Shown here piece after piece: positions 1 to 64,000 of a stretch of DNA of 64,000 bases. The notes below the pieces were generated by a model, which worked only from the letters and a program-made list of their open reading frames with translations, made no database searches and had not been told where the DNA came from. The position numbers were made by a program, and so were the translations under genes. The first letter of the stretch is position 1. Every line of letters begins with the position of its first letter. Source of the stretch: a virus. Where the stretch lies: the IMG/VR virus record IMGVR_UViG_3300050014_001197, positions 1 through 64,000 of that record, one strand, 5' to 3'.

Positions 1-8672: not shown

Positions 8673-9148
8673 TGGATATAGGTTCCGGAAATAGTTATCC
8701 TTCGAATGCATTGAGTAATTTTGCTCCTCATCCTTTTGAGATTGATGGAATAAAGTGTAATTCAATGGAAGGATTTTTGCAGTCGGTTAAATTTGAATCT
8801 AAAGAGATGCAAGAATATGTCTGTACTCTTGTGGGATATGCTGCTAAGAAAAAAGGGAGAAACAAAAATTGGAAACAATCCCAAACTCTTTACTGGAGAG
8901 AAATTCCAATGAAAAGAGATTCTCAAGAATATCAGGACCTTCTCGATCGCGCATATACAGAACTATATAAAAATACAAAGTTTAAAGCTGCTTTAGAAGC
9001 TTCTGCTAATGCAGTATTAACTCATTCTCTTGGCAAATCTAAAGAATCTGAAACAATTTTAACTATACGTGAATTTTGTTCAAGATTAACAAAACTTCGG
9101 GATTGGGGAACTCTAAAAGAAATCAAAGCTAAAAAATTAATACAATGA
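8672..9148 (+). CDS. NADAR (YbiA-like) domain protein
   Basis: LSNFAPHPFEIDGIKCNSMEGFLQSVKF ... ELYKNTKFKAALEASANAVLTHS fits the NADAR/DUF1768 signature (SNF-PF-idG--Y-S-EH-fQa-KF). Confidence 0.55.
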   Translation: MDIGSGNSYPSNALSNFAPHPFEIDGIKCNSMEGFLQSVKFESKEMQEYVCTLVGYAAKKKGRNKNWKQSQTLYWREIPMKRDSQEYQDLLDRAYTELYKNTKFKAALEASANAVLTHSLGKSKESETILTIREFCSRLTKLRDWGTLKEIKAKKLIQ

Positions 9149-9630
9149 TAGTTAAAAATCAAATAGGTCGGGATCTTAGAAATGCTGCAGGTTCAGGAGA
9201 ATCTCCATTCGCTTCTTTATATAAAGGGAACTTTTCGGTATCAAAAAAGATACTTAAGGCTTCTACAACGAGTGATATAATTGCTCTTAAAGATGTTAAA
9301 TATCGTCTTGAAGGAGGAATTTTCTATGTTCAAGCAACCCAAATATTTCATGAGAATCTTTCTCGATTCGCTACATATTATGAGACATATTGGCGTTGCA
9401 GAAATATTTATATTATCGGAGAAAGACAACTTGAGCTTTTGGAGAATCCTCCAGAAATAAAAGAAGTTATAATCAAGAGATGGTGGCGAAACAATTTAAA
9501 ATTTAAAGCATATGAACATCCAGAAGAAGCTTCATATTGGTTTAAACTCAAAGAAGAACGACCATTTGAAGCTGCTTTAAGTAACTTTAAATTCAGAGAA
9601 GATGGAAATGCTTGGCCTTCTGAATCATAA
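9145..9630 (+). CDS. hypothetical protein
   Basis: 161-aa ORF with ATGA start/stop overlap. Confidence 0.4.
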   Translation: MIVKNQIGRDLRNAAGSGESPFASLYKGNFSVSKKILKASTTSDIIALKDVKYRLEGGIFYVQATQIFHENLSRFATYYETYWRCRNIYIIGERQLELLENPPEIKEVIIKRWWRNNLKFKAYEHPEEASYWFKLKEERPFEAALSNFKFREDGNAWPSES

Positions 9631-9642
9631 AAAATTAATAAC

Positions 9643-10149
9643 ATGAGTCAAATGCATGATGTATTTATGAAGACAGCTTTTCTTATAGCAGAGAAAAGTC
9701 ATTGTGTTTCTTATCACGTCGGAGCTGTTGTAGTCAAGGATAAGAGAATTATATCTATTGGCTATAATGGAACCCCCCCGGGTCTTCTTAATTGTGATGA
9801 AATTTTTGATAAAGAAAAATTTGATAGAGAAGATCATCATAAATGGTCTAAGGATAATGAAATTCACGGAGAAATGAATTGTATAGCTTTTGCTGCAAAA
9901 AATGATGTAAATATTGATGGTGCAGATATTTATGTGACTATTTCTCCTTGTAATGATTGTTTGAAAAATCTTTCTATGACAGGCATCAAAAATATTTATT
10001 ACCTATATCTCTATGATAAAATAGATTTAAATCCAGAACTTCTTCGCATTATAAATGTTCAGGAAGTTCCTGGGGCAGAGGAAATTAAGAAATTTGTTGA
10101 GAAAAATAATCTTCTCTATATTTCCTCTTCACGAAAAATTAACGGATAA
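9643..10149 (+). CDS. dCMP/cytidine deaminase family protein
   Basis: Zinc-binding motifs HGEMNCI (H-A/G-E) and SPCNDC (PCxxC). Confidence 0.75.
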   Translation: MSQMHDVFMKTAFLIAEKSHCVSYHVGAVVVKDKRIISIGYNGTPPGLLNCDEIFDKEKFDREDHHKWSKDNEIHGEMNCIAFAAKNDVNIDGADIYVTISPCNDCLKNLSMTGIKNIYYLYLYDKIDLNPELLRIINVQEVPGAEEIKKFVEKNNLLYISSSRKING

Positions 10150-10175
10150 AGATTTTTTATATAAAATATTATTAG

Positions 10176-10183
10176 TATATTTG
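10176..10183 (+). promoter_or_regulatory. sigma-A type -7 box
   Basis: agtatatttg, 19 nt upstream of ATG 10202. Confidence 0.4.
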
Positions 10184-10201
10184 TATCAAATAAAAAAAAC
10201 T

Positions 10202-10405
10202 ATGGCAAAATTTTATGTTGGTGATAATTTCAGAATAAATCCACTTTCATTTATAAATGGGGGAAAAGATGTTGAAATCTTTTTTAAAAATAAACAATCT
10301 AGAATTTATACAAGGGTAAAATGTCCTTATAAATTCTGGTTGGAAACAAAAGAAACAAATCCGGATGTTAAGAATTATAAAGTATTAGGTAATTCTAAAG
10401 ATTAA
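10202..10405 (+). CDS. hypothetical small protein
   Basis: Track ORF 10055..10405 trimmed to the first ATG after the promoter (MAKFYVGDNF...). Confidence 0.3.
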   Translation: MAKFYVGDNFRINPLSFINGGKDVEIFFKNKQSRIYTRVKCPYKFWLETKETNPDVKNYKVLGNSKD

Positions 10406-10409
10406 TTCC

Positions 10410-11273
10410 ATGTCTGATTTACCTAATGGAACCCAATTAAAACCTGTTCATGCAAATGTTTGGAGCTCTCATGATGCTATTTTCAAAAGTTCGAGAAAAG
10501 ATCATGCAGAAGTACAAATTATTCTTTGTGGAAGATCAGAGGATTGTGAATTATTTGCTAAAGACCAATGTTCATATAGAGCATCTTTTGGCTGGCATGC
10601 TTGTCCTTATGGGCACTTCAGAAAATATGAAGGACCTACTCCAAGAGCAAGAGCTTACTCAAAGTGGATAGAAGAGCAAAAAAAGAAATATGAAGGAGTT
10701 CCCTATCTTAAGGATCATACCGATATGATTGCATTCATAGGGGATTATGTATTTCTTCCCTATACTCACATGGATATGGCGGATGTAGGATGGATTCAAA
10801 AGAATGGTGGATTTCTTGGTAAAGGATGCGCCTTTCTTAAAAAAGAACTTTTTACTGTTGAAAATATTGAATATCTAATTCATTTTCGCCCTCAATCTTG
10901 GGGGGGTGGAGAAATAGTTTCTTATCAAAAAGAAGAAGTTCCGAAATTTGTAAAACACCTTCAGGAAAAATGCCCGGACTTATTCAAAGAATTACTAGAA
11001 TATGACCCGACTATTCAAAAAATAGTTGATGCTTATTCATATATTGGCAGAAAAGCAATTTTACAAACACTTACCCCTAATATTGGAAAATTTGTAGATA
11101 TTCATAAAGGGGAATGGATATGGGATGGGATTTATCTTACATCTTTAAATAGCCATGCATCTTTTATGCTTGTAGATAAATTTGAAGAAATAAAAGTAAA
11201 GCCAAAAGAACAATCTCCGGTTGTAATTTCAGATGATAATCAGGTTAATGAAAAAACAAAATTTTTATCATGA
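10410..11273 (+). CDS. hypothetical protein
   Basis: 287-aa ORF, Cys/His-rich N-terminus. Confidence 0.45.
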   Translation: MSDLPNGTQLKPVHANVWSSHDAIFKSSRKDHAEVQIILCGRSEDCELFAKDQCSYRASFGWHACPYGHFRKYEGPTPRARAYSKWIEEQKKKYEGVPYLKDHTDMIAFIGDYVFLPYTHMDMADVGWIQKNGGFLGKGCAFLKKELFTVENIEYLIHFRPQSWGGGEIVSYQKEEVPKFVKHLQEKCPDLFKELLEYDPTIQKIVDAYSYIGRKAILQTLTPNIGKFVDIHKGEWIWDGIYLTSLNSHASFMLVDKFEEIKVKPKEQSPVVISDDNQVNEKTKFLS

Positions 11274-11581
11274 ACTATAAAGAATTTCAAGAGAAACAAG
11301 TAAAAAAAGTAAATTCTCCATTGGAGAATAAAAAATCTATAAAAGAGAAAAAGCTATTTAATTGGAAATTCTTTTCTAAATTAAGTGGGATTATGGGCAT
11401 CATAGCAGTTATTTCTATGGTAATATTTTTTAAAAATCTTCCTATAATTCCTGGGATTCTTTGTCTCATAACGGCTATTTTATATTATATCCAATGGAAA
11501 AATGGAAAAGAAAAATTAGGGCTTCCTATAATATGGACTATTAACTCAATTCTTTGGTTTACTCAATTCTTTGGTTTTTAA
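11270..11581 (+). CDS. small membrane protein
   Basis: 103 aa, two hydrophobic helices. Confidence 0.4.
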   Translation: MNYKEFQEKQVKKVNSPLENKKSIKEKKLFNWKFFSKLSGIMGIIAVISMVIFFKNLPIIPGILCLITAILYYIQWKNGKEKLGLPIIWTINSILWFTQFFGF

Positions 11582-11603
11582 ACCAACTTATAAAATTAAG
11601 ATA

Positions 11604-12506
11604 ATGGATTACAGAAAAGCAATTTTAAATATTCGAGAACAATTAGCAATTTATATCACAGAAAATAAACTTGGATCTCTTGTTATTGGTATATCAGGTG
11701 GAATGGACAGCTGTTTATGTGCAGCTTTAGCAAAACCAGTTTGCGATGAATTAAATATTCCATTAATAGGGAGAAGTTTACCTATGGAATCAAATAAACC
11801 AGATGAAATTGAAAGAGCAAAACTTACAGGAAAAGTATTTTGTAATGTTTTTGATGAAGTAAATCTTTCAAAATTTTATAATCCTCTTCAAGATTGGTTG
11901 ATCGGTCAAATTAGCCCTTTAGCTTCACCCGAACTTATAAAATCTTATAAAATTCATAACGGAAATATAAAAGCCCGTTTACGCATGATGTATCTTTATA
12001 ATCTTGCTTCCGAACAAAAGGGCATGATTCTTTCTACAGATAATTATACAGAATATCTACTTGGATTTTGGACCCTCCATGGTGATGTTGGAGATTATGG
12101 AATGATACAAAATCTTTGGAAAACAGAAGTCTATGACATGGCTGAATGGTTAGGGGATAATGAATATTTACATAAGCCAGCAGAAGCTTATAAAACCATA
12201 AGAATGACAATTGATGCACTTGCAACAGATGGTCTTGGAGTTTCAAGTCTTGGGGATCTTGGACAAATACTTCCTGATTGGAAAGGAAATTCTAGGGATG
12301 GTTATAGAGAGGTTGATCAAATATTGGAAGATTATTTATCATATATTAAAATATGTAGATCAACTTCTAAAGATATGGAAAAGTTGAATATTATGGAAAG
12401 TCATCCAGTAATTCGGAGACATCTAGGAACAGAATTCAAAAGAATAATTCCAGTTAATATTCCAAGAACAGTTATTTTCTATGGTCCTTCCGCTGGAATA
12501 AAATAA
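11604..12506 (+). CDS. nadE: NH3-dependent NAD+ synthetase
   Basis: PP-loop SGGMDS (VIGISGGMDSCL) plus RLRMMYLYNLA ... STDNYTEYLLGFWTLHGD typical of NadE. Start placed at MDYRK. Confidence 0.75.
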   Translation: MDYRKAILNIREQLAIYITENKLGSLVIGISGGMDSCLCAALAKPVCDELNIPLIGRSLPMESNKPDEIERAKLTGKVFCNVFDEVNLSKFYNPLQDWLIGQISPLASPELIKSYKIHNGNIKARLRMMYLYNLASEQKGMILSTDNYTEYLLGFWTLHGDVGDYGMIQNLWKTEVYDMAEWLGDNEYLHKPAEAYKTIRMTIDALATDGLGVSSLGDLGQILPDWKGNSRDGYREVDQILEDYLSYIKICRSTSKDMEKLNIMESHPVIRRHLGTEFKRIIPVNIPRTVIFYGPSAGIK

Positions 12507-12525
12507 TTTTTAAAACTAAAACAAA

Positions 12526-12852
12526 ATGAATAATTTTCTAAATGAATTTTCTGGAGAGCCAGAGCCACCCTATAACGGTCCTTATAAAGCAAGAGAAATT
12601 TTTAAATTAACACGGAATGCTCTTCTTGATTCGCTCTCCTCTGTTTTTTATCAAATAAGAAAAGCAGCAAAAGAGGGGCTTGATTATGTAGATATTAAAG
12701 AGGATTTAAGCGATGATCAAAGATGGATTCTCGAAAAATATGAATATGATGTTATTCAATATAATGAGAAAGACGAAGAGTATGATCAGGGATTTCGTTG
12801 GCATCTGGAATGGTTTATTGAATTTTATGACCATGATGAGGAGGAAGAATAA
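12526..12852 (+). CDS. hypothetical acidic protein
   Basis: 108-aa ORF. Confidence 0.4.
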   Translation: MNNFLNEFSGEPEPPYNGPYKAREIFKLTRNALLDSLSSVFYQIRKAAKEGLDYVDIKEDLSDDQRWILEKYEYDVIQYNEKDEEYDQGFRWHLEWFIEFYDHDEEEE

Positions 12853-13082
12853 TGACTAAGAAAGTATTATATAATGGAAAGAAATATAAAGTATCTTTTC
12901 AAGCTTATGGTTTTGAAGATAGCAGATTTTGTATAAATGGGGAGCCAACATCTTTTTATATGTCTGATGAAAAGATTATCAATTTGGATGTGTTTAAAAT
13001 GTATGCTGAAAGGGCTATTAAAGAATATGTAGCTAAAAAAACAGCTGAGAAAGTTTTTAAAGAATGGAATGGAAAAATTTAA
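12852..13082 (+). CDS. hypothetical protein
   Basis: 76-aa ORF. Confidence 0.35.
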   Translation: MTKKVLYNGKKYKVSFQAYGFEDSRFCINGEPTSFYMSDEKIINLDVFKMYAERAIKEYVAKKTAEKVFKEWNGKI

Positions 13083-13704
13083 AATGGAAAATATGAAAGC
13101 ACTTATAGTTGTTGATATGCAAAACGATTTTATGCCAGGAGGATCATTGCCTGTTCCAGAAGGGGATAAAATAGTGCCGATCATCAACGATTTATTATCA
13201 AAATTTGATCTGGTAATTTTTACTAAAGATTGGCATCCGGCGAGGCATAATGGATTTGCATCTGTGTATAAAGATAAAAAACCATTTGATATAATTGACA
13301 GGGGTTATTATTGGTCAGGGTCACCACACATTGATACACTTTGGCCAGATCATTGTGTACAAAATACACCCGGAGCAGATATTCATAAAGATATAAAATT
13401 TGAAAATTGCAAAGGAGAATTTTATATTTTCAAGAAGGGGGAAGATGCTGGGAATGATGGTTACAGTGCATTTGAAACCAAAGAGCTAGCTCCATTTTTG
13501 GATGGAAAAGGAGCAACAGAACTTTTTATATGTGGCGTAGCTCTAGATTATTGTGTTAAGAATACTGCTCTTGATGCTGCAATAGAAGGATTTGATGTTG
13601 TTGTTATTGAGGATGCTTGTAAATCTATAGATCCAAATATTAATTCCGTACTAGAGGATTTCAAGAAAGCCGAAATAGATTTTATTAAAATTGAGAATTT
13701 ATAA
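13069..13704 (+). CDS. pncA: nicotinamidase / isochorismatase-family hydrolase
   Basis: ALIVVDMQNDFMPGGSLPV ... TKDWHPARH ... CGVALDYCV, typical of PncA. Confidence 0.7.
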   Translation: MEKFKMENMKALIVVDMQNDFMPGGSLPVPEGDKIVPIINDLLSKFDLVIFTKDWHPARHNGFASVYKDKKPFDIIDRGYYWSGSPHIDTLWPDHCVQNTPGADIHKDIKFENCKGEFYIFKKGEDAGNDGYSAFETKELAPFLDGKGATELFICGVALDYCVKNTALDAAIEGFDVVVIEDACKSIDPNINSVLEDFKKAEIDFIKIENL

Positions 13705-13858
13705 AATATGAGAACTCTTGAATATACGATAGCAACAATGCTTATGTCTATTCTCCTTTATTTTATAAATAAAATAATTGGAATAGGAGCAATGGAAGCT
13801 GTTGGGTTTGCTTCTATAATTATTACTTTAGGATTTATCGAACGAAAACTTAGAAAAA

Positions 13859-14275
13859 ATGAACCAAAAAACTAAAAGTATTTTTGAATTTCGAAAGGGA
13901 GATATAATAACTCGTCTCAAACCAATGTCTGATGATGAAGATGGATATAAGGATTTTTCTCTTGTAGGTGCCAGATTAACATTTATTGGTATTGCAAATG
14001 CTTGTGTATACCTATCTAAGAAATCTGATCCTCTTTTTAAACTTTTTCTTAGTCAGGATAATCTTCAGATAAAACTTCCTCTTGAATTATGTGAACAAGG
14101 ATGGTCAAATTATATTGAACCAGATTTTGGAGATGGGTCTTCTATAGAGGATTTAACTGATGAACAAGCTATATCAGCAGAAATTCAAAAAGCTGTTGAA
14201 GAAGAAGATTATTTTCGAGCTGAAGCTCTGAAGAAAAAACTTGAAGAATTATCAAAAAACAAGGATAAAAAATAA
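13859..14275 (+). CDS. hypothetical protein (UVR-like C-terminal motif)
   Basis: 138 aa. C-terminal EEEDYFRAEALKKKLEEL resembles a UVR motif. Confidence 0.35.
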   Translation: MNQKTKSIFEFRKGDIITRLKPMSDDEDGYKDFSLVGARLTFIGIANACVYLSKKSDPLFKLFLSQDNLQIKLPLELCEQGWSNYIEPDFGDGSSIEDLTDEQAISAEIQKAVEEEDYFRAEALKKKLEELSKNKDKK

Positions 14276-14287
14276 GTTATTAAAAAT

Positions 14288-14321
14288 TCCCTTAGATTAT
14301 TTTTTTATCTAAGGGATTTTT
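14288..14321 (+). terminator. rho-independent terminator
   Basis: tcccttagat-tattttttt-atctaaggga + TTTTT. Confidence 0.7.
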
Positions 14322-14323
14322 CG

Positions 14324-14331
14324 TATATTTA
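14324..14331 (+). promoter_or_regulatory. sigma-A type -7 box variant (TAnnTTTA)
   Basis: cgtatattta before ATG 14336. Confidence 0.35.
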
Positions 14332-14335
14332 CCCT

Positions 14336-14953
14336 ATGGAACACTTTTCAAAGGATTTGGTAAAGCATACGGAGAGACTTAAAAACATTATGTCTAAAAT
14401 CCCTATGAAAGGGGTTTCTATCCTTACCGGGAGCAATGGTTCTGGAAAATCTCTTATCAGATCTCAATTTATATTTTATTTGGCAAAAAGAAAAAAGAAG
14501 GATCCTAAAAAAATGAGTGGGGTTCTTGGTTCTGTTTCTATGCAATTAAGAACCTCATCCAATGCCTCATGGGGAGCTTTATCCGGAGCAATGAGAGATA
14601 CTGAATGGCTTCCTACTTCATTAAATACATTTGATTTAATAAAAGGACTTCTCAGCAAAGATTTTCAATATATTATTATCGATGAACCCGAGATAGGAAT
14701 GGGAGAAGAACTCATCATGAGCTTAGCAGATTATCTTAACAGGGAATTTGAAAAATATCCCAACCGGGGATTTCTCGTAATAACTCACAATCGATATTTA
14801 GTTGAAAATCTTAATTACAAGAAATTTTTTAATTGTGATGGAATTAAGACCAAAGAGGAATGGTTAAATCGTCCAATGAAAAAAGCTAATTTAAAAGTTC
14901 TTGAAAATAATGCTTTATTTTTTTACATAAGAGATAAGGATAAAAATGAATAA
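14336..14953 (+). CDS. P-loop ATPase (ABC/AAA_21-like fold)
   Basis: Walker A GSNGSGKS, Walker B IIIDEPE, H-loop ITHN. Confidence 0.5.
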   Translation: MEHFSKDLVKHTERLKNIMSKIPMKGVSILTGSNGSGKSLIRSQFIFYLAKRKKKDPKKMSGVLGSVSMQLRTSSNASWGALSGAMRDTEWLPTSLNTFDLIKGLLSKDFQYIIIDEPEIGMGEELIMSLADYLNREFEKYPNRGFLVITHNRYLVENLNYKKFFNCDGIKTKEEWLNRPMKKANLKVLENNALFFYIRDKDKNE

Positions 14954-15161
14954 AATCATATTATTTCGAAATTGGTTTAATAAGAAATTATGTCGGTGGT
15001 TTGGACATAAATGGGAAAAACCTAATCAAGCTTCAGATGGTTTTCAAATTTGGTATGAACAATGTTGCATAAGAAAAGGATGTCCAGTATTTCGCCAGGG
15101 ACAACTCGATAATATGATTACTATTAATCCAGAAGATTATTTTAAAGAAATAATAAAATGA
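14946..15161 (+). CDS. hypothetical protein
   Basis: 71-aa ORF. Confidence 0.3.
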   Translation: MNKIILFRNWFNKKLCRWFGHKWEKPNQASDGFQIWYEQCCIRKGCPVFRQGQLDNMITINPEDYFKEIIK

Positions 15162-15733
15162 TAAGCGCAAATATAACAACCTATATTGGTCAAGATGGGG
15201 ACGCAGAACACTATTATTGTTCTTATCGTATTGTGGAAGATGAATTCCCAAAAACAAACTCCGGGGGATCTTATGGTAGAGAGGATTTAGAACATCCATT
15301 ATCTTATGCTCAGGCTGCTGCTATATCTCGTAAGGACAAATATCCATGGGGGGAGGGAACAATGTCTAATAGATTTGACACCATTGAAGAAATTCATGAA
15401 TATCTTAAACAAAAATTTCCAAATGAAATTATAGCCACTTATTATGAAGGACAGATTTTCAAAGAAATGCTTTATTTTAAGAATAGTAAAAATCTTGGAT
15501 ATCAAGCATTTGGAGAAGTTTGGAGTTGCGTTCCCCGTTCAGTTTACAAACGTTGTCTCCCTGATAATTTTAAAATAAAATGCTGCGAATGTGGTCATAA
15601 ATATAAATTGGAAGAAGTTACTTCAGAAAGACCATGGGGGGTAGAAACTTTAATAACATTCTTGCCTGTTAGAGAACTTGATGATGAGCCTTGCTGCAAA
15701 TATTTTGATCTAGAATGGAATGTAATTTTATAG
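15158..15733 (+). CDS. hypothetical Cys-rich protein
   Basis: 191-aa ORF. Confidence 0.4.
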   Translation: MISANITTYIGQDGDAEHYYCSYRIVEDEFPKTNSGGSYGREDLEHPLSYAQAAAISRKDKYPWGEGTMSNRFDTIEEIHEYLKQKFPNEIIATYYEGQIFKEMLYFKNSKNLGYQAFGEVWSCVPRSVYKRCLPDNFKIKCCECGHKYKLEEVTSERPWGVETLITFLPVRELDDEPCCKYFDLEWNVIL

Positions 15734-15739
15734 TATAAT

Positions 15740-16663
15740 ATGAATATACAAACTATATCAATCGTAGTCCCTACAAAAGGATGTGTTAATAAATGCCCAT
15801 TCTGTGTATCACGTATGCACGAGAATAATTATGAAAATTCTTTTGATGAATTTCAGATTACAAAAAGACTTAAGTGGGCTGTAATGAATGGCATTAATAC
15901 CTGCATTATAACGGGAACTGGAGAAGCTCTTCAAAATTATCATTTTTTAGGAAGGGTAGCAGATATTTTTGTTAAGATGAATCATCCTTTTCCGAATGTT
16001 GAATTTCAGACAACCGGAGTTATGTTATATGATTTTGATGAAAATTGTACAGGTAAAGATGGAAAAATTGTTCCGCATTATTATAATATTGCAATGCTTA
16101 GGGAACTCGGGGTTAACACTATTTCTCTTTCGGTTTCTGATATTTTTGAGGATATTAATAATCTTCAAATTATTGGGGTTAGCAAAAAACTTGAATTCTA
16201 TTTAAATGAATTAATTCTTTTTTTAAAGAATAAAGGATTTAATATTCGCCTGAGTCTTAATATGCTTAACAAATATGATAACTTTCTTCCGTCAGAAATT
16301 ATTGCAAGATGTAAATTTCTTGGTGCAGATCAAATTACTTTCAGAAAAATGTATTCTGCTGATGAGTCAGAACAATCCAAATGGGTAAAAGAAAACAAAT
16401 GCTCAGATAAGAAATTAGAACATATTAAAACTTATATCCAGGGAAAAGTTTTTGAAGATAGGGAAGGGAGAATTCCAGGATTTGGAACTTTTCTTTATAA
16501 ACTTCCTTTTGGCGCATCTGTTTATTCTATTGATGGAATGAGTACAGTTATTGATGATGATTGCATGTCAAAAGAAAATAATGAATCCCTTAAATATTGT
16601 ATTCTTCGTGAAAATGGAAAACTCTATGCTCAATGGGATAACGAAGGATCTTTAATATTTTAA
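15740..16663 (+). CDS. radical SAM domain protein
   Basis: CVNKCPFC (CxxxCxxC) at the N-terminus after IVVPTKG. Confidence 0.55.
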   Translation: MNIQTISIVVPTKGCVNKCPFCVSRMHENNYENSFDEFQITKRLKWAVMNGINTCIITGTGEALQNYHFLGRVADIFVKMNHPFPNVEFQTTGVMLYDFDENCTGKDGKIVPHYYNIAMLRELGVNTISLSVSDIFEDINNLQIIGVSKKLEFYLNELILFLKNKGFNIRLSLNMLNKYDNFLPSEIIARCKFLGADQITFRKMYSADESEQSKWVKENKCSDKKLEHIKTYIQGKVFEDREGRIPGFGTFLYKLPFGASVYSIDGMSTVIDDDCMSKENNESLKYCILRENGKLYAQWDNEGSLIF

Positions 16664-16673
16664 ATTATATAAA

Positions 16674-16829
16674 ATGAATCATCAAATTAAAATTGGAATT
16701 ATTCTTATGATTACATCAATAATACTATTTTTGATCACATGCATTATTTGGTCCCCACCTGCTCGAAAATTTCGAAAATTTATTGATACAAAAATTAAAC
16801 ATTTAAAAACAATAATATGGAAGACTTAA
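16674..16829 (+). CDS. small membrane protein (51 aa)
   Basis: ATG 16674, one TM helix. Below the size cutoff of the ORF track. Confidence 0.25.
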   Translation: MNHQIKIGIILMITSIILFLITCIIWSPPARKFRKFIDTKIKHLKTIIWKT

Positions 16830-17096
16830 TTAAAGCATTACAAATTTTCCTGAAATATGGAAATCCGAATTATCCTACAAATTGTTCACATGATGAATTG
16901 TTCGTAATTGGTAAGTGAAGAAGATAAGAAAACATTGGATGAACTCGGATTTTTTCCAAACGATGAATTCAATGGATTTTCATCATATAAATTTGGTTCT
17001 TGTTAATAATAAAATTATGACAACATCAGCAAATTCAATAGAACATAGCATCCGCAAAGGGAAAAAAAATGTAGGTAATTTCCGGAAGAACATAAT

Positions 17097-17396
17097 GTGT
17101 CGATTACCGGATTAGAGCTCCTTAAATATCAACCTTTGAATGAGCATACTATTCAAGCTTGGGGATATGACGAGGAGGAAGAAGAATGGGAGGACGAACC
17201 TGAAAATCTTGAAGAATTCCTAAAACCGATGGTAGTATCTAATAAAAAGATCCGGGAATATTTTAATGGTACAAAAACCGTTGAGCAAATCATGCAGGAA
17301 TTTGAGGAAGAAAGAAAAGAAGATGTAAGGAAAATGCATGAGCATTTCGCTGAACAAAGAATAAAATTAATGAAAGAATTAAAAAATAAGAAATGA
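17097..17396 (+). CDS. hypothetical acidic protein
   Basis: 99-aa ORF. Confidence 0.35.
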   Translation: MSITGLELLKYQPLNEHTIQAWGYDEEEEEWEDEPENLEEFLKPMVVSNKKIREYFNGTKTVEQIMQEFEEERKEDVRKMHEHFAEQRIKLMKELKNKK

Positions 17397-17427
17397 TTTT
17401 TTGTACAGATCATTGTCAAAGCGTAAA

Positions 17428-17440
17428 TATATAAGATAAA
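17428..17440 (+). promoter_or_regulatory. late-like promoter box (tatataagataaa)
   Basis: Same motif family as 33232 and 38493, a few nt upstream of the GIY-YIG ATG. Confidence 0.3.
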
Positions 17441-17445
17441 ACGCT

Positions 17446-18183
17446 ATGATAATTTATAAAACGACAAATTTAATCAATGGAAAGATTTATGTCGGGAAAC
17501 AAGTTAATATTCGGAAAAAAGATGTATATCTTGGTTCAGGAAAAATTCTAAAAAGTGCTATTGAAAAATATGGAAGAGAAAATTTTAAAAAAGAAATTTT
17601 GCAAGAATGTTTAACAAAAGAAGATTTAAATCATCAAGAAATTTTTTGGATTAAAGAATTAAATTCATTACAACCAATTGGATATAATATTGTATTTGGT
17701 GGGGAAGGCGGGGATACATTTACAAATAATCCCAATCAAGAGGAATACAGAAAACAAAAAAGTGAATGGAGTCAAAAAATGTGGAAAGATGATGAATATC
17801 GAAAACACATGTCAGATATAAGAACTGGGCAAAAAATGTCAGATCAAGCAAGAAGAAATATGAGTAATGCTTCAATAGATAAACCTAAAACAGAAGAACA
17901 CAAAGAATCCTTATCTAAAGCTTGGGAAAAAAGAAAGATAGAAAAACCACATACACAAGAAACCCGAGATTTAATGAGTAATTCTATGATAGGTAAAAAC
18001 GTTGGGAAATATATTAAAATTTATGAGTTTAAAGGACCCGATGGAAAAATTTATCGAACAGATGAAGGATTAGTTAAATTTGCAAAATCTATCCATAAAC
18101 ATCCTCTCTCGTTTCGAAATTTAATACAAGGAAAAATTAAAGAATACAAAGGTTGGACATATATACAAACTATAAAAGAATAA
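17446..18183 (+). CDS. GIY-YIG homing endonuclease
   Basis: IYKTTNLINGKIYVGKQ ... YLGSGKILKSAIEKYGRENFKKEIL (GIY..YIG..R..E..N core). Long basic C-terminus. Confidence 0.8.
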   Translation: MIIYKTTNLINGKIYVGKQVNIRKKDVYLGSGKILKSAIEKYGRENFKKEILQECLTKEDLNHQEIFWIKELNSLQPIGYNIVFGGEGGDTFTNNPNQEEYRKQKSEWSQKMWKDDEYRKHMSDIRTGQKMSDQARRNMSNASIDKPKTEEHKESLSKAWEKRKIEKPHTQETRDLMSNSMIGKNVGKYIKIYEFKGPDGKIYRTDEGLVKFAKSIHKHPLSFRNLIQGKIKEYKGWTYIQTIKE

Positions 18184-18187
18184 AAAG

Positions 18188-35274: not shown

Positions 35275-35655
35275 ATGTCAACAAATCCAAAATTATTCGC
35301 AATAGCTGATACACTGTCAAAATTGACGGTGTTAGAAGCAAAAAAATTTATAGATATTCTCGAAATAGAATATGGAATTCTCCCAAATATGCCTACTTTA
35401 TTTAATGGTACAATGCCCATTGAAGAAGTCCCTGAAGTTGAACAAACTGAATTTAATGTTTACTTAAAAGAAATAGGTGGACAAAAATTACAGGTTATCA
35501 AAAAAGTCAAAGAGATAATAGGATTAGGTCTTAAAGAATCCAAAGAATTAGTAGATTCTGCTCCTTGTCTTTTAAAAGAAAGGGTCATGAAAGTGGAAGC
35601 AGAAACTCTTAGAGCCGAACTCCAAAATTTAGGAGCAGTAGTTGAAGTGAGATGA
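35275..35655 (+). CDS. rplL: ribosomal protein bL12 (L7/L12) homolog
   Basis: N-terminal LTVLEAKKFIDILEIEYGI. C-terminal domain FNVYLKEIGGQKLQVIKKVKEIIGLGLKESKELVDSAP ... KVEAETLRAELQNLGAVVEV aligns with the L7/L12 CTD. Confidence 0.7.
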   Translation: MSTNPKLFAIADTLSKLTVLEAKKFIDILEIEYGILPNMPTLFNGTMPIEEVPEVEQTEFNVYLKEIGGQKLQVIKKVKEIIGLGLKESKELVDSAPCLLKERVMKVEAETLRAELQNLGAVVEVR

Positions 35656-36020
35656 AGTGGAAAAACCTCATATTGGCATTAAAAGATCAAGGTCCATTTA
35701 AAAGAGCTTTTAGAAATTTTATTATTACTGGAAATGCATGGGGTTTATTTTCGATTAACTCTCATATTCGCCAGGACACTCAGAAACCGAAAGTGATGTA
35801 TAATACTCAAGAAACAGCTGCAAAATCAGCTATAAGTTTGGGTGCAAAAAATGGCAAGCATTTCAGTTATTATAAATGTGCTTATTGCGATGGCTATCAC
35901 ATAGGTAAAAACAGAGATAACAAAAATAAAACGGATTTATGCAAAACATGCATTCATATAGAGAAAAAAAATGATTGTTTGAATTGTAAAAATAATTCTA
36001 ATGAACATCCAAACGAATAA
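35652..36020 (+). CDS. hypothetical Cys-rich protein
   Basis: 122-aa ORF. Confidence 0.4.
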   Translation: MKWKNLILALKDQGPFKRAFRNFIITGNAWGLFSINSHIRQDTQKPKVMYNTQETAAKSAISLGAKNGKHFSYYKCAYCDGYHIGKNRDNKNKTDLCKTCIHIEKKNDCLNCKNNSNEHPNE

Positions 36021-36022
36021 AA

Positions 36023-36640
36023 ATGAAACCTCCTGCTATATTAGTCGTCTCAGATATTCATATTGGAATTGCAGAATCTCATGTAGCGAAATTGATTGAA
36101 TTTTTAGAAAAGACGAAATTTGATACCATAATTTTTAATGGAGATATTTTTGATATTCTTACATGGCTTAGGCATTCACCCACTTGCTTTAAGGAACATT
36201 GGCCTTATATTAAGAAAATAATGAAATTGATTAAAGGGAAAAAAGCTTATTATTTACCAGGAAATCACGATCGATATAGCTGGTTATTATTACCATTTAG
36301 TCTATTTTTAGGAATTAAAATCAGACAAAGGGTAAGATATAAAAATTGCATAATTGAACATGGAGATGCAATTGAACTTTATTTAAAAATCAGAAGGCTT
36401 TTTAACAAAGATATTATTATTTATACGGATCCAGGAGAAAGTGGAGAGGAAGATTTTCATCAAAATTGCATGGAATTTGCCAAAATTAAAAACAAAATTT
36501 TAGTAGTAGGTCATTCTCATGTTAAGAGAGAAGAAGATTATTTATTTTATGATGAGGGGGATTGGGTAAAAAATGATTCTTATCTCACCATAGAAGGGAA
36601 ATATGGAAATTATATTCAATTAAAAAATTATATAGAATGA
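36023..36640 (+). CDS. calcineurin-like metallophosphoesterase
   Basis: VSDIHIG ... NGDIFD ... GNHD motifs. Confidence 0.7.
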   Translation: MKPPAILVVSDIHIGIAESHVAKLIEFLEKTKFDTIIFNGDIFDILTWLRHSPTCFKEHWPYIKKIMKLIKGKKAYYLPGNHDRYSWLLLPFSLFLGIKIRQRVRYKNCIIEHGDAIELYLKIRRLFNKDIIIYTDPGESGEEDFHQNCMEFAKIKNKILVVGHSHVKREEDYLFYDEGDWVKNDSYLTIEGKYGNYIQLKNYIE

Positions 36641-36825
36641 AATATACAATTGAAAAGATGAAAAATCAGGATGTTGATGGTTTATCAGCATATGCTTTTT
36701 TGGATAAATCTGGAAATTGTATCATCATTGTTTATGGCGAAGGAAGAAGAGATTTGATGTCAAAATATTTAGACAGTAATACAGATCCATTACATTTGAA
36801 ATACAGTATTATTAATTTAGAATAA
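36637..36825 (+). CDS. hypothetical protein
   Basis: 62-aa ORF. Confidence 0.3.
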   Translation: MKYTIEKMKNQDVDGLSAYAFLDKSGNCIIIVYGEGRRDLMSKYLDSNTDPLHLKYSIINLE

Positions 36826-36828
36826 AAA

Positions 36829-37071
36829 ATGGGATTTCAATCAGGTCGATCGGGAGGTATTGGAACAGGCAGAATTGCTCTTAACCCACAAAATTGTCAA
36901 AAAGTTACAAGAAAAATGGTATTGGATGCAGCTCAAAAAAGAGGGATTAAAATAAAACGAGAGGGACAAGGAATGTGGTCTCATTTTAGAGAATTAGAAA
37001 ATACTTGGTATAATCTGGGCCAAACTAATTTTTTAGCATGGCATAGAATGATTAATGAAGAATTTAAATGA
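36829..37071 (+). CDS. hypothetical protein
   Basis: 80-aa ORF. Confidence 0.35.
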   Translation: MGFQSGRSGGIGTGRIALNPQNCQKVTRKMVLDAAQKRGIKIKREGQGMWSHFRELENTWYNLGQTNFLAWHRMINEEFK

Positions 37072-37697
37072 AACATTATCACACCATAGAAAAAAACATA
37101 GAGGATTATCTCGGACAACACGTATTTGGATTTAATAAGTATGATGGATCAAATTTTTGTGCGGAATGGAATAAAAAGCTGTCAAAAAAGAGCAGATTTA
37201 CATATGGATTTGGTAAATTTGGAACTAGGACACAAATGATTAAAAATAAGGAGAATCCATACGTAGAAGCAGTTAATATCTTCATGGATGATTATTCAGA
37301 ATCTTTAGATAAGATCTTTTGCGAAAATAAGATATTCAGAGGGATAGATTATATTACAGTCTATGGAGAATTTTTTGGGGAGCATTCATTTGCTGGACAA
37401 CATGACTGGAAAGAGGATCACGATGTAGTTATTTTTGATATGTTCCTTTATAAAAAGGATTTTTTAAAGCCAAGGGATTTTGTGGATTTATTTGGACATT
37501 TAAAAATACCTACACTAGTATATCAGGGATTGCTAGACGAAACAGTTATATATGATATACGTCAAAATTTAACCTTAAAAGAAGGAGTTGTTTTTAAAGG
37601 AGTATTAGAAAATAAGGTTTTTATGGCAAAACTTAAAACTGATGTCTGGCTAAAAAGAGTAAGAGCACTTTATGGAGAAAACAATAATATAGAATAA
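37068..37697 (+). CDS. RNA ligase (Rnl2-like nucleotidyltransferase domain)
   Basis: Motif I KYDGSN, motif III ITVYGEFFGE, motif IV EGVVFKG, motif V FMAKLKTDVWLKR. Confidence 0.6.
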   Translation: MKHYHTIEKNIEDYLGQHVFGFNKYDGSNFCAEWNKKLSKKSRFTYGFGKFGTRTQMIKNKENPYVEAVNIFMDDYSESLDKIFCENKIFRGIDYITVYGEFFGEHSFAGQHDWKEDHDVVIFDMFLYKKDFLKPRDFVDLFGHLKIPTLVYQGLLDETVIYDIRQNLTLKEGVVFKGVLENKVFMAKLKTDVWLKRVRALYGENNNIE

Positions 37698-37698
37698 A

Positions 37699-37920
37699 AT
37701 GGATTCTGATAAAAGATTATTACTATGGTATTTAGGCGGATTTAATGATGAATTAAGCGGTGAGGCTGAGAAAAAAATCCAAACAGAAACATTTCAATTA
37801 TGTTTATCCTCAGAACTAAAACATGCATATTCTATGGGAAGAACTGCTGCTTTATTAGGCGATGATAATCCAAATCTTTATATGTCTGATGAGGAGATTT
37901 TAAAAAGTATAAAAGAATGA
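37699..37920 (+). CDS. hypothetical protein
   Basis: 73-aa ORF. Confidence 0.35.
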   Translation: MDSDKRLLLWYLGGFNDELSGEAEKKIQTETFQLCLSSELKHAYSMGRTAALLGDDNPNLYMSDEEILKSIKE

Positions 37921-38105
37921 AAACCAAGAATTATAACCAAAAAAGAAAGGATCTTAAAAAATTTAAAAAGGTTGCCGAAGAAAGAGGATTCGAGGATTCT
38001 AGGCATAGAAAAGCATTTAAGGAGGATATAAAAAAATCTTTTCGTTCTCTTAAGAGAAGTGAAAATCAAATCATTGAAAAACAAATAGAAGAAGAATTAG
38101 AATAA
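37917..38105 (+). CDS. hypothetical basic protein
   Basis: 62-aa ORF. Confidence 0.3.
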   Translation: MKTKNYNQKRKDLKKFKKVAEERGFEDSRHRKAFKEDIKKSFRSLKRSENQIIEKQIEEELE

Positions 38106-38107
38106 AC

Positions 38108-38183
38108 GCGTCGGTATCGCGCCTCGCTACGAACGAGGAGAAGCGTAATTGGACACATGAGGGTTCGAATCCCTTTCGACGTT
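38108..38183 (+). tRNA. atypical tRNA-like element with anticodon arm ACG (Arg-like), no normal D-arm, 20-nt variable region
   Basis: Acceptor gcgtcgg/tcgacgt (GU at both ends). Perfect anticodon arm cctcg-cuACGaa-cgagg. Canonical T-arm gaggg-ttcgaat-ccctt. Only 7 nt lie between the acceptor and the anticodon stem. Confidence 0.3.
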
Positions 38184-38184
38184 C

Positions 38185-38290
38185 TAAATGTGGAGCACTT
38201 GAAAAAACTGCAATGCGGCTGCGACCCGCACATTAATCTCAACCCGTATTCGAGGCAGGAGTGCCTTGCGGAAGTCCCACATTTTTAAAA
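38185..38290 (+). ncRNA. structured ORF-free element closed by atgtgg/ccacat and followed by TTTTT
   Basis: Inner hairpins tgcgg-ctgcgac-ccgca and aggca-ggag-tgcct. No T-loop consensus, so it is not a tRNA. Confidence 0.25.
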
Positions 38291-38292
38291 TT

Positions 38293-38365
38293 GCGATAGT
38301 AGCTCAGTTGGTAGAGTAGGATTTTGCCAAGATTCAGGTCGTGGGTTCGAGTCCCATCTATCGCT
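38293..38365 (+). tRNA. tRNA-Gly (GCC)
   Basis: Acceptor gcgatag/ctatcgc, D-arm gctc-agttggta-gagt, anticodon loop uuGCCaa, T-arm gtggg-ttcgagt-cccat. Confidence 0.65.
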
Positions 38366-38383
38366 CTAAGAGAGGAAAATTAA

Positions 38384-38456
38384 GCAGGTGGCGCACCACG
38401 GCGAGTGTTCCAGCCTTCCAAGCTGGCTATAGTGGGTTCGACTCCCATCATCTGCT
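38384..38456 (+). tRNA. tRNA-Gly (UCC)
   Basis: Acceptor gcaggtg/catctgc, D-arm gcac-cacggcga-gtgt, anticodon arm ccagc-cuUCCaa-gctgg, T-arm gtggg-ttcgact-cccat. Confidence 0.65.
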
Positions 38457-38492
38457 CTAAAAATAGCAGAATGGATAGCATAAAAATGAATA

Positions 38493-38500
38493 TATAAATA
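38493..38500 (+). promoter_or_regulatory. late-like promoter box TATAAATA
   Basis: gaatatataaataaa, 10 nt upstream of ATG 38511. Confidence 0.3.
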
Positions 38501-38510
38501 AAATATATTC

Positions 38511-39257
38511 ATGAAAAGAAATAAAATAAAATGTGAAAAATGTGGAGGCCAAGTTTCTAGGAGTAATTATTTAAGACATCTAAATTGCTGTAATGGAATA
38601 GAAAAACAACAATTTGAAAAATTAGAAAAATGCCCATATTGTAATAAAGATATTTTTGATATTTCTGGGGGAAATCATATAAGATGGTGTGAAAAAAATC
38701 CCAATAGAGGATTAACACATACAGGAGGGGGATGGAATAAAGGTTTAAATAAAGATAATAGTAAAAGTATTTACAAACAAGCTGAATCCCTTAAAAAATG
38801 TTATAATGAAGGTAATTTTAAATTTAATTTTAGCCATCAAAAAAGAAATCCACTATCAGAAAAACACAAATTAAAAATTAAAAATTATCAATTAAATAAG
38901 GTACTTTCAGGAACTCATAAAGGATGGTCTCATATAAATTTAGATAAAAATCGAAGAAGTTATCCGGAAAAATGGTTTATAGAAAACATATTGGAAAAAT
39001 ATGATTTATTTTCAAAATATACAATTAAGGAAAAAATGTCTATTGGTAAATATTTTTTTGATTTTGCTTTTTTAGAACTTAACTTGGATTTAGAAATAGA
39101 TGGAAATCAGCATTATCTGGATAAAGGAATCAAACATGATATAAAAAGAGATGAATATTCAAAATCAAAAGGATGGAAAGTTTATAGAATAAGTTGGAAA
39201 AAAATTAAACAAAATAACTGGAACGAAATAAATGAATTTTTAAAAATGGTCCTGTAA
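38511..39257 (+). CDS. homing endonuclease-like protein (zinc-ribbon N-terminus + DUF559/Vsr-like PD-(D/E)xK C-terminus)
   Basis: CEKCGG ... CPYCNK zinc ribbons. C-terminal FDFAFLELNLDLEIDGNQHYLDKGIKHDIKRDEYSKSKGWKVYRISW resembles DUF559. The 3' end overlaps tRNA-Arg by 10 nt. Confidence 0.55.
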   Translation: MKRNKIKCEKCGGQVSRSNYLRHLNCCNGIEKQQFEKLEKCPYCNKDIFDISGGNHIRWCEKNPNRGLTHTGGGWNKGLNKDNSKSIYKQAESLKKCYNEGNFKFNFSHQKRNPLSEKHKLKIKNYQLNKVLSGTHKGWSHINLDKNRRSYPEKWFIENILEKYDLFSKYTIKEKMSIGKYFFDFAFLELNLDLEIDGNQHYLDKGIKHDIKRDEYSKSKGWKVYRISWKKIKQNNWNEINEFLKMVL

Positions 39258-39320
39258 CTCAGCGAATAGAGTGCATCGCTTCGGACGATGAGGTCGGGGG
39301 TTTGAATCCCTCCAGGATCA
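39248..39320 (+). tRNA. tRNA-Arg (UCG)
   Basis: Acceptor ggtcctg/caggatc, D-arm actc-agcgaata-gagt, anticodon arm catcg-cuUCGga-cgatg, T-arm ggggg-tttgaat-ccctc. Starts inside the last codons of the preceding CDS. Confidence 0.6.
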
Positions 39321-39328
39321 CTAAATTA

Positions 39329-39353
39329 TCCCGGGTTCGAATCCTGCCAGGGG
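39329..39353 (+). repeat. degenerate copy of a tRNA 3' end (T-loop + acceptor strand)
   Basis: tcccgggttcgaatcctgccagggg resembles the 3' end of tRNA-Arg (gggggtttgaatccctccaggatc). There is no matching 5' half. Confidence 0.35.
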
Positions 39354-39368
39354 TACAATGCTTTTTGA

Positions 39369-39378
39369 ATATATAAAA
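39369..39378 (+). promoter_or_regulatory. late-like promoter box (aatatataaa)
   Basis: 15 nt upstream of ATG 39393. Confidence 0.25.
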
Positions 39379-39392
39379 CAAATACTTTCAGC

Positions 39393-39602
39393 ATGTCAGA
39401 ACCAATTTATGATAATCCTTTCAAAAAAAAACTCCTTCGACAAATGGGCTTCGACAAAGAAGTTACAAGAGCTGAAGCCAGACTTTGTCCCTTTTGTGGG
39501 ATGCCAGTAAATGATGAAGATTTTCGCGATGCCATATCAAGAAAAGAATCCCGAATAAGTGGTTTGTGCCAGCATTGTCAGGATGAAGTTTTTGGCGGAT
39601 AA
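39393..39602 (+). CDS. hypothetical zinc-ribbon protein
   Basis: 69 aa, CPFCG ... CQHC. Confidence 0.4.
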   Translation: MSEPIYDNPFKKKLLRQMGFDKEVTRAEARLCPFCGMPVNDEDFRDAISRKESRISGLCQHCQDEVFGG

Positions 39603-39617
39603 AAATTGAAGTAACTA

Positions 39618-39634
39618 TTGAATCCCGCCAGGGA
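39618..39634 (+). repeat. second degenerate tRNA 3'-end copy
   Basis: ttgaatcccgccaggga. Together with 39329 it flanks ORF 39393..39602. Confidence 0.3.
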
Positions 39635-39717
39635 CATCACAGATCTATGTTAACATTTTAAATTTATGAAAAAATTACTATATGGTCATTAGGTTTAATT
39701 AACCTAAATTTGACCAA

Positions 39718-39924
39718 ATGACAAGAGGAATCGAAACAACAAACCATCGCAGAGAGTATCACATTTTATTTTTAAAAAAATGGAATGATCCTTATAGTGA
39801 TGAAGGAGTAAATTTTTATCCCAAGTATAAAAGAGGATATAAGAATCCGCATAAACAAATTTATGCATATCAGCGAAGAATGTATAGAACTTGGAAGTAC
39901 AATCGAAAAAGACAATGGAAATAA
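39718..39924 (+). CDS. hypothetical basic protein
   Basis: 68 aa. C-terminus TWKYNRKRQWK is duplicated, as a fragment at 42706..42750 and in paralog 42797..43000. Confidence 0.4.
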   Translation: MTRGIETTNHRREYHILFLKKWNDPYSDEGVNFYPKYKRGYKNPHKQIYAYQRRMYRTWKYNRKRQWK

Positions 39925-40104
39925 AAATAATAAAAAGCTTCCTCTGCTTAATTTATACAAGTAGATTTCGCAAAAGCAAAATACATAAAACCTATTTACA
40001 ATATATTAGACATGCATGGAGACTTGCTAAAGAAATAAATAACTAATGGAAAAATTAAATCATTTTGCTGCCCGTTTCCTTTTTAAATTGGATTTTTAAC
40101 CGAC

Positions 40105-40779
40105 TTAAGATAAGAGCGTTAGGATTTCGTTTGAATAAATTTCTTTATATGTTGAATTAATCGACCCTCTTATCTCTTTCATAGATAGCCCTGAATAATT
40201 TTTAAAATAATTTAAAATTTCGCGTTTAGTCGAATTCTCTTCGTTGAAGAGAATTTCACGATAATTTAACATATGAATGATTGTGTTACCAACTATAATA
40301 TCATTTATGTCTAATAATGATACATTTTTGAGTTTGTTTTTTATTTTTTTCGTTATGTTCTCAATTAAAACTTTATAATTTATAGAATCAACAGTATCAT
40401 CAGATAACTCGCCATTATAAATTACATTAATTTTTTTTTCATTATATGATTTAACGCTTTGATCCCTAAAATAATTTCTTACAATAGTTTGACAATAACT
40501 AAAGGCTTTAGTTTTTTTGCCTGATTTCGTGATGAGCTCAGGTTTAAAATTTGACATTTTATCAATCAAATGAGCTAACGCATCTTCTTCTAATTCATGC
40601 ATAGCAAAATTACCCAAATGAATTGGATATTTTCTAAGTATCGATTGAATCATTTGATTAAATGGCGCCTTAAGAATTTCGTTATAAATTTCATTTCTTT
40701 CTTCTGTGGAGTCTGAATTTATGAAATTAATAATGGCGGCTTCTTCAGTTTCTCCAAAATATGTGCCAGACATGATCAA
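40105..40779 (-). CDS. hypothetical protein (minus strand; possible sigma/HTH regulator)
   Basis: 224-aa ORF on the opposite strand inside the repeat-bounded cassette. C-terminal helix-turn-helix-like segment. Confidence 0.35.
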   Translation of the reverse strand: MIMSGTYFGETEEAAIINFINSDSTEERNEIYNEILKAPFNQMIQSILRKYPIHLGNFAMHELEEDALAHLIDKMSNFKPELITKSGKKTKAFSYCQTIVRNYFRDQSVKSYNEKKINVIYNGELSDDTVDSINYKVLIENITKKIKNKLKNVSLLDINDIIVGNTIIHMLNYREILFNEENSTKREILNYFKNYSGLSMKEIRGSINSTYKEIYSNEILTLLS

Positions 40780-40967
40780 GTAATAGATTTTTGCTCAAAC
40801 GTTCCGGTCCAATTCATATTCAAATTGTATGTATGCAGGCCCAATTTGATTAATTTTCTACATGCTTGTTGAATGTTGATTTCTTCATCATTTGCCACTT
40901 TCAAAACGCCGTCCTTGACGTTTTTGCAAATTTTAAAACTGTTAATTTTTTCCGTTAATTTTTCCAT
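40776..40967 (-). CDS. hypothetical protein (minus strand)
   Basis: 63-aa ORF. ATGA overlap with 40105..40779. Confidence 0.3.
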   Translation of the reverse strand: MEKLTEKINSFKICKNVKDGVLKVANDEEINIQQACRKLIKLGLHTYNLNMNWTGTFEQKSIT

Positions 40968-41056
40968 TAAAAGGTTTTATTTTATTTTCTTAAAACCTAA
41001 GATTGTTAGTTGTATTCAGTTAAAATATTTATTTAAGAAAACCTCATAAAATGGTC

Positions 41057-41086
41057 ATATATCCCTAAATATCCCTAAATATCCCC
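41057..41086. repeat. tandem direct repeat, 3 x (a)tatcccta(a)
   Basis: atatccctaaatatccctaaatatcccc, in the divergent intergenic region between the minus-strand operon and the plus-strand gene at 41213. Confidence 0.5.
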
Positions 41087-41212
41087 TTTTATTTCATAAT
41101 ATTTCTATTGAGTATGGTCTTTCATTAGTTTTAAAAGTATTTATTAGTGAATTAAGCATTGAAGTTGACGTCACTAAAATGTATTAATTCTAATTAAAAT
41201 AATTTAAAAATT

Positions 41213-41953
41213 ATGGCAGAATATCCTTATGACAGTTTTTGCGCCCTTTCACACGAAATTGGAGATTACGGTGCACGTAACTTAACAGCAACAGGGGATG
41301 CACAATGTGCAATTGTTGATAGAATGGGCACTTATGCTCAGGACAACTTCAAAAATCAATCAGATATCGCTGGTAGAGCATCCGCAGAATTCAATGTTTC
41401 TCAGGCTCTTCAAACTAAAGCCTTAACTGACCAATCATCAACAGACGCTTTGAACAATGCAATTGGAATAAAAGCATTGACCGACCAAGCATCTGCAACC
41501 CTTGCTCAAATGACATCTTTTGAACGTGATACTAATAACAGGATTCACGAAAATCGTTGGTTAACTACTAAAGAAATACATGACCAAGCTGACTTAGTAT
41601 CTTCAAAAGCTGCTGATTCATTCATTGACATCAAAAATCAACTTCGTGGTATTGAACTTGCACAGGCAACACAGTTTGGCGAGCTTAAATACGAAGGCTT
41701 GAAAGGCACAACTACAATCCTTGAAAAATTAGGTGCTGACAAGTACGACAATATGAAAGATAAGATCGATGCATTAAGAGAAGAATGTGAAAGAGGAAAA
41801 TGGAACTTGGGTTTAGCTCTTCAGAACGCTGAAATTTCAAGCATGAAAAACATGATCAACTCAGTTGACCAAAACCAGAGATTTACATCTAAAACCGTAC
41901 AGTTTGGCGCTGGTAACGTAGCAACTCCTACACAAACCGCAAACCAAGCTTAA
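41213..41953 (+). CDS. hypothetical protein (compositionally distinct, GC-richer)
   Basis: 246-aa ORF, Ala/Thr/Gln-rich, with noticeably different codon usage from the surrounding genes. Confidence 0.45.
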   Translation: MAEYPYDSFCALSHEIGDYGARNLTATGDAQCAIVDRMGTYAQDNFKNQSDIAGRASAEFNVSQALQTKALTDQSSTDALNNAIGIKALTDQASATLAQMTSFERDTNNRIHENRWLTTKEIHDQADLVSSKAADSFIDIKNQLRGIELAQATQFGELKYEGLKGTTTILEKLGADKYDNMKDKIDALREECERGKWNLGLALQNAEISSMKNMINSVDQNQRFTSKTVQFGAGNVATPTQTANQA

Positions 41954-41986
41954 TGATGAAAACGCGTTAAGCGATGTAAGGCTATC

Positions 41987-42529
41987 TTGGCGATAACCGA
42001 TGTATTCTATATGAAATCTATTGCTCCCACAGAAAAATTAAATCCCACCCTATTGGTTCAGCTATGCAGCAAATACGAAATAGATATAGTCTTTGTTATT
42101 GCTCAAGCAATCTTAGAATCCCATATAGGAACAAAAGGAAAAGCAGTACAAACAAATTCCGTTTGGAATGTAGGAACATTTGATGATGGAATGATTCATT
42201 ATAGATATTCCCATCCTAACAAATCTATAGAGCCTTATCTTAAATTAGTAAAAGAGAGATATTTAATTAAGGTAACTGCTCAAGGTGATACTCTCCATAG
42301 AGAAATAGGAAACTTAATATCCGATAGAGGATATGTTAATTATGAGGGAAAAAGATATGCCACAAGTCCTGTATACGAAAATCTTTTGAGACATTGGATT
42401 ATTAGAGTTCAAATGGATTCTAAAATTAAATTATATCAAGATATTAAAACAATGACGGATGAAGATATATTAGGATTTTTTATTCCTCAAGAAGAACAAA
42501 AAGACAGTTTATTACTGGCGAATTTATAA
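41987..42529 (+). CDS. peptidoglycan hydrolase, glucosaminidase (FlgJ-like) domain
   Basis: IAQAILESHIGTKGKAVQTNSVWNVG resembles the AQAALESGWG ... NNLFGIK signature. Confidence 0.5.
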   Translation: MAITDVFYMKSIAPTEKLNPTLLVQLCSKYEIDIVFVIAQAILESHIGTKGKAVQTNSVWNVGTFDDGMIHYRYSHPNKSIEPYLKLVKERYLIKVTAQGDTLHREIGNLISDRGYVNYEGKRYATSPVYENLLRHWIIRVQMDSKIKLYQDIKTMTDEDILGFFIPQEEQKDSLLLANL

Positions 42530-42549
42530 TTATTTTTGATGTAGTCTTA

Positions 42550-42576
42550 AAAACCCCCTTAGGTGGGGGTTTTTTG
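42550..42576 (+). terminator. rho-independent terminator
   Basis: aaccccc-ttaggt-gggggtt + TTTT. Confidence 0.75.
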
Positions 42577-42705
42577 TGAATAAATAGTAAAATAACTTTT
42601 TATGTATATGGTAATTCAAAAATATAAATTTAATCTTCAGAGAAGTCCTGCAGATAAAAGAGACTTTTTATTAAGTACAATACGTCATTCTCTATGAAAC
42701 TATAA

Positions 42706-42750
42706 GACTTGGAAATATAACAGAAAAACACAATGGAAAAATTAAATCAT
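42706..42750 (+). pseudogene. duplicated 3' fragment of the basic-protein gene 39718..39924
   Basis: Translates as TWKYNRKTQWKN*. The DNA cttggaaatataacagaaaaacacaatggaaa resembles 39884..39920. Forms the right-hand direct repeat of the 40.0-42.7 kb cassette. Confidence 0.4.
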
Positions 42751-42796
42751 CTTGCAGCTATATTTTGGTTCCTCTAGAGAACTAAAATAATAGTAT

Positions 42797-43000
42797 ATGA
42801 GAAATTTTGAAGAAAAACGTAAAACTAAAAGCAATTCTGTTTATAGAAGAGCTGTAATCTATCTGCATTTAGGTTGTCCTATTTGCGAACCGCACAAAGG
42901 ATGTAATGCCGAAAGAAATAATCCATGGAAATCATGGAAATATAAATTTAAAAAAAGAAAACAATGGATGTATCAAAAATTACAAAAGAAGAATTCTTAG
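42797..43000 (+). CDS. hypothetical basic protein (paralog of 39718..39924)
   Basis: C-terminal SWKYKFKKRKQW. Confidence 0.4.
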   Translation: MRNFEEKRKTKSNSVYRRAVIYLHLGCPICEPHKGCNAERNNPWKSWKYKFKKRKQWMYQKLQKKNS

Positions 43001-43329
43001 CAGTTTATAATAAACATTTACCTAGTAAGTGGACTAAATTTGTTTTTAAGTATTTTTCGACCAATAGTCTTAGAGAGGATCTTTGGTTAAGAAAAATTTT
43101 ACAGGGGATTCTTATAGGACTCTTTTTATTGGGGTTTTTAGGAGCTATGTTTAATCTCTATAAACCCTATATGCAGATCAATACTCTTACTTTTACAGGA
43201 ATTCTAGTTCTTATAGGTTTAACTATGGCAAGTGGAGCAATCTTAAATAATATAAGAATAAGAAAGATTAGGAAAGAACTAGGTATTACAAAAGCAGAAT
43301 ATGATATGCTAGTTTCTTTATATCTATAA
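42964..43329 (+). CDS. hypothetical membrane protein
   Basis: 121 aa, 2-3 TM helices. Confidence 0.4.
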   Translation: MDVSKITKEEFLAVYNKHLPSKWTKFVFKYFSTNSLREDLWLRKILQGILIGLFLLGFLGAMFNLYKPYMQINTLTFTGILVLIGLTMASGAILNNIRIRKIRKELGITKAEYDMLVSLYL

Positions 43330-43331
43330 AT

Positions 43332-43913
43332 ATGAATCCTTTTATTCAATATAAAGATATTTTAGAAAAATATTTGTCTCCTTTTACTATTTTTAAATTA
43401 GAAGAAGCCTGGAATGAGCCAAGGAGAAAGTATCATAGTGTAGATCATTTAATACAAATTCTAGAGGATCTTGAAAAGAAAAGAAATTTTGTTTTGCCTA
43501 TTCATAGAGAAGCTCTTATTATAGCTGCATTTTTCCATGATGCTATTTATATTCCGGGATTACAAGATAATGAAGATAAATCTTTAGAAGTTTTTCTTAG
43601 AAGTTTTAAGGGTCCTGATTTGTATATGGTGAAGAAAATAGGGGAGATGATTGAATGCACAAAATATAGAAAAAGGCCAGCAGATCTTCTTTTAAGAATA
43701 TTTTGGGATGCAGATAATGCTATGTTTTTTAAAGCAGATTTAAAAGCTCTAATAACAAATGAACATAAAATCAGACAAGAATTTAATTTTATTTCTAATG
43801 AAGAATATAAAAAGAAAAGAATAGTTTTTCTAAAAACTTGTTTAGGAAAAATGGGTCCTAAAGCGGATCGAGGAATTCAGGAACTTATGAAATATATTGA
43901 AAAACTTTATTAA
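43332..43913 (+). CDS. HD-domain phosphohydrolase-like protein
   Basis: YHSVDHLIQIL followed about 26 residues later by FFHDAIY (H ... HD spacing). Confidence 0.4.
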   Translation: MNPFIQYKDILEKYLSPFTIFKLEEAWNEPRRKYHSVDHLIQILEDLEKKRNFVLPIHREALIIAAFFHDAIYIPGLQDNEDKSLEVFLRSFKGPDLYMVKKIGEMIECTKYRKRPADLLLRIFWDADNAMFFKADLKALITNEHKIRQEFNFISNEEYKKKRIVFLKTCLGKMGPKADRGIQELMKYIEKLY

Positions 43914-43915
43914 TT

Positions 43916-43934
43916 TTAACGATTTTTAACGATT
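43916..43934 (+). promoter_or_regulatory. tandem TTAACGAT half-sites (candidate operator)
   Basis: ttaacgatttttaacgatt, 30 nt upstream of the -7 box at 43964. Confidence 0.35.
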
Positions 43935-43963
43935 AAAAATGTTCAGCATAAGAGAATAATTTG

Positions 43964-43971
43964 TATATTTG
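43964..43971 (+). promoter_or_regulatory. sigma-A type -7 box
   Basis: tttgtatatttgc upstream of 43994. Confidence 0.4.
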
Positions 43972-43993
43972 CATGAAATAAAAATTATAAAAA

Positions 43994-44428
43994 GTGAATA
44001 ACATAATGGAATTCAAGGGTTTTAAACTGAAATTAAAGGATTTTCATTTTAAGAATCACAAAGAGATGAACAAGTTTTTTGATAAAGCTCTTATCGAAAG
44101 TCCTTTTAAATTCATTAGATTGCAGGATCAATTATTTATTGAAAAAATGCATGTTGCTTTTTCATGGATGATGATCAGCAGAATTTTAGCTTTTGCTCTT
44201 TCTATTCCGGTTATTATTGGTGTGATTTATAATACTCCCCAATGGTTTGGTCTTTTGATGGTATTTATTTCTATCTTTTTCTTTTTGAGAAGTAAAAGTT
44301 TATCAAAAAAATTAAACGATATTGCATTTGTAAGAAATCTTTTTAAAGATATGAGTGATACTAGTATGGATTCTTTAGAAGAAGTTCGTCAGGAATTAAT
44401 TAATAAAGAAAAAATAACAATTGCTTAA
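43994..44428 (+). CDS. hypothetical membrane protein
   Basis: 144 aa, two TM helices. Confidence 0.4.
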   Translation: MNNIMEFKGFKLKLKDFHFKNHKEMNKFFDKALIESPFKFIRLQDQLFIEKMHVAFSWMMISRILAFALSIPVIIGVIYNTPQWFGLLMVFISIFFFLRSKSLSKKLNDIAFVRNLFKDMSDTSMDSLEEVRQELINKEKITIA

Positions 44429-44439
44429 TTTTAATAAAA

Positions 44440-44661
44440 ATGAAAGATATTATTAATGCTCTCAGACGGACAGTTAAGGAAGCTGAAGAAAATGGTCATA
44501 GAACTATTATATTTCCCGTTCCCGATGCCAAGAATTTAATCGAAGGTTTTGATGATATATTATTAAAGTTTATTGAATTTGAAAATAAGGTTTCAGGGGA
44601 ATCAGATAATGTTCCGAGGGAACTAATGGTTAAATTATTTCTTAAAGAATATTTAAAATAA
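44440..44661 (+). CDS. hypothetical protein
   Basis: 73-aa ORF. Confidence 0.35.
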   Translation: MKDIINALRRTVKEAEENGHRTIIFPVPDAKNLIEGFDDILLKFIEFENKVSGESDNVPRELMVKLFLKEYLK

Positions 44662-44829
44662 TTTTTACAAAACCTAAGCATTTTTACCGCATATAAGTAG
44701 ATATATAGAGAAACAATAATAAAATGAAAAGGCACTCAATACATACGATTAGTATTACCTCATCCTCGGATAAGGTTGGCCTTCTAGTGAAAAGATGAAA
44801 TACTGATATAATCAGAATTAGTTTAATCA

Positions 44830-44862
44830 AAAGGGAAGGCTTCATAAGTTTTCCCTTTTTTC
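44830..44862 (+). terminator. rho-independent terminator
   Basis: aagggaa-ggcttcataagtt-ttccctt + TTTTT. Confidence 0.55.
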
Positions 44863-44880
44863 TTTGACATATTGTAATTT

Positions 44881-44973
44881 GGATGGGTACCCAAGTCCGG
44901 TTATAAGGGGATGGTCCTGAAAACCATTAGGTCGGTTAATAGCCACGCGTGGGTTCGAATCCCACCTCATCCG
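44881..44973 (+). tRNA. tRNA-Ser (UGA), class II, with C33
   Basis: Acceptor ggatggg/ctcatcc, anticodon arm atggt-ccTGAaa-accat, about 20-nt variable arm, T-arm gtggg-ttcgaat-cccac, 93 nt. Confidence 0.55.
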
Positions 44974-45037
44974 CTACGTTCTTTGAGATAGTTCGATCTC
45001 TTTTGATTATTGTAATTTCTAAGATCGAACTTATGAA

Positions 45038-45052
45038 TATATATAATAAATA
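45038..45052 (+). promoter_or_regulatory. late-like promoter box (tatatataataaata)
   Basis: Immediately upstream of GIY-YIG ATG 45058. Confidence 0.3.
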
Positions 45053-45057
45053 TCCAT

Positions 45058-45834
45058 ATGATTAACTATTTTTACAAAATTACGAATTTAATAAATAACC
45101 ATTTTTATTATGGTGTTCATAAAACTAATAATTTGGAAGATGGTTATATGGGTTCGGGAAAACGATCTAATTATGCTATAAAAAAATACGGAAAGGAAAA
45201 TTTTAAAAAAGATATTATTCAGTTTTTTGATACTTATCAGGAAGCTTTAGATTTAGAATCGGAAATTGTAAATGAAGAATTAGTTAAAGATATTAATTGC
45301 TATAATTTGAGTTTACAAGGGAAAGGAACCTTGAGGCAAGGGCCAGCTTTAATTAATAAAGAAACTAGAGAATTAATAAAACCTAATAATATTGAAGAAT
45401 TTAATAAGTTATTTAACACAGGAAATTATTTTGGACATACAGTAAATCACAGTTCCTTTATAGACGAAAACGGAGAAAGATATTATTTAAATGTAAATGA
45501 TAATCAGATTAAAGAATTAAATTTACATGGATTAAATAAAGGAAGAATAAGTTGCAAAGATTTATCCGGAAAACTTTATTTTGTTGAACAAAATGATGAT
45601 AGATTTTTAAGAGGGGAATTGATAAAATTTGGAATGATGACGGATAAAAAACAATCAGAAGAATGCAAAAAGAAAATTGGTCAAAAAAATTCTATAGCGC
45701 AAAAAGGAAAATTAAATTCCCAATATGGAACAAGTTGGATAAATAAAGATGGTAAAAATAAAAAAATAATAAAAGAAGAATTAAAAAAATGGATTCAGGA
45801 AGGTTGGAATCCCGGATCTAAATTTAAAAAATAA
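45058..45834 (+). CDS. GIY-YIG homing endonuclease
   Basis: NYFYKITNLINNHFYYGVHK ... YMGSGKRSNYAIKKYGKENFKKDI. Sits between tRNA-Ser and the tRNA-like/tRNA-Thr genes. Confidence 0.8.
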   Translation: MINYFYKITNLINNHFYYGVHKTNNLEDGYMGSGKRSNYAIKKYGKENFKKDIIQFFDTYQEALDLESEIVNEELVKDINCYNLSLQGKGTLRQGPALINKETRELIKPNNIEEFNKLFNTGNYFGHTVNHSSFIDENGERYYLNVNDNQIKELNLHGLNKGRISCKDLSGKLYFVEQNDDRFLRGELIKFGMMTDKKQSEECKKKIGQKNSIAQKGKLNSQYGTSWINKDGKNKKIIKEELKKWIQEGWNPGSKFKK

Positions 45835-45836
45835 AT

Positions 45837-45922
45837 GGTGATTGTAACCGGTAATGGTGCCCGACCAGACTGTGGATCTGGAATCTGAAAAGACCATGTG
45901 GGTTCGAGCCCCACCTTTCACC
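45837..45922 (+). tRNA. irregular tRNA-like gene with anticodon arm GUG (His-like); possible pseudo-tRNA
   Basis: Perfect anticodon arm ccaga-cuGUGga-tctgg. Canonical T-arm gtggg-ttcgagc-cccac. Extra 5' G and C73 as in tRNA-His. The acceptor (gtgattg/ctttcac) has 2 U-U mismatches and there is a 16-nt unpaired variable region. Confidence 0.3.
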
Positions 45923-45929
45923 CTAAAAT

Positions 45930-46002
45930 GCCTCTATAGTATAGTTGGTAATTATAACTGATTCGTAATCAGTAGACTGGGATTCGAATTCCCGTAAAGG
46001 CT
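45930..46002 (+). tRNA. tRNA-Thr (CGU)
   Basis: Acceptor gcctcta/taaaggc (one C-A mismatch), G18 G19 and T54-T55-C56 in register, anticodon arm actga-uuCGUaa-tcagt, T-arm tggga-ttcgaat-tcccg. Confidence 0.55.
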
Positions 46003-46019
46003 CAACTTAAATAAAGAAT

Positions 46020-46253
46020 ATGGCAAGAACAACAGTAATAAATGAAAGAACAGGAGAGATATTTCCTAAAAAATCCATAAGAGGAAGAAAAGATAAAAAA
46101 TTCTTTGGATGGAGAGAAGGAGATGGTTCAAATCCAAATGCAGTGAAAAATGAAGACTTCATGAATTATGGATGGCCAAACGAAGGAAGATCGAAATCAG
46201 TCATTCTTCAAAAAATGAGAGATGATGAAGATAATGCACTTATAGTTCAGTAG
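46020..46253 (+). CDS. hypothetical protein
   Basis: 77-aa ORF. TAG stop. Its last 19 nt overlap the 5' end of tRNA-Thr(GGU). Confidence 0.3.
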   Translation: MARTTVINERTGEIFPKKSIRGRKDKKFFGWREGDGSNPNAVKNEDFMNYGWPNEGRSKSVILQKMRDDEDNALIVQ

Positions 46254-46307
46254 GTAAAATACCGGTGTGGTATACCGGAGTTCTCAGTTCGATGCTGAGT
46301 AGGTGCT
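46235..46307 (+). tRNA. tRNA-Thr (GGU)
   Basis: Acceptor gcactta/taggtgc, anticodon arm ccggt-guGGUau-accgg, T-arm ctcag-ttcgatg-ctgag. Confidence 0.55.
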
Positions 46308-46313
46308 CAAAAT

Positions 46314-46398
46314 GGAGGGTTGACTGAGAGGTAAAGTACTAGTTTGGAAAACTAGAGTCAGGATAAAACTTGGGTGGGATCGTTACCCGCATCCTCCG
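46314..46398 (+). tRNA. tRNA-Ser (GGA), class II, non-canonical T-loop
   Basis: Acceptor ggagggt/atcctcc, D-stem act/agt, anticodon arm ctagt-uuGGAaa-actag, variable hairpin cagg-ataaaa-cttg, T-arm gtggg-atcgtta-cccgc. Confidence 0.5.
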
Positions 46399-46403
46399 CA
46401 AAT

Positions 46404-46475
46404 ATTGGTGTGGCGCAATGGTAGCGCAGAAGTCTTATATACTTACGGTTGGGGGTTCGAGCCCCTTCACCAGTA
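46404..46475 (+). tRNA. tRNA-Ile (UAU)
   Basis: Acceptor attggtg/caccagt, D-arm gcgc-aatggta-gcgc, anticodon arm gaagt-cuUAUau-actta, T-arm ggggg-ttcgagc-ccctt. Confidence 0.5.
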
Positions 46476-46481
46476 CAATTT

Positions 46482-46555
46482 GGGCGTATCATATAGTTTG
46501 GTTAGTATACGTGTCTGATAAACACGACACGGAAGTTCGAGGCTTCCTATGCCCA
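46482..46555 (+). tRNA. tRNA-Ile (GAU)
   Basis: Acceptor gggcgta/tatgccc, anticodon arm cgtgt-cuGAUaa-acacg, T-arm ggaag-ttcgagg-cttcc. Confidence 0.6.
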
Positions 46556-46585
46556 CCGCTATATATTTTGGGATTTAAGTCTCGA

Positions 46586-46596
46586 ATATATAAATT
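46586..46596 (+). promoter_or_regulatory. late-like promoter box (atatataaatt)
   Basis: Abuts the GIY-YIG ATG at 46597. Confidence 0.3.
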
Positions 46597-47247
46597 ATGA
46601 AAAGAGCATTATGTAAATCTTATTTTTATAAGATTGAAAATTTAATTAATGGAAATTTTTATTACGGAGTTCATAAAACTGATAATCCTAATGATAATTA
46701 TATGGGGTCAGGAAAAAGAATAAAATATGCTATAATAAAATACGGAAAAGAAAATTTTAAGAAAGAAATATTATTTACTTTTGAAACATTTAAAAAAGCT
46801 TTAGACTTTGAATCGGAATTTATTAATGAACAACTTTTATTAGATCCAAGTTGCTATAATATTGCGCTGGGTGGAAAAGGGGGACTTATAAATTTGGAAC
46901 ATAATTATAAATTTCGATTAGCAGGATCAAAACTTGGTGGGATTGCTACAATGAAAATTTTACATGAAAGACAAATAAATAATCCCGAATATCGAGAAAA
47001 ATGGTTACATGCATTAATAAATTGCAATAATTTGAGATTTTCAGGAAAAAAACATAAAGAAGAAGTAAAAATACAAGTTGGTAAAGTTAATGCTATTAAA
47101 CAAAAAGGTGAAGGAAATTCCCAATATGGAACTATCTGGATTCATAATGAAAAACAAATAATAAAAATAAAAAAAGAATTAATTATTGAATATGAAAATC
47201 AAGGATGGGTAAGAGGAAGAAAATTTGGAGAGAGGACAGGAAGGTAA
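46597..47247 (+). CDS. GIY-YIG homing endonuclease
   Basis: SYFYKIENLINGNFYYGVHK ... YMGSGKRIKYAIIKYGKENFKKEIL. Its 3' end overlaps tRNA-Ser(GCU). Confidence 0.8.
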   Translation: MKRALCKSYFYKIENLINGNFYYGVHKTDNPNDNYMGSGKRIKYAIIKYGKENFKKEILFTFETFKKALDFESEFINEQLLLDPSCYNIALGGKGGLINLEHNYKFRLAGSKLGGIATMKILHERQINNPEYREKWLHALINCNNLRFSGKKHKEEVKIQVGKVNAIKQKGEGNSQYGTIWIHNEKQIIKIKKELIIEYENQGWVRGRKFGERTGR

Positions 47248-47311
47248 TGTGCAGGTTTGCTAAACCTAGGCTAGGATAAAACCTAAGTGGGGTCGGTACC
47301 CACTCTCTCCG
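47227..47311 (+). tRNA. tRNA-Ser (GCU), class II, non-canonical T-loop
   Basis: Acceptor ggagaga/tctctcc (the 5' strand lies inside the GIY-YIG CDS), D-stem aca/tgt, anticodon arm caggt-uuGCUaa-accta, variable hairpin tagg-ataaaa-ccta, T-arm gtggg-gtcggta-cccac. Confidence 0.5.
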
Positions 47312-47319
47312 CTCAGGAA

Positions 47320-47357
47320 AAAAGATCCAAATATATTTTTTTATATGGATCTTTTTT
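47320..47357 (+). terminator. rho-independent terminator after the tRNA cluster
   Basis: aagatcca-(AT-rich loop)-tggatctt + TTTTTT. Confidence 0.65.
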
Positions 47358-47359
47358 CG

Positions 47360-47367
47360 TATATTAG
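47360..47367 (+). promoter_or_regulatory. -7 box variant (tatattag)
   Basis: cgtatattagc upstream of 47389. Confidence 0.3.
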
Positions 47368-47388
47368 CGATAGATTAATATCTATACT

Positions 47389-48174
47389 ATGAACTTTGAA
47401 AGAGGTAAGGATCCAAAAGAGACTATGAGAATAGGAGAATCTATTTTTGATAAACTCAAAAAACATCCTGTTTGCAGTCCTATGAACGATCCTGAAAAAG
47501 ATGTCGAGGATCCAAGAAATTTTGATAGGGTTTGGATAAATCCCAATGATCAATTTAGTTTTAATGCTGCTTGGTGTACTGAACAAGATCTTCGTGATTG
47601 GATGGAGGGTAAAGGAATTATGGTTAAAGGAAATACTCCGGAAGAAAAGAAAAAATATTGGGATTATGCCGTTTTTGAAAAAGAGGGGGGATTTGGTAGT
47701 TCGAGATGGCTCATAAAATATACTTGGAAATGGTTTGATAAATTTGTTACGGATTTTGATCCATATTCTCATATTCCAGGGGACAACGGACATATTAGAA
47801 AACCCCTCAAAATAAAAAGTATCAAAATAAAAGATCCTGTTGAAAAACAAAAAAGGGAAGAAGAAGCTATTATTTCAATGTATGCCCCATTTATTAATGA
47901 GATTGTTAAAGATATGGAATATAGAGAATGGGATGCTATCCGTAATGAATGTGAAAAGGATTTTTATGGAATTAAAAGAACTCTTTATTGTTTTGGAATT
48001 GGTTATATGGGAGCTTGCAATACTCCAGAAGAAATTTGTAATTTAAGCTGGGTTCAGGATATAGTTTTCGGTAAGGCCCAATATCTCTATTTTAAAAAAA
48101 TTGGAATGGAATTGCCTGATTTTGAATGGCTCATTAATAAAACCGAAACGAATAATAAAAAATACAGTTTATGA
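47389..48174 (+). CDS. NFERG-motif family protein
   Basis: MNFERGKDPKETMRIG. Family member outside the main array. Confidence 0.5.
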   Translation: MNFERGKDPKETMRIGESIFDKLKKHPVCSPMNDPEKDVEDPRNFDRVWINPNDQFSFNAAWCTEQDLRDWMEGKGIMVKGNTPEEKKKYWDYAVFEKEGGFGSSRWLIKYTWKWFDKFVTDFDPYSHIPGDNGHIRKPLKIKSIKIKDPVEKQKREEEAIISMYAPFINEIVKDMEYREWDAIRNECEKDFYGIKRTLYCFGIGYMGACNTPEEICNLSWVQDIVFGKAQYLYFKKIGMELPDFEWLINKTETNNKKYSL

Positions 48175-48356
48175 TAAAAGAAACTAAAATAGGAGATGCA
48201 GTAGTTGTTGAGCAAACAACTTATTATTACTATAAATCGGAAGAAGATCGCAAAAAAGATATATTTGTTCTTTCTACTTCCGATAGAAAAAAGTTTAATG
48301 ATATTAAGAAACAATTACGAAAATTTGCAAAAGCAAAAATTAAATATTCGAAATAA
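48171..48356 (+). CDS. hypothetical protein
   Basis: 61-aa ORF. Confidence 0.3.
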   Translation: MIKETKIGDAVVVEQTTYYYYKSEEDRKKDIFVLSTSDRKKFNDIKKQLRKFAKAKIKYSK

Positions 48357-48380
48357 TTTTTTTATCTGAAACCTTTTTTG

Positions 48381-48388
48381 TATATTTG
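48381..48388 (+). promoter_or_regulatory. sigma-A type -7 box
   Basis: ttttgtatatttg. Confidence 0.4.
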
Positions 48389-48688
48389 TTTCCTAAAAAG
48401 ATAACAATGGAAGAAATGGACCCTCGAGACATTAAAGATAAAGATGGTAACATCATTATAAATTGTACTGGTTATACCGCTTATCTTAAAGAAAACGGGA
48501 AAATCGGTCTTAAAGGAATGAAAAGAGGAGATCCGATTCAAGTTAGTACTGAAATGGGAAGTTCGAGAGTTATTGTAGATTATATTGAAAACAATCATAT
48601 TTTCTGCGATGAAGATGGTGTTGAAATGTGTGTGGCTTTACAACAGGATACTGGAAGACTTATATTCGTTGATAGAACTGAAAAATAA
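48386..48688 (+). CDS. hypothetical protein
   Basis: 100-aa track ORF. The true start is probably the internal MEEMDPRD, downstream of the promoter. Confidence 0.35.
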   Translation: MFPKKITMEEMDPRDIKDKDGNIIINCTGYTAYLKENGKIGLKGMKRGDPIQVSTEMGSSRVIVDYIENNHIFCDEDGVEMCVALQQDTGRLIFVDRTEK

Positions 48689-48692
48689 AACT

Positions 48693-48914
48693 ATGAAAAA
48701 AGAAAATCATAAAAATCCGAAGATATTTTCTTTTAAACATAGAGAATGTGATATTTTAAAATATGCAAGAAAATGGCTTTCTGGCAATATACTCATATAC
48801 GATATAGAGGGAACACTTGATGGGGAATATAATAAAAAAATGCAAAATAGTTTATTACAAGTAAATAATTCAGATGAATTTTGGGAATGGCTGAATATAA
48901 ATTTTGAATTTTAA
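48693..48914 (+). CDS. hypothetical protein
   Basis: Track ORF 48585 trimmed to MKKENHKN. Confidence 0.35.
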   Translation: MKKENHKNPKIFSFKHRECDILKYARKWLSGNILIYDIEGTLDGEYNKKMQNSLLQVNNSDEFWEWLNINFEF

Positions 48915-49163
48915 ATGCCAAATCTATATGCAAATAAAATGGGCCAATGCATTAATCGTGCAACCGGTAAGCTTAAGAAAACATTTGATATATTTGAAGA
49001 CGCAGTTGAATGGGCAAAACAAATGAACACCAATCCTAAATTTATACATAAGCAAGTGGCATATAAATGCTCTCAGTGCCTCAAATTTCATACGGGGAGA
49101 AGTCCTCATAACACATTACTAGAACACAAAGAAAACATTTATGAGAACAATAGAACAAATTGA
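48915..49163 (+). CDS. hypothetical zinc-ribbon protein
   Basis: 82-aa ORF. Confidence 0.35.
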   Translation: MPNLYANKMGQCINRATGKLKKTFDIFEDAVEWAKQMNTNPKFIHKQVAYKCSQCLKFHTGRSPHNTLLEHKENIYENNRTN

Positions 49164-49386
49164 TATTACTCAACCGATTGATAAGGAAGAATTTTGTATG
49201 CTTTTTGAAACACAGCTTCCTTTGAATGATGTAGAAAAAGCAAAACTCAGAAATGAATATTTTTCTATGTATGCTCTTTTTGTAACAAATGAAATTACTC
49301 CAGCTGCTTCTTTCGAAGCTACGAAGAATGTATTTCTTAGTCAGGAAACTCAAATTAAAGAAAGAAATGGACATAAAATCTCTTGA
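49141..49386 (+). CDS. hypothetical protein
   Basis: 81-aa ORF. Confidence 0.35.
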   Translation: MRTIEQIDITQPIDKEEFCMLFETQLPLNDVEKAKLRNEYFSMYALFVTNEITPAASFEATKNVFLSQETQIKERNGHKIS

Positions 49387-49558
49387 AAAACTATCAACAA
49401 AAAGATTGTTAGCTTTTTATAAAGCAGAAAGAAAAAGGCAGCAAATGCCATCTTATGAAGATGAAAATTATTTTCATATGGATTTAAAAGATATTAAAAA
49501 ACTTCTCGATGATCGAGAACATATAGAAAAGAAAGATGTATCCAAAAGAGTTTCTTGA
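49367..49558 (+). CDS. hypothetical protein
   Basis: Track ORF 49289 trimmed to MDIKSLEKL. Confidence 0.3.
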   Translation: MDIKSLEKLSTKRLLAFYKAERKRQQMPSYEDENYFHMDLKDIKKLLDDREHIEKKDVSKRVS

Positions 49559-49718
49559 ATGGATAAGATTAAATTGTAGAACCTCTGTACAGATAAAAGG
49601 GGTTTTGATAGATATATTTTGGTATAAAATAGAGGATGAGCACCCATGGGATGGTGAACCAACTCATATTTATACTACCGATGAACTTTTTGAATATTGG
49701 AAAAATAAAAAGATATGA
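49536..49718 (+). CDS. hypothetical protein
   Basis: 60-aa ORF. Confidence 0.3.
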   Translation: MYPKEFLEWIRLNCRTSVQIKGVLIDIFWYKIEDEHPWDGEPTHIYTTDELFEYWKNKKI

Positions 49719-50077
49719 AAGAATTTGAAAATACTGGGAAAATGGCTCATTGCGATGCTTTAGGGGATCCAATTAAAATTAATAAAGTATACGGATGGTC
49801 CAAAAACGATAATGGGTTTACTCAGGTAACAATAGGGATAACTGAAAAACTTACGGAGAAAGGGGTTACCCTTAAAATTATAAGTTCTAAGAAAGGACTT
49901 TATGATTATGATCCCGAACCTTTGACAATCGGAGGAGCTGGATTTGATTCTGTAAAAGAAAAGATTAATGTTAAAGGAATAATACTATTTCCGATATTTA
50001 AACTTCCAGCCAAACGTGATACTTTTGAAAGAGGTATTGATAATGGATTCGATCATTTAAATGATATATTAGATTAA
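49715..50077 (+). CDS. hypothetical protein
   Basis: 120-aa ORF. C-terminus carries a partial family-like motif (TFERGIDNG). Confidence 0.4.
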   Translation: MKEFENTGKMAHCDALGDPIKINKVYGWSKNDNGFTQVTIGITEKLTEKGVTLKIISSKKGLYDYDPEPLTIGGAGFDSVKEKINVKGIILFPIFKLPAKRDTFERGIDNGFDHLNDILD

Positions 50078-50140
50078 TTCGTATAAAAACAAATATATTT
50101 GTATAGAACTAAATATAATTCTTATTAAAGATATAGAAAT

Positions 50141-50389
50141 ATGTTACACTCCGGAAAATATGTCGTTCTTGAACATCTTACTCTTCCGGATAGGGGATTA
50201 AGATTTTGGTCAACAAATACTGAAGATAATACTCATGGACATAATGGGGAACTTTGGTATAAAGAAATTCTTTTTACAGATAGCGAGGAGGAAGCTATTG
50301 CTGAATCTCAAAAAATCGAAGAACTTCCTTCAATGAATGAATTAGAAAAATATTATAATAATCCACCATATGAAAGCAAAAAAAAATAA
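50141..50389 (+). CDS. hypothetical protein
   Basis: 82-aa ORF. Confidence 0.35.
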   Translation: MLHSGKYVVLEHLTLPDRGLRFWSTNTEDNTHGHNGELWYKEILFTDSEEEAIAESQKIEELPSMNELEKYYNNPPYESKKK

Positions 50390-50603
50390 AGTAGTTATTA
50401 AGGGATTTGTTCCTGTAGGAATTATCTTAGGTGCAGATTTTTATTATTCAAAAACCCAGAATGAATTTGTGGGTTCTCCTGGTAAACTTTTCCTTGGAGA
50501 TCTCTATAAAAGGAAAGAAATTGATCCAAAAAAACTTATGAAAGCTTTTCCGAAAGCTACCTTTAAAGGAATTGCCAAAATAAAACTTACTATTAGGTTA
50601 TGA
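50370..50603 (+). CDS. hypothetical protein
   Basis: 77-aa ORF. Confidence 0.35.
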   Translation: MKAKKNKVVIKGFVPVGIILGADFYYSKTQNEFVGSPGKLFLGDLYKRKEIDPKKLMKAFPKATFKGIAKIKLTIRL

Positions 50604-51106
50604 AAACAGGTAAAGGGAAGAAAGAGGCAATAACTTCATTTAGGGATATGGTCTTAGAAGAATCTAAAAAAGGTAATGTTGTGCTTTTATCAGAAGAAGG
50701 TCCTATGATTGCTTCTTTGAAAGAAATTATTGAACAACCAACAGACGGGATTCTTTATGATCTTAATAGAAATGAAGCAGCTATTCTTACTTTTATTGAA
50801 GATCCCAAATGGGTTAATGATTATGCTGTTGCTCAAGTTATTCGTGAATTGAAAAGTAGATTAGAATCACAATTTAATCCCGGAAAGAACAACTTAAAGA
50901 GTATTGAAGTATGTGAGCAAGGTGAAATAATTGTGATGGCTATTAAAGGAAAAAATATTATCGATGTCGGAATGGAATGTGTTAAACTTGCTAATTACTT
51001 AAAACTTTCGGTAAGACTATATTTCAATGAATCTGTTATACAAATATTTCGAAATACTAAGATTGAAGAAATAATTCAAAAATCTTTGGAAAAGAATAAT
51101 CCATGA
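50600..51106 (+). CDS. hypothetical protein
   Basis: 168-aa ORF. Confidence 0.4.
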   Translation: MKTGKGKKEAITSFRDMVLEESKKGNVVLLSEEGPMIASLKEIIEQPTDGILYDLNRNEAAILTFIEDPKWVNDYAVAQVIRELKSRLESQFNPGKNNLKSIEVCEQGEIIVMAIKGKNIIDVGMECVKLANYLKLSVRLYFNESVIQIFRNTKIEEIIQKSLEKNNP

Positions 51107-51272
51107 AATATTTATATTTTATTTTAGGCTGGGTGGGGTTAGTTTTAATATGTCTAGCGGAATATAATAATCCTCTTACAGCAAAAACCATGTTTTATTA
51201 TTTATTATCTTTTCAGGCCATTATTTATGGAATGATATTGGAGATTAAAGATGTAATACGGAAAGGAAAATA

Positions 51273-51473
51273 ATGGATAGTCGAATATGTACATATGTTG
51301 ATACTATTGAATTGGATAGGGAAATTCAAAAAATAATTCATGCAGTTGATGAACGGGGTTATTTCAAATATAAAATTACCTCTATTGTTCGAACTTCCAA
51401 TATTTGTCCGAAGAATCTTTCTGATAAGGAATGTGCAGATTATATCATACTTTATACCTCTATTAAAAAATGA
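51273..51473 (+). CDS. hypothetical protein
   Basis: 66-aa ORF. Confidence 0.3.
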   Translation: MDSRICTYVDTIELDREIQKIIHAVDERGYFKYKITSIVRTSNICPKNLSDKECADYIILYTSIKK

Positions 51474-51778
51474 ATGAAAAAGAAGAAATTTTTGGATTAG
51501 ATAATCTTTTAAAGAATATGGATCCTATTCTAGAAGAAAATGTAAAAGCTAGTATGATCATTGCAGCAGAAATTGATAATGAAATGAAAGCTCGGGGATG
51601 GGATTTGGATGAATTCCATAGGCAATGTAATGCTGTAATACCAAATGCCAAATCTAATTATGGTCTAAAAAAAATAGAAAATTGGCTAAAAGGAACTCAT
51701 GATTTTAAAATTAGTGAATTAATAATAATCAGAAAAGTATTAGGCGAAGATTGGTTAAACAAAATTGAAAAAATATGA
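51470..51778 (+). CDS. hypothetical protein
   Basis: 102-aa ORF. Confidence 0.4.
   Translation: MNEKEEIFGLDNLLKNMDPILEENVKASMIIAAEIDNEMKARGWDLDEFHRQCNAVIPNAKSNYGLKKIENWLKGTHDFKISELIIIRKVLGEDWLNKIEKI

Positions 51779-64000: not shown

What the first reader, a model, noticed from the sequence alone, without database searches (positions are those of the whole stretch)
38108..38290. Atypical tRNA-like element (Arg-ACG arm, no D-arm, 20-nt variable region) followed by a second structured element
Element 38108..38183 has a plausible acceptor stem, a perfect anticodon arm (cctcg-cuACGaa-cgagg) and a canonical T-arm. It has only 7 nt where the D-arm should be and 20 nt between the anticodon and T arms. 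Element 38185..38290 is closed by atgtgg/ccacat plus TTTTT and has no T-loop. Both are ORF-free and sit just upstream of two normal tRNA-Gly genes. They could be pseudo-tRNAs, tRNA-like decoys, or Y-RNA-like modules.
Basis: seen in the sequence. Interest (0 to 1): 0.5.

Follow-up and report, generated by a model that had tools for sequence, protein, structure and literature searches.

The report
Rewired, non-cloverleaf arginine tRNA in phages
The odd element is one member of a large, unannotated family of phage tRNAs whose D-arm is re-wired around the anticodon arm, and every comparative test here says they work as real arginine (or, in a sister group, isoleucine) tRNAs; the second element is a separate, rare structured RNA of unknown function.

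Summary
Observation confirmed. Window 38108-38183 (+) has a 7-bp acceptor stem, a perfect anticodon arm (ACG) and a canonical T-arm, but no D-arm in the usual place. It is not a pseudo-tRNA. It scores 83 bits against a covariance model of a family found in over 200 IMG/VR phage contigs and about 80 cultured Streptomyces and Microbacterium phages, almost all unannotated. A covarying 3-bp helix (38118-38120 with 38143-38145) encloses the anticodon arm. A D-loop-like string (AAUUGGACA, with G18 G19 A20) follows it.

Evidence for a working tRNA:
- Anticodons are only Arg (ACG, UCG, GCG, UCU, CCU), and these members carry A20.
- Members with U20 carry only Ile-type anticodons and A73, apart from one Val (UAC) member. 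Both match the published bacterial identity rules.
- Their anticodons avoid those of canonical tRNA-Arg genes in the same cluster (1 collision in 37; P about 1e-4).
- An encoded CCA follows the habit of neighbouring tRNAs.

Best reading: a chargeable, decoding tRNA-Arg(ACG) with a re-wired core. No description was found in the searchable literature.

Element B (38186-38286) is independent and travels with tRNA-Gly(GCC). It has three helices with compensatory changes, matches no known family, and its function is unknown.

The parts
38108..38183 (+). Re-wired (non-cloverleaf) tRNA-Arg, anticodon ACG, 76 nt, no encoded CCA
   Evidence: 83.2 bits, E 1.5e-19 against family model R1; the next best window hit is 29 bits. 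Rfam tRNA gives 29.1 bits with the D-arm deleted. ARAGORN makes no call.
38108..38114 (+). Acceptor stem, 5' strand (pairs with 38176-38182)
   Evidence: All 7 pairs show compensatory changes in the family; 98% of cells are paired.
38115..38117 (+). U8 A9 U linker
   Evidence: T8 and A9 are invariant and T10 is at least 90% conserved in 60 distinct members.
38118..38120 (+). CGC, 5' strand of the 3-bp helix that encloses the anticodon arm. It takes the spatial place of D-stem 22-25 (inference).
   Evidence: It pairs with 38143-38145. The helix is 100% paired and all 3 pairs covary (CG, AU, GC, UA), and 99.5% paired in the Ile set. It is also present in the MFE fold.
38122..38138 (+). Anticodon arm: 5-bp stem and loop CUACGAA (anticodon ACG at 38129-38131)
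   Evidence: Sequence. The stem covaries. From memory, the loop is identical to that of E. coli tRNA-Arg(ACG).
38139..38142 (+). AGAA linker (NNGAAA in most members)
   Evidence: G and A positions are invariant or nearly invariant in the alignment.
38143..38145 (+). GCG, 3' strand of the enclosing helix (equivalent to D-stem 10-12, inference)
38146..38155 (+). U + AAUUGGACA: a D-loop-like segment, with G18 G19 at 38151-38152 and A20 at 38153
   Evidence: A follows GG in 78 of 79 Arg-type members; the 79th reads GGGA. This includes 18 copies found only by the model, not by a pattern. U follows GG in all 63 Ile-type members. A20 is the main bacterial Arg identity element (PMC9976931).
38156..38158 (+). 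CAU linker into the T stem
   Evidence: Conserved in the family, but the search patterns required it, so this is weak evidence.
38159..38175 (+). T-arm: GAGGG, UUCGAAU, CCCUU
38176..38183 (+). Acceptor stem, 3' strand, plus discriminator U38183
   Evidence: No CCA follows, as for the other tRNAs of this window.
38186..38286 (+). Element B: an independent ~100-nt structured RNA directly 5' of tRNA-Gly(GCC). Helices: 38186-38193/38277-38284, 38214-38218/38226-38230, 38251-38257/38262-38268 (GGAG loop).
   Evidence: Relatives are L255 and L036/L082/L256 only. There are 3 compensatory pairs. No Rfam hit.
38293..38365 (+). Canonical tRNA-Gly(GCC), the conserved downstream partner of element B
   Evidence: the same order is seen in L036 and L255.
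39248..39320 (+). Canonical tRNA-Arg(UCG), the complementary Arg isoacceptor of the cluster

Best explanation
Window 38108-38183 encodes a functional arginine tRNA (anticodon ACG) built on a non-cloverleaf scaffold that many large phages share.

Architecture:
- The acceptor/T-arm branch is canonical (7 + 5 bp).
- After U8 A9 U, the chain enters a 3-bp helix whose two strands flank the anticodon arm.
- The D-loop-like sequence (A14, G18 G19, A20, A21 equivalents) follows the 3' strand of that helix and runs into the T stem.
- In sequence terms it looks like a normal tRNA in which segment 10-21 (the 5' strand of the D stem plus the D loop) has moved from before the anticodon arm to after it.

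Shown here: the secondary structure, through covariation. Also shown: family-wide behaviour of the anticodon, position 20, discriminator and CCA that matches working tRNAs.

Inferred, not shown:
- The RNA is cut out of the tRNA-cluster transcript by the host tRNA-processing enzymes and receives CCA from the host.
- It folds into an L-shape, with the GG touching the T loop.
- It is charged by host ArgRS through A20, C35 and G36, and has A34 deaminated to inosine.
- It reads CGU/CGC/CGA for the phage.

Why the scaffold is re-wired is not known. Candidates are escape from tRNA-directed host nucleases or a frozen accident.

Element B (38186-38286) is a separate structured RNA that accompanies tRNA-Gly(GCC). 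It is probably co-transcribed and released by the same processing. Its function is unknown.
For: **1. A real family.**
- blastn finds 75-81% identical stretches in tRNA clusters of Microbacterium and Streptomyces phages.
- One 18-base pattern finds 85 IMG/VR loci, about 75 with the same layout. It is expected 0.03 times in the window.
- The window copy scores 83.2 bits on model R1.

**2. Structure.** In 60 distinct members, 95.9% of cells are paired and 17 of 20 pairs show compensatory changes. No shuffle out of 500 reaches this, and slid controls give 36-50% paired. The enclosing helix is 100% paired and all 3 of its pairs covary. A second set of 67 members gives the same result.

**3. Anticodon and position 20.**
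- All members selected with A after GG have Arg anticodons: ACG 27, UCU 25, UCG 11, CCU 7, GCG 1.
- 104 distinct members selected with a non-A base there all have U. They carry UAU, GAU or CAU anticodons (plus one UAC) and discriminator A.
- 18 of 18 Arg copies found only by the model have A.
- These match the bacterial identity sets: Arg = A20, C35, U/G36; Ile = U20, A35, U36, A73 (PMC9976931 Table 1).
- Scans for other middle and third anticodon bases found only that one Val member.

**4. Complementarity.** 37 re-wired copies lie in loci that also hold canonical tRNA-Arg, and only 1 shares an anticodon. The permutation mean is 9.1, P about 1e-4. Several re-wired copies in one locus never duplicate each other. 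For example, L077 has canonical CCG, CCU, GCG, ACG and UCG plus re-wired UCU. The window has canonical UCG plus re-wired ACG. The relative L255 has a canonical tRNA-Arg(ACG) instead.

**5. Encoded CCA.** It is present in 20 of 20 re-wired copies where at least 70% of neighbouring tRNAs have it. It is absent in 53 of 55 where at most 30% do.

**6. Codon demand.** CGU, CGC and CGA make up 139 of 496 Arg codons in the window's long ORFs.

**7. Host range.** Only 2 true members turned up in one genome from each of 185,579 bacterial and archaeal species, both on short MAG contigs.
Against: - There is no expression, processing, charging or decoding data for any member.
- The L-shape is inferred from conserved bases only.
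- Single-sequence folding energy is no better than shuffles.
- The search patterns fixed GGA or GG[CGT], CAUG and part of the T-arm, so conservation of those bases is partly by construction. Only the model-only copies are free of this bias.
- Microbacterium phage A3Wally carries a canonical and a re-wired Arg(ACG) side by side, which shows the scaffold is not always filling an empty slot.
- A decoy that must be recognised by ArgRS or by an anticodon nuclease could also keep A20 and an Arg anticodon.
- Novelty rests on text searches of open-access papers only.
Confidence: 0.72

Rival explanations
1. Non-decoding decoy: the RNA mimics tRNA-Arg to soak up a host tRNA-Arg-directed nuclease, toxin or modification enzyme. 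The altered core keeps it out of translation.
For: The core is unusual. Phage tRNA clusters are widely discussed as counter-defence; reviews appear in the result lists. A3Wally keeps a canonical Arg(ACG) next to the re-wired one.
Against: A decoy has no reason to avoid the anticodons of canonical tRNA-Arg genes in the same phage (1 collision in 37, P about 1e-4). It also has no reason to tile all Arg anticodons across tandem copies (L076, L036). A relative replaces it with a canonical tRNA of the same anticodon. The acceptor/T branch, discriminator and CCA habit are kept as in working tRNAs.
Confidence: 0.12
2. Charged, but used outside the ribosome: an Arg (or Ile) donor for an aminoacyl-transferase-type reaction, with the odd core preventing EF-Tu or ribosome use.
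For: The identity elements for the synthetases are kept. Dedicated non-ribosomal tRNAs are known in bacteria (from memory: the cell-wall tRNA-Gly of Staphylococcus).
Against: Wobble-position diversity and complementarity to the canonical set point to codon reading. The acceptor/T branch that EF-Tu binds is fully canonical. No transferase gene was seen next to the element in the window.
Confidence: 0.05
3. Degenerate pseudo-tRNA, or a mere tRNA-like processing signal that punctuates the polycistronic transcript.
For: The Rfam score is borderline (29.1 against 29) and ARAGORN makes no call. In actinophages the element sits right after an endonuclease ORF.
Against: More than 140 distinct sequences keep every helix through compensatory change. 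The anticodon class is coupled to position 20 and to the discriminator. A processing signal would not need an anticodon at all.
Confidence: 0.03
4. For element B only: a self-cleaving or processing RNA that makes the ends of the flanking tRNAs, in the way HDV-like theta ribozymes do. Alternatively, a regulatory leader of tRNA-Gly(GCC).
For: Ribozymes abutting phage tRNAs are documented (PMC10879173). B always abuts tRNA-Gly(GCC). Its conserved GCGGAA(A)GUCC resembles the RNase P CR-I motif (consensus line).
Against: The 5' strand of the closing helix pairs with the extreme 3' end. That does not fit the HDV-like order P1-P2-P3-P1'-P4-P2' when checked by hand. No ribozyme or RNase P family matched, even at E up to 10. 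Only three distinct sequences exist, so the structure is weakly constrained.
Confidence: 0.1

Closest known systems
Canonical bacterial and phage tRNA-Arg (Rfam RF00005; identity set A20, C35, U/G36, A/G73)
   Same: 7-bp acceptor stem, 5-bp T stem with a UUCGAAU loop, 5-bp anticodon stem with a CUACGAA loop, U8, a GG-A string, location in a tRNA cluster, and anticodons restricted to Arg.
   Different: No hairpin D-arm lies between position 9 and the anticodon arm. The D-stem-like helix encloses the anticodon arm. The D-loop-like string lies between the anticodon arm and the T arm. The discriminator is often U in the window's subgroup.
D-arm-lacking mitochondrial tRNAs (mammalian mt-tRNA-Ser(AGY), nematode mt-tRNAs; reviewed in PMC7609411)
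   Same: A short connector sits where the D-arm should be, and these are still used in translation.
   Different: Those are truncated (about 55-65 nt), have lost the G18 G19/T-loop contact, and need adapted organellar factors. This family is full length, keeps a D-loop-like GG string and a canonical T loop, and occurs in phages of bacteria.
(8/4) and (9/3) allo-tRNAs, and (8/4) tRNA-Ser / tRNA-His of phages (Mukai et al. 2017, PMC5389517)
   Same: Natural, structurally non-standard tRNAs found in phage tRNA clusters and metagenomes and overlooked by standard finders. They show that bacterial translation tolerates altered tRNA geometry.
   Different: Those change how the 12 bp are split between the acceptor and T stems and keep a normal D-arm. 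Here the acceptor/T branch is standard and the core connectivity is changed.
tRNA-like decoys and bacterial Y RNAs (YrlA)
   Same: A T-arm and an acceptor-like stem in a non-coding RNA.
   Different: Y RNAs have a Ro-binding stem in place of an anticodon arm and sit next to rsr (from memory). Here there is a full anticodon arm whose anticodon class is coupled to synthetase identity bases, and no Y-RNA model matched.
Theta (HDV-like) ribozymes next to phage tRNAs (PMC10879173), and the stable 'species 1/2' RNAs of the T4 tRNA cluster (from memory): comparison for element B
   Same: A small structured non-coding RNA lying between tRNA genes of a phage, likely co-transcribed and released by tRNA processing.
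   Different: B does not fit the HDV-like pseudoknot order and matches no ribozyme model. No sequence similarity to any of 50,697 phage genomes was found.

Membership tests
Re-wired phage tRNA scaffold (defined here, model R1) | Covariance-model score far above that of ordinary tRNAs | tested here: met
   83.2 bits, against at most 29.4 bits for the canonical tRNAs of the window.
Re-wired phage tRNA scaffold (defined here, model R1) | A 3-bp helix whose strands flank the anticodon arm | tested here: met
   38118-38120 CGC pairs with 38143-38145 GCG. In the family the helix is 100% paired and all 3 pairs covary.
Re-wired phage tRNA scaffold (defined here, model R1) | UAA-YY-GG-N string between that helix and the T stem, with N = A when the anticodon is Arg | tested here: met
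   UAAUUGGA at 38146-38153 with anticodon ACG. Family table: Arg/A 78 of 79, Ile/U 63 of 63.
Canonical tRNA (Rfam RF00005 / cloverleaf) | 7-bp acceptor stem, a T-arm with a UUCRANY loop, and an anticodon arm with a 7-nt loop, U33 and R37 | tested here: met
Canonical tRNA (Rfam RF00005 / cloverleaf) | D-arm hairpin between positions 9 and 26 | tested here: not met
   The Rfam alignment replaces 15 model positions with 4 nt. Only 7 nt are available. ARAGORN makes no call.
Canonical tRNA (Rfam RF00005 / cloverleaf) | Variable region of 4-5 nt, or a base-paired long arm (class II) | tested here: not met
   The 20-nt region has no hairpin of its own. Three of its nucleotides pair across the anticodon arm.
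Canonical tRNA (Rfam RF00005 / cloverleaf) | Score at or above the curated gathering threshold | tested here: inconclusive
   29.1 bits against 29. Relatives score 27.6-38.7 bits.
Functional tRNA-Arg (bacterial identity set) | A20, C35, G/U36 | tested here: met
   C38130 and G38131 are present, and A38153 follows GG. The identity set is taken from PMC9976931. Equating A38153 with position 20 is an inference, supported by the A/U switch between Arg and Ile members.
Functional tRNA-Arg (bacterial identity set) | Aminoacylation by ArgRS and decoding on the ribosome | not testable with these tools
   Needs biochemistry or tRNA sequencing.
D-arm-lacking mitochondrial-type tRNA | Truncated body with no G18 G19 / T-loop elbow | tested here: not met
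   The RNA is 76 nt, with a canonical UUCGAAU T loop and a conserved GG string.
Bacterial Y RNA / tRNA-like decoy | Match to a Y-RNA model; a Ro-binding stem instead of an anticodon arm | tested here: not met
   No such family matched at E up to 10 in 37950-38500. A complete anticodon arm is present.
HDV-like (theta) ribozyme, for element B | Nested double pseudoknot, with the cleavage site at its own 5' end abutting the 3' end of a tRNA | tested here: not met
   Checked by hand, the 5'-most strand pairs with the extreme 3' end, which is the wrong order for P1. No HDV-type Rfam hit was found. In L255, B follows an ORF, not a tRNA.
RNase P RNA, for element B | CR-I and CR-V forming P4 | tested here: not met
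   Only a CR-I-like GGAA(A)GUCC is present. There is no RNase P hit in the window at E up to 0.01. A true reduced RNase P RNA in A3Wally scores 72 bits.

The most novel reading that the evidence does not exclude
Bacterial translation natively uses a second tRNA topology. A phage-borne scaffold has the 5' half of the D-arm transposed to the 3' side of the anticodon arm. It is charged by host ArgRS or IleRS and decodes on host ribosomes. It is kept by phages because the re-wired core is invisible to host tRNA-directed defence nucleases or toxins, or to the phage's own tRNA-depleting enzymes.
Probability: 0.25. Interest if true: 0.92.

Novelty: new variant of a known kind. Interest (0 to 1): 0.85.

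Why it matters
[quoted passage not shown] Engineering a non-canonical tRNA into E. coli took directed evolution.

If the reading here is right, nature already runs a non-cloverleaf tRNA scaffold in bacterial cells. It occurs in hundreds of phages of very different hosts: Streptomyces, Microbacterium, crAss-like gut phages, and the AT-rich phage of this window.

Consequences:
- Phage tRNA counts and codon-supply analyses miss these genes, because they are almost never annotated.
- The family offers a natural experiment on which parts of the tRNA core the synthetases, EF-Tu, RNase P, the CCA enzyme and the ribosome really need.
- It gives a ready-made, possibly orthogonal, scaffold for genetic-code engineering.
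- It makes testable the idea that phages alter tRNA shape to escape tRNA-targeting immunity.

Tried and rejected
- **Another cloverleaf register.** ARAGORN and the Rfam alignment gave none.
- **Folding energy as evidence.** z-scores were not significant, so it was not used.
- **Y-RNA, tmRNA or ribozyme identity.** No Rfam family other than tRNA matched A. None at all matched B.
- **Homologues of element B:**
  - GCCTTGCGGAA(N)GTCCC in IMG/VR gave 50 loci, but only L036 and L082 were real; the rest were coding-sequence coincidences.
  - The single metagenome scan gave L255 and L256.
  - Model R2 searched over 852 kb of phage tRNA-cluster loci found nothing new.
- **B as an HDV-like theta ribozyme.** Rejected on helix order, by hand, after reading PMC10879173.
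- **B as a tRNA.** Its 5-bp/7-nt hairpin loops read CUGCGAC and AGCCUAC. The second lacks U33, so this was rejected.
- **Other amino-acid identities on the scaffold.** Scans for G/U at anticodon position 35, and for CA/CC/AA/AC at positions 35-36, gave only chance hits plus one Val(UAC) member. NAG anticodons were not scanned.
- **Placing the window phage.** tblastn of a 597-aa ORF against 50,697 phage genomes found nothing.
- **Literature.** Eight full-text searches and targeted reads found no description of the family.

Full report
**1. The observation**

The sequence at 38108-38183 (+) reads as follows:
- GCGUCGG, acceptor 5' strand
- UAU
- CGC, then G
- CCUCG / CUACGAA / CGAGG, the anticodon arm with anticodon ACG
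- AGAA
- GCG, then U
- AAUUGGACA
- CAU
- GAGGG / UUCGAAU / CCCUU, the T-arm
- UCGACGU, acceptor 3' strand
- U, the discriminator

ARAGORN finds 16 tRNAs in the window but not this one. The Rfam tRNA model reaches 29.1 bits (gathering score 29), and only by deleting the D-arm and inserting 17 nt. So no standard cloverleaf exists in another register.

Folding energies are unremarkable. Whether the element is more than chance therefore had to be settled by comparison with other sequences.

**2. It belongs to a large family**

- blastn against 50,697 phage genomes found 75-81% identical stretches inside tRNA clusters of Microbacterium phages (A3Wally, Zooman) and Streptomyces phages (TunaTartare, Mildred21 and others). 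Nearly all are unannotated; one is labelled tRNA-Phe(gaa).
- ARAGORN does not call them either.
- The pattern GGANNCATGNNGGTTCGAATCC occurs once in the window, where 0.03 is expected. It occurs in 85 IMG/VR loci, about 75 of which have the same layout.
- A covariance model (R1) built from 60 distinct members scores the window copy at 83.2 bits. Ordinary tRNAs of the window reach at most 29.4 bits.
- The model also finds further copies, some in tandem (L076 has three; L036 has three).
- Among cultured phages, Arg-type copies occur in 48 records and Ile-type copies in 80 records. Almost all lie under 'no annotated feature'.
- In one genome from each of 185,579 bacterial and archaeal species, the pattern hits 23 places. 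Only two are true members, both on short MAG contigs.
- The family is therefore essentially phage-borne.

**3. Structure**

On the 60-member alignment:
- 95.9% of cells form standard pairs, against 64% in shuffles and 36-50% when partners are slid.
- 17 of 20 pairs show changes on both sides.
- No shuffle out of 500 reaches the observed covariation score.

The new feature is a 3-bp helix, CGC at 38118-38120 with GCG at 38143-38145 in the window. Its strands lie on either side of the anticodon arm. It is 100% paired, with CG, AU, GC and UA all seen at each position. It is 99.5% paired in an independent set of 67 members, although that alignment was fitted to the model.

The string after this helix, U-AAUUGGACA, reads like positions 13-21 of a D-arm (A14, G18 G19, A20, A21).

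Read this way, the RNA equals a normal tRNA in which segment 10-21 has been moved from between 9 and 22 to between the anticodon arm and the T stem. Short linkers (AGAA or NNGAAA, and CAU) join the pieces. The strand after U8 A9 U then plays the part of D-stem 22-25 and continues straight into the anticodon stem.

This equivalence, and the L-shape it would allow, are inference. No 3D tool was available.

**4. Does it behave like a working tRNA? Five family-level tests**

(a) *Anticodons.* Members selected with A after the GG carry only Arg anticodons: ACG 27, UCU 25, UCG 11, CCU 7, GCG 1.

(b) *Position 20.*
- All 104 distinct sequences from that scan have U at that position, although C and G were allowed.
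- They carry UAU, GAU or CAU anticodons, apart from one Val (UAC) member, and discriminator A.
- The 18 Arg copies found only by the model all have A.
- Published bacterial identity sets are A20, C35, U/G36 for Arg, and U20, A35, U36, A73 (plus others) for Ile (PMC9976931, Table 1).
- The scaffold therefore exists in two identities, and the base equivalent to position 20 switches with the anticodon as the synthetases would require. UCU to UAU is a single change.
- Scans for other anticodon classes found only chance hits and that one Val(UAC) member.

(c) *Complementarity.*
- Of 37 re-wired Arg copies in loci that also hold canonical tRNA-Arg genes, only one shares an anticodon with them (A3Wally). 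The permutation mean is 9.1, P about 1e-4.
- Multiple re-wired copies in one locus never repeat an anticodon.
- The window has canonical UCG (39248-39320) plus re-wired ACG.
- Its relative L255 has a canonical Arg(ACG) and a re-wired Arg(UCU).

(d) *Encoded CCA.* Re-wired genes carry CCA in 20 of 20 cases where at least 70% of neighbouring canonical tRNAs do. They lack it in 53 of 55 cases where at most 30% do.

(e) *Demand.* CGU, CGC and CGA make up 28% of Arg codons in the window's long ORFs.

A pseudo-gene, a processing signal or a pure decoy would not be expected to pass (b), (c) and (d) together.

**5. Mechanism proposed**

*Shown:* the secondary structure, and the family behaviour described above.

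*Inferred:*
- The RNA is transcribed with the cluster. A promoter-like TTGAAA-18-TAGAAT sits at 38074-38103, which is weak evidence.
- The host tRNA-processing enzymes trim both ends, and CCA is added by the host.
- The RNA folds into an L-shape, is arginylated by host ArgRS, and has A34 converted to inosine. It then reads CGU/CGC/CGA.

*Unknown:* why the core is re-wired. Escape from tRNA-directed defence is attractive but untested here.

**6. Element B (38186-38286)**

- It has three helices: 38186-38193/38277-38284, 38214-38218/38226-38230, and 38251-38257/38262-38268 (GGAG loop).
- Three compensatory pairs separate the window copy from L036.
- Only three distinct relatives exist after two IMG/VR scans, the metagenome scan and a model search.
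- In L255, B follows an ORF stop codon directly, with no odd tRNA beside it. In every case it directly precedes tRNA-Gly(GCC).
- B is therefore independent of the re-wired tRNA.
- It matches no Rfam family and no phage genome by blastn.
- It does not fit the HDV-like ribozymes that flank tRNAs in gut phages (PMC10879173).
- Its function is unknown. The best guess is a co-transcribed small RNA released by tRNA processing.

**7. Comparison with what is known, and novelty**

The closest known things are:
- canonical tRNA-Arg
- D-arm-lacking mitochondrial tRNAs
- the (8/4)/(9/3) tRNAs of bacteria and phages (PMC5389517)

None of these has this connectivity. A review of non-canonical tRNAs does not mention phages at all (PMC7609411). 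Eight full-text searches found no description of the family. Subscription-only literature could not be searched.

I rate it a new variant of a known kind (tRNA), of high interest.

Noticed in passing
L001 1746-1966 (Microbacterium phage A3Wally, MZ150783.1, about 93852-94072): Unannotated 221-nt match to bacterial RNase P RNA class A: 72 bits (gathering score 100), E about 5e-22. CR-I GAGGAAAGUCCGGGC and CR-V ACAGAACCCGGCUUAC are perfect, and the specificity domain is almost entirely deleted. It lies between tRNA-Arg(CCG) and tRNA-Arg(CCU), about 170 nt downstream of the re-wired tRNA-Arg. This may be a phage-encoded minimal RNase P RNA. One text search found no report of such an RNA.
   Followed up: partly
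L280-L399 (IMG/VR); 77 Streptomyces phages and a crAss-like phage: A sister group on the same re-wired scaffold carries U at the position-20 equivalent, discriminator A, and Ile-type anticodons (UAU, GAU, CAU). In GenBank phages they are unannotated.
   Followed up: yes
L402 10637-10713 (-): The single re-wired member with a UAC (Val) anticodon and U20. It is one mutation away from UAU.
   Followed up: no
window 45838-45923 (+): An 86-nt tRNA-His(GUG) called by ARAGORN but absent from the Rfam tRNA hits. It has an 8-bp acceptor stem with two U.U pairs and a 17-nt variable region with a small UCU-GAAA-AGA hairpin. Similar long tRNA-His genes occur in L046 and L039. It recalls the (8/4) tRNA-His of phages in PMC5389517.
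   Followed up: partly
window 3442-3517 (+): A tRNA with a CUA anticodon (ARAGORN labels it 'Pyl'; Rfam gives 57.8 bits), that is, an amber suppressor. TAG is the rarest stop among 58 long plus-strand ORFs (4, against 42 TAA and 12 TGA). The phage may recode TAG.
   Followed up: no
window 33253-33882, 45058-45834, 38511-39257 (+): GIY-YIG and DUF559 (Vsr-like) endonuclease-type ORFs are interspersed among the tRNA genes. In actinophages the re-wired tRNA sits directly after HNH or endonuclease VII genes. These are probably homing endonucleases that shuffle tRNA cassettes.
   Followed up: no
window 38074-38103 (+): A sigma-70-like site, TTGAAA-18 nt-TAGAAT (10 of 12 matches), ending 5 nt before the re-wired tRNA and lying inside the end of the upstream 62-aa ORF.
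   Followed up: no
L001 1580-1672 and L002 1570-1850: Unannotated stretches following the re-wired tRNA-Arg in A3Wally and TunaTartare contain further T-arm-like motifs. In A3Wally the stretch ends ...GACCUUCCGCCA. These may be more unrecognised tRNA-like RNAs.
   Followed up: no
L037 1330-1420 (+): A re-wired Arg(ACG) member of 91 nt, with an insertion of about 14 nt between the GGA string and the T stem. This suggests that this linker tolerates extra sequence.
   Followed up: no
L003 1495-1570 (Streptomyces phage Mildred21, gene 169): The only annotated family member seen is labelled tRNA-Phe(gaa). The loop CUUCGAA read in the family register gives UCG (Arg), so the label is probably a mis-assignment.
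   Followed up: partly

Follow-up and report, generated by a model that had tools for sequence, protein, structure and literature searches.

The window analysed here (64,000 nucleotides, positions 1 to 64,000 of virus record IMGVR_UViG_3300050014_001197) encodes a tRNA-His(GUG) that is probably a functional phage isoacceptor, belonging to a conserved and essentially virus-restricted lineage with selected, virus-specific structural marks. tRNA-His is usually counted among the class I tRNAs, with an acceptor stem that is paired. As read from its sequence, the window gene combines all the sequence features of a bacterial-type tRNA-His with an extra arm that is a conserved hairpin and with two U.U pairs at the sole place (5:68 and 6:67) of a recurrent and specific phage tRNA-His mismatch. 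The gene and its parts are:

45837..45922, plus strand: tRNA-His(GUG) gene from G-1 to discriminator C73, 86 nt including G-1 (ARAGORN, Rfam tRNA, homologues with compensatory changes)
45836..45837, plus strand: U-2 and G-1 (T at 45836, G at 45837), RNase P determinants for -2/-1 cleavage (PMC5499578)
45838..45844, plus strand: acceptor stem, 5' strand GUGAUUG (U5 at 45842, U6 at 45843)
45845..45864, plus strand: D region, with connector UAA, stem CCGG/CCCG containing a C.C mismatch, loop UAAUGGUG, then A26
45865..45881, plus strand: anticodon arm, stem CCAGA/UCUGG (five Watson-Crick pairs) and loop CUGUGGA
45882..45897, plus strand: long variable arm, with AA, UCU (45884-45886), GAAA (45887-45890), AGA (45891-45893) and CCAU (ARAGORN)
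45898..45914, plus strand: T arm, stem GUGGG/CCCAC (five Watson-Crick pairs) and loop UUCGAGC
45915..45921, plus strand: acceptor stem, 3' strand CUUUCAC (U67 at 45916, U68 at 45917)

ARAGORN called a tRNA-His(gtg) at 45837-45922, and its drawing was the cloverleaf described from the letters. Covariance-model scoring, which the initial annotation had proposed as a check, gave 31.5 bits (E=3.9e-5) with Rfam tRNA model RF00005, whose gathering cut-off is 29 bits (model positions 1-71, over 45838-45922), but only in a local scan with lax filters; the whole-window Rfam scan at gathering thresholds and default filters missed the gene. These two calls, together with the anticodon GUG (45872-45874, in a 7-nt loop with C32 and A38) and the G-1:C73 pair, bear out the histidine identity that had been proposed from the letters. 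The extra 5' G opposite C73 is indeed there (G at 45837, C at 45922, both genome-encoded), and the anticodon and T arms are, as first described, perfect, with five Watson-Crick pairs in each both in the sequence and in the ARAGORN structure. The MFE fold is not the cloverleaf (-22.7 kcal/mol against -17.9 kcal/mol for the cloverleaf; z = -0.3), so that the free-energy fold alone is uninformative. The G+C content of the gene is 53.5% and that of the window 31.7%, a difference of 22 points. CCA is not encoded, C73 being followed by C at 45923 and then UAAAAU.

With bacterial-type tRNA-His the gene shares the anticodon GUG, an encoded G-1 opposite C73, U at -2, an acceptor stem of 7 bp plus G-1:C73, a 5-bp T stem, the T loop and the D-loop GG. 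Bacterial-type genes have a variable loop of 4-5 nt and a fully paired 7-bp acceptor stem, whereas the window gene has a 16-nt variable hairpin and tandem U.U mismatches, U5.U68 (45842/45917) and U6.U67 (45843/45916), below four intact pairs (1-4); its 3-nt connector, unusual D stem and lack of an encoded CCA also set it apart. Both acceptor U-U mismatches had already been recognized, as had a 16-nt stretch preceding the T arm. The length of the latter stands (45882-45897), but it is not unpaired as was then thought, since it forms a 3-bp hairpin, UCU-GAAA-AGA, with a GNRA tetraloop. U-2, G-1 and C73 are the determinants by which RNase P cuts between -2 and -1 and G-1 is retained (PMC5499578), and in almost every related phage tRNA-His gene AUG stands directly before +1.

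The D-region motif GUARCCGGUAAUGGNNNCCGAC is nearly invariant across a family of long-arm tRNA-His genes, of which 17 unique members, each from a phage or a metagenome, were recovered from viral and metagenome collections by the D-arm motif only. The C.C mismatch in this region is invariant, another register with a 3-bp CGG/CCG stem being possible. The variable arm of the family is always a hairpin with a stem of 3-5 bp, in which stem letters and tetraloops differ and complementarity is kept (GAA-GAAA-UUC, AAU-UUCG-AUU, UCCUU-ACAA-GAGGA and CCUU-AAAA-AAGG in homologues). In seven aligned members the cloverleaf is 89.6% paired, against at most 48% with partners slid, and compensatory changes are found at nine pairs spread over the four standard stems, those of the anticodon stem including 30:40 (alignment column 30:44) and 31:39. 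The closest relative, L201, shows such a change at 31:39 and retains U5.U68. Ten of the 17 members have mismatches at 5:68, at 6:67 or at both, exactly U.U/U.U in five cases, and none of the 17 has an acceptor mismatch outside these two pairs. The idea that C32 and A38 always accompany U.U was weakened by three long-arm members (L297, L305 and L318) that combine A32 or U32 with U.U/U.U. A blastn search of the gene with its flanks against cultured phages returned no close relative, the matches being to the homing endonuclease and to generic tRNA arms, and a near-exact pattern of the gene had zero matches in the viral contigs searched. Our literature search found no class II-like tRNA-His, and nothing specific on U.U mismatches or long-arm tRNA-His in phages. 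Phage tRNA arrays around tRNA-His also carry long-arm versions of other class I tRNAs.

Like the class II tRNAs (bacterial Ser, Leu, Tyr and Sec), the window gene has a long variable hairpin, a short D stem and a length of about 86 nt, and as in bacterial tRNA-Sec its acceptor/T branch is 8/5 when G-1:C73 is counted. Such a molecule might have a non-histidine identity, the long arm permitting charging by SerRS or another class II-tRNA synthetase, in which case CAY codons would be misread. tRNA-Leu and bacterial tRNA-Tyr carry A73. The window discriminator differs from theirs and, with G-1 and the anticodon, is that of a histidine tRNA; the stem of its arm is just 3 bp, and its D-arm sequence is particular to the long-arm tRNA-His family, in which G-1:C73 is invariant among the seven aligned members and present in 16 of the 17 (the exception, L307/L308, has A73). 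Long-arm allo-tRNAs with non-Ser anticodons are Ser-charged (PMC5389517), but these have G73 or U73 and not the C73 seen here. As grounds for rejecting its reading, the initial annotation had named a better-scoring fold with a class II architecture and a different identity, and half of this applies. The class II-like architecture was found; no alternative fold yields another anticodon, and GUG, G-1 and C73 indicate histidine, so that a non-histidine identity is very improbable. The irregular tRNAs of phage clusters described by Mukai et al. (2016; PMC5389517) also include tRNA-His variants, along with the long-armed allo-tRNAs, but their (8/4) tRNA-His are built with an 8/4 branch and with A73 or U73 and have no G-1, whereas the window gene is 7/5 plus G-1:C73, with five Watson-Crick pairs in the T stem, a 7-bp acceptor stem and C73.

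The acceptor mismatch was also frequent in short phage tRNA-His genes. In a sample with positions 5-7 and 66-68 unconstrained (n=85 among the matches listed), 41% were mismatched at 5:68 (31 of 35 being U.U), 33% at 6:67 (25 U.U) and 1% at 7:66, and U.U/U.U was the most frequent single state among the matches listed (21/85). Pair 7:66 covaries in these genes (GC 21, UA 9, CG 3 and AU 2). As a control, 495 non-His tRNAs from the same loci showed 0.8-3.0% mismatches per acceptor position. Conservation in the first U.U set was partly by construction, because that scan held positions 1-6 and 67-73 fixed; its long matches were due to chance and were not tRNAs. Approximately 52 of 66 viral matches to the U.U motif pattern were true tRNAs, as were two of 120 among the matches listed from cellular genomes (both on short MAG contigs), the latter figure being a proportion among the matches listed and not a total. 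The acceptor 5' strand GUGAUUG of the window also occurs in L012, L014 and many other loci. Many phages hold a canonical tRNA-His alongside a U.U-type copy, and four of five Thg1-anchored relatives (the window counted) carry a U.U-type acceptor beside or instead of the canonical copy. Recurrence in many unrelated-looking phage tRNA-His genes makes the U.U mismatches and the extra arm look selected, not broken and awaiting repair.

The gene could nevertheless be a decaying pseudogene or non-functional duplicate, whose oddities arose through A-to-U substitutions and, in the variable region, slippage that duplicated AUCUG. A short direct repeat is present within AUCUGGAAUCUGA, the Rfam score is weak, the MFE fold is not the cloverleaf, the genome is AT-rich, and a homing endonuclease is inserted immediately beside the gene. 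Both oddities are, however, kept in many divergent homologues that show compensatory changes elsewhere, and the mismatches are specific to position, base and isotype. The window gene itself shows no damage to the T loop, the D-loop GG, the anticodon loop, G-1, C73 or U-2, and the excess of G+C over the genome again speaks against decay. The earlier descriptions of the acceptor stem as defective and of the gene as a possible pseudogene thus sit poorly with the data: U.U at 5:68 and 6:67 recurs in dozens of divergent phage tRNA-His genes in which 7:66 and other stems covary, the variable hairpin is conserved, four stems show compensatory changes, and the non-His tRNAs of the same phages are unmismatched at these places. 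This conservation largely refutes decay, to which we give a very small chance.

The surroundings of the gene offer further readings, and include the following features:

44881..46557, plus strand: tRNA array, in the order Ser(UGA), [endonuclease], His, Thr(CGU), Thr(GGU), Ser(GGA), Ile(UAU), Ile(GAU)
45058..45834, plus strand: GIY-YIG (Seg-like) homing endonuclease ORF (Pfam GIY-YIG; matches phage homing endonucleases)
51775..52518, plus strand: Thg1-like protein (TLP) of the bacterial TLP type, 247 aa (Pfam PF04446, 4KGK)

The array order is identical in L010 and L199/L202. The endonuclease ORF ends 3 nt 5' of G-1, and no endonuclease homologue was found at the tRNA-His site in the ten related loci compared (including L201, L010 and L199), nor was any remnant of a deleted short tRNA-His seen between tRNA-Ser and the endonuclease ORF. 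Seg-type endonucleases are known from phage tRNA clusters. If the adjoining GIY-YIG enzyme targeted the tRNA-His gene, the acceptor changes might confer immunity at the DNA level, and the window acceptor differs from that of the endonuclease-free L010 long-arm gene exactly at positions 5 and 67. The same mismatches are nonetheless present in L201, L012 and L011, all endonuclease-free, and in dozens of unrelated loci, and we regard this explanation as extremely improbable.

A main role outside decoding is unlikely, though less so: as a decoy or sponge, the RNA might titrate either HisRS or a host nuclease directed at tRNA-His; it might also have a regulatory function, or supply an RNase P processing signal for the upstream endonuclease mRNA, past whose stop codon the tRNA starts after 3 nt. 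Since many phages retain a canonical tRNA-His as well as the U.U-type one, simple redundancy does not account for the pair, and Mukai et al. (PMC5389517) described irregular G-1 tRNAs that HisRS charges but translation does not use. On the other side, the window gene is the sole tRNA-His seen in its array, as is that of L201, which fits decoding; the anticodon, T and D loops retain all elements for ribosomal function, and many of the loci with the U.U type have no endonuclease next to it. The window covers 64 kb out of a contig of 133 kb or more, so there may be a canonical tRNA-His in the remainder, and the window copy could be dispensable. Of the edge proteins searched to extend the window, the first had no recorded entry and the second came from a 6.8-kb contig.

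The Thg1-like enzyme that had been reported at 51775 was confirmed by a PF04446 score of 108.9 bits (cut-off 29.2). Its best solved relative is the Bacillus thuringiensis TLP (BtTLP; PDB 4KGK, E=2e-56), which it matches over the full length and in length class, with alignment of the DG and SDE motifs, which carry the catalytic carboxylates of the Thg1 family; matches to eukaryotic Thg1 were weaker (1e-12 to 8e-15). It differs from BtTLP in being phage-encoded. The TLP gene lies 5.9 kb downstream of tRNA-His, is downstream of the tRNA array in relatives too, and is syntenic in L001, L010, L011 and L012; contigs L003-L009, with TLPs that are identical or 74% identical, yielded no tRNA-His because they break at the array. 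TLP-type genes are already carried by 162 cultured phage records, and Bacillus phage G combines a TLP with a tRNA-His that bears U5.U68.

This neighbour suggests a 'deep' form of 5' editing, in which G-1 to at least U6 would be removed and rebuilt on the UUUCAC template, converting U5.U68 and U6.U67 into A-U pairs. Synteny of the bacterial-type TLP in relatives that also have a U.U-type tRNA-His, the case of phage G and the ability of BtTLP-type enzymes to restore 5'-truncated tRNAs through template-directed addition (PMC3061083) are all in its favour. Opposite U68 or U67 a mismatch can only be U or C, so that a 5' strand with mostly U there argues little against editing. Like the mitochondrial TLP 5' editing of Acanthamoeba, Dictyostelium and chytrids, the window offers gene-encoded acceptor mismatches and a TLP in the same genome. 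There, however, pairs 1-3 of many tRNA species are affected, and Thg1-like 5' editing is known for those pairs only (PMC4284800), whereas here disruption never touches pairs 1-4 or G-1:C73, and the U.U mismatches at 5:68 and 6:67 are specific to tRNA-His, unlike TLP repair, which is not tRNA-specific (PMC3061083). Seven nucleotides would need to be removed and rebuilt, and a candidate 5' nuclease was not identified. By tblastn, a TLP gene was found in one of 115 further loci (~1 Mb) around such tRNA-His genes and in none of 74 earlier-searched loci, figures that speak to linkage and not to co-occurrence in a genome, the loci being at most 15 kb. With known editing confined to pairs 1-3 and no TLP beside most such tRNAs, the repair substrate proposed in the initial annotation finds little room, and deep editing is quite improbable. 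We regard the TLP as context for the tRNA-His gene, its action on this tRNA being putative.

Returning to the reading of a functional, marked isoacceptor, tRNA-His would be transcribed together with the array, and host RNase P would be expected to cleave between U-2 and G-1, a cut that leaves G-1 in place. CCA would then be added post-transcriptionally, and HisRS would charge the tRNA through G-1:C73, allowing CAY codons to be read. The tandem U.U probably remains stacked in the helix as a non-canonical, selected motif that, combined with the additional arm and the C32/A38 loop, may form a mark that separates phage from host tRNA-His. The phage TLP would serve in general 5'-end repair, at most restoring a lost G-1 or other 5' nucleotides and leaving the mismatches as they are.

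The most plausible use of such a mark would be escape from a tRNA-directed nuclease or inactivating enzyme of the host or of a rival element, and nuclease evasion, put forward by analogy, is our leading guess for the purpose of the U.U pairs and the arm. We know of no cognate nuclease for marks in the acceptor stem and variable arm, and the analysis identified no acceptor-stem nuclease specific for tRNA-His. The notion that sequence changes let phage tRNAs evade nucleases is already established (PMC10264068). The window gene resembles the nuclease-resistant phage tRNAs (van den Berg et al., 2023, PMC10264068; tRNA-Tyr and tRNA-Lys of T5, PMC11555353, PMC11464382) in its conserved, phage-specific departures with decoding identity intact, and in that such tRNAs are often kept beside or instead of canonical copies. 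It differs from them in that theirs are anticodon-loop changes or overexpression, whereas here the acceptor stem and variable arm are involved.

More tentatively, large phages may keep a parallel set of marked tRNAs, comprising a His-specific U.U bubble at 5:68/6:67 and a class II-like arm on class I tRNAs (His, Ile, Met, Asn, Lys, Trp, Arg, Pro and Gln). We consider it possible, if doubtful, that these marks form a virus-specific recognition code that shields the tRNAs from host immunity directed at tRNAs, or from the attack that the phage itself makes on host tRNAs, and that they may route the tRNAs to phage RNA-repair enzymes (TLP, RNA ligase and Tpt1).

The histidine tRNA described here, with an extra hairpin arm and a tandem acceptor U.U, represents a conserved and almost exclusively viral design. 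Such tRNA genes fall below default covariance-model filters and risk being labelled as pseudogenes, which calls for caution in annotation. If the marks are recognition or anti-recognition elements, the arms race between phages and hosts over tRNAs would reach beyond the anticodon loop to the acceptor stem and the variable arm. Variants with U.U or A-U and with or without the arm would then be defined tools for studying how RNase P chooses its site, how HisRS recognizes its tRNA and how defence nucleases target tRNAs.

The tRNA-His identity, the G-1, the C73 and the two U-U acceptor mismatches proposed in the initial annotation were borne out by our reading of the sequence and by ARAGORN, which drew the same cloverleaf:

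45837-45922, + strand, tRNA-His(gtg), called by ARAGORN

From its 5' end the gene comprises G-1 (45837), GUGAUUG, UAA, CCGG-UAAUGGUG-CCCG, A and CCAGA-CUGUGGA-UCUGG, followed by the variable arm (AA-UCU-GAAA-AGA-CCAU), GUGGG-UUCGAGC-CCCAC, CUUUCAC and C73 (45922), with no CCA encoded. The mismatches are U5.U68 (45842/45917) and U6.U67 (45843/45916), and the D region departs from the norm in its 3-nt connector and in the C.C mismatch of its CCGG/CCCG stem. The 16-nt variable region, earlier described as unpaired, in fact folds into a hairpin of 3 bp with a GAAA tetraloop. The covariance-model scoring that the annotation had proposed gave 31.5 bits with the Rfam tRNA model in a local scan (cut-off 29; E = 3.9e-5; full model covered); the gene was absent from the whole-window Rfam gathering scan. 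Its G+C content is 53.5% versus 31.7% for the window. Free-energy folding was by itself uninformative, the minimum free-energy fold (-22.7 kcal/mol, z = -0.3) not being the cloverleaf (-17.9 kcal/mol).

The gene shares the family identity features of bacterial tRNA-His but departs from their class I architecture and paired acceptor stem. With class II tRNAs it shares the long arm but neither anticodon nor discriminator, and we consider class II-type mischarging highly improbable. The (8/4) tRNA-His of Mukai et al. lack G-1 and carry A73 or U73 (PMC5389517); assignment to that group is ruled out by the G-1 and C73 of the window gene.

A search by the D-arm motif GTARCCGGTAATGGNNNCCGAC only, leaving the acceptor stem unconstrained, returned 6 viral and 22 metagenome matches. 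Seventeen distinct long-arm tRNA-His genes were found on the window and on other viral or metagenome contigs (L-numbers hereafter; L010 is included, and L302 was counted on recognition by eye only). Across seven aligned members the cloverleaf was paired in 89.6% of cells versus 33-48% with slid partners, with compensatory changes at 9 pairs and an invariant G-1:C73. The variable arm is a hairpin in all members, although its stems and loops vary (UCU-GAAA-AGA, GAA-GAAA-UUC, AAU-UUCG-AUU, AGA-GAAA-UCU, CCUU-AAAA-AAGG and UCCUU-ACAA-GAGGA). Pairs 5:68 and 6:67 are both mismatched in 7 of the 17, i.e. exactly U.U/U.U in five (window, L297, L302, L305 and L318), U.U plus C.C in L201 and U.C plus U.U in L315; three members have a single U.U, seven are paired at both positions, and none of the 17 has an acceptor mismatch elsewhere. 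L201, the nearest relative (neighbouring protein 78% identical), retains U5.U68, and its pair 31:39 has undergone a compensatory change from A-U to C-G. One occurrence of the D-arm motif GUAACCGGUAAUGG outside long-arm tRNA-His, for which it is otherwise specific, is in L310 (Ga0214923_10035945, around 3392-3413), within a tRNA-like sequence that has no ARAGORN call; judged by eye, its acceptor is UCUAUAC/GUAUAGA and its anticodon loop contains UGG (Pro).

The same positions are a hot spot in phage tRNA-His of ordinary length. A scan with the fixed pattern GUGAUY...CUGUGRA...UUUCACCC matched 66 viral loci. About 52 of these are genuine tRNA-His genes of 72-78 nt; their D, anticodon and T arms vary widely, and AUG lies upstream in nearly all. 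In 185,579 cellular genomes the pattern matched mostly by chance: only 2 of the 120 matches listed proved to be real tRNAs, and each of the two lay on a short MAG contig. A looser viral scan (positions 5-7 and 66-68 free) found at least 120 loci and, among the matches listed, 85 distinct validated genes. In these 85, pair 5:68 was mismatched in 41% (35/85; 31 of the 35 U.U), 6:67 in 33% (28/85; 25 of the 28 U.U) and 7:66 in 1%, the anticodon and T stems showed 0-12% mismatches, and U.U/U.U was the most frequent single state (21/85). By comparison, in 495 distinct non-His tRNAs taken from these phage loci the mismatch rate at individual acceptor positions was 0.8-3.0% (5:68, 1.2%; 6:67, 3.0%), so that the mismatches are specific to position, base and isotype. 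The phage sequence collection added the exact U.U motif in the uncultured 642-kb phage LR756502, U5.U68 in Bacillus phage G, and U4.U69 with U5.U68 in Erwinia phage phiEa21-4. Among the cellular matches listed and the viral loci, tRNA-His U.U mismatches thus appear almost exclusive to viruses and, as far as sequence comparison goes, this exclusivity and the threefold specificity read as a signature of selection, not decay. Given such recurrence, the 'defective' acceptor, pseudogene or repair substrate of the initial annotation finds no support, and a pseudogene is very improbable. Separately, the annotated tRNA-His of the cultured Citrobacter phage Ci1 (Straboviridae; L294, OR515478.1 71952-72024) has T at -1, so that it does not encode the G-1 which nearly every other phage tRNA-His examined encodes.

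The Thg1-like protein (TLP) noted at 51775 is real:

51775-52518, + strand, Thg1-family protein ORF (PF04446, 108.9 bits)

Its closest solved structure is the Bacillus thuringiensis TLP 4KGK (E = 2e-56, full length), eukaryotic Thg1 structures reaching only 1e-12 to 8e-15; the catalytic motifs of the ORF and 4KGK align. TLP genes are common (> 8000 metagenome homologues; 162 cultured phage records with one) and have been treated as sporadic RNA-repair genes in jumbo phages (PMC7824862). Contigs L001, L010 (376 kb), L011 (263 kb) and L012 encode a TLP 65-71% identical to that of the window and share with it a tRNA array followed by TLP, WYL_2, SEC-C, guanylate kinase and peptide deformylase, with RNA ligase and Tpt1 close by. 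Besides the TLP, RNA-repair-type genes of this phage group lie at about 58660-60554 in the window (a ligase-like ORF with DNA_ligase_A_M and a weak RNA_ligase match, and a Metallophos phosphoesterase, 59314-60057), L010 1-330 (RNA ligase PF09414), L011 16991-17524 and L012 14675-15196 (both Tpt1/PTS_2-RNA); L011 also encodes an IF3 homologue.

In the 6 kb that precede the TLP, the only tRNA-His of L001 is canonical; two tRNA-His genes occur there in each of L010, L011 and L012. One is canonical, with a fully paired acceptor and the loop UUGUGR. The acceptor strands of the other, GUGAUUG/CUUUCAC (L012), GUGAUCU/AUUUCAC (L010) and GUGAUUC/GUUUCAC (L011), retain U5.U68 and U6.U67 (or C6.U67) while 7:66 covaries (G-C, U-A, C-G). 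At the position syntenic with the window gene, L010 has a tRNA-His of 92 nt that shares the odd D region and has the variable hairpin UCCUU-ACAA-GAGGA and a fully paired acceptor (GUGAAUG/CAUUCAC).

The initial annotation had linked the TLP to repair of this tRNA. TLP-dependent 5' editing is known to mend mismatches in pairs 1-3 of many tRNA species (PMC4284800), but here the first four acceptor pairs, like G-1:C73, are always intact, and the hot spot is confined to tRNA-His. The window TLP (tblastn) matched only 1 of 115 loci around such tRNAs (about 1 Mb) and none in an earlier set of 74, the loci being short, so that these counts describe local linkage, not co-occurrence within whole genomes. 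The proposed link is therefore unsupported, and editing deep in the mismatched acceptor is quite unlikely. BtTLP-type enzymes favour tRNAs truncated at the 5' end, whatever the species, and place G-1 opposite C73 (PMC3061083); such an activity would fit a role in general 5'-end repair or G-1 restoration. U-2, G-1 and C73 determine bacterial RNase P cleavage at -2/-1 with G-1 retained (PMC5499578). Since the window gene has all three, the AUG context being nearly universal among relatives, G-1 addition is not needed.

The window, from a large phage rich in A+T, has 16 tRNA genes (ARAGORN). The array runs Ser(UGA), a GIY-YIG endonuclease ORF, His, Thr(CGU), Thr(GGU), Ser(GGA), Ile(UAU), Ile(GAU) and a second GIY-YIG-like ORF:

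45058-45834, + strand, GIY-YIG (Seg-like) homing endonuclease ORF (Pfam), stop 3 nt upstream of the tRNA-His G-1
46597-47247, + strand, second GIY-YIG-like (Seg-like) ORF, slightly under the Pfam cut-off

In a comparison with ten related loci (including L201, L010, L199 and L012), no homologue of either ORF was found, and neither an endonuclease nor a second tRNA-His adjoins the L201 gene; that the acceptor changes are endonuclease-immunity mutations is barely credible. Relatives have extra tRNA-His or tRNA-Ser genes at the sites of the two ORFs. A strong terminator-like hairpin (44829-44859) lies 5' of the array. Directly 3' of it, immediately upstream of tRNA-Ser(UGA), is one copy of a repeat (TTGACATATTGTAATTT; 44864-44880, +), and the other (TTGATTATTGTAATTT; 45004-45020, +) precedes the endonuclease ORF; the repeat could be a phage promoter or processing signal. 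tRNA-Thr(CGU) (45930-46002, +) has a C5.A68 mismatch at the same pair position as U5.U68; it looks lineage-private, relatives having G-C or U.G there. A 77-aa ORF without a Pfam match (46020-46253, +) lies between the two tRNA-Thr genes, overlapping the 5' end of tRNA-Thr(GGU) (46236) by 18 nt. Elsewhere, one of the 16, an amber-suppressor-type tRNA(CUA) (3442-3517, +; ARAGORN label 'Pyl'; Rfam tRNA 57.8 bits) raises the question of UAG readthrough or recoding by the phage. An irregular tRNA-like gene without an ARAGORN call (38108-38183, +; Rfam tRNA 29.1 bits) has, by eye, an anticodon loop that reads CUACGAA (ACG, Arg); its variable region is long and its D arm poor, and it is similar to the 88-nt tRNA-Arg(ACG) of L200.

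The window gene is most likely a working tRNA-His. It would be transcribed along with the array, cut at -2/-1 by host RNase P, supplied with CCA after transcription, because none is encoded, and charged by HisRS through G-1:C73. Both the tandem U.U and the added arm appear to be selected marks. Where two copies are adjacent (L010, L199/L202), the long-arm copy has a canonical-type loop and paired stem and the short copy a C32/A38 loop, with U.U-type mismatches as well in L010; in the window, L201 and L204 a single long-arm copy unites arm, C32/A38 and mismatches. The link with C32 is not absolute (exceptions L297, L305 and L318). Phage tRNAs evade tRNA-targeting defences via sequence changes (PMC10264068; PMC11555353), and our leading idea, by analogy, is that the marks may keep an enzyme of the host or a rival element from acting efficiently on the phage tRNA-His without loss of His identity; the distribution of the marks among copies lends this some support. 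A decoy or regulator role is unlikely.

Class II-like hairpin variable arms also occur in many phage tRNAs, 81-92 nt long, whose anticodons are of class I, e.g. at L001 5741-5824, L010 5209-5290, L011 3224-3310, L012 6903-6984 and L199 2508-2591 (-), and further at L199 10932, L200 5768, L203 2853 and 4389, and L204 9242 and 9339. About 60 unique ones occur in the sampled loci, most commonly Pro(UGG) (12) and Gln(UUG) (8). They include a conserved tRNA-Ile(GAU) family with varying arm stems (GUG-CUUG-CAC, GUC-UUCG-GAC, GUGC-UUUU-GCAC) and Met, Asn, Lys, Trp and Arg tRNAs, so the arm is not peculiar to tRNA-His. Full-text literature searches found no description of U.U-mismatched or long-arm phage tRNA-His. 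Rather than being broken, the window tRNA-His reveals a conserved, virus-specific and apparently undescribed tRNA-His design, and it hints that large phages have a broader repertoire of class I tRNAs with long arms.
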